DNA of 62,005 nucleotides from a virus (IMGVR_UViG_3300037247_002096:1-62005), one strand, 5' to 3'; counted from the stretch's first letter, positions 1 to 62,005 are shown. The notes: a model not told the origin generated them from the sequence alone. Numbers and translations: made by a program.

Positions 1-127
1 TTGTCACCACGCCGGATGTTCTGACTGATTTGGCCATTGTGATTGGCGGCGGCACAAGTGTTGTTCAATCCGGGGATGGGGGCATTGCCGGAACGGTCAC
101 GCTTGATGCGGACGCTATTACTTTCAC
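1..127. repeat. Terminal direct repeat, left copy (circular assembly overlap)
   Basis: 1-127 is identical to 61879-62005. Confidence 0.95.
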
Positions 128-3100
128 CGCAATCAATCAAATCAGCCTAGCCTCGGAAGTTGATTTTGTCGGTGGTACGCAAAATTATCGCGTTGGGCAT
201 GACAACGATAAATTAACTTTACAAAGTCTTGACACTGGTGTCGATTTTGCTTTTGATTTTTATACAAATGATGGTGACGGCACAGATGAACTCGGCATCA
301 CTTTTTACAACGTTGGGACACCTGGCTCTATTATAAACAATGAAAACTTATTTATTGGCTCTGAAAATAATGAATGGTGGTTGCTAAGCAATAAGGCTGG
401 AACAGGAACGCTACGAGATATTGTAATTGGCGTATCGCTTGGCAACCCAAATCAAATTAGGGCTTCTGCTAATGGCGTTGTGACCTTGAACAGTCTGGTC
501 ACTGTGGATACCACTGGTCAGACGCTAGACATTGAAGCGGTAACTTCGGGCATTGCCTTATTCACCCTAAGTGATGATTTGGGTGCTCCTGGTCTATCAA
601 TATCGTTTAACGATTCAACCGACCGATCATTAATTACTGCGCTCAACACCATCGACATAATCTCACAAGGTGCTGATGTTGACATTGTTGCTGATAATGA
701 TCTTACCTTAGAAGGCGATAACCAAGTACGCATACTCAGTTTAAGTGCGCCCATATTATTGAATGCACAGACATCGATATCAGCAAACGGTCAGACGTTG
801 GACATTGAGCCTATTACCAATGGCACAGCGAAATACTCGCTGAGTAATTCTGTCGGAGCGGAGTCGTTCTTCGTATCGTTCAACGATCTCACTGCTGATA
901 CCCAAATGGTTGCACCGTTCTTGTTCGATATCATATCGGACGCTGGCAATCTCAACCTTACGGCAACAGCAGGTGAGATCAATCTTACCGCCGGAGCAGG
1001 TGGCATGACGCTTGACTCGACTGGACTGCTTATCATCCGCTCGGATGCCGCAAGCGATGTTGCAATATCTGCTGGCGTTGCGATGAATATCACTGCTGAC
1101 ACAGGCGATACTTTCATCACCACCTCCGTTGGGGATCTCAACCTTGTCACTGGCGGTCAGATCGTAATGAATAGTCTGGTCACTGTTGATACCACAGGCC
1201 AGACACTTGATGTCGAGGCTCTAACTTCTGGTATTGCTAGATTTACCCTGAGTGATGACGCTGGCGTTGTCGTTGCTGATTTTAATTTCAACGATAGCAC
1301 TGATGGAACCGAGCTTAGCGCGACAGGTGAACTCGTGATTAATACCCCGATGTTTTTAGGCGTTAACGGCGGCCAACTTGAGCTTACGAGCGGCACAACC
1401 CTTAGCATCACTTCGGGAGGAACAGGCGACATAACGATAAACGGGGCAGATGACGTTAATATCATTGCAACAGATAACATCACTTTTTCTGCAGTTGGCG
1501 TTGGTAACGGAATTGTAGAGCCACTCGCACTTTTTCATAACAGAAACGATGGTGGCGATTTCATCATTAATTTCCGTTATGAGAATGACGGAAGCAACCC
1601 TGCCGTAATTGATAAATTCATAGGTGATCGAGATCCGAATGGCAACGTCACCGGATCGGGTGGCGATGAATATAATCGAGGTAGTGGTGAAACGTCTGGC
1701 TCTTATGAAAGCCTTGAAGAAACAACCGGAAACGAATGGCACAAGAGGGATGTCAGCCCACCGACTAGAATAATAATCAACAGCACTGCTGAGTATGAAG
1801 CACTAGGGAGTGGCGATGTCATCACTGTTACCGGAACGCTTACGCTGATATTTAATGTCAGAGTTTTTTCAGCTACAGTTTTTGATGTTCAAGCTGGAGC
1901 CGATCTTGCTCTTGTCAGGGGCAACATTGGCGGAGGAATATTTTCTGATGCAATTACAGCCGCCACTATGTTTACCGGAAGCGATGCTTCACTTGTATTG
2001 GATGGCGTGGTTCTTATTTCTCAAAATGGCATGACTTTATTTGATTGGGAGCATGGCGAGTCACAAAATGCACCGCAAAATGTGGGCATCCGAAACAACG
2101 CTGTTTTTATAGGCTTCCAAACGGGAGAAATTCGCAAGATATCTACTTCACCAACAGGTGGTGCTTTTCAGGTCAGAGATTCGTCTTTTATAAATTGGTT
2201 GAGTGGGCTTACGATAATCGACACCTTTGTCAATACAAGTAACGTTGGCTTGGGACAGTTAACTACAGGTGATGCAGGAGAGGCTTTTTATAATGTTCTC
2301 AGCACCACGCAAACACTTCCGCCACAGGTAAAAATCACCAACCCAACAGGGCAACTCAAAGCTGGCGAAACGCTTGTACGTTTTGATCCTGGTGGCAGTA
2401 GTATTGCCAACTTGTCCATATCAGGAAGCAACCTTGATTTCTTGGGAGACTTTTTCGACACGACAGGAATTGCCCCGACTGCGTTTACCGGCGTGGTTGA
2501 TAATTCTCTCGCCGCGACTGCTATCACCAGCGTTGCCGCTGGAACCAACGGCACAGTTGCCCGTTTTGACACAGGCGGTGCTATTCCCATTTTGGGGCAG
2601 ACTGCAACGATATCTGGTTTTATCACCAATACGGATTACAACGTAACTGGGCGGATATCCTTCACATCTGGCACTACTTTTGAAATTGAATTTGTTGTTT
2701 TCGGCACGACTGAAACAGGCAGTGTTCTTGCTAATGGCGTGACAATCACATCGACCGCACATGGGCTGGCCGATGATACCGGCGTGTTGCTTGATACGGA
2801 TGATGTCACGGACTATGACGGCGGTTTTCACATCTACAATGAAACCACCAACACGTTCGATGTTTCCACTGTCTTCACTGAAACACAAACAGGCACATGG
2901 AGCACTCAGGGTCTTGACCAGCAAGCGGTGTCGGTACTCGCAATAAATAATCAGGATTTGGTAGACAGTCATTATATTGCAACGGCATTTGTAAATAATA
3001 ATGTTGCCGCCTCCGGCCCAATAGTTAATGGTGTCTTTACCGACATGACCTTTGGGTTTACGCCAAGCACATCGTTGATCGAAGGCTCCACGCGAGAGCG

Positions 3101-3653
3101 GTGGAAGCTGATTGATCCCGTTATTTGCTTATATGAATACACAGGCAACGAACCTTTCGATGGGCTTATCACTTCCGATGCTACTTCCGAAAGTTCTGGT
3201 GGTGCTCAGGATTTCAGATATAAATGGTTGCACACAATCACCGCTTTTATATCAGAAAACACTATTGGCTTTGATGTCAGTGGCGTTATAGCTGACACTG
3301 GATTTGGATTTTTGAATGCTGGATTTCGAGTTGGTGACAATTTTGCTGTTACAAACACGGCATCCAATAACGGGAATTACAAAATTGCGGCCATACAAGC
3401 AGATCAAATTACTGTATCTGACGAAGATACTTTAGTTTCCGAGGCGGTAGGCACGGCAACGCTTACTGGAACGTTTGGGAATTTACCGGATGACGTAGAG
3501 GGTCAATCTTCTATTGGCAGTACCGCAAAGAGTATTTCAAAAACGTTTCCACTTGCGGCTGTGAAAGGCGACCAGATCAAACCAGCACAAACACGCAATA
3601 GCGGATCAAGTTCAATCATTCACCAATTCTTTTCAATGTACGCAACGATGTGA
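1..3653 (+). CDS. 3' part of a giant tail fibre/virion appendage protein that starts at 60177 and crosses the circular junction (~1784 aa)
   Basis: Gly/Thr/Ser/Asp-rich with internal repeats (NSLVTVDTTGQTLD.E..TSGIA.FTLSDD); same frame as the ORF opening at 60177. Confidence 0.75.
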   Translation, partial: VTTPDVLTDLAIVIGGGTSVVQSGDGGIAGTVTLDADAITFTAINQISLASEVDFVGGTQNYRVGHDNDKLTLQSLDTGVDFAFDFYTNDGDGTDELGITFYNVGTPGSIINNENLFIGSENNEWWLLSNKAGTGTLRDIVIGVSLGNPNQIRASANGVVTLNSLVTVDTTGQTLDIEAVTSGIALFTLSDDLGAPGLSISFNDSTDRSLITALNTIDIISQGADVDIVADNDLTLEGDNQVRILSLSAPILLNAQTSISANGQTLDIEPITNGTAKYSLSNSVGAESFFVSFNDLTADTQMVAPFLFDIISDAGNLNLTATAGEINLTAGAGGMTLDSTGLLIIRSDAASDVAISAGVAMNITADTGDTFITTSVGDLNLVTGGQIVMNSLVTVDTTGQTLDVEALTSGIARFTLSDDAGVVVADFNFNDSTDGTELSATGELVINTPMFLGVNGGQLELTSGTTLSITSGGTGDITINGADDVNIIATDNITFSAVGVGNGIVEPLALFHNRNDGGDFIINFRYENDGSNPAVIDKFIGDRDPNGNVTGSGGDEYNRGSGETSGSYESLEETTGNEWHKRDVSPPTRIIINSTAEYEALGSGDVITVTGTLTLIFNVRVFSATVFDVQAGADLALVRGNIGGGIFSDAITAATMFTGSDASLVLDGVVLISQNGMTLFDWEHGESQNAPQNVGIRNNAVFIGFQTGEIRKISTSPTGGAFQVRDSSFINWLSGLTIIDTFVNTSNVGLGQLTTGDAGEAFYNVLSTTQTLPPQVKITNPTGQLKAGETLVRFDPGGSSIANLSISGSNLDFLGDFFDTTGIAPTAFTGVVDNSLAATAITSVAAGTNGTVARFDTGGAIPILGQTATISGFITNTDYNVTGRISFTSGTTFEIEFVVFGTTETGSVLANGVTITSTAHGLADDTGVLLDTDDVTDYDGGFHIYNETTNTFDVSTVFTETQTGTWSTQGLDQQAVSVLAINNQDLVDSHYIATAFVNNNVAASGPIVNGVFTDMTFGFTPSTSLIEGSTRERWKLIDPVICLYEYTGNEPFDGLITSDATSESSGGAQDFRYKWLHTITAFISENTIGFDVSGVIADTGFGFLNAGFRVGDNFAVTNTASNNGNYKIAAIQADQITVSDEDTLVSEAVGTATLTGTFGNLPDDVEGQSSIGSTAKSISKTFPLAAVKGDQIKPAQTRNSGSSSIIHQFFSMYATM

Positions 3654-3660
3654 TGAAATT

Positions 3661-3939
3661 ATGAACAAACCAATGAGCGATGAGGTGCTTGAAGAACTCG
3701 AAGAACTTACGAATGTTCCCCACGATGTTGGTGGTGCTAATGATCTTATTTTGAAAGCTGTTAGCGAGATCAAGAGAGCGCAATCTTCGGAAAAAGCATA
3801 CATGGAGAGAAATCGTTTTCTTGAAAAAAAAGAACTCAATAAATGTGGGAATTGTCGTTTTTGGGGAGAAGACGGTGAAGGAGCATTAAGCATTTGTGTA
3901 GATACTATAAGGGATTTCAAATGCGACAACTGGGAATGA
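3661..3939 (+). CDS. Hypothetical protein
   Basis: 92-aa ORF in operon, CxxC motif. Confidence 0.55.
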   Translation: MNKPMSDEVLEELEELTNVPHDVGGANDLILKAVSEIKRAQSSEKAYMERNRFLEKKELNKCGNCRFWGEDGEGALSICVDTIRDFKCDNWE

Positions 3940-3978
3940 AAACCAGCCAAATATTCAAGAAACGATTTAGGTGACAAT

Positions 3979-4668
3979 ATGCCCCTAACTTATAAAGGTG
4001 AAATTTACCGGGACGACCTTCTCAACAGGTTCACAAGTCATACTTTCGATACTCCAACCACAGTTGGATCGAAGACAAGGATTGTGTTCAGAGATGGTGG
4101 TTCTGTTCTGATTGATGAAGCGACTAAACTTGAAGTCGATGACGCTTACAAAGCGATAAGGCTTAGGCTTGTGGGCACGTTTGATGAAGTAATGCCCAGG
4201 CTCACAGTGGCACAAAGGGATGCTCTGACAGCCCCTGATGATGCCTTACAATTTTTTGAAACAGATGCAGATGAAGTGCAGATTCACTATCAGGGTTTAT
4301 TTGAAACGGTTGGTGCCGGTGAGTGGAAAGTACGCACAGCAACAACTGTCCAAACCACCGATGCCACCCAAACGACTATTGACTCGTTCACAATAGATGA
4401 CCTTGAGACTTACATGGTCAGGATACACGTGGTTTGCACAGAATCAACGGCAGCACAACGTGGGTCTTTTATTAAAACGGCTACCGTTTATAGATCAGGC
4501 GGTGGTGCCGTTGTGGAAGGGGCTGTCAGTTCTCAACATGATGTGTCAAGCGTGGTTCAATATGATGCGACTATAACAGTCTCAGGAAATGAAGTCCGTG
4601 CCAGTGTGACAGGCTTTGGTACGGATATTCTTAACTGGAAATGTTCAATGCAATTCATTGAGCAATAA
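3979..4668 (+). CDS. Putative virion structural protein
   Basis: Thr-rich, with a PRLTVAQRDAL motif typical of phage fibre proteins. Confidence 0.6.
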   Translation: MPLTYKGEIYRDDLLNRFTSHTFDTPTTVGSKTRIVFRDGGSVLIDEATKLEVDDAYKAIRLRLVGTFDEVMPRLTVAQRDALTAPDDALQFFETDADEVQIHYQGLFETVGAGEWKVRTATTVQTTDATQTTIDSFTIDDLETYMVRIHVVCTESTAAQRGSFIKTATVYRSGGGAVVEGAVSSQHDVSSVVQYDATITVSGNEVRASVTGFGTDILNWKCSMQFIEQ

Positions 4669-4681
4669 GAAAGGTAAAACT

Positions 4682-4840
4682 ATGACTACAACAGAAGCAT
4701 TGGCTCTATTGGAAAATACTTGTCTCGTTCATATGGTTCAAATTCCAAAAGATAATAGACCAAAAATATTAGAAGCAGCAGATATTTTGAGGAACCTAAT
4801 TGATCTCCACAATGATAAAGAAGAAAAAAAGGATGAATAA
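4682..4840 (+). CDS. Small hypothetical protein
   Basis: ATG after GAAAGG; stop overlaps the next start (TAATG). Confidence 0.5.
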
Positions 4841-5151
4841 TGGCTAAATTTAGAAAGAAACCAGTCGTGATTGAAGCGGTTCAATACACGGGAAAAAATT
4901 TCAAAGAAATTATGGAATTCGCAAAGGATTCTGGTCGTGAATTTGGGGAGGATTTTTTGGGAGATGAAATGACCATAAAAACCCTTGAAGGAGAAATGAC
5001 AGCTAATAAAAATGATTGGATCATCAAAGGCGTGAAAGGTGAATTTTACCCGTGCAAGCCTGATATTTTCGAGCTAACTTATGAATCAGAAAACCAAGAA
5101 CTCCGCTCCATTGAGAAACAAAAAGCCGATAATGGTAAAAAGGATGAATAA
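4840..5151 (+). CDS. Conserved phage protein ([13 protein letters not shown]...[11 protein letters not shown] family)
   Basis: Recognisable widespread phage family motifs; flanked by a 19-bp direct repeat. Confidence 0.8.
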
Positions 5152-5606
5152 TGGCCGAACCAATAAAGGGATTGCCATGGACGTTTCCGATAACCCTCGA
5201 CAGCGTGTTGAACTCAGGGTTTCAGGTGAACCCTACCCTCTCCGCTGGAGATTTCCAAATATCCCTGGACGGCTCTGCTTTCTCAAATCTTGCCACCTTG
5301 CCAGTGGTTTCACCGGCAGGGTCTGCCCAAGTTCTGATTTCCTTAAGCGGGGCCGAAAGAGATGCTGACGTTGCACTTTTATTGGCAGTTGACCAGGCCG
5401 GTGATGAATGGGAACAACTGGCCGTTCAAATGGATATTCCGGTATCCACCTCTGAAACGGCGGTTGATCTTTTGGAGGGCGATCATATTGAAACAAGTTC
5501 GAGTTTGATAATAAACAAAAAGGGAACAACAACACCCGTATTATCAAAAACCATTACAGGGAGTTTGCTCCCTGTAACGGTGACAATCAGGACACTTGAT
5601 ACTTAA
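5151..5606 (+). CDS. Putative virion structural protein
   Basis: 151-aa ORF, translationally coupled, beta-rich composition. Confidence 0.6.
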   Translation: MAEPIKGLPWTFPITLDSVLNSGFQVNPTLSAGDFQISLDGSAFSNLATLPVVSPAGSAQVLISLSGAERDADVALLLAVDQAGDEWEQLAVQMDIPVSTSETAVDLLEGDHIETSSSLIINKKGTTTPVLSKTITGSLLPVTVTIRTLDT

Positions 5607-6072
5607 TAATCTAAAAAAGGAGATTAATCATGTCAATTCAAAGCATTCAACAAGTGGTTCATAAACCAGGAACAAGAAAACCCCGTAAACCCAGGAAGTG
5701 AAAAAATGAATCAGTATATGGCACTTCATTGGGGGCAGGTCAAGGCCGCCGATATTTTTGCGATTGGCACCGGAACATATCGTGGCAGGATAACCAAGGG
5801 TAGAGGCTGTGTATCGTCTATGGAACAACCAATTTTTATTATGAGAATAGCAGCATCTTCATTGGAATATGACCAAGAGTTGAAATTGAACGATGGCAAA
5901 CACAATAAATCCTAAACAATGTAGGAAAGGATGCCGCAATCTGACTGGGCAGATATTATCTAACCCTGCCAGAGGTTTTATTGTCGATGGAATCAATTTA
6001 ATTGGAAACATTCCACCGAAAACCGGTAGAGGGAGGATTAAACTCCGACCGTTTCGGGGAGGCATATTTTAA

Positions 6073-6447
6073 ATGAGTGCTATCCCGATCACCACAAAAG
6101 GCGGCGATTTACCTTTTCAGTTTGATTTGGATGGGTTGCCGCTCGATGGTTTCATTTGCACCATTACGGTTAAAAAAAGGCCAGAGTTGGAAGATGAAAT
6201 CACCCCCAGGGTGATAGAACCAACCGATGACCTTTGGACTGGGTTTTTGACCACAACAGAAATTGCTTCTTTATCAGTTGGCCGCCATGAACTTATTGCG
6301 TTGATTGAAAATACCAACACTTTGGAAGGACAACAAAGGCCAAAGAGGTTCTTTGTTATAGATTCTTTCTCAACTACTGACCCAATTTCTTGGGACAGTC
6401 TCGTAGGCAATTGGGACAGTCTTGTAGGGAATTGGGACAGTCTTTAA
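6073..6447 (+). CDS. Hypothetical virion protein, paralog of 7435-7740, with C-terminal (WDSLVGN) repeats
   Basis: Near-identical N-terminus to 7435-7740; 21-nt tandem repeat at about 6391-6444. Confidence 0.7.
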
Positions 6448-6464
6448 AAATAAATGAGCCAATT

Positions 6465-7433
6465 ATGCCACAAGCCGACTATGTCATAGAAGACCAATTA
6501 ATGCAGCCTGCCAGGTTAGAAATAAATACTAACCTGCAAGCCATAGCGACAAATAATTCCGGTGCTGTGGAACCTTCTTCAACATTCCCTTATCAGTGGT
6601 GGGTGGACACAACTACCGGGTTATTGAAAATAAGAAATGCGTTGAATACAGACTGGATAACAGTCGGGTTCGTAGCTCTTGATAATTTGGGTCATGCTTT
6701 AACTGCTAATCCATTATCCCAATTTGCTTCAACTACATCTGCTGAATTATTGGGAGTGATCTCGGATGAAACCGGAACCGGCCAACTTGTTTTTGCAACA
6801 AACCCCACGCTTGTAACTCCCAGTTTAGGGACTCCTTCTGCAATAATTCTTACAAACGGCACCGTTCTTCCATTGACCACTGGAGTTACTGGCAACCTTC
6901 CCGTCACAAATTTAAACAGTGGAACCAATGCTTCGGCTGACACATTTTGGCGTGGGGATACGACCTGGGCGGCGGCAGGAATAGTAGTTCAGGAAGTGAA
7001 TTTTCAGGATGGGATATTAAACACCGGCACGACTACATTCCCTGTCGATAACACAACCCCACAAATTACAGAAGGTGATGAATATATGACATTGGCAATA
7101 ACCCCAACAAATGCAGCCAACCGACTCTTGATCGAGGTTGATTGGTTTGGAGCACATAGTGCCGCAGACGTTCAGATGTCTATGGCTTTATTCCAGGATT
7201 CCACTGCCGACGCATTGGCATCTGCGTTAGAACCAAGACCGGGGGTTATAAATCAACGTTCACATATCAGTTTAAGGCATTCCATGATCGCCGGAACGAC
7301 TTCATCGACCACTTTTAGAGTAAGAGCAGGTTCGGCTTCTCCTGGAACAACAACATTTAATGGTGCTGGGGGAATTGGTAATTATAACGGCACATTGGCT
7401 TCGGTAATAATCATCACTGAATCAAAAGTATGA
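6465..7433 (+). CDS. Tail fibre protein
   Basis: N-terminal [23 protein letters not shown] motif of phage fibres; C-terminal domain paralogous to 25875-27212; ATG at 6465 preferred. Confidence 0.75.
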
Positions 7434-7434
7434 A

Positions 7435-7740
7435 ATGAGCGTTATTCCTACAACTACCAGAGGTGGCGATTTACCTTTTCAATTCGATTTGGATGGATTG
7501 CCTCTAGATGGTTTCATCTGCACAATCACGGTTAAAAAGCGTTCAGAATTGCCGGATGAAATCATCCGTAGGGTCATCACCCCAACAGACGATCTTTGGA
7601 CGGGGTTTTTAACCACAACAGAAGTCGCTGGTTTGTCCATTGGCCGTCATGAACTTATTGCGTTGATAGTCAATTCGAGCACTTTGGAAGGACAGGAAAA
7701 ACCAAAACGCTTTCAGGTCACAGCCAGTTGGAAAACTTGA
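7435..7740 (+). CDS. Hypothetical virion protein, paralog of 6073-6447
   Basis: Shares [27 protein letters not shown]. Confidence 0.7.
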   Translation: MSVIPTTTRGGDLPFQFDLDGLPLDGFICTITVKKRSELPDEIIRRVITPTDDLWTGFLTTTEVAGLSIGRHELIALIVNSSTLEGQEKPKRFQVTASWKT

Positions 7741-7743
7741 ATT

Positions 7744-8922
7744 ATGACAACTTTAAAAGATTTAAAACCGGACACCAAAAACGCCCGCAAGCATAACCCC
7801 AGAAATATCGGCATGATAGCCGATGCGTTGCGCGAAGTTGGCGCGGCCCGATCCGGAGTCATCGACGAAGATGGCAATATTTTAGCTGGCAATGGCACCT
7901 ATGAAGCCCTCGCCGAAGCTGGGATTGAAAAAGTAAAAATCGTTGAAGCCGATGGAAATGAGTGGGTCGTTGTAAAACGGTCCGGATTGACCAAAAAAGA
8001 AAAAGCCAAACTCGCTCTTTATGACAACCGCACGGCGGAATTGGCCGATTGGGACATTGATAACCTTGGCCTGCTGGATGACGAACACGAAAATATTTTT
8101 GACAATATTTTCTCCCAAGATGAATTGGATGAATTGTTCGGAGATGACTCAGGCCCTGGTGAATTGGAAGGCGAAGACGATGCCCCAGAACCACCAGTAG
8201 AACCGACAACCAAACTGGGGGATATGTATCAGTTGGGCGATCATTTTCTTTTGTGTGGCAATTCAACTGATAAGGCCCAAGTTGACAGGCTTATGGATGG
8301 GCAGAAGGCCGACATGGTTTTTACTGACCCGCCGTATGGGATCAACGAAAAAACTGACAGAGTTTTTGCGAGTCGTACACGTGTGACAAAAGGAAATAGT
8401 TTCCCAAAAATTATTGGGGACAAATCTATTGACACCGCTTTAATTGCTTTTGAAATTGCCAATAGTCTGTCAGATATTGTTTGTTATTGGGGAGGCAATT
8501 ATTTTTCTTATAAACTTCCGCCATCTCCTTGCTGGATTGTTTGGGATAAGAGGGTTGAGGATAAACAAAGAGATGTTAATAGCGATTGCGAACTTGCGTA
8601 TATTAAACATCCCTCAAAAAAATCAGTAAGGATTTTTAGGCATCTTTGGAAGGGAATGATTAAAGGTTCCGAGAATGGCCAACGTCGAATTCATCCAACC
8701 CAAAAACCAATTGCCTTAGCAGAGTGGTGTTTTATTGAACTTGATAAAGAAGGCAGATCTGTAGTCGATCTTTTCGGCGGATCCGGATCGACCATGATCG
8801 CCTGCGAAAAAATGAATCGAAAATGCTACATGATGGAAATTGACCCTGCTTACTGTGATGTGATTGTCGAACGATATAGGAATTTATTTCCGGAAAAAGA
8901 AATATGTCTGATGAAGATGTAA
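7744..8922 (+). CDS. ParB-like N-terminal domain plus N6A/N4C DNA methyltransferase
   Basis: NARKH and ILAGNG in the ParB-like part; DPPY, HPTQKP and DLFGGSGST motifs. Confidence 0.9.
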   Translation: MTTLKDLKPDTKNARKHNPRNIGMIADALREVGAARSGVIDEDGNILAGNGTYEALAEAGIEKVKIVEADGNEWVVVKRSGLTKKEKAKLALYDNRTAELADWDIDNLGLLDDEHENIFDNIFSQDELDELFGDDSGPGELEGEDDAPEPPVEPTTKLGDMYQLGDHFLLCGNSTDKAQVDRLMDGQKADMVFTDPPYGINEKTDRVFASRTRVTKGNSFPKIIGDKSIDTALIAFEIANSLSDIVCYWGGNYFSYKLPPSPCWIVWDKRVEDKQRDVNSDCELAYIKHPSKKSVRIFRHLWKGMIKGSENGQRRIHPTQKPIALAEWCFIELDKEGRSVVDLFGGSGSTMIACEKMNRKCYMMEIDPAYCDVIVERYRNLFPEKEICLMKM

Positions 8923-9263
8923 AAGAATATCCCAATTTAAAACCCTTTGAACCAGGTAAATCTGGCAACCCAAAAGGCCGACCAACAGGTGCAAAGACTG
9001 GGCTTAGAGCACGTCTGTTGCGGGCTCTGGATGATAAAGCCGACGCTGATATTTTAGAAAAGCTCAAAGAAAAGGGCATAAATCTCAAAGATAATGATTA
9101 TGCGGAAGTCATTGCCCACGTTTTGATAAGGCAAGCTGTCAAAGGAAATATTCAATCGATCAGAACCCTTTTGGAAAACACCGAAAGCCCAATGCCAAAA
9201 GAAATTAACTTAACCGGCGATATGATTGTATATATTGGAGACAAAGATGCTGGCAACCTCTGA
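8904..9263 (+). CDS. Terminase small subunit (DUF5681-like)
   Basis: FEPGKSGNPKGRP motif; immediately upstream of TerL. Confidence 0.8.
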   Translation: MSDEDVKEYPNLKPFEPGKSGNPKGRPTGAKTGLRARLLRALDDKADADILEKLKEKGINLKDNDYAEVIAHVLIRQAVKGNIQSIRTLLENTESPMPKEINLTGDMIVYIGDKDAGNL

Positions 9264-10632
9264 TGGGATAATACAAAACAAAGAATTTGTATTGACTGCT
9301 AAACAGAGTGAAGCCGTTGATCTTATCAGTTCACCGGCCACTAACATATTGTTTTATGGCGGTGCCCGCTCTACAAAAACATTCACTTTCGTTCGTTCTA
9401 TCCTCAATCGTGCGATTGGTGTTCCAAAATCCCGCCATTTGATTGCTCGGTTCCGTTTCAACCATGTCAAAGCCTCTATCGTTTACGATACTTTCCCAAA
9501 AGTCATGGAACTGTGTTTTCCCCAAGTACGTTACAAGTCCAATAACGTCGATTGGTTTGTCGAATTCAAAAACGGATCTCGCATTTGGTTTGGCGGGCTG
9601 GATGATAAGGAACGCACTGAAAAAATCCTAGGGAATGAATATGCCACCATATTTCTAAATGAAGTTTCACAATTATCTTACGGAAGTTACCTGACCCTGG
9701 TCACACGATTGGCTCAACAGTGTTTTTATGAGAAGGACGGAGAGATTAAGGAATTGCGTTTGAAAATGTTTTGTGATGAAAATCCACCGTTTAGGAGCCA
9801 TTGGAGCCACAAACTTTTTATAGACAAAATTGAACCTGAAGAAAAACTTGCCTTAAAAGACCCGGAAAATTACATCAGTTTCAAGATGAACCCAGTTGAC
9901 AACCGGGAGAACCTTTCAGAAAAGTATTTGAAATCGCTTGATAACTTGCCAAAACGTAGGCGTGACAGGTATTACCTCGGACTTTTCGGCGATGACACTG
10001 AAAACGCTCTTTGGACTGATAAAATTCTGAACGACAACCGAGTCGATAATATTCCCGAAAACGTCACCATCGTCCGCACCGTGGTTGCGGTGGATCCATC
10101 CGGTGCAAGCGATAACCCCGAAGAACACAATGACGATATTGGCATCGGCGTGATTTCATTAGGATCGGACGGCATCGCCTATGTTTTGGAAGACTTGACC
10201 TTACACGTCGGCCCCGCAGAATGGGGCAAAGTGGTCGCCTCGGCTTATGACCGTCATGAAGCGGACCGAGTGGTCGGCGAAGAGAATTTTGGCGGTGCTA
10301 TGGTTCAGCACGTGGTAAGAACGGCAAAACCACTCATTTCATACAAATCTGTCCGGGCATCCAAGGGTAAAGCAATAAGAGCCGAACCTATCAGTGCGTT
10401 GCACGAGACCGGGAAAATAAAATTTGTCGGTCGATTCGATGAACTGGAGGACGAATTAACCTCCTTCACCACGACAGGTTATACCGGTAGCAAATCTCCT
10501 AATAGAGCGGATTGGTTTGTATGGGGGATTTATGAATTATTCCCCGGCTTGACCAAACCAAAAAAGAAAAGTCATGATGAAATCTATAAAAATGTTCCCA
10601 AACTAAAACGCTTCGGGCACACCGGAAGATAA
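9226..10632 (+). CDS. terL: Terminase large subunit
   Basis: Walker A-like YGGARSTKT, Walker B IFLNE, nuclease VVAVDPS and SPNRAD; alternative ATG at 9247. Confidence 0.92.
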   Translation: MYILETKMLATSDGIIQNKEFVLTAKQSEAVDLISSPATNILFYGGARSTKTFTFVRSILNRAIGVPKSRHLIARFRFNHVKASIVYDTFPKVMELCFPQVRYKSNNVDWFVEFKNGSRIWFGGLDDKERTEKILGNEYATIFLNEVSQLSYGSYLTLVTRLAQQCFYEKDGEIKELRLKMFCDENPPFRSHWSHKLFIDKIEPEEKLALKDPENYISFKMNPVDNRENLSEKYLKSLDNLPKRRRDRYYLGLFGDDTENALWTDKILNDNRVDNIPENVTIVRTVVAVDPSGASDNPEEHNDDIGIGVISLGSDGIAYVLEDLTLHVGPAEWGKVVASAYDRHEADRVVGEENFGGAMVQHVVRTAKPLISYKSVRASKGKAIRAEPISALHETGKIKFVGRFDELEDELTSFTTTGYTGSKSPNRADWFVWGIYELFPGLTKPKKKSHDEIYKNVPKLKRFGHTGR

Positions 10633-10646
10633 CCAAAGAAAACGTT

Positions 10647-10838
10647 ATGTCTAAAGAAAATAAAAAAATCAGTGATTTGGATCATGCTGACCCTGGATGC
10701 CCAAATTGCGAAGGTGAAGGATGGGTTTGTGAAGTTCACGAAACAATCCCTTGGGATTTTGGCGATGGTTGTTGTGGCGAAGCTGGGACACCGTGCCAAT
10801 GTAACCCGTTGAGTGAGCGTAAATCCATTCTCAATTAG
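10647..10838 (+). CDS. Small Cys-rich putative zinc-binding protein
   Basis: CPNCEGEGWVCEVH...CCG...CQC. Confidence 0.55.
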   Translation: MSKENKKISDLDHADPGCPNCEGEGWVCEVHETIPWDFGDGCCGEAGTPCQCNPLSERKSILN

Positions 10839-10860
10839 TTTTTTATTAAAGGAAATTAAT

Positions 10861-13038
10861 ATGGTCGTTAAAGTACTGGATCTAGACGATATCCCGATCC
10901 TAATACGAGATACCTCAGACGTTCAGGAACTATTAGAGAAATATAAAGTTGATATTGCGCGGGATGGCGATGCAACGCAGGTTCAACGCGAACAAGCCAG
11001 CCAGGATATGCGCTATATCCACGTTGTCGGTGGCTCCTGGGAAGGTTTTTTTGATAATGAAACTGCGGATCGAGTGCGGCTCGAATTTCCATTAATAACA
11101 AACTTCACGACAAGGCTTTTAGGTGAGTGGAACAAAAACCGTATGGGGGTTGATTTCAAACCCGGCGACAACCCTAAAACAACCGACAAAGAAGCAAAGT
11201 TAATGAATGGTATTTACCGCCGAGATTTTAATTCTTTCGGCAGTGGAAAAAAGGCCCTCGACAATGCCGTGGCCGAAGCCATAACCTGCGGATATGGTGC
11301 AATAAAACTTGGTGAAAAATTCGTTGACAAAACTGACCCCGAAAATGAATTAACCGACATCGAATTCAGGACGATTCATAACGCCTACAATGCGGTATTT
11401 TGGGACAATGCTTCTCAGGAAATGGACAAAAGTGATGCCCGTCATGTGAACGTGCTGACTCGTTATACTCGTGAAACTTTTAAAGAAAAATTTCCTGATG
11501 CTACTCCATCCTCTGCTTATGACCCTGAGAATTTTCATATAAGCAATACAAGTGGAAACAGGATTAACGATGTCGATGCCGCAATTTATGTTGCAACCCG
11601 ATATCATAGAACCAAATTCAAACAAAAAGTCTTTGTTTATTTCAATAGTGCAACACAAGAAAAGGAACTCTTCGATGAAGAAGATCATGAAGAAAAGTTA
11701 TCAGAAATTAGGAAAAACCCAAGTCTAAAGAAAATCAGGGAACGAACTATTGAAATAGAAGGGATAGAAAAAGCTGTTTTTAGTGGCGATGAAATTTTCG
11801 AGGAACCAAAATTTATCACGGGACAAAGGCTTCCCATCGCTCCCCTTTATGCCCACAGAGGATATGTTGATGGTGAAGAATGGTATCGTGGTGTTGTGCG
11901 ACCACTCAAAGATTCGGGCCGTGTATTTAACTCCTTAATGTCTCAGCTTATGGAGACATCAGCTTCAAGCAACGCTGATATCCCCATCATGACGCCTGAA
12001 CAAATGGAAAATGAATTGGCTCAGCAACAATGGGCCAACCCAGGCGACCAATCTTATTTACTTTTGGATAACGTAACAGATGAAGACGGTAAAATTATCC
12101 AATCCGGACCGGTCGGCTATCTCAAAGCCAGACAAGTTGACCCAAGCTCCGGAATGCTCTTGCAACTCATCCCTCAGATTTTAGATAAATTGATGGGCGG
12201 AGCCCCGCAAGAAACCTTTGATTCTAATACCTCTGGAAAAGCAATTGCGGCCATTAAAAAAGTCCAGGATTTGGCAACCCAGCCCATTATGGAAAATTTC
12301 TCTACTGGCATTCAATGGATTGGCGTCATCTATTTTTCAAAAGCTGTTGAAACATATGCCACCAATCGAATGATGAGAATCGTTGGCATCGACGGCACCG
12401 AAACCTCTGTTGAATTAATGAAAAACGTTTTCGACACCAAAACCGGCAAGGTCATACAAACCAATAATATCAAAGATCAGGAATTCAGAGTCTATTCAGA
12501 CGTTGGCCCACAATACGAAACATTGAGGGAACAGGAAGTCGAAGAAGACAAAGCAATGCTGGCTGCTATGCAAAATATCCCAGGATCTGAACAGTTTGCC
12601 ATGGTCACGCTTTCCAATATGTTCATCAACTCCACTGGCCCTGGCTCTGAATCAAAAAGAAAGATCGGACGCCGTAACCTGATTTTAATGGGTGTTTTGG
12701 AACCTGAAACCGACGAAGAGATCCAAATGTTCCAGCAGGCCACTCAGCAACAACAGGAATCTAATTCGCAGGAAGATTTGGTCAAAGCGGCAACCGCTCA
12801 GGCGGCTGGAGAAGCGCAAAAATTCATATCTGAAGCCAAAAACCTTGATTCTAAATCGCTTGATAACTTGGCAAGTTCGGAATTGAAGAAAACTCAAGCC
12901 GTTAAAAACATTGTAGAACTTTCTTTGAATCAGGCAAAAACTCAGTCCGACATCCGCGTCAATGAATCGAAAATAAAAAAGGAACAGGCTGACCTTGACA
13001 TGGAAATTTTACAGCAAATTGCAGCTTTGCCCATTTAA
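10861..13038 (+). CDS. Portal protein, P22-like
   Basis: Follows TerL, ~725 aa; G.VRPLKD, SGKAI, DVGP.Y.T.R motifs; Q-rich coiled-coil C-terminus. Confidence 0.9.
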   Translation: MVVKVLDLDDIPILIRDTSDVQELLEKYKVDIARDGDATQVQREQASQDMRYIHVVGGSWEGFFDNETADRVRLEFPLITNFTTRLLGEWNKNRMGVDFKPGDNPKTTDKEAKLMNGIYRRDFNSFGSGKKALDNAVAEAITCGYGAIKLGEKFVDKTDPENELTDIEFRTIHNAYNAVFWDNASQEMDKSDARHVNVLTRYTRETFKEKFPDATPSSAYDPENFHISNTSGNRINDVDAAIYVATRYHRTKFKQKVFVYFNSATQEKELFDEEDHEEKLSEIRKNPSLKKIRERTIEIEGIEKAVFSGDEIFEEPKFITGQRLPIAPLYAHRGYVDGEEWYRGVVRPLKDSGRVFNSLMSQLMETSASSNADIPIMTPEQMENELAQQQWANPGDQSYLLLDNVTDEDGKIIQSGPVGYLKARQVDPSSGMLLQLIPQILDKLMGGAPQETFDSNTSGKAIAAIKKVQDLATQPIMENFSTGIQWIGVIYFSKAVETYATNRMMRIVGIDGTETSVELMKNVFDTKTGKVIQTNNIKDQEFRVYSDVGPQYETLREQEVEEDKAMLAAMQNIPGSEQFAMVTLSNMFINSTGPGSESKRKIGRRNLILMGVLEPETDEEIQMFQQATQQQQESNSQEDLVKAATAQAAGEAQKFISEAKNLDSKSLDNLASSELKKTQAVKNIVELSLNQAKTQSDIRVNESKIKKEQADLDMEILQQIAALPI

Positions 13039-13050
13039 CAGGAGACAATT

Positions 13051-13257
13051 ATGGCTGACATTGCGGTTCGGCTGGGGAAATCACCAAAAAGAATGAAGCA
13101 AGTGACTGGTAATAAGAATATATTAAAAAAGGTCAAAGAATTAAAATCCGTTAATAAGCAAATTGCAATACGGGAAAAGTCTTTACAGAAAAGGTTTGAA
13201 ACGAGTGATAAGCTTTTCACAAAACGGCGGAAAATTGAAGAGCAATTGGGGATATGA
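13051..13257 (+). CDS. Small basic hypothetical protein
   Basis: AGGAG RBS, 68 aa. Confidence 0.55.
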   Translation: MADIAVRLGKSPKRMKQVTGNKNILKKVKELKSVNKQIAIREKSLQKRFETSDKLFTKRRKIEEQLGI

Positions 13258-13417
13258 AAATATTATTTCTTTTTTTAAGATCTAAATTGTCCTATCTCTG
13301 GAGGATTGGTTTGATAGAAAGAACAACGGCTTTTCGATGGGAAATGGATTTTTACGTATCTCCGTTAAAACCTTGGTGGAGATAAGATTTACTTTATTGA
13401 TTTGTTAGGTATTTAAA

Positions 13418-13543
13418 ATGTTTCGTGAATTACTTGAGTTTTTAAAATTGCTTGTAAAAAAGCAATGGACTGGTAAAATAACACTTGATTTCCACAAAGG
13501 TGGATTAAAAAAAATTAAAAAGGAAGAAGAAATTAAAATCTAA
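13418..13543 (+). CDS. Small protein (41 aa, WTGKITLDFHKG; YezD/DUF2292-like)
   Basis: Read manually; below the ORF track cutoff. Confidence 0.45.
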   Translation: MFRELLEFLKLLVKKQWTGKITLDFHKGGLKKIKKEEEIKI

Positions 13544-13579
13544 ATACAGGTAGCAACACACAGAGGCCACTATTTATAT

Positions 13580-13631
13580 GCCCTGTTTGGAGTCTTTATG
13601 ACTCTGAGCAGGGCTTTTTTTTGTTTTTTTT
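13580..13631 (+). terminator. Intrinsic terminator
   Basis: GCCCTGTTTGGAGTC...GACTCTGAGCAGGGC hairpin followed by a long T tract. Confidence 0.7.
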
Positions 13632-13655
13632 CAATCGGGCTACGCGATGCCTGAA

Positions 13656-13729
13656 CCGTTTCTCGGAACGAAAAACCGTGCCGTTCACGGACGTATAACC
13701 GTGCCGTTTCATGGAACGTAAAACCATTG
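13656..13729 (+). promoter_or_regulatory. Three tandem pseudoknot-like units in the scaffold gene leader
   Basis: CGTT-loop-(A)ACG stems whose loops (CTCGG/CACGG/CATGG) complement downstream CCG/CCGTG/CCAT. Confidence 0.5.
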
Positions 13730-13777
13730 GCCATCAGAAATGATTGCACTCTCTAAAATCCATACCGGAGAAAAAAC

Positions 13778-14746
13778 ATGGGACAAGAACAGGATCAAGA
13801 CGAGCAAACAGCAACAGTGACCCTGGATGAAAAGCCAAAAGTTGACCAAGAAAACGTTGAAAACCTGGAACAAATCGACGGTCAAGTTTTAGAACAGGAT
13901 GACGGTCAGGGCCAGGAAGAAGACGACCAAAAAGGTGAGACCAAAGCTGAAGAAGAAGATCTTGGGGTCGAAGTTGTATTGGAATCTTCTGATAAAGCTC
14001 CCGAAAAAGAAACGCGAAAAAACTTCGGGAAACGCATTCAGAAGATGAACGAGAAAATTGATGTTGCGGAGCAAGGCGAACAAAAAGCCAACGATAAGTT
14101 GCAAAAGGCCAATGATCGCATCGCTCAGTTGGAGGACCAAAATAAGATTCAAAACTTGGCTTTGGACAAAAATGGCCAAGGTTCTGATCCCAATGGTCCG
14201 CCTGATCCGGAAAAATTTGATGCTGGTGAATATGACCCGGAATACAGGAAACAACTCAACGCATATCAGGACGCTCGCCAAGACGCTCGCATGGATCAGC
14301 GATTTGCGAAAAAGGTGCAAGAGGTTGAAGGAACTGCCAAAGAAAGGCAGGTGCAAAATGCACGGGATTACGCTCTGGAACAAAAGCAGGAAGTTCATTA
14401 CGACAGAGCCTTGAATATGGGAGTGCCCAAGCAGGATTACTACGATACAGAAGATAAAGTCATCGCTGTATTAGGTAAGGCTGCGGTCAATACCATTATC
14501 AAGAGCATCCCCAACGCGCACAAAATTCTTTATTACCTCGGTAAAAATCCTAAAGCCGTTGAAGAAATTGCTGATTCCTTAAATGCTGATCCTGTCACTG
14601 GGATTAATGACATAGCAGTTATGGGCGCAAAAATAACTGTTAAAAAAATAACAAAACATGTCCGCGACCCTGACAAGGAATTGGAAGGGGGAACGCCCGC
14701 ATCTTCTAAAAAGATGAGGGGGCCACCAGGCGCGACATTTTCATAA
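13778..14746 (+). CDS. Scaffolding protein
   Basis: Acidic coiled coil between portal and coat; ILYYLGKNP motif. Confidence 0.85.
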   Translation: MGQEQDQDEQTATVTLDEKPKVDQENVENLEQIDGQVLEQDDGQGQEEDDQKGETKAEEEDLGVEVVLESSDKAPEKETRKNFGKRIQKMNEKIDVAEQGEQKANDKLQKANDRIAQLEDQNKIQNLALDKNGQGSDPNGPPDPEKFDAGEYDPEYRKQLNAYQDARQDARMDQRFAKKVQEVEGTAKERQVQNARDYALEQKQEVHYDRALNMGVPKQDYYDTEDKVIAVLGKAAVNTIIKSIPNAHKILYYLGKNPKAVEEIADSLNADPVTGINDIAVMGAKITVKKITKHVRDPDKELEGGTPASSKKMRGPPGATFS

Positions 14747-14757
14747 GGAATTAGAAA

Positions 14758-16062
14758 ATGGCAAACAATTTTGACAGTAATTTTACTGAAAAACTCATGC
14801 GGATATTTCTGGAGAAATTCGAGTCCGCACGTGTGTTGTCGAAAAACGTAAACACACAGCTTTTGAGTGGAGTTTACGACCCAAACAGCGGTGATGTTGT
14901 TTCATTCAAACGACCTACGGATTTCACCGCTGTTGAGAATGCTACAGGTGATTTAACGGGTGTTACCCCGGACGACATTATTGCTGGTAAAGCATCTGGT
15001 GTTGTGCAGAATTACATCACGGTTTTTGTAAATTTTGATGAAGCGGACCAAGCTCTTAAAATGGGGCAAATAGACGAGTTGTTGGCACCAATGGCGACTC
15101 GTGTTGTCACCCAATTGGAGTTAAATTTTGCAAGATTCATGATGAGAAATTCCGGTCTGTTGTCTGGTGATTATGGTGTGCCAGTCACAATTTGGGATCA
15201 TGTCGCAAATTTTAGTTCTGTCATGCAAGCCACCGGCGTTCCGATGGACAGCACCTGGAATGTTGCGATCAACCCGTTCACTCAAACTGCTTTGGCATCA
15301 AATCAAAGGTCTTTGGGTTCTGGCGGAGTTTCTGGTGCTTTGGTTATGAGCGCACATGAACGAGCTATGATTTCCTCTAGCTTCGCAAATATGCAGGTCA
15401 TGTCTGCAACGACTTTGGCCACACATACTCAACCTGCAACAGGTGACAGGAGCGGTACAGTCGTTGGAACGCCGTCACCTACTTATGTAGCTGCCAAGGA
15501 CACAATGACCCAGCTTATCAACGTTGATGGATTTGGTACATTCACCGGAACCATTCCTGCTGGTACGGTTATTCAGATAACGGGTGCTGTTGATGCTTTG
15601 AACAGACTCAATCTTTCAACCCGTGAAGAAATCGTCGATGGTTCAGGTAACGCGGTGTTATTCACCGGCGTTTTGGAACTAGATTTGGTTCTTGCAACTG
15701 GTGCAGGTCCAGCGACAATAACTGGTCCCGCAATTTTTGAAAATGCTCCTGGTACTGGTGGTCATAACACGGTTAATCGTGCCATTGTTGCCGCTGATGT
15801 TGTAACCCTTTTAGGTTTGGATTCTGTAACTTACCAACCGAATCTTTTTTGGCACAGGCAGGCTTTTTCCATTGGATCAGTTGACATCAAGAAATTGTTC
15901 TCAACCGATACTTTGGGCCAGACGGAAGACGGTATGAAACTACGTGTCAGTAAATTTGCTGATGGTGTGACCAACGTTCAGAAAATCAGAATTGATTTGC
16001 GGCCTGCTTTTGCAGCCTTGAATCCGTTCTTCGCTGGGCAGGGTTGGGGTATCACTCCGTAA
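14758..16062 (+). CDS. Major capsid (coat) protein, P22 gp5-like
   Basis: 434 aa; YQPNLFWHRQAF and KIRIDLRPAFAALNPFFAGQGWG C-terminus. Confidence 0.9.
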   Translation: MANNFDSNFTEKLMRIFLEKFESARVLSKNVNTQLLSGVYDPNSGDVVSFKRPTDFTAVENATGDLTGVTPDDIIAGKASGVVQNYITVFVNFDEADQALKMGQIDELLAPMATRVVTQLELNFARFMMRNSGLLSGDYGVPVTIWDHVANFSSVMQATGVPMDSTWNVAINPFTQTALASNQRSLGSGGVSGALVMSAHERAMISSSFANMQVMSATTLATHTQPATGDRSGTVVGTPSPTYVAAKDTMTQLINVDGFGTFTGTIPAGTVIQITGAVDALNRLNLSTREEIVDGSGNAVLFTGVLELDLVLATGAGPATITGPAIFENAPGTGGHNTVNRAIVAADVVTLLGLDSVTYQPNLFWHRQAFSIGSVDIKKLFSTDTLGQTEDGMKLRVSKFADGVTNVQKIRIDLRPAFAALNPFFAGQGWGITP

Positions 16063-16085
16063 CTGCAATTCAATTTGTTTGGATG

Positions 16086-16112
16086 ATGTGGGGCGTTCTT
16101 CGCCCCGCATTT
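16086..16112 (+). terminator. Hairpin/terminator after the capsid gene
   Basis: ATGTGGGGCG-TTCTT-CGCCCCGCAT followed by TT. Confidence 0.55.
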
Positions 16113-16132
16113 AATCTCCTATAAGGACAAAA

Positions 16133-16585
16133 ATGTCTTCTGGGACCAAAATAATAACAAAAGCGTTTAAGCGGCTCGGTGTATTCACCGTTTTTAACAT
16201 CCCTCCCAATGAAGCAATCATTGAAGGAATGGAGAGATTAAACGGCATGTTGGACAGTTGGAGAACAAAATTTGTAAATATTCCATTCAACGAATTGACC
16301 GTGCCAGGCCAAGAATTGGGTGAACCTGTTGATGCAACAAATACCATTATCGATAATTTAGCAATAAATTTGGCGCCAGATTATGACGGTACTGAAACCG
16401 GAAATGTTTCTCCGACTTTAATACGAAATGCCAGAGTAGGCTTGATCAATTTGAAGAGGGCTTATCGATGTCAGCCCATTCCGCAGTTCACCTTATCCAG
16501 CACAACACCAGTCGGCCAAGGCAATCAAGATGGATTGTTTAATCTTAGCGTTTTTTGGGGTGTCAATAGACCAAAAGGTGGGTAA
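16133..16585 (+). CDS. Head-to-tail adaptor, P22 gp4-like
   Basis: Position; II..AFKRLGV, LNGMLDSW, NLAINLAPDY, P.GQGN motifs. Confidence 0.8.
   Translation: MSSGTKIITKAFKRLGVFTVFNIPPNEAIIEGMERLNGMLDSWRTKFVNIPFNELTVPGQELGEPVDATNTIIDNLAINLAPDYDGTETGNVSPTLIRNARVGLINLKRAYRCQPIPQFTLSSTTPVGQGNQDGLFNLSVFWGVNRPKGG
16566..16584. repeat. 19-bp direct repeat ATAGACCAAAAGGTGGGTA (second copy 17291-17309)
   Basis: Exact duplication flanking two inserted genes. Confidence 0.85.
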
Positions 16586-16612
16586 ATTTTAATAAAAATT
16601 CAGGAGAAGAAG

Positions 16613-16819
16613 ATGTCTCAAAATTTGGAAGATAGGAACGAATTTGCATCTAGTTCAATATTTAAAAAAATGTTTCAGCATTCTGATCCAGAAAAAAACC
16701 CGGAATCAGATGCAATTAATAATTTGGATAAATTACTTTCCAAAATACCGAAAAAAGAAAATTTAAATATTTTAGAATGGGAAGATCTTGAAAAACTACA
16801 ATCCAATAATCTGCGTTGA
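16613..16819 (+). CDS. Hypothetical protein (inserted moron)
   Basis: AGGAG RBS; AT-rich. Confidence 0.55.
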   Translation: MSQNLEDRNEFASSSIFKKMFQHSDPEKNPESDAINNLDKLLSKIPKKENLNILEWEDLEKLQSNNLR

Positions 16820-17294
16820 TTTTGATGGAGTTATCCATTCGTATAATTCGGGATGGAAAGGTGCTGATATTATCCCTGACCCGCCTGTCCCTGGTGCTAT
16901 TAAATGGCTTGAGGATCATTTGCCTGTCCCCGATGAATTGGGTATGAGCGGTGAATATAAGGGGCCTATCGTTCAAATATATTCCTCTCGCTCAAAGCAA
17001 AGTGGCGGAATTAAGGCAATGAAGGAATGGCTGATCCGGCATGGTTTGCACAAGAGTTATATCTCGGATGGAATTTTAGAATTTCCAACACAGAAACCAG
17101 CGGCATTTTTAACGATAGATGATCGGGCAATCTGTTTTCGAGGGACGTTTCCAACTACTGATGAAATGATGCAGTTTAGACCTTGGAATAAAAAACCTGA
17201 AATTGGCGAGCTTGAAGCTATCATTGACCGGTTTCCTGATTCGATAGAATTAGGATCAAACGGCTCAATTATTGTCAAACAACCCAATCGATAG
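16788..17294 (+). CDS. HAD-superfamily phosphatase-like protein (inserted moron)
   Basis: ICVDFDGVIH (DxD motif), KP, IDDRA. Confidence 0.8.
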   Translation: MKNYNPIICVDFDGVIHSYNSGWKGADIIPDPPVPGAIKWLEDHLPVPDELGMSGEYKGPIVQIYSSRSKQSGGIKAMKEWLIRHGLHKSYISDGILEFPTQKPAAFLTIDDRAICFRGTFPTTDEMMQFRPWNKKPEIGELEAIIDRFPDSIELGSNGSIIVKQPNR

Positions 17295-17315
17295 ACCAAA
17301 AGGTGGGTAGAAACA

Positions 17316-19154
17316 ATGGCTGAAATCCCATTTCCTGATGGACTGCAAGGCGTAAACGCTTTGCCAAAAACCAAAAGGGTTCTCACAAATTGTTATAGGA
17401 ATAGAAAAGGGGAGCTTTTGGGTCGCCGTGGAATCGATCAACTGAATACCACTGGAAAAGTTGCCAGAGGGCAATTTGAATGGGATGAAAATCTTTATCA
17501 GGTGGTTTCGTCAAGCCTTATCAAAATAACCGATTTGACAACCGGTGCTTTTGTAACCATCGGCACAATTGCAGGATCCGCAACTATTCAAACAGCTATC
17601 GGATTCAATGATGCAGTCATTATCGTTAAGAACGGTGCCCTTTATACTCTAGGGAAAGAAACCGACACAACTGCCATTTCAAGCGTTGGAAGTGCATTCG
17701 GTGGCGTTGCCAGATTCAATCATGGCGGTTCTGCAGTGGGTGGGATTTCGACAGTCACCATAATAAATTTTGCAGCAAATCCTTTATACAATGTGGAAAA
17801 CACGAGCGTTTCATCTGTGGAACCTGAAATTTTTTCCACTGGTATTTCGAGTGTCACAGACAATGGAGGTATTGCTGTATTCAATCATTCCGGAACCTCA
17901 CCCCAATTAGGCCAGGAAGTCACAATTTCTGGTTACATAACCAACACCGCCTACAACACAACAGGCACGGTCACTGCCAGAACAGCATCCAACTTTGAAA
18001 TCTCAGCAATTGCTTTTGGCACCGACGAAGCTGTTGGAAGTTATGTTGGGCAAGCCTCATTTACCATCTCTTCAATAACGTTTGGAACTTCTGAAACGGT
18101 TGGTTTTTTTGCATCAATTTTGACCAATATTCTTGGCAATGCGAATTTTCGTACTTGTGTCAGCGTTACTCACAAAGACAATCGATTTATTTATTGTCCT
18201 GCAGACGGCTCCCCAGTTTTCTTTTCTGATGTGGGTGACGCTGGGAGTGTGCAGGTAGCCAGTTTTTTTGATGCAGAACAATTACCGGATGAAAATAATC
18301 AAGTATGGACATTAAAAAATATTCTCTTTATTACCGGAACGGATTCAATAGAACAATTCCAAAACAGAGGAACCACACCGGTTCCATTCGTCAGAAGTGA
18401 TGCCGGTGCAATTGATGCCGGTTTTATCGGCGGGGCGTTGGAATATAGAAACACCTTTTTATTTGTGGGCAGAGACAAAAATCAAGATTTTGGCATATAC
18501 AGCATAGGCTCTGGCATCGCCCCAAAGATCTCTAACAAAGCAATAGATACAATTCTTGGCACCTACACCATCAATGAATTATCCGAAGCGGTTGCAAGCC
18601 GAGTGAAATGGGAGGGTGATGACATCGCTACCTTTACGTTCAGGCGAGATTCCTTCGGTTTCTTTAATGGCGAGTGGTTTAGATTGGACACATTAATAAA
18701 CGGAACTTCTCGACCTTGGAGAGCCGGTTTTATAACTGAATTTGCAGGCGATTATTACACAGCGTTTGAAAACAAAATTGGCATATTTCAAGATTTAAAT
18801 ACCGACTATGGCGAAAGAACCATCCGTGTTATTCAATTCGGCATAAAACAACCAAATGATGATTGGTTCAGAGTGCAAAGCGTGACCCTTGGCATTAGCC
18901 AAGGCTTTAACGATATCGACACTTCTTCAGGTGTGGCAATTCAAATCAGCTTAGATAACCGCCTATTTTCTGAACCGTTTTTTCGCAACCTAAGTGCCAT
19001 TGGGAATTATGCCAGCAAATTAGTGTGGAATTATCCTGGAGGCATTGGGAATTTTGAAGGGTTTATGGCTATAAGAATTTCCACTGCAGAAGATGTGAAA
19101 TTCTCATCCGATCATTTAATCGTTGATGCAAAAGGGGCACTTGAACTGGCATGA
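17316..19154 (+). CDS. Tail hub/DNA-stabilisation protein, P22 gp10-like, with inserted repeat domains
   Basis: Position; FFDAEQLPD, GTDSIEQF and KISNKAID motifs. Confidence 0.8.
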   Translation: MAEIPFPDGLQGVNALPKTKRVLTNCYRNRKGELLGRRGIDQLNTTGKVARGQFEWDENLYQVVSSSLIKITDLTTGAFVTIGTIAGSATIQTAIGFNDAVIIVKNGALYTLGKETDTTAISSVGSAFGGVARFNHGGSAVGGISTVTIINFAANPLYNVENTSVSSVEPEIFSTGISSVTDNGGIAVFNHSGTSPQLGQEVTISGYITNTAYNTTGTVTARTASNFEISAIAFGTDEAVGSYVGQASFTISSITFGTSETVGFFASILTNILGNANFRTCVSVTHKDNRFIYCPADGSPVFFSDVGDAGSVQVASFFDAEQLPDENNQVWTLKNILFITGTDSIEQFQNRGTTPVPFVRSDAGAIDAGFIGGALEYRNTFLFVGRDKNQDFGIYSIGSGIAPKISNKAIDTILGTYTINELSEAVASRVKWEGDDIATFTFRRDSFGFFNGEWFRLDTLINGTSRPWRAGFITEFAGDYYTAFENKIGIFQDLNTDYGERTIRVIQFGIKQPNDDWFRVQSVTLGISQGFNDIDTSSGVAIQISLDNRLFSEPFFRNLSAIGNYASKLVWNYPGGIGNFEGFMAIRISTAEDVKFSSDHLIVDAKGALELA

Positions 19155-19450
19155 GTGAAAAAACATCTGGCAGACCGCATCATAGTATTCCATTTGGAAC
19201 AGCGGAAAATGGCGTCGTCACAATATCAGATGAATGGCAGGCGTATATCGATACGCTTGACTTTTCAATCAACCTATTTTTGGGCGACAGCTTAATTTTA
19301 GAAAAATACACCGTAGCAACTGTTCCACCAGCTGAAGACAACGCCCTCGGTATCATCGGGATCACCGACGAAGTCGGCGGCCAAACCCCAGCATGGTCAA
19401 ACGGAACCGATTGGTTAAGATTTAGCGATGGAGCGGTTATAACAACATGA
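19151..19450 (+). CDS. Small tail protein
   Basis: YTVATVP...PAWSNGTDWLR motif typical of podovirus tail proteins. Confidence 0.65.
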   Translation: MSEKTSGRPHHSIPFGTAENGVVTISDEWQAYIDTLDFSINLFLGDSLILEKYTVATVPPAEDNALGIIGITDEVGGQTPAWSNGTDWLRFSDGAVITT

Positions 19451-20064
19451 GCCATAGAAATTTGAATGAAAATGAAGTTCATTGGAAACTCACTACCGGT
19501 TGCACTGTAATTGGACCTGGGTGTGATAGCTGTCCTGCGATGGGCGGGGACTCTTCTCATAAAACAAAAATATTTCCTGAAAGATTGTCTATACCTGCAT
19601 CTATAAAAGAACCAAAAATATTTTATTTGTCGTTAGGATCGGATTTCTTTCAAGACAATGTTACCGAAGAATTTATATTGAATGCGTTTAGAATTATGAT
19701 TTTTAACCCAATGCACAAGTTCGTAATTTTAACAAAACGTGCGGACAGATTACGTCATTTAGCGCCTAAATTAAAATTGACGGACAATATGTATATCGGT
19801 GTGACCGTCGCCTCTAAATCTTGCAAACATCGAATGGAAGCTCTGAGAACGGTTAAAAGTAAAAACAGATTCATTTCAATGGCTCCCTTGCTTGAAGATT
19901 TGGGTGAATTGAATTTGGAGGGTATCAAATCAGTAGGTGTTGTTGAAGAGACTTGGGGGCCGAAAAGGAAAATTCAGCAAGCCTGGGTGGATAATATTGA
20001 AAAACAGTGTCAGGAGCAGGATGTGCTTTTTAATTTTGACGATGCAATTCTATGGAACAAATAA
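19447..20064 (+). CDS. DUF5131 (phage Gp37/Gp68-like, radical-SAM-like) protein
   Basis: TGCTVIGPGCDSC, ILTKR, RFISMAPLL. Confidence 0.85.
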   Translation: MSHRNLNENEVHWKLTTGCTVIGPGCDSCPAMGGDSSHKTKIFPERLSIPASIKEPKIFYLSLGSDFFQDNVTEEFILNAFRIMIFNPMHKFVILTKRADRLRHLAPKLKLTDNMYIGVTVASKSCKHRMEALRTVKSKNRFISMAPLLEDLGELNLEGIKSVGVVEETWGPKRKIQQAWVDNIEKQCQEQDVLFNFDDAILWNK

Positions 20065-20438
20065 TTGAACGCACTTTCGATTATAGATTAGTAAATAAAA
20101 TTGCAGGGAAAGTTCCTGTAATTTCCAGCAAAATGATTTATCTGGTTTATGAAAAAGAAATGGTTTGGGCATTTGAAGAATATTTGGATGGGTTAATGAT
20201 TCATGTTTCTGTATTGAAATCGGCTCGTGGGAAAAAAGCCGTTGAAGTTTCAAAAATGGCTTTTAAATGGTTGCATGATAACGGATTTAAAAATGTTTAT
20301 GCTTGTATATCACAAAACTTGAAAGACGTTTGTCATTTTGCTATCGCCATTGGAATGAAATTTACTCATAAGGAATCAAGAGAAATGGGAAATATTGAGC
20401 ATAAATTTCGTTGTTATAAAATAATTTTAGGAGCTTAA
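20052..20438 (+). CDS. Putative GNAT-fold virion assembly protein (P22 gp14-like position)
   Basis: IHVSVLKSARGK motif; precedes the ejection genes. Confidence 0.6.
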   Translation: MEQIIERTFDYRLVNKIAGKVPVISSKMIYLVYEKEMVWAFEEYLDGLMIHVSVLKSARGKKAVEVSKMAFKWLHDNGFKNVYACISQNLKDVCHFAIAIGMKFTHKESREMGNIEHKFRCYKIILGA

Positions 20439-20441
20439 ATC

Positions 20442-21320
20442 ATGGGTGCTTTTGCGGGGGCTGCAATATCTATCGGGGGATCATTGCTGGCAAGTTCTTT
20501 AGCCGGTGATGGCGATGGTGGCGGTGATGAAGGCGCAGGAATAAGCCAAGCTGCCATTGAGGAATTGAAAAGACAATTTGGACTTGTAGAGGAAAACGTT
20601 CAGCCTTTTATTGATGTTGGTGCACGGCAAATACCGGGTGTGGAACGTGCTGCCACAGTAGGAGGGCTTGACGAAATTCTTGGCGAAATATTCGGTACTG
20701 AAACTTTTAGAAATCTTGTTGGTGAAAGAACACGGGGAGTTCAGGGTGCCTTGTCTGCTGGTGGATTGACAAGATCAGGAACGGCAGTACAAGAACTCTC
20801 TGCAGTTCCACAAGATATTGGATTGGCTATTGAGCAATTAATTTCAGGAAGGCAAACAGATTTATTCAAAACTGGACTTGGAGCTACCTTAGATTTAGGT
20901 GGTTTAGGTATTCAAGGCGCATCCGCACAAGCTGGTGTCGGATCTGCCCAAGCTCAAAGAAGTTTTCAAGCCGGACAGGGTGCAAGTAGCAGACGTTCAG
21001 ATTTGATTGGAGGGCTTATTGGTGGTGGTGGTTCAATTATTGGTGGATTGGCACAAAGTGGATTTTTTAATTCCGATCCGTGGTTGAAAGAAAATGTAGA
21101 AATAATTGGGAAAATTGGTTCACTGAATCTATATCAGTGGGATTGGAGACCTGAAGTTGCTGATACATTTATCGGGAAATTCCCCACCATTGGTTTCATG
21201 GCAGACGAAGTGAAAAAACTTTACCCGCAATTTGTTAAGCCTTTATTCGGATTTGATGCTGTTCATTATTCAAACCTGTTAGACAAAATCGAGAGCGAAA
21301 ACGTTCTCGCTGCCGCATAA
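20442..21320 (+). CDS. DNA ejection protein (gp7-like) with S74-like C-terminal domain
   Basis: Gly/Ala-rich; GGLTRSG; C-terminal SDPWLKEN...IGFMADEV. Confidence 0.7.
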   Translation: MGAFAGAAISIGGSLLASSLAGDGDGGGDEGAGISQAAIEELKRQFGLVEENVQPFIDVGARQIPGVERAATVGGLDEILGEIFGTETFRNLVGERTRGVQGALSAGGLTRSGTAVQELSAVPQDIGLAIEQLISGRQTDLFKTGLGATLDLGGLGIQGASAQAGVGSAQAQRSFQAGQGASSRRSDLIGGLIGGGGSIIGGLAQSGFFNSDPWLKENVEIIGKIGSLNLYQWDWRPEVADTFIGKFPTIGFMADEVKKLYPQFVKPLFGFDAVHYSNLLDKIESENVLAAA

Positions 21321-21332
21321 GAGGAAAATAAC

Positions 21333-23045
21333 ATGGCAACAATCGGACAAGGTCTTTTACAAGCTGGTCAAAGTATCGGTACTGGATTTGCGCGGGCAGG
21401 TGAAGACCGTAGGTTGCGGGAAAGAGAAGACACTCGCAGGCAATCTGTGATTGATGCCGCTGCCCTACAGCGTACTCAAAAGCTCGAAGACCAAAACCGT
21501 TTGGCTGGAAATGTTGAGCAGATCATCCGACAAAAACTTGGATTGCCTTCAACTCAAATTCAAGAGCCTATTTCTCCAGTAACCCCGGATGTGACCGATG
21601 ACGCTACAAAAGTATCTCAAGTCAGCCAAAGCGGAACCCCACAAGTAATCGCCGGTGTCGGGTTTACCCCTGCTATGGCAAAACCATTTGCTAAAATTTT
21701 GGCCCAAAACCCGCAAGCTTTTACAACCCTGATTGGTTTTCTTAAAACGGCTGACAATCAAAAGTTGGCGGTGGCGGCAAAGACCACTGAACAAAATTTA
21801 CAATTGTCAACTCTGTTGTCAAGAGCAAAGACCAATGGGCAAATGGATTTCATGATTAAAAATATCATAGAAACCAAACCAAACTTGTCTCAACAACAAA
21901 GAGAACAATTATTGCGATTGCAAAATGACCCGGATTTTGACAATAGAAAATTGAGGTTGAACCGTTTCACCGATGAAAACCGATCAACAAAGGATTTATT
22001 GATTGAACACAATAAAGTAAGAGCCGAAACACGGGCTTTGGAAACTTCAGAAATCGGGCGTGGCAGAGATGCCGTACTCGGTGTTTTGTCTACTGTTCAA
22101 AACCAGACAGACCCAAATGTCCAAGTACAGATGCTGGAACAAGGGGTGGCAGATTTAAAAGCCCAAGGTTTGGATGCCCGTCCACTCGAACGAATTGTGG
22201 CTCATCCGCAAAGAAATTTGCGATTGCCAAATTTGATCGCAGGAACCATCGGAGCATTTACACCTGGAGCGGTCACCACGGCCCAGCTTGGTAGGGTCAA
22301 AACACCTGCTGAAATTGTTCAACAAGCTCCTGCAACTGCTGTTGGCAAGGCAAGGGACGATTTTAATAGAGGAAAGATTACCAAAAAAGATTTAAATATT
22401 ATTACCAATGCTCCGCCACAGTTCCAAACAAATCTTGGAAAATCGCTTGGTGACAAGCAGGCGGCAATAAATCTTTTTGGTGCTGATAGTGAACAAGCTA
22501 AAATTTTCGATGAAGTCATAGCATCAGATGCAAAGGGGGAGCCTGCAAAATTAACTGATATAGCTGGCTTGCGAAAGGAATATACCGGTCTTTCAGGCGA
22601 TTTTATTAAATTACGAGATGCTATCGGAAAAGTAGATGAGAATTTCAATTTTCCTTCTGCGGCTGGTGATTTGTCTATGATTTTTAATTTTATGAAGATA
22701 TTAGACCCTGGCTCCGTAGTAAGAGAGAGCGAGTTTGCTACAGCACAGAATGCGGCTGGCGTACCAGAGAGAATCAGGGCGCAATGGAATAGAGCCCTTA
22801 GAGGCGAAAGATTGTCGCCCGTCACAAGGAAAGACTTCTTTGATACAGCAAATAGATTATTCAAGTCTCAGGAAGATAAGCAAATCCAATTGGAGGCAAG
22901 TTTTACCAGACTTGCAAACGAACTAAATATTGATCCTAAGAAGGTGATTATAAATTTCAGGACCGCCAAAAAAGGTAATGGACAAATAACTCCGACACAG
23001 CAAACCAGGTTGAATGAACTGCGTCAAAAACAAAGGGTTCAATAA
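21333..23045 (+). CDS. DNA ejection protein (gp20-like)
   Basis: Position; MKILDPGSVVRESEF motif. Confidence 0.7.
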   Translation: MATIGQGLLQAGQSIGTGFARAGEDRRLREREDTRRQSVIDAAALQRTQKLEDQNRLAGNVEQIIRQKLGLPSTQIQEPISPVTPDVTDDATKVSQVSQSGTPQVIAGVGFTPAMAKPFAKILAQNPQAFTTLIGFLKTADNQKLAVAAKTTEQNLQLSTLLSRAKTNGQMDFMIKNIIETKPNLSQQQREQLLRLQNDPDFDNRKLRLNRFTDENRSTKDLLIEHNKVRAETRALETSEIGRGRDAVLGVLSTVQNQTDPNVQVQMLEQGVADLKAQGLDARPLERIVAHPQRNLRLPNLIAGTIGAFTPGAVTTAQLGRVKTPAEIVQQAPATAVGKARDDFNRGKITKKDLNIITNAPPQFQTNLGKSLGDKQAAINLFGADSEQAKIFDEVIASDAKGEPAKLTDIAGLRKEYTGLSGDFIKLRDAIGKVDENFNFPSAAGDLSMIFNFMKILDPGSVVRESEFATAQNAAGVPERIRAQWNRALRGERLSPVTRKDFFDTANRLFKSQEDKQIQLEASFTRLANELNIDPKKVIINFRTAKKGNGQITPTQQTRLNELRQKQRVQ

Positions 23046-25318
23046 TGGCTTTATCGGAATTAGAAGAATTGGATTTTCGTGAACGACTGGATGCTGGCAC
23101 TTTAACCGAATTGGAAGAATTGGATTTTCGTGAACGATTGGAAACTGTCCCTGCAGGTGTGGGAGCCAAACCATCCCCGGTTGATCTGTCTCAACAGACG
23201 ACGGCTCCCGCGCCTGCAACTACTGACCCTAACATTCAAGGACAACCGACCCAACAAACTCCAGAGGGTTTTTTTGAGGGCTTGAAGGACAACCCCATCG
23301 CCCAAAATATTATAGGCAATCTTGATTTGGCTAAAAATATTATTGCACAAACAGCGTTGTTACCTGTTGCTGGTATGGCAGGCATCGTACAAGGGTTAAA
23401 CCCCTTTGCAGAAGAACGTGCGAGTCTCAGGGCTATTGAGGATGTTCAAGCTTTAGCCCCTGAATTAAGCCCGCAGGGAGCGCAAGCGGCTCAAACAATT
23501 GGTGGAATAGTTCAAGATGTTGTGGGGGCTGTGCCTAAACCCGTTCGGGAAGCTGTTTCGGCCACAACTGGATTTATAGGGGAAAAATTTCGTGCACTGG
23601 AAGAAGCAGCTTTTCAGAAATTTGGCCCAATAGGAGGGACAATAGTCGGGGTTGCACCCGAAGCCGCATTAGAAATCATCCCTGGTTTTTCTATTATCAA
23701 AAAAGCCCGTAATGTTCGCACAACAGCGGCGGACGATATCATCCAAAGCACAAACGATAATTTAAGACAACAGAATGTGCAGGCTTTGAAAGCCGATATC
23801 CCCGCCGAAGCAAAAGATTATGGCAACTTGGTTGAGGATATTCGTAAAGAAAAGGTGCAAAATGTCGCCCGACAAGTCCTGCCCGATCAAGAAATTCTAA
23901 AATCTGCTGAAAATCTCAATGTTGATTTAAATCCTTCTCATTACTCCACAAACCGCAAGTTTATTGAGGTCGAGCAATCTCTAAAATCCGTTGCGCCTGG
24001 TTCCAGGCTCGGTCAGGTAGAAACCGCAGCGATTGTCAAAACCGGCGAGGGGGCTGACAATTTAATACGCGATTTAAGTGGAGAAATCGATAAGAGCTTG
24101 GTTGATATCAGGGTAAAAAACGAAGTTCAAAAGAATATTGCCAACCTAAATAAAAAATCTGATATTGCTTATGCAACTGTCAACAAGGCCATTCCCGCAC
24201 CCACCAAAGTTGTGCCCACAGATTCCAAAGCATATATCAAACAAAGACTGGACGATTTGGGCCAGGACGTGTCTCTCCTAACAACAGCAGAGAAACAGTT
24301 GAAAAGGTTGACTGACACGGGAGCGAACCCCACCTATGGGGCCTTGGACCAAGTGCGAAGAAACGTAGGCGATGCTCTGGGTAAAAACCGTGGCCCTTTT
24401 AAGGACGATGAAAGAGGCGTTCTTGAGCAAACCTATAAAGTTTTGAGCAATGATCAACAAGGCGTGGCCGATGCTTTTGGCGTTGGGGGTGAATATGCGT
24501 TGGGCCGTAAATTGGTTTTTGGCCGCAAAAACTTGGAAAAAAAAGCGGTTGATATCTTCGGGAAAGATGTTGAACGCGGTACGTTTTTACCAAAATTGCG
24601 GTCTGCAGCAGTGGCACTCACCAAAGGAGACGTTTCGCGTTTCAATAAATTGTTGAATGCCCTGCCCCCAAACCGGAGAAGAGAAGTTGCGGCGACAATG
24701 CTCAATGAAATATTTACCCAAGGTTCCCGGACCGGGCGGGATCTGGGACAAGGTTTTGTGAACGCTTTCGCCTCTTTGAATCGTAATAAAGGCGCAAAGG
24801 ATGCCCTTTTTGGTCCATTACCTACAGGGGCCCGTGCAAGATTTGACGATATTGGTCGTGTTGCCACCGGCATATTCAAATCCAAAGCGTTTCAAAATAA
24901 TTCCCGAACAGCTATTGCCACTTCTCTTGTTCGCTCTATGGATGATGGCACTTTTTTCGGCAAAATTCTTAGCAGTGGTCAAGATGTGCTTGTTGGAGGT
25001 GCAATAGGTTCGGCTTTTGGTGGCCCAGTCGCTGGTGCGGCTTCGGGTTTGTTTAAGGGCCTTTTAACACCGAAGGGAAAGTCCTCAATACAGGCGGCAG
25101 ATGCGTTTTTAACTTCACCTAAATTCAAACGGGCAATAGAGGATGCCTTGACTGGTGATGTCGAAAAATCCAATGTAATTATGAAATCTCAGGTTTTTAA
25201 AAATTGGGTGAAACAACAGCCTCCGGATATCAAAAAAGAGATTGCTGCGATTGGGTTGGTGCCTTGGTTGGTGGGGGGCGATACCGGGCTTACTTTGTCT
25301 TTACAAGAGGAACAATAG
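23045..25318 (+). CDS. DNA ejection protein (gp16-like)
   Basis: Large helical protein, third of the ejection cluster; N-terminal ELEELDFRERL repeated twice. Confidence 0.7.
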   Translation: MALSELEELDFRERLDAGTLTELEELDFRERLETVPAGVGAKPSPVDLSQQTTAPAPATTDPNIQGQPTQQTPEGFFEGLKDNPIAQNIIGNLDLAKNIIAQTALLPVAGMAGIVQGLNPFAEERASLRAIEDVQALAPELSPQGAQAAQTIGGIVQDVVGAVPKPVREAVSATTGFIGEKFRALEEAAFQKFGPIGGTIVGVAPEAALEIIPGFSIIKKARNVRTTAADDIIQSTNDNLRQQNVQALKADIPAEAKDYGNLVEDIRKEKVQNVARQVLPDQEILKSAENLNVDLNPSHYSTNRKFIEVEQSLKSVAPGSRLGQVETAAIVKTGEGADNLIRDLSGEIDKSLVDIRVKNEVQKNIANLNKKSDIAYATVNKAIPAPTKVVPTDSKAYIKQRLDDLGQDVSLLTTAEKQLKRLTDTGANPTYGALDQVRRNVGDALGKNRGPFKDDERGVLEQTYKVLSNDQQGVADAFGVGGEYALGRKLVFGRKNLEKKAVDIFGKDVERGTFLPKLRSAAVALTKGDVSRFNKLLNALPPNRRREVAATMLNEIFTQGSRTGRDLGQGFVNAFASLNRNKGAKDALFGPLPTGARARFDDIGRVATGIFKSKAFQNNSRTAIATSLVRSMDDGTFFGKILSSGQDVLVGGAIGSAFGGPVAGAASGLFKGLLTPKGKSSIQAADAFLTSPKFKRAIEDALTGDVEKSNVIMKSQVFKNWVKQQPPDIKKEIAAIGLVPWLVGGDTGLTLSLQEEQ

Positions 25319-25510
25319 TTATTTTGTTTTTAGCCAATTGGTGCCAAATTTTAACAACAAGAATAACAACAAAATGTAACCGCCTTGTTGAAATGTAAGG
25401 GGTTGAATATTCAAGGCTGTCATAATTTCAGGGAAAATATATCCCATTAAATAAACAAGGGGCAACAGTATTAATCCGATTAAAATTTTTTCAAAAATAG
25501 TGTTTTTCAT
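25319..25510 (-). CDS. Small membrane protein
   Basis: Two hydrophobic segments; opposite strand to the late operon. Confidence 0.55.
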   Translation of the reverse strand: MKNTIFEKILIGLILLPLVYLMGYIFPEIMTALNIQPLTFQQGGYILLLFLLLKFGTNWLKTK

Positions 25511-25526
25511 AGGCTTAAAAACGGGA

Positions 25527-25781
25527 TTAACTCCGTAAATTTTTGGATGTGTCCCATCTTTTAATAATTGTATTTCGATGTTTCATTTCCTGTTCAACAT
25601 TCTGAAACATATCATCTAAAAGGCCAATAACCCATCCCAAAAGAAGAAATAGGACAAAAGCACCAAAAATACCAAAAAGGAAACCATTGAAAAAGAAATT
25701 TGCACCAACAGCACTTATGAAAATAACAAAAATGAAAACATTAAGAAGAGCGAAAACCGCAAAAGACAATTTCATAATCAT
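25527..25781 (-). CDS. Small membrane protein
   Basis: Two hydrophobic segments; opposite strand to the late operon. Confidence 0.55.
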   Translation of the reverse strand: MIMKLSFAVFALLNVFIFVIFISAVGANFFFNGFLFGIFGAFVLFLLLGWVIGLLDDMFQNVEQEMKHRNTIIKRWDTSKNLRS

Positions 25782-25874
25782 TTCAAGTGATCCAAATTGA
25801 GATTATAGATTATTCAGGATGTTTCATAGCATTTCAAGTATACCATTTTTAAAAGGATTGTAAAGGATAAAACC

Positions 25875-27212
25875 ATGGCAGCGCAACTCGTTGAAAACAT
25901 ACAATATTTCGGTAGTGACGGCCTCCCCCTGGTGGGGGGGCTCATTTACATCGGAACAGTGGGGACAGAACCCATAGGAAACCTGATTTCTATTTTTGCC
26001 GACGAAGAACTCACTATCCCTATAGCCAACCCGCAAACAATTGGCATCGATGGCTTCTCGGCCAATAAAATCTTCATTCCTGAAAAATACAGTCTAAGGG
26101 TCAATACTGTTCTGGGAGCCCAATTTTTATTGGATCTGAACGTTGGTTCTGTTCCCGAAACAGGGATCACCGTTCTCAGTAACATTCAGGGAATAAATGT
26201 AATCAATGCTGACACATCCGCTGGCATAACCTCCTATAAAGACCAAGAAACTTTTGTGTTGACAGTGGTTGGGACCAATTCGGGCACCTCAGGTGTCACT
26301 CTAAGCATTGACAATCTGGATCCAAAACCAATCGTTAAGAATTTTGACCAAGCAATTGACCCCGGTGACTTTACCAGCACTCAGCCAATTATAGTCATTT
26401 ACAACTCAAGCAATGATAATTTTCATTGGACAAATGCCAGCGTTAAAACAAAACGTCAAACCAAAGGGAGTGATATTCCTTCCGCAATATCCATCACCGT
26501 TCCCGATAACGATGGCAATAGATTCGACATTACAGGCTCTGCAACCATTGCAACGATCAATGGTGTGCCTGGGACAGAATTTGAATTACAAACAGACAGT
26601 GCTCTCACTTTTACCAATTCCGCATCCCTTGCCATGATAACCAGCGCCGATATTTTAACGGAACCAGGCGATAGGTTGACATTTTTCCAGATAACTTCAA
26701 ATACTGCGGTCAATACAAATATTGCGAAGGCTGATGGCACGGCAGTTTTCTTAGCTGCAAATTCCGGTGTTAAACAGATTGTGACTGCCTCTACCGTGGT
26801 ATTTTCGACCAACGCAGTTACAACACCAGCGTTTGATGACACTATTCCACAAAATACAGAAGGTTTTGAGATTTTAACACTCTCAATAACGCCACAAAAA
26901 TCAACAAATAGACTTGTCTTTTTTTATAATGGGAGCCATACGAATTCAAGTAATGTTACAATTGTTGCCTCTATATTCCAAGATTCAACGGCAAACGCCT
27001 TAACTGCACAAGGTTTTTTACCTAATAGTCCTGGAATTGTTAACTCATTTCAACTTAATCATGAGATGCAAGCGGGGACAACTTCATTAACGACATTTAA
27101 TATACGCATTGGAGCCTCTGCAGGGACCATCGCAACCAACGGGACTACAAGTGCCCGTATTTATGGCGGAGTTTTAACAACAAGGCTGATAATTATGGAG
27201 TTCGAGCCATGA
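25875..27212 (+). CDS. Tailspike/tail fibre with P22-like head-binding N-terminus
   Basis: GLPLVGGLIYIG...PIANP head-binding motif; C-terminus paralogous to 6465-7433. Confidence 0.8.
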   Translation: MAAQLVENIQYFGSDGLPLVGGLIYIGTVGTEPIGNLISIFADEELTIPIANPQTIGIDGFSANKIFIPEKYSLRVNTVLGAQFLLDLNVGSVPETGITVLSNIQGINVINADTSAGITSYKDQETFVLTVVGTNSGTSGVTLSIDNLDPKPIVKNFDQAIDPGDFTSTQPIIVIYNSSNDNFHWTNASVKTKRQTKGSDIPSAISITVPDNDGNRFDITGSATIATINGVPGTEFELQTDSALTFTNSASLAMITSADILTEPGDRLTFFQITSNTAVNTNIAKADGTAVFLAANSGVKQIVTASTVVFSTNAVTTPAFDDTIPQNTEGFEILTLSITPQKSTNRLVFFYNGSHTNSSNVTIVASIFQDSTANALTAQGFLPNSPGIVNSFQLNHEMQAGTTSLTTFNIRIGASAGTIATNGTTSARIYGGVLTTRLIIMEFEP

Positions 27213-27234
27213 GATTAGATACTGGAATGATAAA

Positions 27235-27495
27235 ATGAGTGAAATTACAAAAGAAGATTTAACTCAATCTAATTCTGACCTGAAAACTTTTATAAATGAT
27301 AAATTTGATGAAAATGAAAAACGCCAAAACATATTATTTAAACAACTATCAGAAACAGTAGGAGAACATGAAGATATATTGCGGGGGAAAGATAGAACCT
27401 CTGGGATGATAAAAAAAATAAATTACCTATGGATTGTTGCCGGAACCGGCGCGGGTGGTCTCATTTGGAAACTATGGGAATATATGTCTTTATGA
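27235..27495 (+). CDS. Putative holin-like protein
   Basis: Coiled coil plus C-terminal TM segment at the end of the late operon. Confidence 0.45.
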   Translation: MSEITKEDLTQSNSDLKTFINDKFDENEKRQNILFKQLSETVGEHEDILRGKDRTSGMIKKINYLWIVAGTGAGGLIWKLWEYMSL

Positions 27496-27969
27496 TTCAG
27501 GAAAATCCGAACATATATTTTCTCCAGTCTGACACATTCAACCGCCCTTGTTAATTGAAATATCGTATCCGACCCACAAATTTAGAAAAATTAACAAATA
27601 TTTACAAAAGTATATTAACGTTATAAAAAAAAGACAATAAAACAACCACAATAAAAGGGTTTTCATATTATGATTCATGGAAATCCGGCTCATCATTATC
27701 CCCTTTCAGGTATTAACACCTTTTTTTTAATTTGTGAAATAAATTGGGGGCCAAATTCAAATGTAAAATCAAATTTTGAATCAATTGTATGACGATGAAA
27801 ACGATACCCCTTGCGGGTAAATTTTGGATTAAAGCAAAATACTATTTGTTTGTCCACAATACGAACAATAGTTATTTTCTTAATTTTAAAATTATCAGGA
27901 TTGATAATCCTAGACATAATTTTAGCTCTGTTCAACGACATATTTTCTATATCCATCTCATATCCCCTT

Positions 27970-28377
27970 TTATTTTACCACCCCTATACATTCACCAAAA
28001 TGAACCGTCCCCCGGCCATTGTTTTCTAAATATTTTGATTTACCCGTAACCGAATCGTTGAACACCTGCACATCAAATTGGCCTTTGAAATGATAATATT
28101 TTTCTATCCCATTCGTTATTGAACGACGGTCAATTTTATAATTGTCGCAAGTGCGCTTTTCTTCGATCATTGAAAAAGAACATCGTTTCAAAATATCTGG
28201 CCTTCCTGCTTCATTCCAAATAATCACTGTGCCAGGAGCCCACCTATATATATATTCCTCACTCCATTTACCATCAGAGTCCACCACTCGGCTGGCAATA
28301 CAATGATATTGAACAGCCTGAGAGTGACCAGCAACCAACAAAAATAAGATAATTAGAAATGCTTTTATCCCTATCAT
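27970..28377 (-). CDS. Secreted hypothetical protein
   Basis: Signal peptide; paired cysteines. Confidence 0.6.
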   Translation of the reverse strand: MIGIKAFLIILFLLVAGHSQAVQYHCIASRVVDSDGKWSEEYIYRWAPGTVIIWNEAGRPDILKRCSFSMIEEKRTCDNYKIDRRSITNGIEKYYHFKGQFDVQVFNDSVTGKSKYLENNGRGTVHFGECIGVVK

Positions 28378-28736
28378 TGAACTTTCTTTTTTGGTATAAA
28401 ATTAGGATCCAAACCTTCAAACCAAACACGTGTTATATCTTCAGTGTGCTTTCTGAGCACAATTACATAACCTAAATGACGACAACGATTCCCAAATGCA
28501 GCAGCTAGTTTCGTTTCTAATTCGATGCAATCGCCTTCTTCCATTCTAACAATCAAATGATCCCACTTACCTCCACCCCACCTATTAGTTGGAGGCATTA
28601 AATTCTTAAGGATTTTGATATTTTTTATTTCATCAGGAACGGGACCGCTTAAATTCAATTGTTCGCTATGTTTAAAGGTTTTCTTGGAGTTTACATTAGA
28701 AGCTTTTTTAGATTTTTTCTTTGTCGCTGTCACCAT
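28374..28736 (-). CDS. Hypothetical, possibly DNA-binding protein
   Basis: AAGGAG RBS; basic N-terminus. Confidence 0.6.
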   Translation of the reverse strand: MVTATKKKSKKASNVNSKKTFKHSEQLNLSGPVPDEIKNIKILKNLMPPTNRWGGGKWDHLIVRMEEGDCIELETKLAAAFGNRCRHLGYVIVLRKHTEDITRVWFEGLDPNFIPKKKVQ

Positions 28737-28882
28737 TGAAATTCTCCTTTAACAAAAATCGAAATCAGTATATGAAGAAAATTCCAATGGGGGTGAATAG
28801 AACCGATAATAGACTCAAAATATAACGAAATTCACAACAATCCTATCACCCCCTTGGAGGGCATTAGAAATTCTGTTTGCGA

Positions 28883-29515
28883 TTAGAACGCATATCTGAG
28901 CCCCAGATTTACGTTGTGACTTGTGTAATCAGCCTCAAACTTATTACCAAGCCCATCTTCAAAATCTAAATCTGCTGTTGCAAAAAGTTCATAGCCACCA
29001 GTAAGGGATATATTTGGAGTAACTTCATAGGCTGCGCCGACACCAATTTTCCAGGCAAATACCGTATCAGAGTCATCATTTTCCAACGCACTACCAACAA
29101 AGGAGGCATCGTTAATGCTTACTTTTGCGATTCCGACTCCACCACCAATATAGGGTGTGATTGGGCTGTTGTTTTCGACATCATAAAACGCGTTAAACAT
29201 ATAACTGATTGCGGAAACATCCCCAGTTAAATCAAAACTTACAGGGCCGATGCTTGTTTGATTCAAATCGTTTTGCCGATAAGCGATTTCAAATTCTGTG
29301 CGGTACTTGCCAAAATCGTAACCCACAGCACCCCCGACAGAAAAACCGGTTTCGTAAGAAACGTCTTGGTCTGGAACGGCAATTTCAAATTCCTGAGTTG
29401 TATCATTGAGAAAATTCACACCACCCGAAAGTGAAGTATAAACATTACCTGCGAATGCTGACGTTGCCCAGAGGGACAACCCAACCACAAACACTACATT
29501 AATAAAATTTTTCAT
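28883..29515 (-). CDS. Outer-membrane beta-barrel protein (opacity/OmpA-like 8-strand family)
   Basis: Signal peptide, PYIGGGVG, FAWKIGVG, C-terminal YAF. Confidence 0.88.
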   Translation of the reverse strand: MKNFINVVFVVGLSLWATSAFAGNVYTSLSGGVNFLNDTTQEFEIAVPDQDVSYETGFSVGGAVGYDFGKYRTEFEIAYRQNDLNQTSIGPVSFDLTGDVSAISYMFNAFYDVENNSPITPYIGGGVGIAKVSINDASFVGSALENDDSDTVFAWKIGVGAAYEVTPNISLTGGYELFATADLDFEDGLGNKFEADYTSHNVNLGLRYAF

Positions 29516-29532
29516 TACTTCTCCTTTTCAAA

Positions 29533-30318
29533 TTAAAATGAATAAACAAATCCCATCTCTACTGAATGGGAATCAAGTCTGTAAGACTCACCTAATATTT
29601 CCACACCTGGAACTCCAAGAAAGCGATAAAACACTTGGCCATTTAAATTTTCTATGATTTCAGCGGACAATCCAACCAGACCCTGCCATGCAAATGTAAC
29701 ATCCGATTCATCGATGACTTCACCATTAAGATTTACAATTGCAAGGCCCAAACCGATGGCGGCAAATGGTGTGACCCTTTTGTCTAAATCAAAATCCCAA
29801 ATAAGGTTCGTCATTATTGTTTGAACCGTAAGGTCAGCCTCCAGATCAAAAGAGTTTGCGGTTGCAACTTCATCAATGGAAATCTGGGTAATATCTGTGT
29901 TGGGTTCACCATCAGTACCATCAGGGTCGGTTATCACCTTTTCTTCAATGAGTGTTTCAGTTGAGAAAGACTCTGAAAAATTATCAGTATCGGTAAGTTT
30001 ATATGTATATTCCAATTCAATACGAATGAATTTATGTAAACGTTTACCGACAGCTGCATAACCTGCATAGCCAGTGGATAAATTGTAGTTTCGACTTGCT
30101 AAATCTGTGATTGTTGTAATTGTAGAAGTTAAGGTGTCATTGGGTGGAGCACCACCATCTGCCACGGGATCGGTTTCAGTAATTGATTCACCAATGATTT
30201 CTGATTTTAAATTTTGGCCTGCCACCAACCCACCACCAGCAGAAAAATAAAAGTGTTCAGCAAATGCAGAAGTCGCAAACAAGGAAAAACCGACAACGAA
30301 TAATACATTTTTTACCAT
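29533..30318 (-). CDS. Outer-membrane beta-barrel protein, paralog with acidic loop insertions
   Basis: Signal peptide, PFAAIGLG, FAWQGLVG, C-terminal YSF. Confidence 0.85.
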   Translation of the reverse strand: MVKNVLFVVGFSLFATSAFAEHFYFSAGGGLVAGQNLKSEIIGESITETDPVADGGAPPNDTLTSTITTITDLASRNYNLSTGYAGYAAVGKRLHKFIRIELEYTYKLTDTDNFSESFSTETLIEEKVITDPDGTDGEPNTDITQISIDEVATANSFDLEADLTVQTIMTNLIWDFDLDKRVTPFAAIGLGLAIVNLNGEVIDESDVTFAWQGLVGLSAEIIENLNGQVFYRFLGVPGVEILGESYRLDSHSVEMGFVYSF

Positions 30319-30487
30319 TTCATTACTTTCTCCTTTTCAAATTAAATAAAAAAAAATGCCCGACCAAGGCGTGAAGGCTTCGAGACCTTACAATCTTGAT
30401 CGGACATTTTGAAACTATAAATTTATTCTCGAAGATATCACGCTTAATATAAGATTAGTCGATATGCCGATATTTGTCAAAGACAAT

Positions 30488-30889
30488 TTATTGCTTAATT
30501 TGGTAATAGAACTTTTTGACTTGCTTGATTTGTGATTTGTGCTTAAATTTCCTAAAATGATGGGAAATAAGCATAGATATCGTCCCTTTTGTAATTATTG
30601 AACCACGCTCAGTCCCGACTTTCTGACAAATTTCATCTAAATGAAGTGTCTTTTTGGCTTTCTTAAGGACAGATTCAATCTCATCGAATTTAACTTTTCC
30701 GTTTACGATTTTGGTGGGGATTTTGTCGATTGTGGTGGGGATTTTGTCTTCTATTTGGCGTAAAGTTGAGACATCCATCGCTTCTACATTCAAAATCAGA
30801 ATATCGAGCCGTTGAATGAATTCGTCATGTTCCAAAACAGCCTGATCTCGTGCTTTCTTTAAGGTAGTGAGAATATCTTCAAATAACAT
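30488..30889 (-). CDS. Hypothetical protein with probable C-terminal winged helix
   Basis: IESVLKKAKKTLHLDEI pattern. Confidence 0.55.
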   Translation of the reverse strand: MLFEDILTTLKKARDQAVLEHDEFIQRLDILILNVEAMDVSTLRQIEDKIPTTIDKIPTKIVNGKVKFDEIESVLKKAKKTLHLDEICQKVGTERGSIITKGTISMLISHHFRKFKHKSQIKQVKKFYYQIKQ

Positions 30890-31024
30890 AATCTGGGCTC
30901 CTTAGATCATCGTTATTCGCCTCGCTTGAATCGACGAATGACTAGGTTTCCATTAGATTTACACGGCAATGAAGTTATATTGGAATTAATGCTGTTTATA
31001 CACCTAATTTTGGTAGGTTTACTA

Positions 31025-31453
31025 CTACTTACCTTTCCGATTTTTTTTTTGCTGACCCAATAATTGGGCCTCTAGGTTTTCAATTCTTACTTTAAGACGT
31101 GTAATTTCCTCAACAACTTCAAGCATTTGGATTCCCAGCATGTGAATATCCTCCCCTGAAGAATTTTCCAGATGTTGATCCCCTATTATTTTTTGAATAT
31201 TGGAAGGATATCGCTTTTGCCCGTTCCCTGTCAACAGCCAAACAAAGTTTACTAAATAAATTTTGCTCGTCAATAATATGACATGGGATGAAACGTTTGT
31301 TCTTTTGCCCTTTTCGATGTCATTGATATAACCCGAAGATACCTTTATAGAATCCCCAAATTTGCTCATACTCAGACCAGATTTTTGTCTCAGGTAGCAA
31401 AAACGCTCCCCTAGCGAATAATATTCGCTTTCTGCTGCATTTTCTGTTGACAT
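31025..31453 (-). CDS. XRE-family HTH repressor (CI-like)
   Basis: LRQKSGLSMSKFG...YINDIEKGKR, WLLTGNG; divergent from the early operon. Confidence 0.85.
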   Translation of the reverse strand: MSTENAAESEYYSLGERFCYLRQKSGLSMSKFGDSIKVSSGYINDIEKGKRTNVSSHVILLTSKIYLVNFVWLLTGNGQKRYPSNIQKIIGDQHLENSSGEDIHMLGIQMLEVVEEITRLKVRIENLEAQLLGQQKKNRKGK

Positions 31454-31475
31454 TTACTCTCCCAGTGAGTAGACT
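31447..31475 (+). promoter_or_regulatory. Putative sigma70 rightward early promoter overlapping the repressor start
   Basis: TTGACA-17 nt-TAGACT. Confidence 0.5.
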
Positions 31476-31715
31476 ATTAGCTTAGTGAATAGATACAACG
31501 TTCGATAGGGATTCGTGGCTAATGAAAAAAACTAAAATACATACAAATTTGCCCCTGCGGAAACAAACCTACCTTTCGTGCCACGAATCCGTAGTTACCT
31601 GTGCCCAAGGGGGCATTCACAGTTTAGCACAAAAACTCGTTTTAGTGCCTCGGTATTCGCGTCTTATTTTTTGTGGTACTCGATATTAAGTAAACAAGCC
31701 CAAAAAGTCAAGGTC

Positions 31716-32039
31716 ATGACTGACAACGAATTAGAACGATCAGATAAATTACAAAATGAATACTGGACGTTAATGGCCAATGTCATGGGCTTGCACCAAA
31801 TCATTACTAAAATTTATGCCCAATTAGACTCTGCCCAGGAGGGGCTAGACCACAACAAGACCAAATGTTCCCTGGCCGAAGCGAAAAAAGTGGCCGCTTT
31901 CTTTGATAAACAATTTCCGGATGGCATTGAGTATGTGATTGGTTGCCATGAAATGGAAATCGAAGAACTCAATGACGACATTGCCGCCGAGAAGTTTGAT
32001 CCTATAACGGCGTTAAAAACAGAGATTTTTAGGTGCTAA
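31716..32039 (+). CDS. Hypothetical protein
   Basis: ATG (MTDNELE) preferred over the upstream GTG. Confidence 0.55.
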   Translation: MTDNELERSDKLQNEYWTLMANVMGLHQIITKIYAQLDSAQEGLDHNKTKCSLAEAKKVAAFFDKQFPDGIEYVIGCHEMEIEELNDDIAAEKFDPITALKTEIFRC

Positions 32040-32238
32040 TAAACCGGAGTCGCCTTCCCTTTAAGGCGGCTTCCATCCGGGTCCGGCACGTGCAGTGGGA
32101 AGGCGTGTCGGGCTTGGGATAATCAATACCTTTTTTTCATGGGGATGGAAAATGCAATATGAGGCTTCCGTTGAAAACCAGCATTAAGAAATTAATCCCA
32201 GAAAAAACATTGCAAAAATTGATGGAAATATAAGAGCA

Positions 32239-32457
32239 ATGACCATACAGATGAAAAAAAGGAAAAGCAAACTTGAGATCACCTGTCACGCTTGCGGTGA
32301 ACTTATTAAAAGAAATTCTGATGTTGCATGGGTTCCTATCGGACCTGGAATTAACAAAAAAGAAAGAAGGAAATGCAGAGATGGCGACACATACAATTCG
32401 ATTGGCATTGAAATTCATTGGGTGTGTGCCACAGGCGAGGAATCGAAAGAACAATGA
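32239..32457 (+). CDS. Small putative zinc-finger protein
   Basis: CHAC...HWVC. Confidence 0.5.
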   Translation: MTIQMKKRKSKLEITCHACGELIKRNSDVAWVPIGPGINKKERRKCRDGDTYNSIGIEIHWVCATGEESKEQ

Positions 32458-32519
32458 CCAACCAACCGAGCGGGGATTGGTGGGATGACAAACTAGACGA
32501 CTTAAAAGGGAAATAAAAA

Positions 32520-32915
32520 ATGAAACTTTACCATTTCACTGCGGATCAATTCTTATACGGGATTAGAAATGAAGGCATCACCAAAGGCGTTTTCCCTCTT
32601 TTAAAAAAAAATGAATTGATCTTTATTAAAGATTGCCAATGGTTGACAAAAAATTCCAGCTACGAACAACCCTGGCATGACCCCGAATTTTCCACCCTCC
32701 CTTACGACCGCCGAAGGAACCGCCTCACCATAAACATCCCAAAAAATCAACGACATCAATTAATGGATTGGAAAGCTATTAAATTCGTGTTCGGAGATTA
32801 TATTATAAAAGATTTTGATTTCGATGATGATTGTGAAAATTGGTATATTTTCAAAGGAAGAATAAAGCCTTCCTGGATACGACTGATTGAAAAACGAGAT
32901 GCGGTGCCGGTTTAA
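32520..32915 (+). CDS. Hypothetical phage protein
   Basis: MKLYHFT start; 131 aa. Confidence 0.65.
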   Translation: MKLYHFTADQFLYGIRNEGITKGVFPLLKKNELIFIKDCQWLTKNSSYEQPWHDPEFSTLPYDRRRNRLTINIPKNQRHQLMDWKAIKFVFGDYIIKDFDFDDDCENWYIFKGRIKPSWIRLIEKRDAVPV

Positions 32916-32937
32916 CTTTAAGTTTGAAAGAAGAACA

Positions 32938-33609
32938 ATGAAGTGGTTCAAACATGATACCGATGCTGAAGATTCGGAGGGATTGAACGTGTTGATTGAC
33001 AATTTTGGGATGGAAGGTTATGGAAGATGGTTTCGGTTACTGGAGACCATCGCCAAAAAAATGGAGCGCGGATCAAACCGTTGTCATGTAGAATATACCG
33101 AGGGCAAATGGTGTGAGATTCTTAAAACAAAACGCAAGAAATTGAGTTGCTTCCTGACAGTAATCCAAAAGCAACTTAAAACAAAAGTAAAACGAAAAGG
33201 CAACAAACTCAGAATCGAATGCCCTAACCTTCTGAAAAAACGAGATGAGTATTCAGAAAGAACCCGATACTCTCCCGATAAAGTAAGCCTTAAGAATAAA
33301 GAAAAAAGAATTAAGAATAAACTTATAAGAAAAGTCTTGCCACCTCCTGGGGTGGACCCTGAACAATCCAAAAAATGGAGCAAGTGTTTAGGTCATATCG
33401 AGGCTCAAATTTTACCAGAAAACTTTACAACTCTTTTTGAGACGATGGCTTTTGCCGGGGTAATGTCTGGCAAGGCCAGTTTGATTTGTAGCGATAAAGA
33501 CCATTCAGATTGCTTATCTGAAAACTACACAGACCTGATCCAAGCGACCATGACGGAAATATTCGACAAGCCGTTGACACCTGAATTTGTGATTGAGGCG
33601 CGATTATGA
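32938..33609 (+). CDS. Replication initiator-like protein (DUF4373-like N-terminus, DnaA N-terminal-like C-terminus)
   Basis: MKWFKHDTDA...GMEGYGRWFRLLE; C-terminal W..CL..IE.QI.PENF.T.F resembles DnaA domain I. Confidence 0.7.
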   Translation: MKWFKHDTDAEDSEGLNVLIDNFGMEGYGRWFRLLETIAKKMERGSNRCHVEYTEGKWCEILKTKRKKLSCFLTVIQKQLKTKVKRKGNKLRIECPNLLKKRDEYSERTRYSPDKVSLKNKEKRIKNKLIRKVLPPPGVDPEQSKKWSKCLGHIEAQILPENFTTLFETMAFAGVMSGKASLICSDKDHSDCLSENYTDLIQATMTEIFDKPLTPEFVIEARL

Positions 33610-33950
33610 AAATCACAGCAACCAATGTTGAAAACGCAATCTGCGATTACATCCGCGCACGAGGTGGGTGGGCCCGCAAAATTCATGTCCTGCCAATACC
33701 CATAAAAAAGAAGTTTGGTAGTCAATGGTTGCTTGTCGGCTGGCGGAAAAATCCTAAAATGGTTGGCTTGGGCGATGTATATGTCATGGAAAAAGGTATC
33801 ACCACTAGGGTCGAGGTCAAACGGCCAGGTGATACTGAATCAGTGGAACAGAAAGCCGACCGGGGAATCTGGGAAAGGGCGGGCGGACCGTCACTCATCG
33901 TTAAAGATATCGACGACTTTATAAAACAATACAAGAGGCTTAGAATGTAA
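33606..33950 (+). CDS. VRR-NUC-like nuclease
   Basis: GLGD...VEVKRPG...S.EQ. Confidence 0.75.
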   Translation: MKITATNVENAICDYIRARGGWARKIHVLPIPIKKKFGSQWLLVGWRKNPKMVGLGDVYVMEKGITTRVEVKRPGDTESVEQKADRGIWERAGGPSLIVKDIDDFIKQYKRLRM

Positions 33951-34282
33951 TGAAACCGGTTAAAATCGACCAATATAAATGCGGAAATTGTGGAAACATT
34001 GAAAATGTTTTTGCAGGCAAAACCCCAAATATGATGACTATCATTGTGGTTGGCAATGAGCATCAATGGTGCCCGGACTGCGTTTATAAAATCGAATCAT
34101 GGCGTATCCACGTCGATGAAGAGAATTTGACCAGGACTTCAACTGATAAGAAAAAAGACGCTTTAGAACTTAAAGACCTAATTGACGGGATGGAAAAACG
34201 CTTGAAAAAACATTCCAAGCCGATGCAACATCTGAATCTAGAAACGGGTCAGATCACCAAATTTCCGCAAAATGCCGGGTGA
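33950..34282 (+). CDS. Zinc-ribbon hypothetical protein
   Basis: CGNC...CPDC. Confidence 0.6.
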   Translation: MKPVKIDQYKCGNCGNIENVFAGKTPNMMTIIVVGNEHQWCPDCVYKIESWRIHVDEENLTRTSTDKKKDALELKDLIDGMEKRLKKHSKPMQHLNLETGQITKFPQNAG

Positions 34283-34332
34283 TGACCGCCAAAGTTGAAT
34301 AGCTGTTTATTTTTTTCCCACTTTAACAGGAG

Positions 34333-35403
34333 TTGAAAATCATGGAAATAAACAATTTAAAAATCTTCGTTCGCGGTGCTTACGATCTACAAAAACTTCG
34401 TATCCAAATGGGGAATCGTATCGTTGCCAATTTCAAGGCGCGATTGGGCCAAAAGGCCGGTGAAAGTGAAGAAACCCTGGATGAAAAGGGTAAAGAACTG
34501 CTATCGCAAATTAGGAAAAGTTATAAAAAAATAACCGACAATGTAAAAACCTTCCCCCGACAATCAACATTTACTGGTGATCAGGTTATCAGCACGTTTA
34601 CCGAGCTTTGTTTGGTCGCACAATATGTCAGCCTTGAGACCCAGGAAGACAGCCACTTTAAAAGGCTGGGTTCCATGTTGAACGAGTATCCCATCTTTAC
34701 CGAATATCTCAAAGACGTTAGGGGCATCGGCCCAGCGATGGCTGGTGTGTTGATATCCGAAATCGATATCGAAAAATGCCAGTATCCATCCAGCTTGTGG
34801 AAATATTGCGGGCTTGACGTGGTTGCTGAATGGACATTGGACAGAGTTGTTGCTCTTGTTAATCCTGACAAAATTCCGCACAAGTTCCCTGAGAAAAGAC
34901 CTTTTTATATATTTAAAGACCAGTTTAACTTTTTGCACTTTGAGAAGGAAGGTGAGCCAAATGAATTGCATATTTTTTATAAAGAAAAAACCCTGAAAGC
35001 TAAATTAATTTATGTTTGGACAGGTGACCTTAAAGGACGTTCCAAGAAAAAGGAGCATTTGGTGCAAACTGAGTATATCGATAAAAACAATGAAGTGGCT
35101 TTTAAAATGGGCATCACTTTTAACCCATGGCTAAAATCCAAATTGATTGGTGTGCTGGCATCCTCATTTTTACGGGCGGGGGATAACATCTATAGCCAAG
35201 CCTATCGAGACTATAAAAACAGGATCGAGAATCACCCCGATCACCTTGAAAAGACAAAAGGACATCGCCATAACATGGCAATGCGCTACATGATTAAAAT
35301 ATTTTTAATCGACTTTCATAGAACTTGGCGAGCTATTGAGGAGTTGCCCGTTACCACCGTTTATTCTAAAGGCAAACTCGGAATTGTTCATAAAGCAGGA
35401 TAG
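34333..35403 (+). CDS. tasA: TIGR-associated (Tas) Nop/IS110-like RNA-binding protein with no nuclease domain (TasA-like)
   Basis: Coiled coil (YDLQKLRIQMGNRI), then GIGPAMAGVLISEIDI...SSLWKYCGL, FNPWLKSKL, HRHNMAMRYMIK; no RuvC or HNH seen; abuts a dual-repeat array; ATG at 34342 is an alternative start. Confidence 0.85.
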   Translation: MKIMEINNLKIFVRGAYDLQKLRIQMGNRIVANFKARLGQKAGESEETLDEKGKELLSQIRKSYKKITDNVKTFPRQSTFTGDQVISTFTELCLVAQYVSLETQEDSHFKRLGSMLNEYPIFTEYLKDVRGIGPAMAGVLISEIDIEKCQYPSSLWKYCGLDVVAEWTLDRVVALVNPDKIPHKFPEKRPFYIFKDQFNFLHFEKEGEPNELHIFYKEKTLKAKLIYVWTGDLKGRSKKKEHLVQTEYIDKNNEVAFKMGITFNPWLKSKLIGVLASSFLRAGDNIYSQAYRDYKNRIENHPDHLEKTKGHRHNMAMRYMIKIFLIDFHRTWRAIEELPVTTVYSKGKLGIVHKAG

Positions 35404-36337
35404 TCATGCCATATAAGAAACCCAATAGATAAGAGCGAGTCATAAAACTGAAGAAACCCAATATATGAAAGCGAGTCATTACATTATAGAAAACCATAAA
35501 AAGGAAGCGGGTCATTGAAGCAAAGAAACCCAAATCAATATAGCGAGTCAAAAAAATCCAGAAACCCAATGAAACGAAGCGAGTCATTAAACTTAAGAAA
35601 ACCAGAATGAAGAAGCGAGTCAACTATGGCTAGAAAACCAAAAATCTAAAGCGTGTCAAAAAGTAAAAGAAAACCAAATGAATGAAGCGTGTCAAAAAGA
35701 TTTAGAAAACCATATGAACGAAGCGTGTCAAGTAAAGAGAGAAAACCAATAATTCCAAGCGTGTCAATACTACATAGAAAACCAGTATCAATAAGCGTGT
35801 CATAGGAGAATAGTAATCCACTTTCCTAAAGCGGGCCAATAGTTTTTAGAAAACCAATAAAAGAAAGCGAGTCAAATTGAGGTAGAAACCCATTAGAGAA
35901 AAGCGTGTCATAAAAGCTTAGGAAACCAAAAAACTAAAGCGTGTCACTTCCAACGAGTAAACCTAATGAAGGAAGCGCGTCAATAAGAAAAAGGAAACCA
36001 ATATCGTTTAGCGAGTCAATGTATAGAAGAAAACCATAATGAGGAAGCGTGTCATAGTGAGCAAGAAAACCAAGAGGAAAAAGCGTGTCAATAGGCATGA
36101 GAAACCCACAGAAAATAAGCGAGCCAGTGAAAGCGAGAAAACCAAGCTAAAAGAGCGAGTCACAACCACTAAGAAACCCAACAATATGGAGCGTGTCAAT
36201 GAAGTTTAGAAACCCAATGTCTAGAAGCGAGTCACTACATCAAAGAAAACCATTATAAGGAAGCGAGCCACAGCAATAAAGAAAACCATAATAGTTAAGC
36301 GAGTCAAAAGACAAAAGAAAACCACAGAAGAAAAGCG
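35402..36337 (+). ncRNA. TIGR array 1: 26 units of 36 nt (AGTCA-spacerA9-AGAAAMCCA-spacerB9-AGCG)
   Basis: Parsed by hand; strict 36-nt period, alternating AGCGWGTCA and AGAAAMCCA repeats, variable 9-nt spacers. Confidence 0.92.
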
Positions 36338-36359
36338 ATTATCAAATAGGAATTTTTAA

Positions 36360-36545
36360 ATGATCTATGAATGTAAAATATTAAAACCAAATGGGAAATT
36401 GCAAAAAATTTATACCCAAAAAGACCTCAAAAAAAAATTCTGGGAAGAATTCAACTCAGACCCCCTTGGGAAAAGAGGCTCCAACCTCGGTAAACAGGAG
36501 CCAACTAAAATTAAGAATTTGCAAAGCAATATAATGGAGGAATGA
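36360..36545 (+). CDS. Small hypothetical protein
   Basis: 61-aa ORF directly after the array. Confidence 0.55.
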   Translation: MIYECKILKPNGKLQKIYTQKDLKKKFWEEFNSDPLGKRGSNLGKQEPTKIKNLQSNIMEE

Positions 36546-36772
36546 TTATGGGATGGTTCTGGCTAGTTTTTTTAATTTTACTTTTGATCGGTAATATTTG
36601 GCTTTGGCACAATGTGGGGATGGACAGAGGCCGTGTGGAATCTTTAAAATTGATGTTAGAGATTAGCAAAATCGTTACAGAACAAAAAATTGAAATTATG
36701 AAACTTAAAAAAAATAGAAAACAAATGAAAGTAGAATATTTTCACACCCATATATTTTCAACATACAACTAA
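36542..36772 (+). CDS. Small membrane-anchored protein
   Basis: GGAGG RBS; N-terminal TM segment. Confidence 0.55.
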   Translation: MIMGWFWLVFLILLLIGNIWLWHNVGMDRGRVESLKLMLEISKIVTEQKIEIMKLKKNRKQMKVEYFHTHIFSTYN

Positions 36773-36945
36773 AGGTTCAAGTCCGGAAGGTGCTTGAAAC
36801 CCAGAAGGGGGTGGCTCGGTGAAAATGCCACCCTCCTTCGCACTGATTACCATAAATGACCAATTCCATCAAAAGAAAAAGTATGGTATATAATGCAACG
36901 CACTGGAAAGGTCGGTGGCTTCGGTTTTCCGAAAGGGAGGATCCG

Positions 36946-37908
36946 ATGGCCGAATACATGGTCCAGCGAGGCGTCAACAAGATTTGGTATGCTCAGAAAC
37001 GCATCAACGGCTTGAGAATCAGAGATTGCCTGGGCACCACAGACGAACGTTTAGCACGTAAAAAATTCGCTGAATTAGAACTCGCTGTTGAAAAAGGAGA
37101 ATATAACTCGTTTAAAAAAGATTTCATGGTTGTTGTTGAGCAATTTCTTCCCACTGCGACGGTTCGTGAAGAGTTCATCATCCGTTGTCACTTGGTTCCT
37201 TATTTTTCCGCTTTTAAAATCGGAGAAATCAATGAATATGAAGTTTTCAAATACCATGAAGCCAATAAACTCAAACCAGAAAGTACCCTAAAAAAAGAGC
37301 TACGGTGCCTCAAAAAGATTGTCTGCCTAGGAAATCGAAATTTTCAACTCCCAAAACTGAAATTCGAGAATAAAGGCGAAAGATTCAATGAAACTCAGAT
37401 TCTCGAAGAATGTGACGTTTTAAATGTGATCAATCAATACGTATACCCTATATATCGAATTCCATGCTTAGTTTCGGCCTACTCCGCCTTACGCATGGGC
37501 AACGTGGTCCACCTTAAAAAGAAAAACGTCGATCTCAGAGATGGCTGGATCAACGTCCTTCAAACCAAAACCGGGCGACCGGTCAGCATCCCCATCAGCG
37601 GGAAATTGCGTAAAGTTTTCATGCAAATCAAGGTTTGGCCCTTAGGCGATGAGGACTTATTCTTCCCTGGAATATCATCAAAAGCCATGACAAACCAAGT
37701 TCTCCGGGCATTCAGACGTGCTGGCTTCTCCTGGGCCAGTTTTCATCATTTCCGACATTTTGCGGCTTGTTTCATGATCAACGCTGGTGTTCCCATCGAA
37801 GTGGTGCAAAAGATCCTCGGCCACGCTGATATCCGCTCAACACTCGTTTATGCACGTTTAAAAAGGCAAACATTAAAGGAGCACATGAAGGTTTGGGATG
37901 TAAAATAA
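36946..37908 (+). CDS. int: Tyrosine recombinase/integrase
   Basis: SALRMGN (R), QTKTG (K), HHFRH, LGH...TLVY; GGAGG before ATG 36946. Confidence 0.92.
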   Translation: MAEYMVQRGVNKIWYAQKRINGLRIRDCLGTTDERLARKKFAELELAVEKGEYNSFKKDFMVVVEQFLPTATVREEFIIRCHLVPYFSAFKIGEINEYEVFKYHEANKLKPESTLKKELRCLKKIVCLGNRNFQLPKLKFENKGERFNETQILEECDVLNVINQYVYPIYRIPCLVSAYSALRMGNVVHLKKKNVDLRDGWINVLQTKTGRPVSIPISGKLRKVFMQIKVWPLGDEDLFFPGISSKAMTNQVLRAFRRAGFSWASFHHFRHFAACFMINAGVPIEVVQKILGHADIRSTLVYARLKRQTLKEHMKVWDVK

Positions 37909-37926
37909 TCAAAAAAGGAGTCCGTT

Positions 37927-38445
37927 ATGATTCTGTTCACCCACGTTAGATATGGCATTCTCCTGGCCTTGGTTGCCATTTTGTTTGGCGGCTCACTGGG
38001 ACTTACGTTTGGTTGTTGTGAAGAAGATATAAAAGGATTTCTGAAAATACAGGCAGATTCCGTCTCCCAGGAAAAATATGGCGGGGTGCAGGAAAAGATA
38101 GATAAAGTCATCAATAAATCCTGGATCTATCTAAAACGCGCTCATCTGCATTCTCAAACCATGGGCGTCATTTCGATTGCCTTTTCACTATTGGTCGTCT
38201 GGGTCAATTTCCATCCCAAAATTCAAACAGGTGTTTCTTTATTAAGTGGGCTTGGAAGTTTGGGATACGGAATGTTCTGGTTGTTATCCGCCTTACTTGC
38301 ACCAACAATGGGCGGAACACACCAAGCAAAAGAAGCAGTCAGCTTGCTTGCCCAGGCGTCCGGGGCTTCATTTTTTTTGGCGGGTCTTACCTTATTCTCG
38401 CTTCTCGTTTATAAAATGTTTGCCAAAGTATCGGTTGTAAAATAG
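37927..38445 (+). CDS. Multi-pass membrane protein
   Basis: About four TM segments; RAHLH motif. Confidence 0.75.
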   Translation: MILFTHVRYGILLALVAILFGGSLGLTFGCCEEDIKGFLKIQADSVSQEKYGGVQEKIDKVINKSWIYLKRAHLHSQTMGVISIAFSLLVVWVNFHPKIQTGVSLLSGLGSLGYGMFWLLSALLAPTMGGTHQAKEAVSLLAQASGASFFLAGLTLFSLLVYKMFAKVSVVK

Positions 38446-38480
38446 TCAAATGAAAAGCGTTTGAATTAAAGGGGAGGGAA

Positions 38481-38732
38481 ATGAAAAAATTCTTTTTAGT
38501 TGAAGAAGTAGGTAAAAAAAAAGTAGGTAGGGTGTTGAAAATTGTTGTTCCTTTTGGACGAATAACCTTCCAAGAAATGAAAAAGTTAATGGATGAAAAC
38601 CAAATAATTCTGATCGATAATTATAAATATAAACTAATTAGTTTTGATGACGATATGTTGTTTCATAAGCCTGATGATGAGTTTACCTTTTTTGGGAAAT
38701 CGATGTTTGGCTTGTTGGTTGAGGATCCTTAA
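38481..38732 (+). CDS. Hypothetical protein
   Basis: G-rich RBS; 83 aa. Confidence 0.55.
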   Translation: MKKFFLVEEVGKKKVGRVLKIVVPFGRITFQEMKKLMDENQIILIDNYKYKLISFDDDMLFHKPDDEFTFFGKSMFGLLVEDP

Positions 38733-38746
38733 AATGGATATTTACT

Positions 38747-38962
38747 ATGAGAAATATTCTCACAAAAAAACAAGTAATGAAAATCTGTGGTTTGAGTTAC
38801 ACAACAATCTGGCGTGAAGAAAACGCAGGTCGTTTCCCCTCAAGAGTATCACTTACACTTAGGCGTGTTGGCTGGTTTGAAGATGAAATTGAAGCTTGGT
38901 TGGAATCCAGAGTCCGATTAAAAGAAAGCATAGAAGATGAAATTGACAATAGCTCAAATTGA
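38747..38962 (+). CDS. alpA: AlpA-family regulator/excisionase
   Basis: GLSYTTIWR...GRFP...RVGWFEDEIEAW. Confidence 0.88.
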   Translation: MRNILTKKQVMKICGLSYTTIWREENAGRFPSRVSLTLRRVGWFEDEIEAWLESRVRLKESIEDEIDNSSN

Positions 38963-39100
38963 GACGTGCGGCTTATCCTCTATACCCATCCCCATTAGAG
39001 GATGGGCACCGGCGGTTTAATACGTCTGTCGCACCGTGGAAAAGGACTGCGTCATATGGCGTAACACGGCGCACGTCTCATTCAATGAAAGGAATTCTAA

Positions 39101-39397
39101 ATGGCGTTTCATGGAGGATATGTTTTCCCCGTAAAATTTAAAGAAATTTTGTTAAGTAACCAACAAGGTGAACCAGAGGAACTTAATTTCCCCGGAATGA
39201 CTCGTCGGGATTGGCTAGCAGGATTGGCGATGCAATCTATCCTGGGAAATTATCAATATGTGTATGAATTGAGAAAAAAAATTGAAACAAAAACAAAAAA
39301 TATTGAAAACGTTGATGCGATTTTGCAAAAACTAATCAGTAAATTATCTTATAACTATGCAGATAAATTGATTGCTCAATCAATAAATGACATATGA
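39101..39397 (+). CDS. Conserved phage protein
   Basis: GMTRRDWLAGLAMQ motif. Confidence 0.7.
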   Translation: MAFHGGYVFPVKFKEILLSNQQGEPEELNFPGMTRRDWLAGLAMQSILGNYQYVYELRKKIETKTKNIENVDAILQKLISKLSYNYADKLIAQSINDI

Positions 39398-39544
39398 AAA
39401 ATGAAAGGGGGTGGGATGCGTAATTACTATAATCAAACATTTAAGGTGGGCCTGGTATCGCTTATTCTTTATGCGATTGTTTTGGCGTTGTCAAACTCGT
39501 AAGTACGTTCGTAATAACACTAAACCTACTGTGGAAAAAAAACT

Positions 39545-40975
39545 ATGATTATTTTAGCCAAAAGATTTATACCGATCCAAATGATGGTAATTTTTATCGT
39601 TGTATTGCTATCAGTATCCACAACACATGCGGCTCGCAACAAATGCGGAGGATGGGATCCATTGTTTAAAGCTTTAGAAAACGTGATTTGGAATAATATA
39701 ACAGTTGATCAAAATAGGAATCACTATTGCAAAAGATTGAGGATTGACCAACAGAAAAAATTATACTCAGCTAAATGGTCCTTAAAAACGATTAAAGATC
39801 TTGAATATTTTATCGTTAAGTTTAACCACAAAGCTGAGATGATAGAAAGGTCTAAACGTCCACCAGTTATCCCCGATGAAATCTTGAAATTATATCCCGA
39901 AGCCGCTGAGAAGTTAAAGAAAATGCAAAATCCTTCAAATTCCGATTATATCTCTAAATTAATTTCCGTAGAATCTGCGGAGTTGTTGATTGCTGAGACT
40001 AATGTGCTGATCCTCAAATTGAAAGAAAAAGTGGAAAAACAAGCGGCTTTGCCAAAAGACCCCGGAGAAGCGGACAAAGCCACGTTGGAGGGGATTGACT
40101 CTGACAATGACGGAGTACGCGATGACATTCAACGCTTCATTGCTTTTAATTTCATCCAGAAAGATAAATTACAGGATTTTCTGACTTTATATGCGAAAAC
40201 GTATCAACAAACCTTGTTAAATGCCAAGGATAAAATAAAATCGAGGCAAAATTACAAAACACTTCATAGTTTATTGAAATGTAGAATTTTTATGGAATTT
40301 AGATATGGTGGGCATTATATAATTCCAATAACTAAACTAATAAAGAAATTAATAAATACGGATTTAAGGAAGTTAGCAGATAAACAATATAAACTGCATT
40401 TAACAATTGTCGATTTGGATTTAAAAGGAAATGTTTTTGACCAAAAAGAATTTTGCCATTCTGATCTGGTTGACCATAACGAAGTGTCTCACCCAATAGA
40501 AGTAAAAATTGAACTGCCTGATGATCCCGGTAAAGCTGGCAAAGCCACGTTGGAAGGAATTGATTCTGATAACGACGGAGTGAGGGACGACCTCCAACGT
40601 TTCATTGCCTTGACCCATACGCATTCCGCAAAGTTCAGGGCTTACTTAACTCAAGAGGTAAAGAGTATGCAACGATCTTTGATCGTTGCTGACAGTAAAA
40701 TCTTGTCAGTTGAGCTTGCTCATAAAGGAAGTCTTGATAGTGAATGTGGGAGTTATATAGATTCGGTTACGGTTCATTCTTATCAATGGGGGAACCAATC
40801 CCCAGTTTTGGAATTACTTACCGAAGTTCTAAATACTAAAGAAAGAAGCCTGGCTTATATTCGTTACAACAGTAAACTTGGCGGTGAAATTTATGGATCT
40901 GGGGAACCAGCAAGATATGAAAAAACTCATTTAAAAAAATATTGTGAATTTGATCCCGACGTACTACCTAATTAA
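39545..40975 (+). CDS. Secreted protein with two DP.GIDSDNDGVRDD (Ca-binding-like) repeats
   Basis: Signal peptide; duplicated LP.DPG.A.KATLEGIDSDNDGVRDD.QRFIA. Confidence 0.75.
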   Translation: MIILAKRFIPIQMMVIFIVVLLSVSTTHAARNKCGGWDPLFKALENVIWNNITVDQNRNHYCKRLRIDQQKKLYSAKWSLKTIKDLEYFIVKFNHKAEMIERSKRPPVIPDEILKLYPEAAEKLKKMQNPSNSDYISKLISVESAELLIAETNVLILKLKEKVEKQAALPKDPGEADKATLEGIDSDNDGVRDDIQRFIAFNFIQKDKLQDFLTLYAKTYQQTLLNAKDKIKSRQNYKTLHSLLKCRIFMEFRYGGHYIIPITKLIKKLINTDLRKLADKQYKLHLTIVDLDLKGNVFDQKEFCHSDLVDHNEVSHPIEVKIELPDDPGKAGKATLEGIDSDNDGVRDDLQRFIALTHTHSAKFRAYLTQEVKSMQRSLIVADSKILSVELAHKGSLDSECGSYIDSVTVHSYQWGNQSPVLELLTEVLNTKERSLAYIRYNSKLGGEIYGSGEPARYEKTHLKKYCEFDPDVLPN

Positions 40976-40999
40976 AGGGTTATGGGGATGCGGTTTTTT

Positions 41000-42781
41000 C
41001 TATTCTAAAAAACCCAATCTCTCCATTGTAAAGATAGAAGGGATATACGGCGGCCAATAATCAGGGTTGGCGAAGTTAGTATCCCAACCATAGTTTCTTC
41101 TGGGGGGTGAGTAACATTTTCCACTCAAGCAAAAATCGCCATCAGCTTGTGAACTGATCCATAAGTTGATGAAAGCTCCCCGATAATTCAATGGTTTACT
41201 CCAGCGTTCATGCAAACGGGGATAATTATGCACTCCGCCACCCTTTTTACCATTCAATATTGATGGACTATTGCCGGAGAAAAACGCGGCGTTAACAGAA
41301 GTGCTTATATTGGCACTGGGTGCTGACAGATTGCATTCTTTTGTGGTCCAAGCGTTGGAAAGGATATTGATAGAATCTGAAATGATCGCCACACCCTTCC
41401 TGTTCACAGTATTAAAATCAGCCTCTATATATAACGGGTTGTCAGTCGCTATTGTGGTGTTGGACAACAATTGTGAGTCTGAATAGGTATTTATTTTTTT
41501 CAGACGGATGGCCTGTAAAGGATCTGCATCATTAACAAAAGTGGCGTCTGGAGACCGGGATGTATAAACTAAAATTCCATTTTCGCCCAGTGCGCCAAGT
41601 CCGTTGAAAGCTAAATAATCCTCGAACCAGAGTTCAAGAGCGTATAAATCAATATCAGTGGTGTCAACCCGGCGTTCTTCCCGCCAATCGCAAAAATCAT
41701 CTGGTGAATCTTGAATAATATCATCTGGCCCTGTGTAATACGGTCTTAATAATGGGTTAAAAATTTGATCGGTTACATCAGTACCAGGCGCGGGCCTTGA
41801 AACAAAAACTTTGATGTTTGAGCCTTGGCCGATAATAGTGATACCATCGACTCCGGGGATCAACGGGTTGAGTGCAACACCCTCGTAAAATCCGTTGCGT
41901 TGGAATAAAACCTTTCCGGGAGTTTTATGTGGCTGCTCATTGACTCTGATAAAACCTTTAAAATCATCTTCTAATGCAACTAAGTTGGAGGAATCATAGG
42001 TTTTGTCAAGCTCAATAAAATCCTCCCAAACGGTACTGGTATTCGAGATTTTCATTTCTGCAAATTTTGTTGCTGTGCCACCCGTTTTTTTATTAGTCAA
42101 TAAACTTCCAGTCACCGTTATTGAAAGAGGTGTTTGAATGAGTCCATCGGGGTCAAAATTTTGAAACCTGACATAGGGTTTTGTGCCGCCATTGCCGTAG
42201 GTTGCAACATGAAAATTTCCGTTGGTATGAATCCTGCCCCAACTGGTCCAATTTTTTCCGGGCATTAATTCCAGATCAGGGTCACCACCGGGATCGCCAT
42301 CGCCGCCATAAAATATAAACCATTGCACCAATGGGGTTTCCAATATGCGTATTTGTTCTGTCAAAGTTTCTTTAGAATTATCTGTGGTGGATCTGGAAGT
42401 GGCAATTATTTCATATTCGTGAGCATAATTATTGATGATGTTCTTACCATTTATGGTTTGGGTGAGATAACGGTCTTGGATTTTTGTGATGCTGTATTCA
42501 ACCTGGTGGTCGCGATATTCAGGCAGAGCAATGGCACCTCCTATAGGCTGATAAGGCACCAGATTCTCGAAACTTGTCACTATGGTAGCCACGGCTTGAT
42601 CCAACCCGGATTCTGCAGTGTAAAACGACTTCTTACCCTTTAAAAGCGCACGAGCAGATTCAAGGTTTAGCGAGGTCATTTGCAACGCGCCTACGGATAA
42701 AGCAAGCATTGCCGCCATCATGAACATAAATATAATGAGTGTGGAGCCTTTTTCCTGTTTCAACAGAGAGTGATAACACAT
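41000..42781 (-). CDS. PilX-like type IV pilus minor pilin/assembly protein
   Basis: KQEKGSTL prepilin-like leader, hydrophobic helix, FYTAESG; IHTNG and GGVHNYPR..E.W motifs. Confidence 0.8.
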   Translation of the reverse strand: MCYHSLLKQEKGSTLIIFMFMMAAMLALSVGALQMTSLNLESARALLKGKKSFYTAESGLDQAVATIVTSFENLVPYQPIGGAIALPEYRDHQVEYSITKIQDRYLTQTINGKNIINNYAHEYEIIATSRSTTDNSKETLTEQIRILETPLVQWFIFYGGDGDPGGDPDLELMPGKNWTSWGRIHTNGNFHVATYGNGGTKPYVRFQNFDPDGLIQTPLSITVTGSLLTNKKTGGTATKFAEMKISNTSTVWEDFIELDKTYDSSNLVALEDDFKGFIRVNEQPHKTPGKVLFQRNGFYEGVALNPLIPGVDGITIIGQGSNIKVFVSRPAPGTDVTDQIFNPLLRPYYTGPDDIIQDSPDDFCDWREERRVDTTDIDLYALELWFEDYLAFNGLGALGENGILVYTSRSPDATFVNDADPLQAIRLKKINTYSDSQLLSNTTIATDNPLYIEADFNTVNRKGVAIISDSINILSNAWTTKECNLSAPSANISTSVNAAFFSGNSPSILNGKKGGGVHNYPRLHERWSKPLNYRGAFINLWISSQADGDFCLSGKCYSPPRRNYGWDTNFANPDYWPPYIPSIFTMERLGFLE

Positions 42782-42818
42782 GCCATATCTCCAAAATTAG
42801 TTTATATATAGGAAATTA

Positions 42819-42834
42819 TGCAAACTGTGTGCCA
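42819..42834 (-). promoter_or_regulatory. Sigma54 promoter of the PilX-like gene
   Basis: Minus strand reads TGGCAC-ACAGT-TTGCA, the -24/-12 consensus. Confidence 0.8.
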
Positions 42835-42953
42835 ATGAGCAACTTGAACGCAAGTAACGAAAACAATGGTTTACAGGATTTATTTTTTGGTTATAATACA
42901 AAAGTGACTAAAATATTATTATTCTGACAATTTATGTCGCTAAATAAAAGGGG

Positions 42954-43148
42954 ATGGTAATGCGGCTATTAACCAAAAAGCGGGTTAAGGATTTGGTTCT
43001 TTATAGTTTCTCGCACATAGATCGTCTTGAAAAGGCTGGGAAATTTCCTAAAAAGGTTCGACTCGGCACTCACAGGATTGCCTATATAGAAAGTGAGATT
43101 ATAGAGTGGATAGAAAAAAAAGTCAGCGAAAGGGATAACTCCACTTGA
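42954..43148 (+). CDS. alpA: Second AlpA-family regulator/excisionase
   Basis: RLEKAGKFPKKVRLG..RIAYIESEIIEW. Confidence 0.85.
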   Translation: MVMRLLTKKRVKDLVLYSFSHIDRLEKAGKFPKKVRLGTHRIAYIESEIIEWIEKKVSERDNST

Positions 43149-43231
43149 TACTCCCTAACGGGAGGGAACAGGAAAGGGAAGCCCGCAGAAAACCAATATT
43201 TTAAAATATTAAGAAACCGGGGAGTTTGTAA

Positions 43232-45325
43232 ATGAAAGATGATTTTTTAAAAAAAAATATGACAAAAATGATGTTTTCGGTAGTAGCAATATTGGCTTTT
43301 AGCATTATTGGACTGATCATTTACATTTCAACCACCAGCTTTAACAACACGGTGGCATCCAGCAAACTCAACGCCCTGTCTATCATCGATCAATTCAAAA
43401 CTTTACGTGCCTATTACGTTAAAAGCGTTATCAAAAAGGTCAAAGCCAATGACACCGGCTTGCAAATATCTATCGACCACAAAAACATGGACGATGCTAT
43501 CCCCCTACCTGCAACCATGATTCATGATATGAGCGAATTATTGAGCGGAAAAGGTAAAGACAATATAAAATTGAAACTTTACAGTGATTTCCCGTTTCCA
43601 AATCGTAAAGGTAGAAAATTGGATAGTTTTGGAAAGTCAGCTTTAGCGTTCTTTCAAGCCACTCCGGATCAACCTTTTGTAAAAGAAGAAACATTGAATG
43701 GCCAGTCCGTTGTTCGCGTTGCCGTTGCCGATAAAATGATCGCCAAGGCTTGTGTGAATTGCCACAATACCCGCTACGACACCCCAAAAAATGATTGGAA
43801 ACTGGGCGATGTGCGTGGTGTGCTCGAAGTCATTTCCCCCATCGATACTCAATTAGCAGCAAACAGCGCGATGTTAACCAAAGTAATTAGTATCACCGTT
43901 TTCTGTTTGATCCTGGTGGCTTTGATGGTCGCAGGCGTCTTGATGCAAATGAAGGCAATGAGAAGATCACAAACTGAAAACGCAAAAATAATCTCGATAA
44001 TTGAAAACGCTCCTATCAATATCCTTTTTGCGGATACAGACTTTGATTTGCAATATATGAATAAAGCTTCATTTAAAACTTTAAAGACTTTGGAAAAGAG
44101 TCTTCCTGACAGGGTGGAAAACCTTGTTGGGCAATCGATTGATATTTTCCACAAAAATCCGGCTGTGCAACGAAGAATTCTTTCCGACCCAAAAAATCTC
44201 CCACATCAAGCTAATATCCAACTGGGTCCAGATACTCTGGATCTTTTGTCAAACGCGATTTACGATAATGATAAAAACCATATGGGGTCTATGGTCACAT
44301 GGGCGGTGATCACTGATAAACTTGCGCGGGAACAAAAAACAAAGGAGATGCAAGAACGTGAACAAATGCAGTCTAAAGAGTTGCAAGAAAACGTGGATAG
44401 CATTCTTGATGTTGTGAGTGCCGCCGCCATGGGGGATCTCACCCAAGAGATCACCGTGCAGGGTGATGATGCCATTGGGCAAATGGGCAAAGGGCTGACA
44501 CAATTTTTCTTGGATCTGCGTAAAAATATTTCAGAGATTGCGGATACAGCCCAGACCCTCAGCAGTTCATCAGAGGAATTGAGCACAATCAGTCAAACCA
44601 TGGCGGGCAATGCGGAACAAACTTCCGCTCAGGCAAATGTCGTGTCAACCGCGTCCGAGGAAATCGCTCGCAATGTTGAAACAGTAGCAACAGGTGCGGA
44701 AGAAATGGGCGCAAGCATTAAAGAAATTGCCCGCAATGCCAATGAAGCGGCAAAGGTGGCCAAATCCGCTGTGGTCATCGCCGAAAAGACCAACGAAACA
44801 GTGGGCAAACTGGGTGTCAGTAGTACAGAAATAGGGCAAGTCATAAAAGTCATCACCTCGATTGCAGAGCAAACCAACTTGCTGGCTTTGAACGCAACCA
44901 TCGAGGCGGCTCGTGCTGGAGAAGCCGGAAAGGGCTTTGCAGTTGTCGCCAACGAAGTCAAAGAACTGGCGAACCAAACAGCCAAGGCAACTGAGGAAAT
45001 CAGCCAAAAAATCGAGGCCATTCAATCGGATACTCAAAGCTCCGTTGATGCCATTGCCGAGATCACCATGGTCATTAACCAGATCAACGATATTTCTAAC
45101 ACCATCGCCAGCGCGGTTGAGGAACAGACCGCAACCACGGCGGAAATTGGGCGCAACGTGGAACAAACCGCCAAAGGGAGTAATGAAATATCAGAAAATA
45201 TTTCCGGAGTGGCTAAGGCGGCTCAGGAAACCTCTACAGGTGTCGGGCAAACTCAGCAAGCGGCAACAGACCTGTCAAAAATGGCCGCTGATCTGCAAAA
45301 ACTTGTCAGCCGATTCACTTATTGA
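43232..45325 (+). CDS. Methyl-accepting chemotaxis protein with periplasmic heme-c (DUF3365-like) sensor and PAS domain
   Basis: Two TM segments, CVNCH, PAS-like [38 protein letters not shown]. Confidence 0.93.
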
Positions 45326-45347
45326 TTATGATGAAAGGGGATGGGGG

Positions 45348-46298
45348 ATGGGATTAGAAAAACTTGGTAGGATTGAGAAAATCGATATTAGGGATCAATG
45401 GAAACATGAAGCCAATGATTTTACGCCTTGGTTAGCTGAAGATAGAAATATTCAAATTCTTTCCGAAGCAATTGGCATTGATATTGAGGTTGAAGGAATT
45501 GAAGTCCCGATTGGATCATTTATTGCTGATATTATTGGGAAAGATGAAGAAGGTAGAAAAATTATTATAGAAAATCAATTATCGAAAACCGACCACAAGC
45601 ATTTGGGCCAAATCATCACCTATGCTTCTGGCATCGATGCAAAAATTCAAATATGGATATGTAAAGAAGTCACAGAGGAACATCGGCGGGCAATAGATTG
45701 GTTGAATGAATTTACAACCTCCGAGGTAATATTCTTCGCTTGTGAAATCGAGTTGTGGAAAATTAATGAATCTTTATGCGCCCCTATGTTTAAAGTGGTT
45801 TCAAGTCCAAATGATTGGTCCAAAACAATTAAAACTAACCCAAGTGAAATAAAATCACCTCTTAAAAAAATTCGGTTAGAATTCTGGAATGGCTTTAAAG
45901 AATATATGACAGAAAAAGGAACGGATTTAAGATTGAGAACTCCAGGCTCTAACCATTGGTATACTGTATCTCTAGGCACATCCCATTTTAGTTTAGCCTG
46001 GACTATCAATACAAAAGAAAACCGATTGGGATGTGAACTTTATATGGGCGGGAAACCCGCAAAGAAATATTTTTCTAAGCTCTGTGAAATGAAAGAAGAA
46101 ATCGAAAACGAAATTGGACCCCTAATTTGGATGGAATTGCCTGATAAAACAGCTTGCAGGATCATTGTTTACCATGATGGTGATATTAAAAACAAATCTC
46201 AATGGCCAGATCTCTATAATTGGCTCGGTGAAAAAGCGGAGGCGTTTCATTTGGCGTTCTCTAAAAGGGCAAAAAAAATATCAACTGAGCAGGAATAA
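45348..46298 (+). CDS. DUF4268-domain protein with NucS-like PD-(D/E)XK N-terminus
   Basis: HEANDFTPWL, IIIENQL..TDHKHLGQIITYASG; start reassigned to ATG 45348. Confidence 0.85.
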   Translation: MGLEKLGRIEKIDIRDQWKHEANDFTPWLAEDRNIQILSEAIGIDIEVEGIEVPIGSFIADIIGKDEEGRKIIIENQLSKTDHKHLGQIITYASGIDAKIQIWICKEVTEEHRRAIDWLNEFTTSEVIFFACEIELWKINESLCAPMFKVVSSPNDWSKTIKTNPSEIKSPLKKIRLEFWNGFKEYMTEKGTDLRLRTPGSNHWYTVSLGTSHFSLAWTINTKENRLGCELYMGGKPAKKYFSKLCEMKEEIENEIGPLIWMELPDKTACRIIVYHDGDIKNKSQWPDLYNWLGEKAEAFHLAFSKRAKKISTEQE

Positions 46299-46324
46299 AA
46301 GGCAGTTATGGAAAGGATTGAATA

Positions 46325-47281
46325 ATGCCTAGTTATAATATTGGGAGTTTATTTGCAGGGATAGGTGGTATTGACCGTGGTTTTCAGGATGCGGGTTTTA
46401 AAATAAAATGGTCCAATGAAATTGACAAAAAAGCTTGTAAAACCTTTTCAGTCAATTTCAGTCACAAAATGTATTCCGGCGATATAAAAAATTTAATTGT
46501 AGCGAATTTGTCAAAAGTTGATGTTTTGACAGCTGGTTTTCCTTGTCAACCTTTTTCCATAGCTGGTTATAGAAAAGGGTTGATGGATGAGCGGGGAGGA
46601 GCTATTTTTTTTCAAATGATGCGGATAATAAAAGGATTAAAACCGAGAGTTATTTTCCTTGAAAATGTTAAAAATTTAACTACTCATGATAAGGGAAGAA
46701 CGTTAAAGATTATAATGGAAGCTCTTATAGAGGCGGGATATCAATCCCCGAAGTATGCGATTTTAAACACTTGCGAATATTCTCAGTTGCCACAAAATCG
46801 GGAACGGCTTTTTATTGTTGGTTTTAAATATAAAAAAGATCAAGTCCGCTTTAATTTTCCAGAAAAAGAAAAGAAACAAAAAACCATTAAACAATTATTG
46901 GAAACAAAAATTCCAGAAAAATTTTATTATGATCAATTAGGATCAAAAATTTTTCCTACGTTGCAGAAAGCCATTACAAGAGTGGATACATGTTATCAAT
47001 GGCGAAGGAAATATGTCCGGGAAAATAAAAGCAATATGTGCCCAACTCTAACAGCTAATATGGGGACCGGTGGCCATAATGTTCCTTTGATATTGGATAA
47101 GGGCCGAATAAGAAAACTGACCCCAAAAGAATGTGCCAAGTTTCAAGGCTTTCCAAAAGATTTTATTCTTCCAGAAAATATGACAAATTCGGACCTTTAT
47201 AAACAGATTGGCAATAGTGTCAGCGTCCCAGTTGTAACTCGAATCGCACATAATATTCTGGAGGCCATTAGTAATTCATGA
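46325..47281 (+). CDS. DNA cytosine-C5 methyltransferase
   Basis: FAGIGG, GFPCQPFS, ENV, QNRER, YKQIGNSV. Confidence 0.95.
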   Translation: MPSYNIGSLFAGIGGIDRGFQDAGFKIKWSNEIDKKACKTFSVNFSHKMYSGDIKNLIVANLSKVDVLTAGFPCQPFSIAGYRKGLMDERGGAIFFQMMRIIKGLKPRVIFLENVKNLTTHDKGRTLKIIMEALIEAGYQSPKYAILNTCEYSQLPQNRERLFIVGFKYKKDQVRFNFPEKEKKQKTIKQLLETKIPEKFYYDQLGSKIFPTLQKAITRVDTCYQWRRKYVRENKSNMCPTLTANMGTGGHNVPLILDKGRIRKLTPKECAKFQGFPKDFILPENMTNSDLYKQIGNSVSVPVVTRIAHNILEAISNS

Positions 47282-47754
47282 ATAAAAAATTCACTGAAAA
47301 AAAATGGGAAATTAACCTTACTGGAATTTCTGAAGGAATTTTCAAACCGCAACATGGAACTGCAAATGAAATGATCGCTGTTGGAAGAACAATCAAAGCA
47401 GGATTCCCTACCTCCAGGTCAGATATTACAAATGCCACCTATGATGCAATCGTTGAAGTTGATGGGGGTAAAAAATTATTAAGAATCCAAATCAAAGGAA
47501 CAACCACCGGGACTGTGTCTCTTATTGGTGGACATAGAAGTGGCAAACAAATAGATAAAAATGCACCAAAAAGAATATATAAATATTCAGAAAAAAATTG
47601 CGATATTTTTATTGGAATAAATTCTCATAATGGTGATTGCTACATAATCCCAGCATCACACCTTAAAAAATGGGGTGGTACTAAGGCATTATCAAAATTA
47701 CAAGATTATAAGGAAAAATGGCAACATTTGGTCGATGTTGCAAAGAAAGCTTAA
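47278..47754 (+). CDS. PD-(D/E)XK endonuclease, probable cognate restriction enzyme
   Basis: YDAIVE...RIQIK; overlaps the MTase stop. Confidence 0.7.
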   Translation: MNKKFTEKKWEINLTGISEGIFKPQHGTANEMIAVGRTIKAGFPTSRSDITNATYDAIVEVDGGKKLLRIQIKGTTTGTVSLIGGHRSGKQIDKNAPKRIYKYSEKNCDIFIGINSHNGDCYIIPASHLKKWGGTKALSKLQDYKEKWQHLVDVAKKA

Positions 47755-47791
47755 AACATAATGCCAAAAATGAGTAAATGAACGGGGATGT

Positions 47792-48514
47792 GTGATGGTG
47801 ATAGTACCGTGGGAATATTACAATGTTTTGTGCGATAAAAGATTAGAAATATTTTGTTGCATTTTTTGTGGTGATAAAACAGAATCACGAGATCATGTCA
47901 TATCAAAAGTTTTTTTAGATAAACCTTATCCAAACGAATTACCAACAATTGGTGCGTGTATAGATTGCAATCGAGGATTTTCTATGGATGAAGAATACCT
48001 TGCTTGTTTGATTGAATGTGTTTTGAGCGGAACTACCAACTATGAAAATATTAAACGAGAAAAAGTAAGACACATTTTAAAACGCAAACCCTCTTTAGTA
48101 ATAAGATTAAAAAAAAGTAAAAAATCAACTTATGGGCAAATATGTTTTATCCCGGAAAATGATAGAGTCAAAAATATTATTATCAAAATTGCAAAGGCTC
48201 TAATAGGATTTGAGCTTACAAAACTGGTATTTCAAAAACCGTTTAAAGTAAGTTACTTACCGATTCCCAATATGACGCAAAAAGAAAGATTAAGTTTTGA
48301 AAGATTACCAGATTGTCTTTTGTGGCCAGAGATTGGTACAAGAACATTTCAAAGGATGGTTTTGGGAAATTTTGGAATGGGGAAAAACGCAATATGGTGC
48401 GATGTTCAACCAGGAAGGTTTCGTTTCTCAGCTATTCATTTACAAACAGAAATAATTATTCGCTTTGTCATCTCAGAATATCTGGCTTGTGAGGTTGTTT
48501 GGGATGATGATTGA
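47792..48514 (+). CDS. HNH-endonuclease-like protein
   Basis: CIFCG...SRDHV...ACIDCN. Confidence 0.75.
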   Translation: MMVIVPWEYYNVLCDKRLEIFCCIFCGDKTESRDHVISKVFLDKPYPNELPTIGACIDCNRGFSMDEEYLACLIECVLSGTTNYENIKREKVRHILKRKPSLVIRLKKSKKSTYGQICFIPENDRVKNIIIKIAKALIGFELTKLVFQKPFKVSYLPIPNMTQKERLSFERLPDCLLWPEIGTRTFQRMVLGNFGMGKNAIWCDVQPGRFRFSAIHLQTEIIIRFVISEYLACEVVWDDD

Positions 48515-48564
48515 TTTTTAAGTAAATAACCCGGCCAAAAATGAGTAAATGAAGGGGGGTTGAC

Positions 48565-48924
48565 CTACCTGAATCCTTTGCCAATTCCTGCGGCAATAAA
48601 AGATAAAGCTAATTTATTCATAGATATATTTTCAGCTTTTGCCATCGCCGCCAATCTTGCATGGAGTGATTTTGGTAATCGCTGGACATACTGGCCGCTG
48701 TGAGATTTCCCCGGTTTTGGTATTTCCTGTTTAAGGCTCTTGGCAATTTTCAGCCAATACCACACGGCGTCCTGCCCGTTTTTAAGCACATCTTCCAGTG
48801 TCTTCCCATCCGACATACAACCGGGCAGATCGGGATAGGTTATAAAAAACCCACCTCCAGCACCATCCTCCGGTAATATTGTCACCTCAAAAGGGTATTT
48901 CGTGATCTCTTTATCTTTTTTCAT
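48565..48924 (-). CDS. hicB: HicB-family antitoxin (no hicA seen)
   Basis: YPDLPGCMSDGKT; C-terminal RHH QRLPKSLH. Confidence 0.9.
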   Translation of the reverse strand: MKKDKEITKYPFEVTILPEDGAGGGFFITYPDLPGCMSDGKTLEDVLKNGQDAVWYWLKIAKSLKQEIPKPGKSHSGQYVQRLPKSLHARLAAMAKAENISMNKLALSFIAAGIGKGFR

Positions 48925-48974
48925 TTACAGATGATACCATATATGGTATCATTAAGGAAGCTAAATAAAGGAGG

Positions 48975-49397
48975 ATGGGGATGAAGATATACTATCGTAA
49001 AACATTTAAAATCGGCCTGATATTTCTGGTCTCTTGGGCGATTCTATCCGCTGGTATTGCACGAGCGGATGCGCCGACCATTTCAACTGGTATTGGTTTC
49101 ATGGAGATTTGTGAATCAAAAGAAACCCATTTTGTGTGGGCTTGCCTATCTTATATTGAGGGTTGGCGGTATGGTTTTTTTGCCGCACGGTACAAAGGGG
49201 GGGGAACCCACCAGTCTGAGTTTAATTTACCTGCTGAAGCAACCTATGACCAAATCAAAATGGTGGTGTTGAAATATTTACACGCTCATCCCGAAGAGCT
49301 TCACAAGGCCTCTTATTGGTTGATAAAAGATGCGCTTGTGGAAGCGTTCCCCTGGGAAAACAAACACAAGCTTGGGGTTCAAGGTTTTCTTAATTAA
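48975..49397 (+). CDS. Rap1a/Tai-like secreted immunity protein
   Basis: Signal peptide; C..YIEG, VVLKYL.AHPEELH..., AL.EAFP. Confidence 0.7.
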   Translation: MGMKIYYRKTFKIGLIFLVSWAILSAGIARADAPTISTGIGFMEICESKETHFVWACLSYIEGWRYGFFAARYKGGGTHQSEFNLPAEATYDQIKMVVLKYLHAHPEELHKASYWLIKDALVEAFPWENKHKLGVQGFLN

Positions 49398-49551
49398 TAA
49401 TGGGGGATGGGGATGAAAGATGGAATGAAATTTTGGCTTTTCGTCCTTTTTATGATCAGCTTTTATTGGTCGTGGAAATATTTCACATCTACTTACTAAT
49501 TATCAGGATTCCAAACCGGCCAAAAATGATTAAATAAAGGAGGATTAAATT

Positions 49552-49845
49552 ATGTTAAAAAGGTTCAAACTTAAAATGCCGGATTTAGAGGGGTTGCAAT
49601 ATAATGGTGATAACCGTCAACAAATACTTGAATTTATAAGACCCAAAATTAAAATTTCTCTTGATTACGAAGAAGAATCCCCTAAAAAGTTGATTATTAA
49701 TACAGCGGATGATGAACATCATCTTGAAATCGGAAGTTGGATTTTGAAATGGGAGGAACAAATGGGTATTAGTCTCGAATATAAATATGTATTTTTAGTC
49801 TGCAATGCCTTTATGGTTAGAATATTTTTAGAGGAAAAGAAATAG
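49552..49845 (+). CDS. Hypothetical protein, distantly similar to 4840-5151
   Basis: EGLQYNG.N...I.T......GSWILK pattern. Confidence 0.55.
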   Translation: MLKRFKLKMPDLEGLQYNGDNRQQILEFIRPKIKISLDYEEESPKKLIINTADDEHHLEIGSWILKWEEQMGISLEYKYVFLVCNAFMVRIFLEEKK

Positions 49846-49874
49846 CTAGCGGAAAACCGGCCAAAAATGAGTAA

Positions 49875-50150
49875 ATGAAGGGGGATGGGGGATGGGGGAT
49901 GTGGGATTGGAAAATTTGGCGAATAACTGATTCTCCATTAAAAAATTTATTGCGATCTTTTGCCATAATAGGAATCGGAACGATCATTATTCCTGATAAC
50001 CATTGGATGACCCATGTTGTTGTGGCGAATGAAGCTCTAAAGATGTATAGATTATGGGCCGAGGGAAGAGCTCTGGATAAAAAATTTAAGGCCGATATGA
50101 AAAAATACGTGGATGATATAAAAAAATGGCAAATAGCCAGCCAAAACTGA
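49875..50150 (+). CDS. Hypothetical protein (true start probably ATG 49899)
   Basis: Bounded by two cassette motifs. Confidence 0.5.
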   Translation: MKGDGGWGMWDWKIWRITDSPLKNLLRSFAIIGIGTIIIPDNHWMTHVVVANEALKMYRLWAEGRALDKKFKADMKKYVDDIKKWQIASQN

Positions 50151-50170
50151 GTAAATGAAGGGGGATTGGG

Positions 50171-51055
50171 ATGGAGAAAAATAAAATACCTAAAGCCACG
50201 CATTCAGGAATTCTTGAAATCGGGGAAATAAAAATTCAATGTTATGTTTTAGAAGATCGAACAAGGGTAATTTCCCAGGGCGGAATGGGAAAGGCACTTG
50301 GAAAAAGTCGAGGACGCGATTTAGCCGTTTTCTTAACAAGAAAGGGACTCAAACCCTTTATTTCTAAACAACTCCTCGACGACATCAAAAAACCCAGACT
50401 TTTCATTCCGCCGCATGGCGGAAAGCCTGGATATGCATATAAAGCAACGGTTCTAGCTGATATTTGTGAAGCTGTTTTAAAATGTAGAGCAGAAGGAAAA
50501 CTTAAAGCCCAACTTAAACATATTGCGACACAATGTGAAATTCTTGTGCGAGCTTTTATGAAAGTTGGAATTATCGCATTGGTGGATGATGCGACTGAAT
50601 TTTCCAAGCTGAAATCTGAATATAGACAATTATTTAAAGAGTTTATAAGAGATGAAGCGGGAAAATGGGAGAAGCAATTCCCAGATGATATTTATGATAT
50701 TTTCTATAAAATTTATGAGCTTCCTAGGTCCGAGAATAAAAATAAGCACCCTTTATTTTTTGCTAATTTGACACGTAAATATATTTATGAGCCATTGGCT
50801 GGAAGCAATGGTGGGCTTTTAAAAATGCTTGATGAAAAAAATCCAATATTAATTTCAAATTCTGGGAAAAAAAAGAGAAAATTTAAATTTCACCAATTTC
50901 TTGAAAAAATAGGAATAAATACCCTCCAGCAACATATGTGGCAATTAATTGGTATTGGGAAGGCATCTTCAAATAAAAATTCATTTAATAGAAATTTTAA
51001 TAGGACATTTTCTAAAAATTATCAATTCCATTTATTTGATGAAGATGAAGAATAA
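50171..51055 (+). CDS. P63C-domain protein
   Basis: CYVLED.TRVISQ, GIIALVDDAT, WEKQFPD. Confidence 0.85.
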   Translation: MEKNKIPKATHSGILEIGEIKIQCYVLEDRTRVISQGGMGKALGKSRGRDLAVFLTRKGLKPFISKQLLDDIKKPRLFIPPHGGKPGYAYKATVLADICEAVLKCRAEGKLKAQLKHIATQCEILVRAFMKVGIIALVDDATEFSKLKSEYRQLFKEFIRDEAGKWEKQFPDDIYDIFYKIYELPRSENKNKHPLFFANLTRKYIYEPLAGSNGGLLKMLDEKNPILISNSGKKKRKFKFHQFLEKIGINTLQQHMWQLIGIGKASSNKNSFNRNFNRTFSKNYQFHLFDEDEE

Positions 51056-51184
51056 CCAAAATAAGGCCGAATTTACATAATTTATCTTATGGAAATTAAT
51101 AATAATATAAGAACTTGGCCACAAACCGTCCACAAGTCGAAAATCGGGGTTAAAGCGGGTTGTTAAGTCATTGATTTATAAAGT

Positions 51185-51228
51185 GGCCCCATCGTCTAGG
51201 GGTAAGGACGCTGGCCTCTCACGCCAGC
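51185..51228 (+). other. Probable attP core: 5' half of tRNA-Glu(CTC)
   Basis: GGCCCCA-TC-GTCTAGGGGTAAGGAC-G-CTGGC-CTCTCAC-GCCAG, then no T-arm; flanked by TGGCCACAAACCGTCCACAAGTCG direct repeats (about 51116 and 51342). Confidence 0.75.
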
Positions 51229-51439
51229 GTCTTTCTCATATTATCAAAATACGAGCCATCGATTCTTTCCAGTTTCCTTTATTTTTCAATAGCATAGCCT
51301 ACCTCGCTTTAACCCCATTCTCAAAAAGGCCAAATTTTAGGTGGCCACAAACCGTCCACAAGTCGCCATTTTAGGTTATTATAGGGGGTGTAATTCACAG
51401 GTGGCCACAAGTTGGCCACAAGTCGAAAGGGGGATGGAT

Positions 51440-51799
51440 ATGGAAATTTGGGTTATCAAAACCAAAGAACAACATCAAAAATATTTAAAGGAAATTGAGA
51501 AATTGATGGGGTTGTCTATTAAACTCAATTCCTTGGAATCAAAACGATTAGAATTGTTGGGAGTTTTGGTGGAGAAATATGAAAAGGAAAAATTTCCTTT
51601 TGAAATACCAACTGCCATCGAAGCTGTTAAATTTCGGATGGAACAGCAAAATTTATCCAGGAAAGATCTGATCCCTTATATGGGTTGCCGTAGTAGGGTT
51701 TCGGAATTCTTTTCTGGAAAACGCGCTTTATCAAAAAATGTCATCCGTTCACTAAGTGAGGGTCTTGAAATTCCAATAGAGATTCTATTTGGAAAATAA
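51440..51799 (+). CDS. higA: HigA-like HTH antitoxin (no higB seen)
   Basis: LELLGVLVEKYE, IEAVKFRMEQQNL...SRVSEF..GKR.LS. Confidence 0.88.
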   Translation: MEIWVIKTKEQHQKYLKEIEKLMGLSIKLNSLESKRLELLGVLVEKYEKEKFPFEIPTAIEAVKFRMEQQNLSRKDLIPYMGCRSRVSEFFSGKRALSKNVIRSLSEGLEIPIEILFGK

Positions 51800-51841
51800 C
51801 CTTGGCCACAAGTTGGCCACAAATCGAAAGGGGGATGGATA

Positions 51842-52720
51842 ATGTCACCAGAAAAAGAAGAAGAAAAAATTAAAAACCAATCTGATTTACCATTTGCCAA
51901 ATGGCGCGGGATAATAGATTTAGGCGGCAATGAGCTTGATTGTTATGTTTTGGACACTGGTCAAAGAGTAATTTCTATTCGTGCCACAATTAAAGCCATC
52001 GCAGATATTGACTCTGGAAACCTGGGCAGTTATATAGAGGCAAATGCACTTAAACCCTTTATAAATAACGATAAAATCCTGGGCGAACTTTTGGAGTTTT
52101 CGATCCCTGGAACACAATTAAAGGGTCTTGGTCTTACGACAGAACATTTTGAATTAATATGCCGTGGTTATGTGCAGGCTCTTTATACAAAAGCAGTTTT
52201 AACTGATAGGCAAACAGAAATCGCTATCAAATGCGCTGTATTGTCTGCTGGTTTGACAAGAACCGGTCTTGATGCCCTGGTCGATGAAGCCACAGGTTAT
52301 CAATTTGAGCGTTCTACTGATGCTCTGCAAATTAAACTTAAAGCTTTTATTGCAGAGGAATTGCGTGCATGGGAAAAAACATTCCCTGATCAACTTTGGG
52401 AAGAATTTGGTCGTCTAACAAACTGGCAAGGAGCTCTGAGAAGTAGACCAAAATGGTGGGGTAAATTAGTTATAGAATTGATTTATGACACACTTGATCC
52501 TGACGTTGCAGAATATCTGAAGAACAACAAGCCAGAACCGGGCATTCATTGGCATAGGAGGTTAACCGAAAATTTAGGCGTCAGTCAGTTAGTCTCTCGG
52601 TGCTATGAGGTGATTGGTATGGCCAAAGTCTGTAAAGATATAAAACAACTCAGACAGATGGTCGCACAACATTATGGTAAAAAACCTTTGCAATTCACAA
52701 TGTATTTCTATGAAAAATAA
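51842..52720 (+). CDS. Second P63C-domain protein
   Basis: CYVLDTGQRVIS, GLDALVDEATGYQ, WEKTFPD. Confidence 0.85.
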   Translation: MSPEKEEEKIKNQSDLPFAKWRGIIDLGGNELDCYVLDTGQRVISIRATIKAIADIDSGNLGSYIEANALKPFINNDKILGELLEFSIPGTQLKGLGLTTEHFELICRGYVQALYTKAVLTDRQTEIAIKCAVLSAGLTRTGLDALVDEATGYQFERSTDALQIKLKAFIAEELRAWEKTFPDQLWEEFGRLTNWQGALRSRPKWWGKLVIELIYDTLDPDVAEYLKNNKPEPGIHWHRRLTENLGVSQLVSRCYEVIGMAKVCKDIKQLRQMVAQHYGKKPLQFTMYFYEK

Positions 52721-52757
52721 TTTTGTAACCCTGACCAAAAAATTTTAAAGGTTCTAA

Positions 52758-52967
52758 ATGAAATACATTTTAATCGTGGTGTGGTTGTCAGTGTCCGGGG
52801 AGGAGATCCACCAGGAAAATTTTGTGGATTATCCTACCCTCGAAGCTTGCGAAGCGCACCGGGATGATGCGTTGGGTCGAATCGGGAAAGAACATTACCC
52901 TTTTATGACTGACGAGCTATATACTCTGAAAGATGCCTATTGCAAAAAAAAGGAAGGGAAAATATAG
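52758..52967 (+). CDS. Small secreted hypothetical protein
   Basis: Hydrophobic N-terminus; TLEACE motif. Confidence 0.55.
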   Translation: MKYILIVVWLSVSGEEIHQENFVDYPTLEACEAHRDDALGRIGKEHYPFMTDELYTLKDAYCKKKEGKI

Positions 52968-52968
52968 C

Positions 52969-53319
52969 ATGTGTGATCCTCAAAAAGATCTAAACCAAAT
53001 TCAAAAAGAATCTCCATTTCTATTTTTCAAACTGTTACCAATTTTCTTTATCGTCGTTGTGGTTTTGTCCCTAATCGGGTTTACAATGTATAACCTGGGT
53101 ATGCTCGGTCAAACTGAAATTGAACACAAAATAGTGGAAGACTCTACCCAACCCACTACGGCTATTCAAATGACTATCGCAAATGAAGAAGAACTCATCA
53201 CGAAACTGGAAGGGAGATTGATGAACCCAAAATTGGACCAAAACATCCGGTTCAACCTCAATACGCAAATCATCTCGGCTCAACTACGAATCAACAGTGC
53301 AAAACGATTAAAAAAATGA
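52969..53319 (+). CDS. Membrane-anchored hypothetical protein
   Basis: Single TM segment; ATG (MCDPQ) preferred. Confidence 0.55.
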   Translation: MCDPQKDLNQIQKESPFLFFKLLPIFFIVVVVLSLIGFTMYNLGMLGQTEIEHKIVEDSTQPTTAIQMTIANEEELITKLEGRLMNPKLDQNIRFNLNTQIISAQLRINSAKRLKK

Positions 53320-53422
53320 AGCAAATTATATTTTTTGCCCTTATTTTGTTAATATTCTTGATCAGTCATAAAAGCTGTCAAACCAAAAGTCCTAAAAAGG
53401 GGGACATCGAATTTGCTGAAAG

Positions 53423-53511
53423 GACGTGCGGCCCTTCGGGGATGCTATGGAACCCTACAGACCCACGCACCGTGACAGACCAATTCGCCTCGTGGCGTTC
53501 ACGGCCACGTC
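53423..53511 (+). ncRNA. Unknown structured RNA motif, copy 1
   Basis: GACGTG/CACGTC closing stem, CCC-TTCG-GGG, CCGTGA/TCACGG, CGCC-TCGT-GGCG; second copy at 56189-56280. Confidence 0.55.
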
Positions 53512-53579
53512 TTTTAATTTTGGGGCCTTCCGGGAAAATGTAAAACCGGTAAATCATGAGTACCGGAAGTGCTTCATTA

Positions 53580-54946
53580 ATCGTGTCATTTTAATCTAGA
53601 AACCCAAAAAGGAAAAGCGAGTCATTCACGCAAAGAAAACCACAATCACAAAGCGAGTCAAAGTACCGAGAAACCCAAAAAAATATAGCGAGTCAAACGT
53701 CCGCAGAAAACCAGACCCAAAGAGCGAGTCAAATCATTTTAGAAAACCAATGGATTCAAGCGAGTCATGTTATGACAGAAAACCAATAAGCCAAAGCGTG
53801 TCATTATCTGGAAGAAACCCAAAGCATGTAAGCGTGTCAGTACTGATAAGAAAACCAGTGATAATAAGCGTGTCAAGTTGACTTAGAAACCCAATATAAT
53901 AAAGCGAGTCAATAAGTTCTAGAAAACCACATAAAGTAAGCGTGTCAAACGTCCGCAGAAAACCAGACCCAAATAGCGAGTCATGTTATGACAGAAAACC
54001 AATAAGCCAAAGCGTGTCAAAATCACAAAGAAACCCAATGCCATATAGCGAGTCATGATATATGAGAAACCCATAGTGATAAAGCGCGTCATAAGAATTG
54101 AGAAACCCAGAGCCAAAGAGCGAGTCAATATTTCCAAGAAACCCAATATAATAAAGCGAGTCAAATCTATTGAGGAAACCAATAAATCTAAGCGTGTCAA
54201 TACCAACTAGAAAACCAAAATCACAAAGCGAGTCATTACATTATAGAAACCCAGAAAAACGAAGCGTGTCATAATTATCAAGAAACCCAAAAAGCTGGAG
54301 CGAGTCAAATTTGACTAGAAACCCATAATAAGTAAGCGTGTCAAAATCACAAAGAAACCCAATGCCATATAGCGAGTCATACCATTACAGAAACCCAATG
54401 AAGCAGAGCGCGTCATTTCATCGAAGAAACCCATAGTGGTAAAGCGAGTCAATATTACGAAGAAACCCAAAGAGGAAAAGCGAGTCAAATTTGACTAGAA
54501 ACCCATAATAAGTAAGCGTGTCAACTCAACCAAGAAACCCAGATTAATAAAGCGAGTCATTCAACAGTAGAAAACCACAGAAGAAAAGCGTGTCATTTTA
54601 ATTGAGAAATCCAGAAAAAAGAAGCGAGTCAGTATAGCGAAGAAACCCATAGTGGTAAAGCGAGTCAATATTACGAAGAAACCCAAAATAGGGAAGCGAG
54701 TCATACCAGCCTAGGAAACCAAAGTATGTAAGCGAGTCATGTTGAGAAAGAAAACCACATAAAGTAAGCGTGTCAAACGTCCGAAGTAAACCAATGGAAA
54801 AGAGCGAGTCATTTCATCGAAGAAACCCATAGTGGTAAAGCGAGTCATTTGAAACTAGAAACCCAGGGTAAAGTAGCGCGTCATTAAAATAAAGAAAACC
54901 AAGAGAAAAAAGCGATTCAAATAATCTTAGAAAACCATATAAAGGA
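53580..54946 (+). ncRNA. TIGR array 2 (orphan): 38 units, same repeats as array 1
   Basis: Parsed by hand; 36-nt period with one 8-nt spacer in unit 3. Confidence 0.92.
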
Positions 54947-55032
54947 GACTGCCATGACCTAGATATATAAACCTCCCTGATAAATTCTCCCACACTCAGC
55001 CCTTCAATTAATTTTAATACCGGAGAATTAAA

Positions 55033-55422
55033 ATGAAATCGATTTATTGTTGGAACAAAAGAATGGCATTAAAAAGGAAGCTGTCCATCTTGGCATATAT
55101 GATCGTCCGTCTCAAAGACGATAGAAAAACTGTGCGGCCAAAAAAGTTTCCCGAATTTATCCGACCTTGCGGGGTGTGGTTGGACACTACCCAATCAGAA
55201 TTTCGTTATCATCACATTGCCGCGTCTATGATGCGTGGTAAAACTATTGAAGAAATTGAAAGATTGCCAAAAGATCCAAATACCAAGGATTCTAGGATTC
55301 GACCTAATATGCGAATGGTCAACACAATTATGGAGGGTTGTTTGGATGAAAATGTATGTGCTGGTATTGAACAGCCTAACGAGGTCTCAGCAAGCGGTGC
55401 AGGGCGGCCATGCCCTGGCTGA
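55033..55422 (+). CDS. Hypothetical phage protein
   Basis: GGAG RBS; FRYHHIA.S.MRGKT.EEIE motif. Confidence 0.65.
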   Translation: MKSIYCWNKRMALKRKLSILAYMIVRLKDDRKTVRPKKFPEFIRPCGVWLDTTQSEFRYHHIAASMMRGKTIEEIERLPKDPNTKDSRIRPNMRMVNTIMEGCLDENVCAGIEQPNEVSASGAGRPCPG

Positions 55423-55645
55423 ATATATTATGCGGAAATGGGATAATGGCAGATTAACCGTTGAATGGGAAAATGGGGATCTTGTCTATCTCAGAGCAAC
55501 TTGGGGTGAATTAATGCTTTATAATTCCGAATCTTCTAATAATGCCGTTGCTTTTTATGAACCGGATATGAGAGGCGAAATCACCGCTGTTGCCATGCTG
55601 GGCGATGACAAAGACATCCGCTTCAGGGGTTTTCGTTTGATGTAA
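55346..55645 (+). CDS. Peptidyl-tRNA hydrolase type 2 (Pth2)-like protein
   Basis: MYVLV...SQQAVQGGHALAE...FYEPD..GEITAVA; GGAGG RBS. Confidence 0.7.
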   Translation: MKMYVLVLNSLTRSQQAVQGGHALAEYIMRKWDNGRLTVEWENGDLVYLRATWGELMLYNSESSNNAVAFYEPDMRGEITAVAMLGDDKDIRFRGFRLM

Positions 55646-55657
55646 ACTTTTTCACAA

Positions 55658-55727
55658 GCCTATGTAGCAGATTGGAATGCAACTGGTTCTAAACCAGGTT
55701 ATGCGGGTTCGATCCCCGCCATAGGCT
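55658..55727 (+). tRNA. Amber suppressor tRNA (anticodon CTA)
   Basis: Acceptor GCCTATG/CATAGGC, D stem GCA/TGC, anticodon arm CTGG-TTCTAAA-CCAG, T arm GCGGG-TTCGATC-CCCGC; no encoded CCA. Confidence 0.85.
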
Positions 55728-55770
55728 TTTTTGGAGTACAATATCTGTACTATAAAGAAAGGACACATCC

Positions 55771-56028
55771 ATGCCCGATAGTCACGGACAAATTCAAAGC
55801 GAAATCAAAGAGAAAATGCAATGCTGGGGTGAAGTGCTCGATGAAACTTTCAATGGCAAAGATTACAAAACAAAAGAGCCTAAATGGGGATTCGCTCTTT
55901 TGGTATTTCAGTTAGGGGAGGATGATGATGATGGAACGCATCGGATGAATTACATCAGCAATGCCAGAAGGCGAGATATGATCAAAGCCATGAAGGAATT
56001 CATCGCACGAGATGCCTTGAATAATTAA
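55771..56028 (+). CDS. Conserved phage hypothetical protein
   Basis: GFALLVF...NYISNARR.DMI.AMKE. Confidence 0.7.
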   Translation: MPDSHGQIQSEIKEKMQCWGEVLDETFNGKDYKTKEPKWGFALLVFQLGEDDDDGTHRMNYISNARRRDMIKAMKEFIARDALNN

Positions 56029-56030
56029 TC

Positions 56031-56180
56031 CCCTGGCAACCGCTTTCCGTTTGGGTTAAGAACGCCCATTAAAACAGCCATGGTGTTTGAGGCGGCGGTG
56101 TGGTTGGCTCTTTTGATGCCGGACAGGATCAGGCCATCTATGCGGGGACGCAGAGAGTGCGTACCAACCATATGCTAGGG
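56031..56180 (+). ncRNA. Candidate multi-stem structured RNA
   Basis: CCCTGGCA/TGCTAGGG, CCGCTTT/GAGGCGG and GTGTGGTTGG/CCAACCATAT stems. Confidence 0.4.
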
Positions 56181-56188
56181 AAAAATTT

Positions 56189-56280
56189 GACGTGCGGTCC
56201 TTTGGGGAATGCTGTGGGTAAAGTCATTGAGCCCATGCACCGTGAAAGACGTAAACGCCTCGTGGCGTCACGGCCACGTC
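56189..56280 (+). ncRNA. Unknown structured RNA motif, copy 2
   Basis: Same stems as 53423-53511 with different loops and flanks. Confidence 0.55.
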
Positions 56281-56328
56281 AATTTCCCATTAACAGTGGG
56301 GTAACAGTGGGAATATGGATTTAGTGAA

Positions 56329-56637
56329 ATGCCTGAAATCAGCGAAAAAGATGCGGTGAAGGTGGCGAAATGGTTGGGGCCCGATATCGTTCGCGTCGAG
56401 TGGGTGAACGGAACAGCGAATTCTGAGTGTGACGGTATGTTATTGCCAACTAGCCACTGGCTTCTTTCCCCACCCGGCCAGGATGCGATTATGTATAAGG
56501 CTTTAAAAGATTACGGTTACATTACATTCGATGTTAATAAACCAAGAAATAAATGCAGGGTCCAAACCGGGAACGCTCAGTGCAGAGCCCCAACCCGTCA
56601 AGTTGCACTTATCAAAACGGTTTTGAAGATGATATAA
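56329..56637 (+). CDS. Hypothetical protein
   Basis: 102-aa ORF. Confidence 0.55.
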   Translation: MPEISEKDAVKVAKWLGPDIVRVEWVNGTANSECDGMLLPTSHWLLSPPGQDAIMYKALKDYGYITFDVNKPRNKCRVQTGNAQCRAPTRQVALIKTVLKMI

Positions 56638-57304
56638 ATTAAATAATTCCGGCGAAACTGGTCCGCTGGGAAAAGGTCAGGTCTTTTGTCTGTGTTAAAA
56701 TTCTCCACAGTGGAGGCAGAAGACCTGGCCTATAATAAATATTCTGAGTTTTGTATGATTAACTTTATTAAAAATTATTTCAAAATAGCAAGTAATATCA
56801 ACCTTTGTTATCCTTGGATTCATCATTGGACAGATTGGAAATTTAAAATTAGAAAAAATTTGGAAACAGAAACTCCAATAAAATTCCGTACTTGCAGAAA
56901 TTGCTTAAAGATTCAAACGCGGAATGTATTGAGATAGATAATCCAGTATGCACATTGCACTCTGGGTTTTTGTCAACATTAAATCGAAAAGATTATCATG
57001 AAAACAGCATACATTTTTTCCAAGATGCGTAATTAAATTCCCTTCTATTGTGGGAAAGTCGGCCAGTGAAATCTTTGTCAAGGGGCTGGCTCACTTTCTC
57101 CGCTGATTCTCTTTCCCCATAAATTTAGAGCGGTATCGCAGTGTTTGTGGTTTTACCAAAAGAACGGCACCTCTTACACAAACATTGCTTTACCGTTCTT
57201 CCTTCCTTCTTTCAATATGTTATCATTAAACCCAGAAAGGAATTCTATATCTAAAATCGTTCAAAATGTTTTTGTAATGTAAAAATTCAAAATGTGAGGA
57301 TGCA

Positions 57305-57538
57305 ATGAGAGAATTGATCTTGTTTATTTGCAAATCTCTAGTGGATTTGCCCGATTCTGTAAAAGTAAATGAAATAAATAGCTGCGGGTCAGTTATCGTT
57401 TATGAGATTTTTGTGGATAAAACAGATGTGGGAAAGATTATTGGTAAGCAAGGAATCACCGCAAGGGCTCTCCGAACGATTGTCAATGCGGTCGCATCAA
57501 AATTAAAAAAACGCGTGGTAATTGAAATTATTGAATAA
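57305..57538 (+). CDS. khpA: KH-domain RNA-binding protein, KhpA family
   Basis: LVD.PD.V.V...DVGKIIGKQG.TARALRTIV. Confidence 0.9.
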   Translation: MRELILFICKSLVDLPDSVKVNEINSCGSVIVYEIFVDKTDVGKIIGKQGITARALRTIVNAVASKLKKRVVIEIIE

Positions 57539-57544
57539 AATATC

Positions 57545-57814
57545 ATGGCATCCTATACATGGTTACAGGAAAAATATGATTTAGATGAATTTGAAGCTGC
57601 AGCTGTGGAATGGCAATATCGGTTTTGTGGAGATTTTCATTCGGCTCTTTGGCGAGCAATCGACAACGCAGATCCTATTAATTTACATTTATTGGCTTCC
57701 GGGTTTCCAGTTTATGTAAAATCTTATACATTATTTGCCTTCTATAATGATTGGTGGCCTGATGTTCAGAAAAAGATTCCTTTTGCTAGGAGTGAGTTAA
57801 AAAATGGCAAATGA
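57545..57814 (+). CDS. Hypothetical protein
   Basis: GDF.SAL..AI..AD..NL..L..GFP phage motif. Confidence 0.6.
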   Translation: MASYTWLQEKYDLDEFEAAAVEWQYRFCGDFHSALWRAIDNADPINLHLLASGFPVYVKSYTLFAFYNDWWPDVQKKIPFARSELKNGK

Positions 57815-57842
57815 AGAGTAAATTTCCATCAGGAGAATTAAA

Positions 57843-58019
57843 ATGCCGCTCAAAAAAGGCAAGTCTCAAAAAACAATATCAAAGAATATCAGTGAGTTGG
57901 TGGCTTCTGGTCGCCCTCAAAAGCAGGCCGTGGCCATAGCCCTGGACACAGCAAGGAAACCTAAAACAACTCGCACTAGCAAAAGCAAAAAGCCCAAAAA
58001 ACGTAAGACAACGAAATGA
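57843..58019 (+). CDS. Small basic phage protein (MPLKKGKS...QKQAVAIAL)
   Basis: Read manually; AGGAG RBS; 58 aa. Confidence 0.7.
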
Positions 58020-58152
58020 AGTGCCCTGCCCTACCCAAAATTGTCAGTTTTATAACTTACTGACCACATTTTCATTTTACTAATAAAAATTAATACAGTT
58101 AAACCTAATGATTTAATGGGTTTTATGCGTTTTTGCGTGGATTTTCATGACT

Positions 58153-58168
58153 TGGCACCTGGATTGCA
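58153..58168 (+). promoter_or_regulatory. Sigma54 promoter of the pilin gene
   Basis: TGGCAC-CTGGA-TTGCA, the -24/-12 consensus. Confidence 0.8.
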
Positions 58169-58215
58169 AACTATCAAAAATATACAATTCATAATCGTCC
58201 AAAAGGAGACAATTC

Positions 58216-58638
58216 ATGCTGACCAAATTAAACGCCCATAAGAATCAAAAGGGTTTCACCCTGATCGAGTTGTTGATCGTCATCGCTATCATTGGTATTT
58301 TGGCCGCAGTTGCCATTCCTCAGTTTGCCCAGTATCGCGCTCGTGCAAATGCTGCACAAATCACTTCAGATTTGCATAATGTATATTTGTCTTGTAAAGC
58401 TTTCTGGGGAACAGGACAGAATAATTCAACAAGCTTATGCACCATTGATGATGCTGGTATCTTGGGTCCACTGTATGGCTTTGTAGCAACCAATTTAATA
58501 ACTTTAGAAATTACTACAGGGACTGAACGTGGCTTTATAGCCACCGGTACTCATCCAAATGTTTTAGATGATACTGATACTGAAGTTTTATTCACAGTAA
58601 GCGAAAATGGTAACGTTACTAATCCGGGCGGTTTCTAA
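58216..58638 (+). CDS. pilA: Type IVa pilin
   Basis: QKG|FTLIELLIVIAIIGILAAVAIP prepilin motif. Confidence 0.9.
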   Translation: MLTKLNAHKNQKGFTLIELLIVIAIIGILAAVAIPQFAQYRARANAAQITSDLHNVYLSCKAFWGTGQNNSTSLCTIDDAGILGPLYGFVATNLITLEITTGTERGFIATGTHPNVLDDTDTEVLFTVSENGNVTNPGGF

Positions 58639-58832
58639 GTAACATAATATAAAAGGCTGGGCGTCTTCTTACCGGTTTACGCCTACTTACAAGGAAGGGG
58701 AATCCGCCGACAACCGGGTTCCCCTTTGCCTGTTTTAACATCCCTTTCCTTCCCACCCCTATTCCCCCCCGACTTGTGGTATAATTCTCTGTGAAATTCA
58801 CTCAGTGAACAAAATGATTGCGATAGAATTTT

Positions 58833-59213
58833 ATGCAAGAGGATTTTAAATATTTTATTCTAAAAGATAAAATTCCAATTGCTTGCAGTCTATTGGATTG
58901 GGCGCGTTTTTTTAACACATTCTCCAATCGTTTCGTTGTTAGAAATGAACTGCTCGAAGGAGTGGTTGCTATTTCAACGGTGTTCCTTGGGATAGATCAT
59001 AGTTTCAGTATGGAAAAGGATCACATTCCTGTTCTCTTTGAAACCATGATATTCGGTGGTACGCTCGATCAAACTATGAATCGATATTGCACCTGGGAAC
59101 AAGCTGAAGAGGGTCATGCAAACATGGTGGCTCAGGTGAAGAAAAATCTTGAAAAATGGGATAAGGATTTAAAAAATCTCAGTCAGATAATTCCCAAAAA
59201 AAATGATGAATGA
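58833..59213 (+). CDS. Conserved phage hypothetical protein
   Basis: STVFLGIDH...LFETMIFGG...RY.TWEQA..GH. Confidence 0.7.
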   Translation: MQEDFKYFILKDKIPIACSLLDWARFFNTFSNRFVVRNELLEGVVAISTVFLGIDHSFSMEKDHIPVLFETMIFGGTLDQTMNRYCTWEQAEEGHANMVAQVKKNLEKWDKDLKNLSQIIPKKNDE

Positions 59214-59421
59214 TATTGAAAAAGAAGTTCGCGCTGAAGATATCAGGGCAATAAATAAAGCCGGTGACCCTAATATTTGGAGAGAGGTTGCTGACCGGTT
59301 CGGCGTAGAAGTTGTGATATTCATATCAAAAAAAGCCGAAAAAACCAGGCTGGACGTGCCCGCATATAAAAGATTGTTGGCTCCGGCTCTTGACCGCAAT
59401 CTTAAAATAACCCACCTATAG
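59203..59421 (+). CDS. Hypothetical protein (Mor-like late regulator possible)
   Basis: EVADRFGVE...VP pattern; precedes the late operon. Confidence 0.45.
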   Translation: MMNDIEKEVRAEDIRAINKAGDPNIWREVADRFGVEVVIFISKKAEKTRLDVPAYKRLLAPALDRNLKITHL

Positions 59422-59507
59422 TTTCCCCCTTAACAACCTCCCTTACCCTCCATCTGTTCCACAACAAACAATTTCCGTAAAATCCAAACAGAATTTATCA
59501 ATTTTGT

Positions 59508-59894
59508 TTGGAGAAACTTGTGCAAATCAGCAGGGATTTTTTTCAATCCGAATTTGAGTGTCCCTGCATACTTTGCAAAGAATCCGGCCACAGCACATTT
59601 GTAATTGACAATCTACTTTTGGATAAGTTACAGGAAGTGCGCGATGAACTCAAACAACCCATTGTCATTAATTCTGGCTTCCGGTGCGACACCCATAACA
59701 AAACAGTTGGCGGAAAAACCACATCCTCACATTTACTTGGAAGAGCTGCGGATATTGGCATTCTCGTACCATCTTATCGTTATGAACTTCTACGTATCTT
59801 GCTCACTAAATTCAACCGCATAGGCATCGGTAAAGAATTCATCCATGTCGATGTCGATCATGACAAAACCCAAAATTTAACTTGGGTTTATTGA
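59508..59894 (+). CDS. Peptidase M15A-family endolysin
   Basis: EFECPC, INSGFRC..HN..VGG...SSH..GRAADI, FIHVD. Confidence 0.9.
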   Translation: MEKLVQISRDFFQSEFECPCILCKESGHSTFVIDNLLLDKLQEVRDELKQPIVINSGFRCDTHNKTVGGKTTSSHLLGRAADIGILVPSYRYELLRILLTKFNRIGIGKEFIHVDVDHDKTQNLTWVY

Positions 59895-59895
59895 T

Positions 59896-60177
59896 ATGCC
59901 TCTATCAATCGAACGCTCGGCCCCCATCGATGTAACAAAAACCAACCCCATTCAAAGGCTGTTCTCCGTTGGTGATAAAGACACTATAGGCAGTTTTACT
60001 ATTGCCTTCGATAACACCAATCCATTCCCCCATATTGAACTTGTCATACAAACGGGTTTGGGCCTGGGTTTTATAGATTTGGGTAGCATTGTGATCGAAA
60101 GCTTCATGCTGGATCTAGACCTTGGCATCATGTTTGACCAGGACTTGAACCCAATGTATTCGGAGCCTTACCCATAA
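59896..60177 (+). CDS. Hypothetical protein
   Basis: Coupled to the next gene (TAATG). Confidence 0.55.
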   Translation: MPLSIERSAPIDVTKTNPIQRLFSVGDKDTIGSFTIAFDNTNPFPHIELVIQTGLGLGFIDLGSIVIESFMLDLDLGIMFDQDLNPMYSEPYP

Positions 60178-62005
60178 TGGGCACTTCACACGCCCTTTCA
60201 TTGGGCCAAAATAACCACGCCTTCACCGCCAACCCAAATGTCTTGGGGACAGGATACTCCGACATCGCGGCCAGAGATGCGGATTCCATATTTAACACAA
60301 ACGCAGACAACATCAATAATGTAGTCCGGGTCGAGGATTCGGACGGCGGTGGGACCGTTGGATATTTCGTGCTTGTGTCCACTGTGCCGCTTTGGGTAGG
60401 AATCGCAGGAGCCATTGGCCCTGGCACTGATACGTGGACTGCGTTGCTCGATACGCCGGGTGCAATATCGGCTGGTTTGGTGGTGCAAGGCAACGCCGGT
60501 GGGACGGCTCTTGAATTTGGTCAGGATTTAAATACAACTGGAAACCCGATATTCAACCTTCTCAGCCTTGCTGGTAATCTTGTATTCACGGGTGTTGGAA
60601 CCGGGACGATTATCAGTGTTGGTGATCTTTTAATAAACCCTGTTAGTGGTGATTTTAGAGTCAGTGCATCCGTTATTCCTGATTTTGACGACAATGATTT
60701 TCTAGGCACGGCTTCAAACCGATGGCTTGGCCTATTCATAGGGGGTGTTACCGCACCTGCTGAAATCAATTTTAAAGATGATCTTGAGTTCAACGCAACT
60801 GGGTCGGGCACGATTGCATCTCGACTGGCCACCACGTCTACTGATGTTGACCTTGAAATCATTGCACCGAATATTGCGGGTCGGGCAAGTCTTAATTTCA
60901 GAGATGTCAGTGATGTGTTGCGTTCATCTATTGAGTTTGACGATGGCTTAGATCAGCTGATTATTAATAGTGACACGATTTTAACTTTAGACGCCACCAC
61001 ACTGATCGAGGCAAAACAAAATTTTACCCTTTCGCATACCCAGAACGGGTCAGATGTTTTTCTTGAGGTGATCAATGAAAGTCTCACTCCCGGCAGTGGT
61101 GCTGTTCTTTTTCTTGGCGTGGCTGGTTCAACAGCCGGTGATCCTTATATTCATTTTGGCGTGACTGCTGGTGAACAATGGTCTATGGGGGCGGACAACT
61201 CATTCGGCGACCAGTTCAAAATATCAAACAGTGCCATTCTCGGTGTCAATGACTTCCTGGTCATTAATCCAGATACCAATATTATCACTATATCCGCCGA
61301 CTTGGTTCCGGATACCGATGGTGGCCGGAATTTAGGATCGGTACTCTTGCGTTGGAATACATTTTTCACTGCTTCGGTGATTGATTATATTGGCCCGTTG
61401 GAATTTACCAGTCAAGACGGGACGCACATGACGTTTAATACTAGCCCGACCACTTCTGACATTAATATTTTCTCTCCTGATGCTGTAGCTGGTAAAGCAC
61501 AGATCAATTTATTTGACAGCTTGGGCGCACAACAGGCATCGCTTCAATTTGATGAAGCAACGGGTTTTATGGACTTGGTTTCTGATAGCACTATTGGCTT
61601 ACAAGTCGGGTCGGGTGGTTCTGTTGGAATTCAACAATTAGGTGGTGGCGCAACCTTTAAGGTGTTCGACCTCGTTAACTCATCTGGTTCATTCGGTGCT
61701 TCGGTTGCAAGCTATGTTGGGAGCATTACACCTATTGGAAATATCACGGCAAATCCTGGAGACATTTATTATCGGGCAGTTGCGGCGAACCCCGAATTTT
61801 GGATTCACAAGGGCAGTGGATCGGACGATTCAAGTTGGGAAGAAATCCCCAGCATCCCTGGAGGCTTCACCGGAACGCTTGTCACCACGCCGGATGTTCT
61901 GACTGATTTGGCCATTGTGATTGGCGGCGGCACAAGTGTTGTTCAATCCGGGGATGGGGGCATTGCCGGAACGGTCACGCTTGATGCGGACGCTATTACT
62001 TTCAC
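60177..62005 (+). CDS. 5' part of the giant tail fibre/appendage gene (continues into 1-3653); missed by the ORF track
   Basis: ATG at 60177 (MGTSHALSLGQNNHAF...); apparently open to the contig end, in frame with ORF 30-3653. Confidence 0.8.
   Translation, partial: MGTSHALSLGQNNHAFTANPNVLGTGYSDIAARDADSIFNTNADNINNVVRVEDSDGGGTVGYFVLVSTVPLWVGIAGAIGPGTDTWTALLDTPGAISAGLVVQGNAGGTALEFGQDLNTTGNPIFNLLSLAGNLVFTGVGTGTIISVGDLLINPVSGDFRVSASVIPDFDDNDFLGTASNRWLGLFIGGVTAPAEINFKDDLEFNATGSGTIASRLATTSTDVDLEIIAPNIAGRASLNFRDVSDVLRSSIEFDDGLDQLIINSDTILTLDATTLIEAKQNFTLSHTQNGSDVFLEVINESLTPGSGAVLFLGVAGSTAGDPYIHFGVTAGEQWSMGADNSFGDQFKISNSAILGVNDFLVINPDTNIITISADLVPDTDGGRNLGSVLLRWNTFFTASVIDYIGPLEFTSQDGTHMTFNTSPTTSDINIFSPDAVAGKAQINLFDSLGAQQASLQFDEATGFMDLVSDSTIGLQVGSGGSVGIQQLGGGATFKVFDLVNSSGSFGASVASYVGSITPIGNITANPGDIYYRAVAANPEFWIHKGSGSDDSSWEEIPSIPGGFTGTLVTTPDVLTDLAIVIGGGTSVVQSGDGGIAGTVTLDADAITF
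61879..62005. repeat. Terminal direct repeat, right copy
   Basis: Identical to 1-127. Confidence 0.95.

Follow-up and report, generated by a model that had tools for sequence, protein, structure and literature searches.

Spacer and half-spacer reuse in a long, tas-distal TIGR array of a temperate phage and its probable origin by repeat-anchored copying

Genome of the phage and its tas gene

The window analysed here is the whole 62,005-base record IMGVR_UViG_3300037247_002096, a complete virus with direct terminal repeats. Its gene content included a terminase, a portal, a major head protein and ejection-type proteins together with an integrase, which indicates a temperate tailed phage. A tas gene (34333–35403, + strand) coding for a TasA-like protein of 356 amino acids (AA) could be recognized using phmmer, Foldseek and PHROGs. 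The phmmer search against the PDB matched the protein to TIGR-TasR (9mty_A, E 1.8e-10) and TasH (21kl_A, E 4e-5), and the PHROGs comparison assigned it to phrog_4285 (E 2e-34). When an AlphaFold model built on 36 homologues (pLDDT 84, pTM 0.74) was submitted to Foldseek, the ten best matches were all TasH or TasR chains (prob 1.00), followed by IS110-family recombinases. The model is predicted to open directly with a coiled-coil helix, lacking an N-terminal nuclease domain, and to carry a beta-rich insert at residues ~164–262; approximately 69 residues of the insert were missing from the ~285-AA majority of the 2041 homologues of the protein. The predicted architecture suggests the label TasA-like. 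Residues Y344 and H353 were invariant across the 36 homologues, and this C-terminal pair may correspond to the Y/H processing dyad described in 10.64898/2026.09.09.750476. A six-frame search with the Tas protein returned one copy, so that the 62-kb genome holds a single tas.

The tas gene adjoins TIGR array 1 (35401–36338, + strand), which consists of about 26 units. At its 5' end a truncated edge repeat overlaps the stop codon of tas, and its 3' end consists of a truncated edge of the sequence AGCGA. The original prediction had described array 1 as free of duplicates, and no identical pair was present among its 51 in-phase 9-mers (shuffles expect 0.07–0.10). Its statement that the genome has no recognisable Cas1-like acquisition gene also stood: Cas1 (PF01867) gave no six-frame match in the phage at E up to 1, in a search that was positive in 9 of 14 control genomes, and no six-frame match to a reverse transcriptase was found in the phage genome. 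A phage recombinase was not recognized among the 33 ORFs of 131 AA or longer that were compared with PHROGs.

Several other genes could be annotated around these loci. A ParB-like N-terminal domain fused to a DNA methyltransferase (7744–8922, + strand; phrog_498 and phrog_620) lies 25 kb from tas; ParB-like genes are operonised with some TasA loci (Faure et al., PMC12045711). Cargo that looks host-like or defence-like occupies 43232–49397 between the arrays, including a methyl-accepting chemotaxis protein (43232–45325), a C-5 cytosine methylase beside a PD-(D/E)XK nuclease (46325–47754) and a Rap1a-type immunity protein (48975–49397), and a DUF4268 protein is also encoded between the two arrays. 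Two P63C-domain proteins (50171–51055 and 51842–52720) are located just 5' of array 2. Their homologues, 70–77% identical, occur in many prophage records without a TIGR array, and 34 loci retrieved with the P63C-domain protein encoded 5' of array 2 showed no array. A tRNA with the anticodon CTA (55657–55728, + strand), which would read the amber codon, is positioned 0.7 kb 3' of array 2; ARAGORN called it tRNA-Pyl and the Rfam tRNA model scored 61.8 bits.

Architecture and classification of array 2

Array 2 (53580–54946, + strand) begins 18 kb downstream of tas and contains 38 units with 76 spacers on a strict 36-nt unit. The original prediction located an array at this site correctly but gave its extent as 53687–54875, shorter than the array found here; unit 1 was set at 53580, by which the unit numbers equal those used there. 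In both arrays the unit order on the + strand was edge repeat AGCGWGTCA, spacer A of 9 nt, loop repeat AGAAAMCCA and spacer B of 9 nt, with one 8-nt spacer in array 2 (spacer A of unit 3). The 18-nt phase was strict over the 76 elements of array 2, and each repeat was invariant except for one variable position. Both repeats open with AG and close with CA. The array starts at 53580 with a truncated edge, ATCGTGTCA, while beyond 54946 neither a truncated edge nor, immediately 3' of the array, a terminator-like site could be recognised. A terminator-like hairpin with a T run (53491–53511, + strand) is found approximately 70 nt upstream, so array 2 would need its own promoter; a consensus scan revealed none on the + strand. 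A search of RNA runs returned none that contains this sequence.

The features of array 2 are those of TIGR systems: two alternating repeats with approximately 9-nt spacers and a 36-nt unit, a Nop-domain Tas in the same genome, and matching repeat ends. CRISPR-Cas does not describe it, since there is no Cas1 and the repeats are 9 nt long and of two types, not one type longer than 20 nt. Array 2 is a genuine dual-repeat TIGR array, unusually long and remote from tas, in a temperate phage. By comparison, a typical TIGR array has 5–15 units (PMC12045711), and the mean was about 16 tigRNAs per array for 65,635 tigRNAs in 4,126 arrays (10.64898/2026.09.09.750476). With the dual-repeat TIGR-Tas systems (Faure et al. 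2025, PMC12045711; Xu et al. 2026, 10.64898/2026.09.09.750476), as presented in the main texts, the array shares the 9-nt repeats and spacers, the 36-nt unit, the truncated edge at the start, a Nop-domain Tas, an A-rich loop and the box C/D covariation of the repeat ends. It differs from them in standing 18 kb from tas behind a hairpin, in its 38 units and in the redundancy of 14 of its 76 spacers. Its boxes also read AG...CA where TasR arrays have UG...CCA, a change that is allowed if both repeats covary (PMC12045711).

By the definitions of Faure et al. (PMC12045711), the A-rich AGAAAMCCA is the loop and AGCGWGTCA is the edge. The register edge-A-loop-B was supported by related arrays, in which whole-unit indels numbered 92 versus 2 in the other register. 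Between related arrays, 212 identical units and 155 identical B-edge-A junctions were counted. The two spacer slots had distinct compositions (53580–54946 and 35416–36333); in array 2, spacer A was 35% A and 35% T, and spacer B was 53% A and 72% purine. Spacer B ended in A in 25 of 34 units, so that the edge repeat may effectively extend to 10 nt.

Reuse of guides and half-guides in array 2

The original prediction reported that whole units and half-spacers recur in array 2, and the sequence bore this out in detail. The four whole-unit duplicates (6=12, 13=22, 21=26 and 24=35) were all present. Unit 6 with both of its flanking edges (53759–53803, + strand) is an exact 45-nt copy of 53975–54019 (unit 12), unit 13 (54010–54056, + strand) an exact 47-nt copy of 54334–54380 (unit 22), and unit 21 (54299–54344, + strand) an exact 46-nt copy of 54479–54524 (unit 26). 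Unit 24 (54412–54451, + strand) is an exact 40-nt copy of 54808–54847 (unit 35), the 5' edge variant being C in one and A in the other. Units 4 and 11 are one nucleotide apart, as predicted: the core of unit 4 (53692–53721, + strand) is a 30-nt copy of 53944–53973 in unit 11, and the single difference falls in spacer B.

Half-spacers recur beside other partners at the predicted positions, TAGTGGTAA in B24/B30/B35, ATATTACGA in A25/A31 and ATATAATAA in B9/B16. Blocks conserved across the edge repeat could be verified as CATAAAGTA-edge-AACGTCCG at units 10/11 and 33/34 and as TAGTGGTAA-edge-ATATTACGA at units 24/25 and 30/31. The latter is a loop-to-loop block: B24-edge-A25 (54422–54471, + strand) is an exact 50-nt copy of 54638–54687 (B30-edge-A31), and the copy gives TAGTGGTAA and ATATTACGA new partners. 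The loop-started block B10-edge-A11 (53921–53955, + strand) is an exact 35-nt copy of 54749–54783 (B33-edge-A34), and half-spacer B9 with its flanking repeats (53885–53912, + strand) is a 28-nt copy of 54137–54164 (B16). Altogether, the exact repeated stretches of array 2 measured 50, 47, 46, 45, 40, 35, 30, 30 and 28 nt. The 9-mer said to serve in both slots, AAATCACAA, does occur as A13, A22 and B18, but this low-complexity case is not significant on its own.

A comparison of 9-mer reuse with shuffled controls had been proposed together with the original prediction, and it gave 16 identical 9-mer pairs in array 2 versus about 0.15 expected. The pairs arise from 12 reused 9-mers, and the expectation was 0.14 with 2000 column shuffles (maximum 2) and 0.16 with 2000 within-spacer shuffles (maximum 4). 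Redundant copies made up 14 of the 76 spacers. Pairs with one mismatch were also in excess (13 versus 2.7 or 1.5 expected), while pairs with two mismatches were not (11 versus 11.5–20.7 expected). Two 9-mers that the original prediction had not listed were common to both arrays, TTACATTAT in slot A of each and CAGAAGAAA in slot B of each, with different partners; these 2 identical inter-array pairs compare with 0.25 or 0.08 expected. A 10-nt string that the opening spacer of array 1 has in common with B13/B22, at an offset of one, was set aside as being at about chance level.

Support for the array structure in assemblies

The duplicates of array 2 are unlikely to be an assembly artefact, since the longest exact repeat is 50 nt, shorter than ordinary reads, and a k=31 re-assembly contains every junction. 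This re-assembly comes from run X1, which is probably the source sample and so not independent; its k=31 contigs hold 0.94 of the sampled words. The X1 contigs covered 53000–55600 with 0 mismatches, and every repeated block was interrupted exactly 30 nt from its start, which is the break required of a k=31 graph. The four unique unitigs at junctions occurred at depths of 11.3, 12.7, 11.4 and 10.3, compared to 11.3 and 13.5 in the flanks. As the junction depth equals the flank depth, both contexts of those duplicates would be present in most genome copies and would not represent alternative strains. Two internal unitigs of array 2 were at about half depth (6.1 and 6.8 versus 10.3–13.5). An array-length variant in the sample was considered for them, but in a flow check by hand over the repeat graph no single alternative path fitted all depths.

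Run X2, from another study, yielded one 253-nt contig at depth 2.1, which contains window units 31, 28 and 29, exact and in that order, across an 11-nt overlap. A k=31 graph is unable to produce a mis-join across such an overlap. TAGTGGTAA occurred twice more in the X2 contig, with two other A partners. In X2 record 11 (compared with window 54550–54693), spacer A is window A24 shifted by one base beside the same spacer B, and such a shift is not attainable by a single substitution.

The de Bruijn mis-joins that the original prediction had named as the outcome against it were accordingly not borne out on contigs, given the X1 junctions at flank depth and the reuse in X2. More broadly, mis-joins or co-assembled strain variants concatenated into one path could be suspected because the record is a short-read metagenome assembly, X1 is not independent and two unitigs are at half depth. 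Repeats of at most 50 nt, a re-assembly with 0 mismatches and four junctions at flank depth, the reuse of TAGTGGTAA in X2 and the recurrence of the same reuse in the independent contigs L066 and L100 make this explanation very improbable.

Evidence for DNA-level copying between guide units

The arrangement of the reused spacers shows copying of contiguous DNA. Reused spacers in array 2 formed 7 adjacent pairs versus 0.38 expected, a value that 0 of 2000 shuffles reached. Within the exact two-spacer blocks, the internal repeat was identical in 5 of 5 cases (P 0.014), and the flanking repeats were identical in 9 of 10, compared to 0.43 expected per pair. The same tendency could be observed in 25 isolated single-spacer copies (2 from the window and 23 from viral-contig arrays), where the upstream repeat was the same in 21 compared to 13.2 expected (P 0.001), and 18 agreed in the downstream repeat compared to 13.0 expected (P 0.03). 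Repeat variants that travel together with the spacers are predicted by contiguous DNA copying and not by fresh uptake of the same sequence. We consider it probable, with moderate confidence, that the reuse results from non-allelic copying of DNA from one guide unit to another, anchored in the repeats.

Such copying could proceed by short-patch gene conversion, template switching or unequal exchange, and it could take place within array 2, between arrays 1 and 2 or between co-infecting relatives; whether conversion or crossover is the molecular route can only be suggested from the pattern of copies. The copied tracts are approximately 27–50 nt long, and both types of 9-nt repeat serve as their start and stop. 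An edge-to-edge tract copies a whole guide (5 cases here), whereas loop-to-loop tracts (2) and single half-spacer tracts (2) bring an existing half-guide next to a new partner. After copying, the units would drift by point substitution. The chimeric pairs may mostly be by-products of this process rather than an adaptive source of guides.

Several observations count against copying. In the contigs, the material of this search, neither recombination intermediates nor polymorphic junctions could be observed. The 9-nt repeats are short for classical homologous recombination, and compact repeats have been speculated to minimise recombination (Faure et al., PMC12045711, Discussion). Single 9-mers whose neighbours both differ are the commonest within-array block of the wider family (42 of 58), and each such event implies two breakpoints. 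The lack of a recognized recombinase among the 33 ORFs, the two unitigs at about half depth and the derivation of the family counts from short-read assemblies also weigh against it.

Larger events could produce a similar picture, namely segmental duplications by unequal crossing-over that were later eroded to remnants of one or two spacers. The copy distance was 5–7 units in 6 of 9 cases in array 2, and a partial order can be followed by eye (units 4,(5),6 versus 11,12; B7~B32, B10=B33, A11~A34 and B14~B35). The order 31 to 28 in X2 is what would be expected at the joint of a tandem duplication of units 28–31, and indels of 1–7 whole units are common between related arrays. However, none of the 9 blocks in array 2 exceeded two spacers (5 edge-to-edge, 2 loop-to-loop and 2 single), and collinearity beyond the unit was not significant in array 2 (14 versus 11.1, P 0.26). 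The excess of similar spacers was also confined to 0–1 mismatches with none at 2, which speaks for recent small events instead of old large ones. Judged from these comparisons, short patches appear to fit array 2 better than eroded large duplications, and segmental duplication is an unlikely source of the reuse.

Alternatively, adaptation machinery, encoded by the host or the phage, may repeatedly have taken up related targets, so that shared half-spacers would represent shared half-sites. The route of spacer acquisition is described as unknown in the Discussions of PMC12045711 and 10.64898/2026.09.09.750476, and the private units scattered along each related array show that some input of new units exists. 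The spacer A of X2 that is shifted one nucleotide from A24 beside the same B partner, and the presence of AAATCACAA in both slots, could be read in the same way. Against this, the repeat variants inside and flanking the copies were copied along with them. By our own derivation from the targeting rule in PMC12045711, the guide is pseudo-symmetric, and exchanging its halves from (A,B) to (B,A) would leave the addressed duplex unchanged; fresh uptake of a pseudo-symmetric target in random orientation would therefore predict swapped units. Swapped (B,A) duplicate units numbered 0 in the 192 other arrays of the family, and a single slot switch was found.

When all 62 units were searched for targets in the phage in both tandem-spacer geometries with at most 3 mismatches, the counts equalled those of shuffled guides, and the best self-target matches were A-rich low-complexity sequence. 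Reused 9-mers were not enriched in the phage genome and were less common there than unique ones (0.50 versus 1.33 occurrences). Together with the lack of a Cas1 or reverse-transcriptase match and of self-targets above chance, these results make repeated uptake by adaptation machinery quite improbable as the origin of the reuse.

Reuse in the wider repeat family

The edge and loop repeat pair of array 2 was present in many phage and metagenome contigs. The family set comprised 192 non-redundant other arrays, 84 of which had at least 20 spacers; the family counts come from short-read metagenome assemblies read with our own parser, which tolerates 2 mismatches in each repeat, and arrays that reach a contig end are cut short. 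A 9-mer was reused in 32 of the 84 long arrays, giving 60 identical pairs compared to 1.17 expected from column shuffles (maximum 5 in 300). Array 2 was the most redundant of the 193 arrays compared, with 16 pairs, and the next array had 10. The blocks shared within arrays of the family (n=58) were distributed as 42 single, 12 edge-to-edge and 4 loop-to-loop. In array L053, one period has been cleanly duplicated in tandem in the loop register, giving a new A/B unit, and L066 and L100, which lie on different contigs, show the same reuse of half-spacers.

Units that share one exact half differed in their other halves by a mean of 4.84 mismatches compared to 6.34 for random halves, a value reached in 0 of 20,000 resamplings, and the other half had at most 4 mismatches in 12 of 31 cases. 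Because the other halves are closer than random, some of the apparent new partners go back to divergence after copying instead of a swap.

One 58,420-base viral contig of a sister phage, with a Tas 82% identical to that of the window, carries two arrays (L050 and L098). A whole unit is common to both, including the rare edge variant AGCGCGTCA. In L050, spacer A of the next unit is 1 nt off that of the shared unit.

A pattern built on the most reused spacer of array 2 found no close relative in viral_contigs or metagenome_contigs, in which records very near the window were possibly left out, and none of 125 metagenome loci had more than one low-complexity 9-mer in common with the window. The repeat pair also occurred in 9 loci on 8 MAG contigs (L266-L274) labelled Desulfobacterales, Gammaproteobacteria, Candidatus Yanofskybacteria, Thermoplasmatota and Acidipila. 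These labels were discarded as a host clue, as they extend from Desulfobacterales to Thermoplasmatota and so point to no host. The spread means either that the phages were assigned to the bins of many hosts or that a single type of Tas and repeat extends across very distant hosts.

Turnover between related arrays and guide diversity

A total of 239 distinct differences could be collected between related arrays of the repeat family of array 2. They were distributed as 92 pure indels in the edge register, 2 pure indels in the loop register, 98 edge-to-edge replacements, 2 loop-to-loop replacements and 45 replacements with one boundary of each kind, which places approximately one-ninth of the breakpoints in the loop repeat. 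Both repeats are 9 nt long and equally conserved, and the edge bias therefore indicates either selection for intact A/B pairs or unit-wise insertion. Selection for intact pairs may be what the bias reflects. From these array comparisons, whole guide units are the main currency of turnover and chimeric pairs the minority. The changes were scattered along the related arrays and were not polarised to one end, and each relative had private units.

The original prediction held that recombination at either repeat creates new A/B pairs. Breakpoints do occur in both repeat types, but the two repeats are not equivalent, as the count of 92 versus 2 indels demonstrates. The idea of the original prediction that copying at the repeats needs no Cas1-like gene is supported. 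Its wider suggestion that shuffling hints at how TIGR guides diversify holds only in part: new A/B pairs do arise, but reassortment cannot create new 9-mers, so the diversification of guides is not explained by shuffling alone. Point substitution after copying is an equally visible route to variants. It is conceivable, although we regard it as rather doubtful at present, that TIGR repertoires evolve like a multigene family rather than like CRISPR arrays, by repeat-anchored patch transfer within and between arrays, reassortment of half-guides at the loop repeat and then mutation to new specificities; much of the diversity would in that case be endogenous and need no foreign DNA, and the edge bias would be selection on working pairs.

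Comparison with other repeat arrays and implications

Minisatellites and multigene families evolve by unequal exchange and short-tract gene conversion. Array 2 resembles them in its short identical patches scattered over tandem units that otherwise differ, their bounds at conserved motifs and the later point divergence. It differs from them in that its units are guide RNAs whose halves act together; purifying selection on pairings would be expected, and appears visible in the ratio of 92 versus 2.

CRISPR repeats are 23–36 nt long, and CRISPR arrays are also subject to spacer duplication. They have in common with array 2 that units can be lost or duplicated through their repeats without adaptation machinery. 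In contrast, the repeats of array 2 are 9 nt long and of two types, no Cas1 is present, and gain and loss in the related arrays are not end-polarised. An out-of-register event in a TIGR array breaks up one guide and assembles a chimera, for which CRISPR has no equivalent. Spacer loss by recombination in CRISPR is cited in PMC12045711. Term and literature searches of TIGR texts returned no description of spacer duplication or half-spacer reassortment; Fig. S4, table S1 and TIGRSafari may include arrays with duplicates.

The origin, expansion and guide gain of TIGR arrays are given as an open question in the Discussions of PMC12045711 and 10.64898/2026.09.09.750476. Array 2 and its repeat family offer a useful first view of how TIGR arrays change, with guides and half-guides probably copied as DNA patches bounded by either repeat. 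The dominance of whole units in turnover between relatives speaks for selection on the natural A/B pairs and hence for the existence of real targets. Near-variant guides visibly arise when a copy undergoes a point change; the origin of new 9-mers is left unsolved by copying. For multi-guide TIGR engineering, the present arrays carry the warning that rearrangement can occur despite 9-nt repeats.

Substitutions in near-identical spacers were tallied over 35 near-identical unit pairs from the viral-contig arrays and the window. Positions 1–9 had 5, 3, 12, 1, 7, 1, 5, 5 and 6 changes (45 changes, P 0.02). A seed signature was considered and rejected, as the changes were too few (45) and the non-uniformity mild. 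Positions 4 and 6 were rarely changed in this small sample, which may be the footprint of a pairing constraint.
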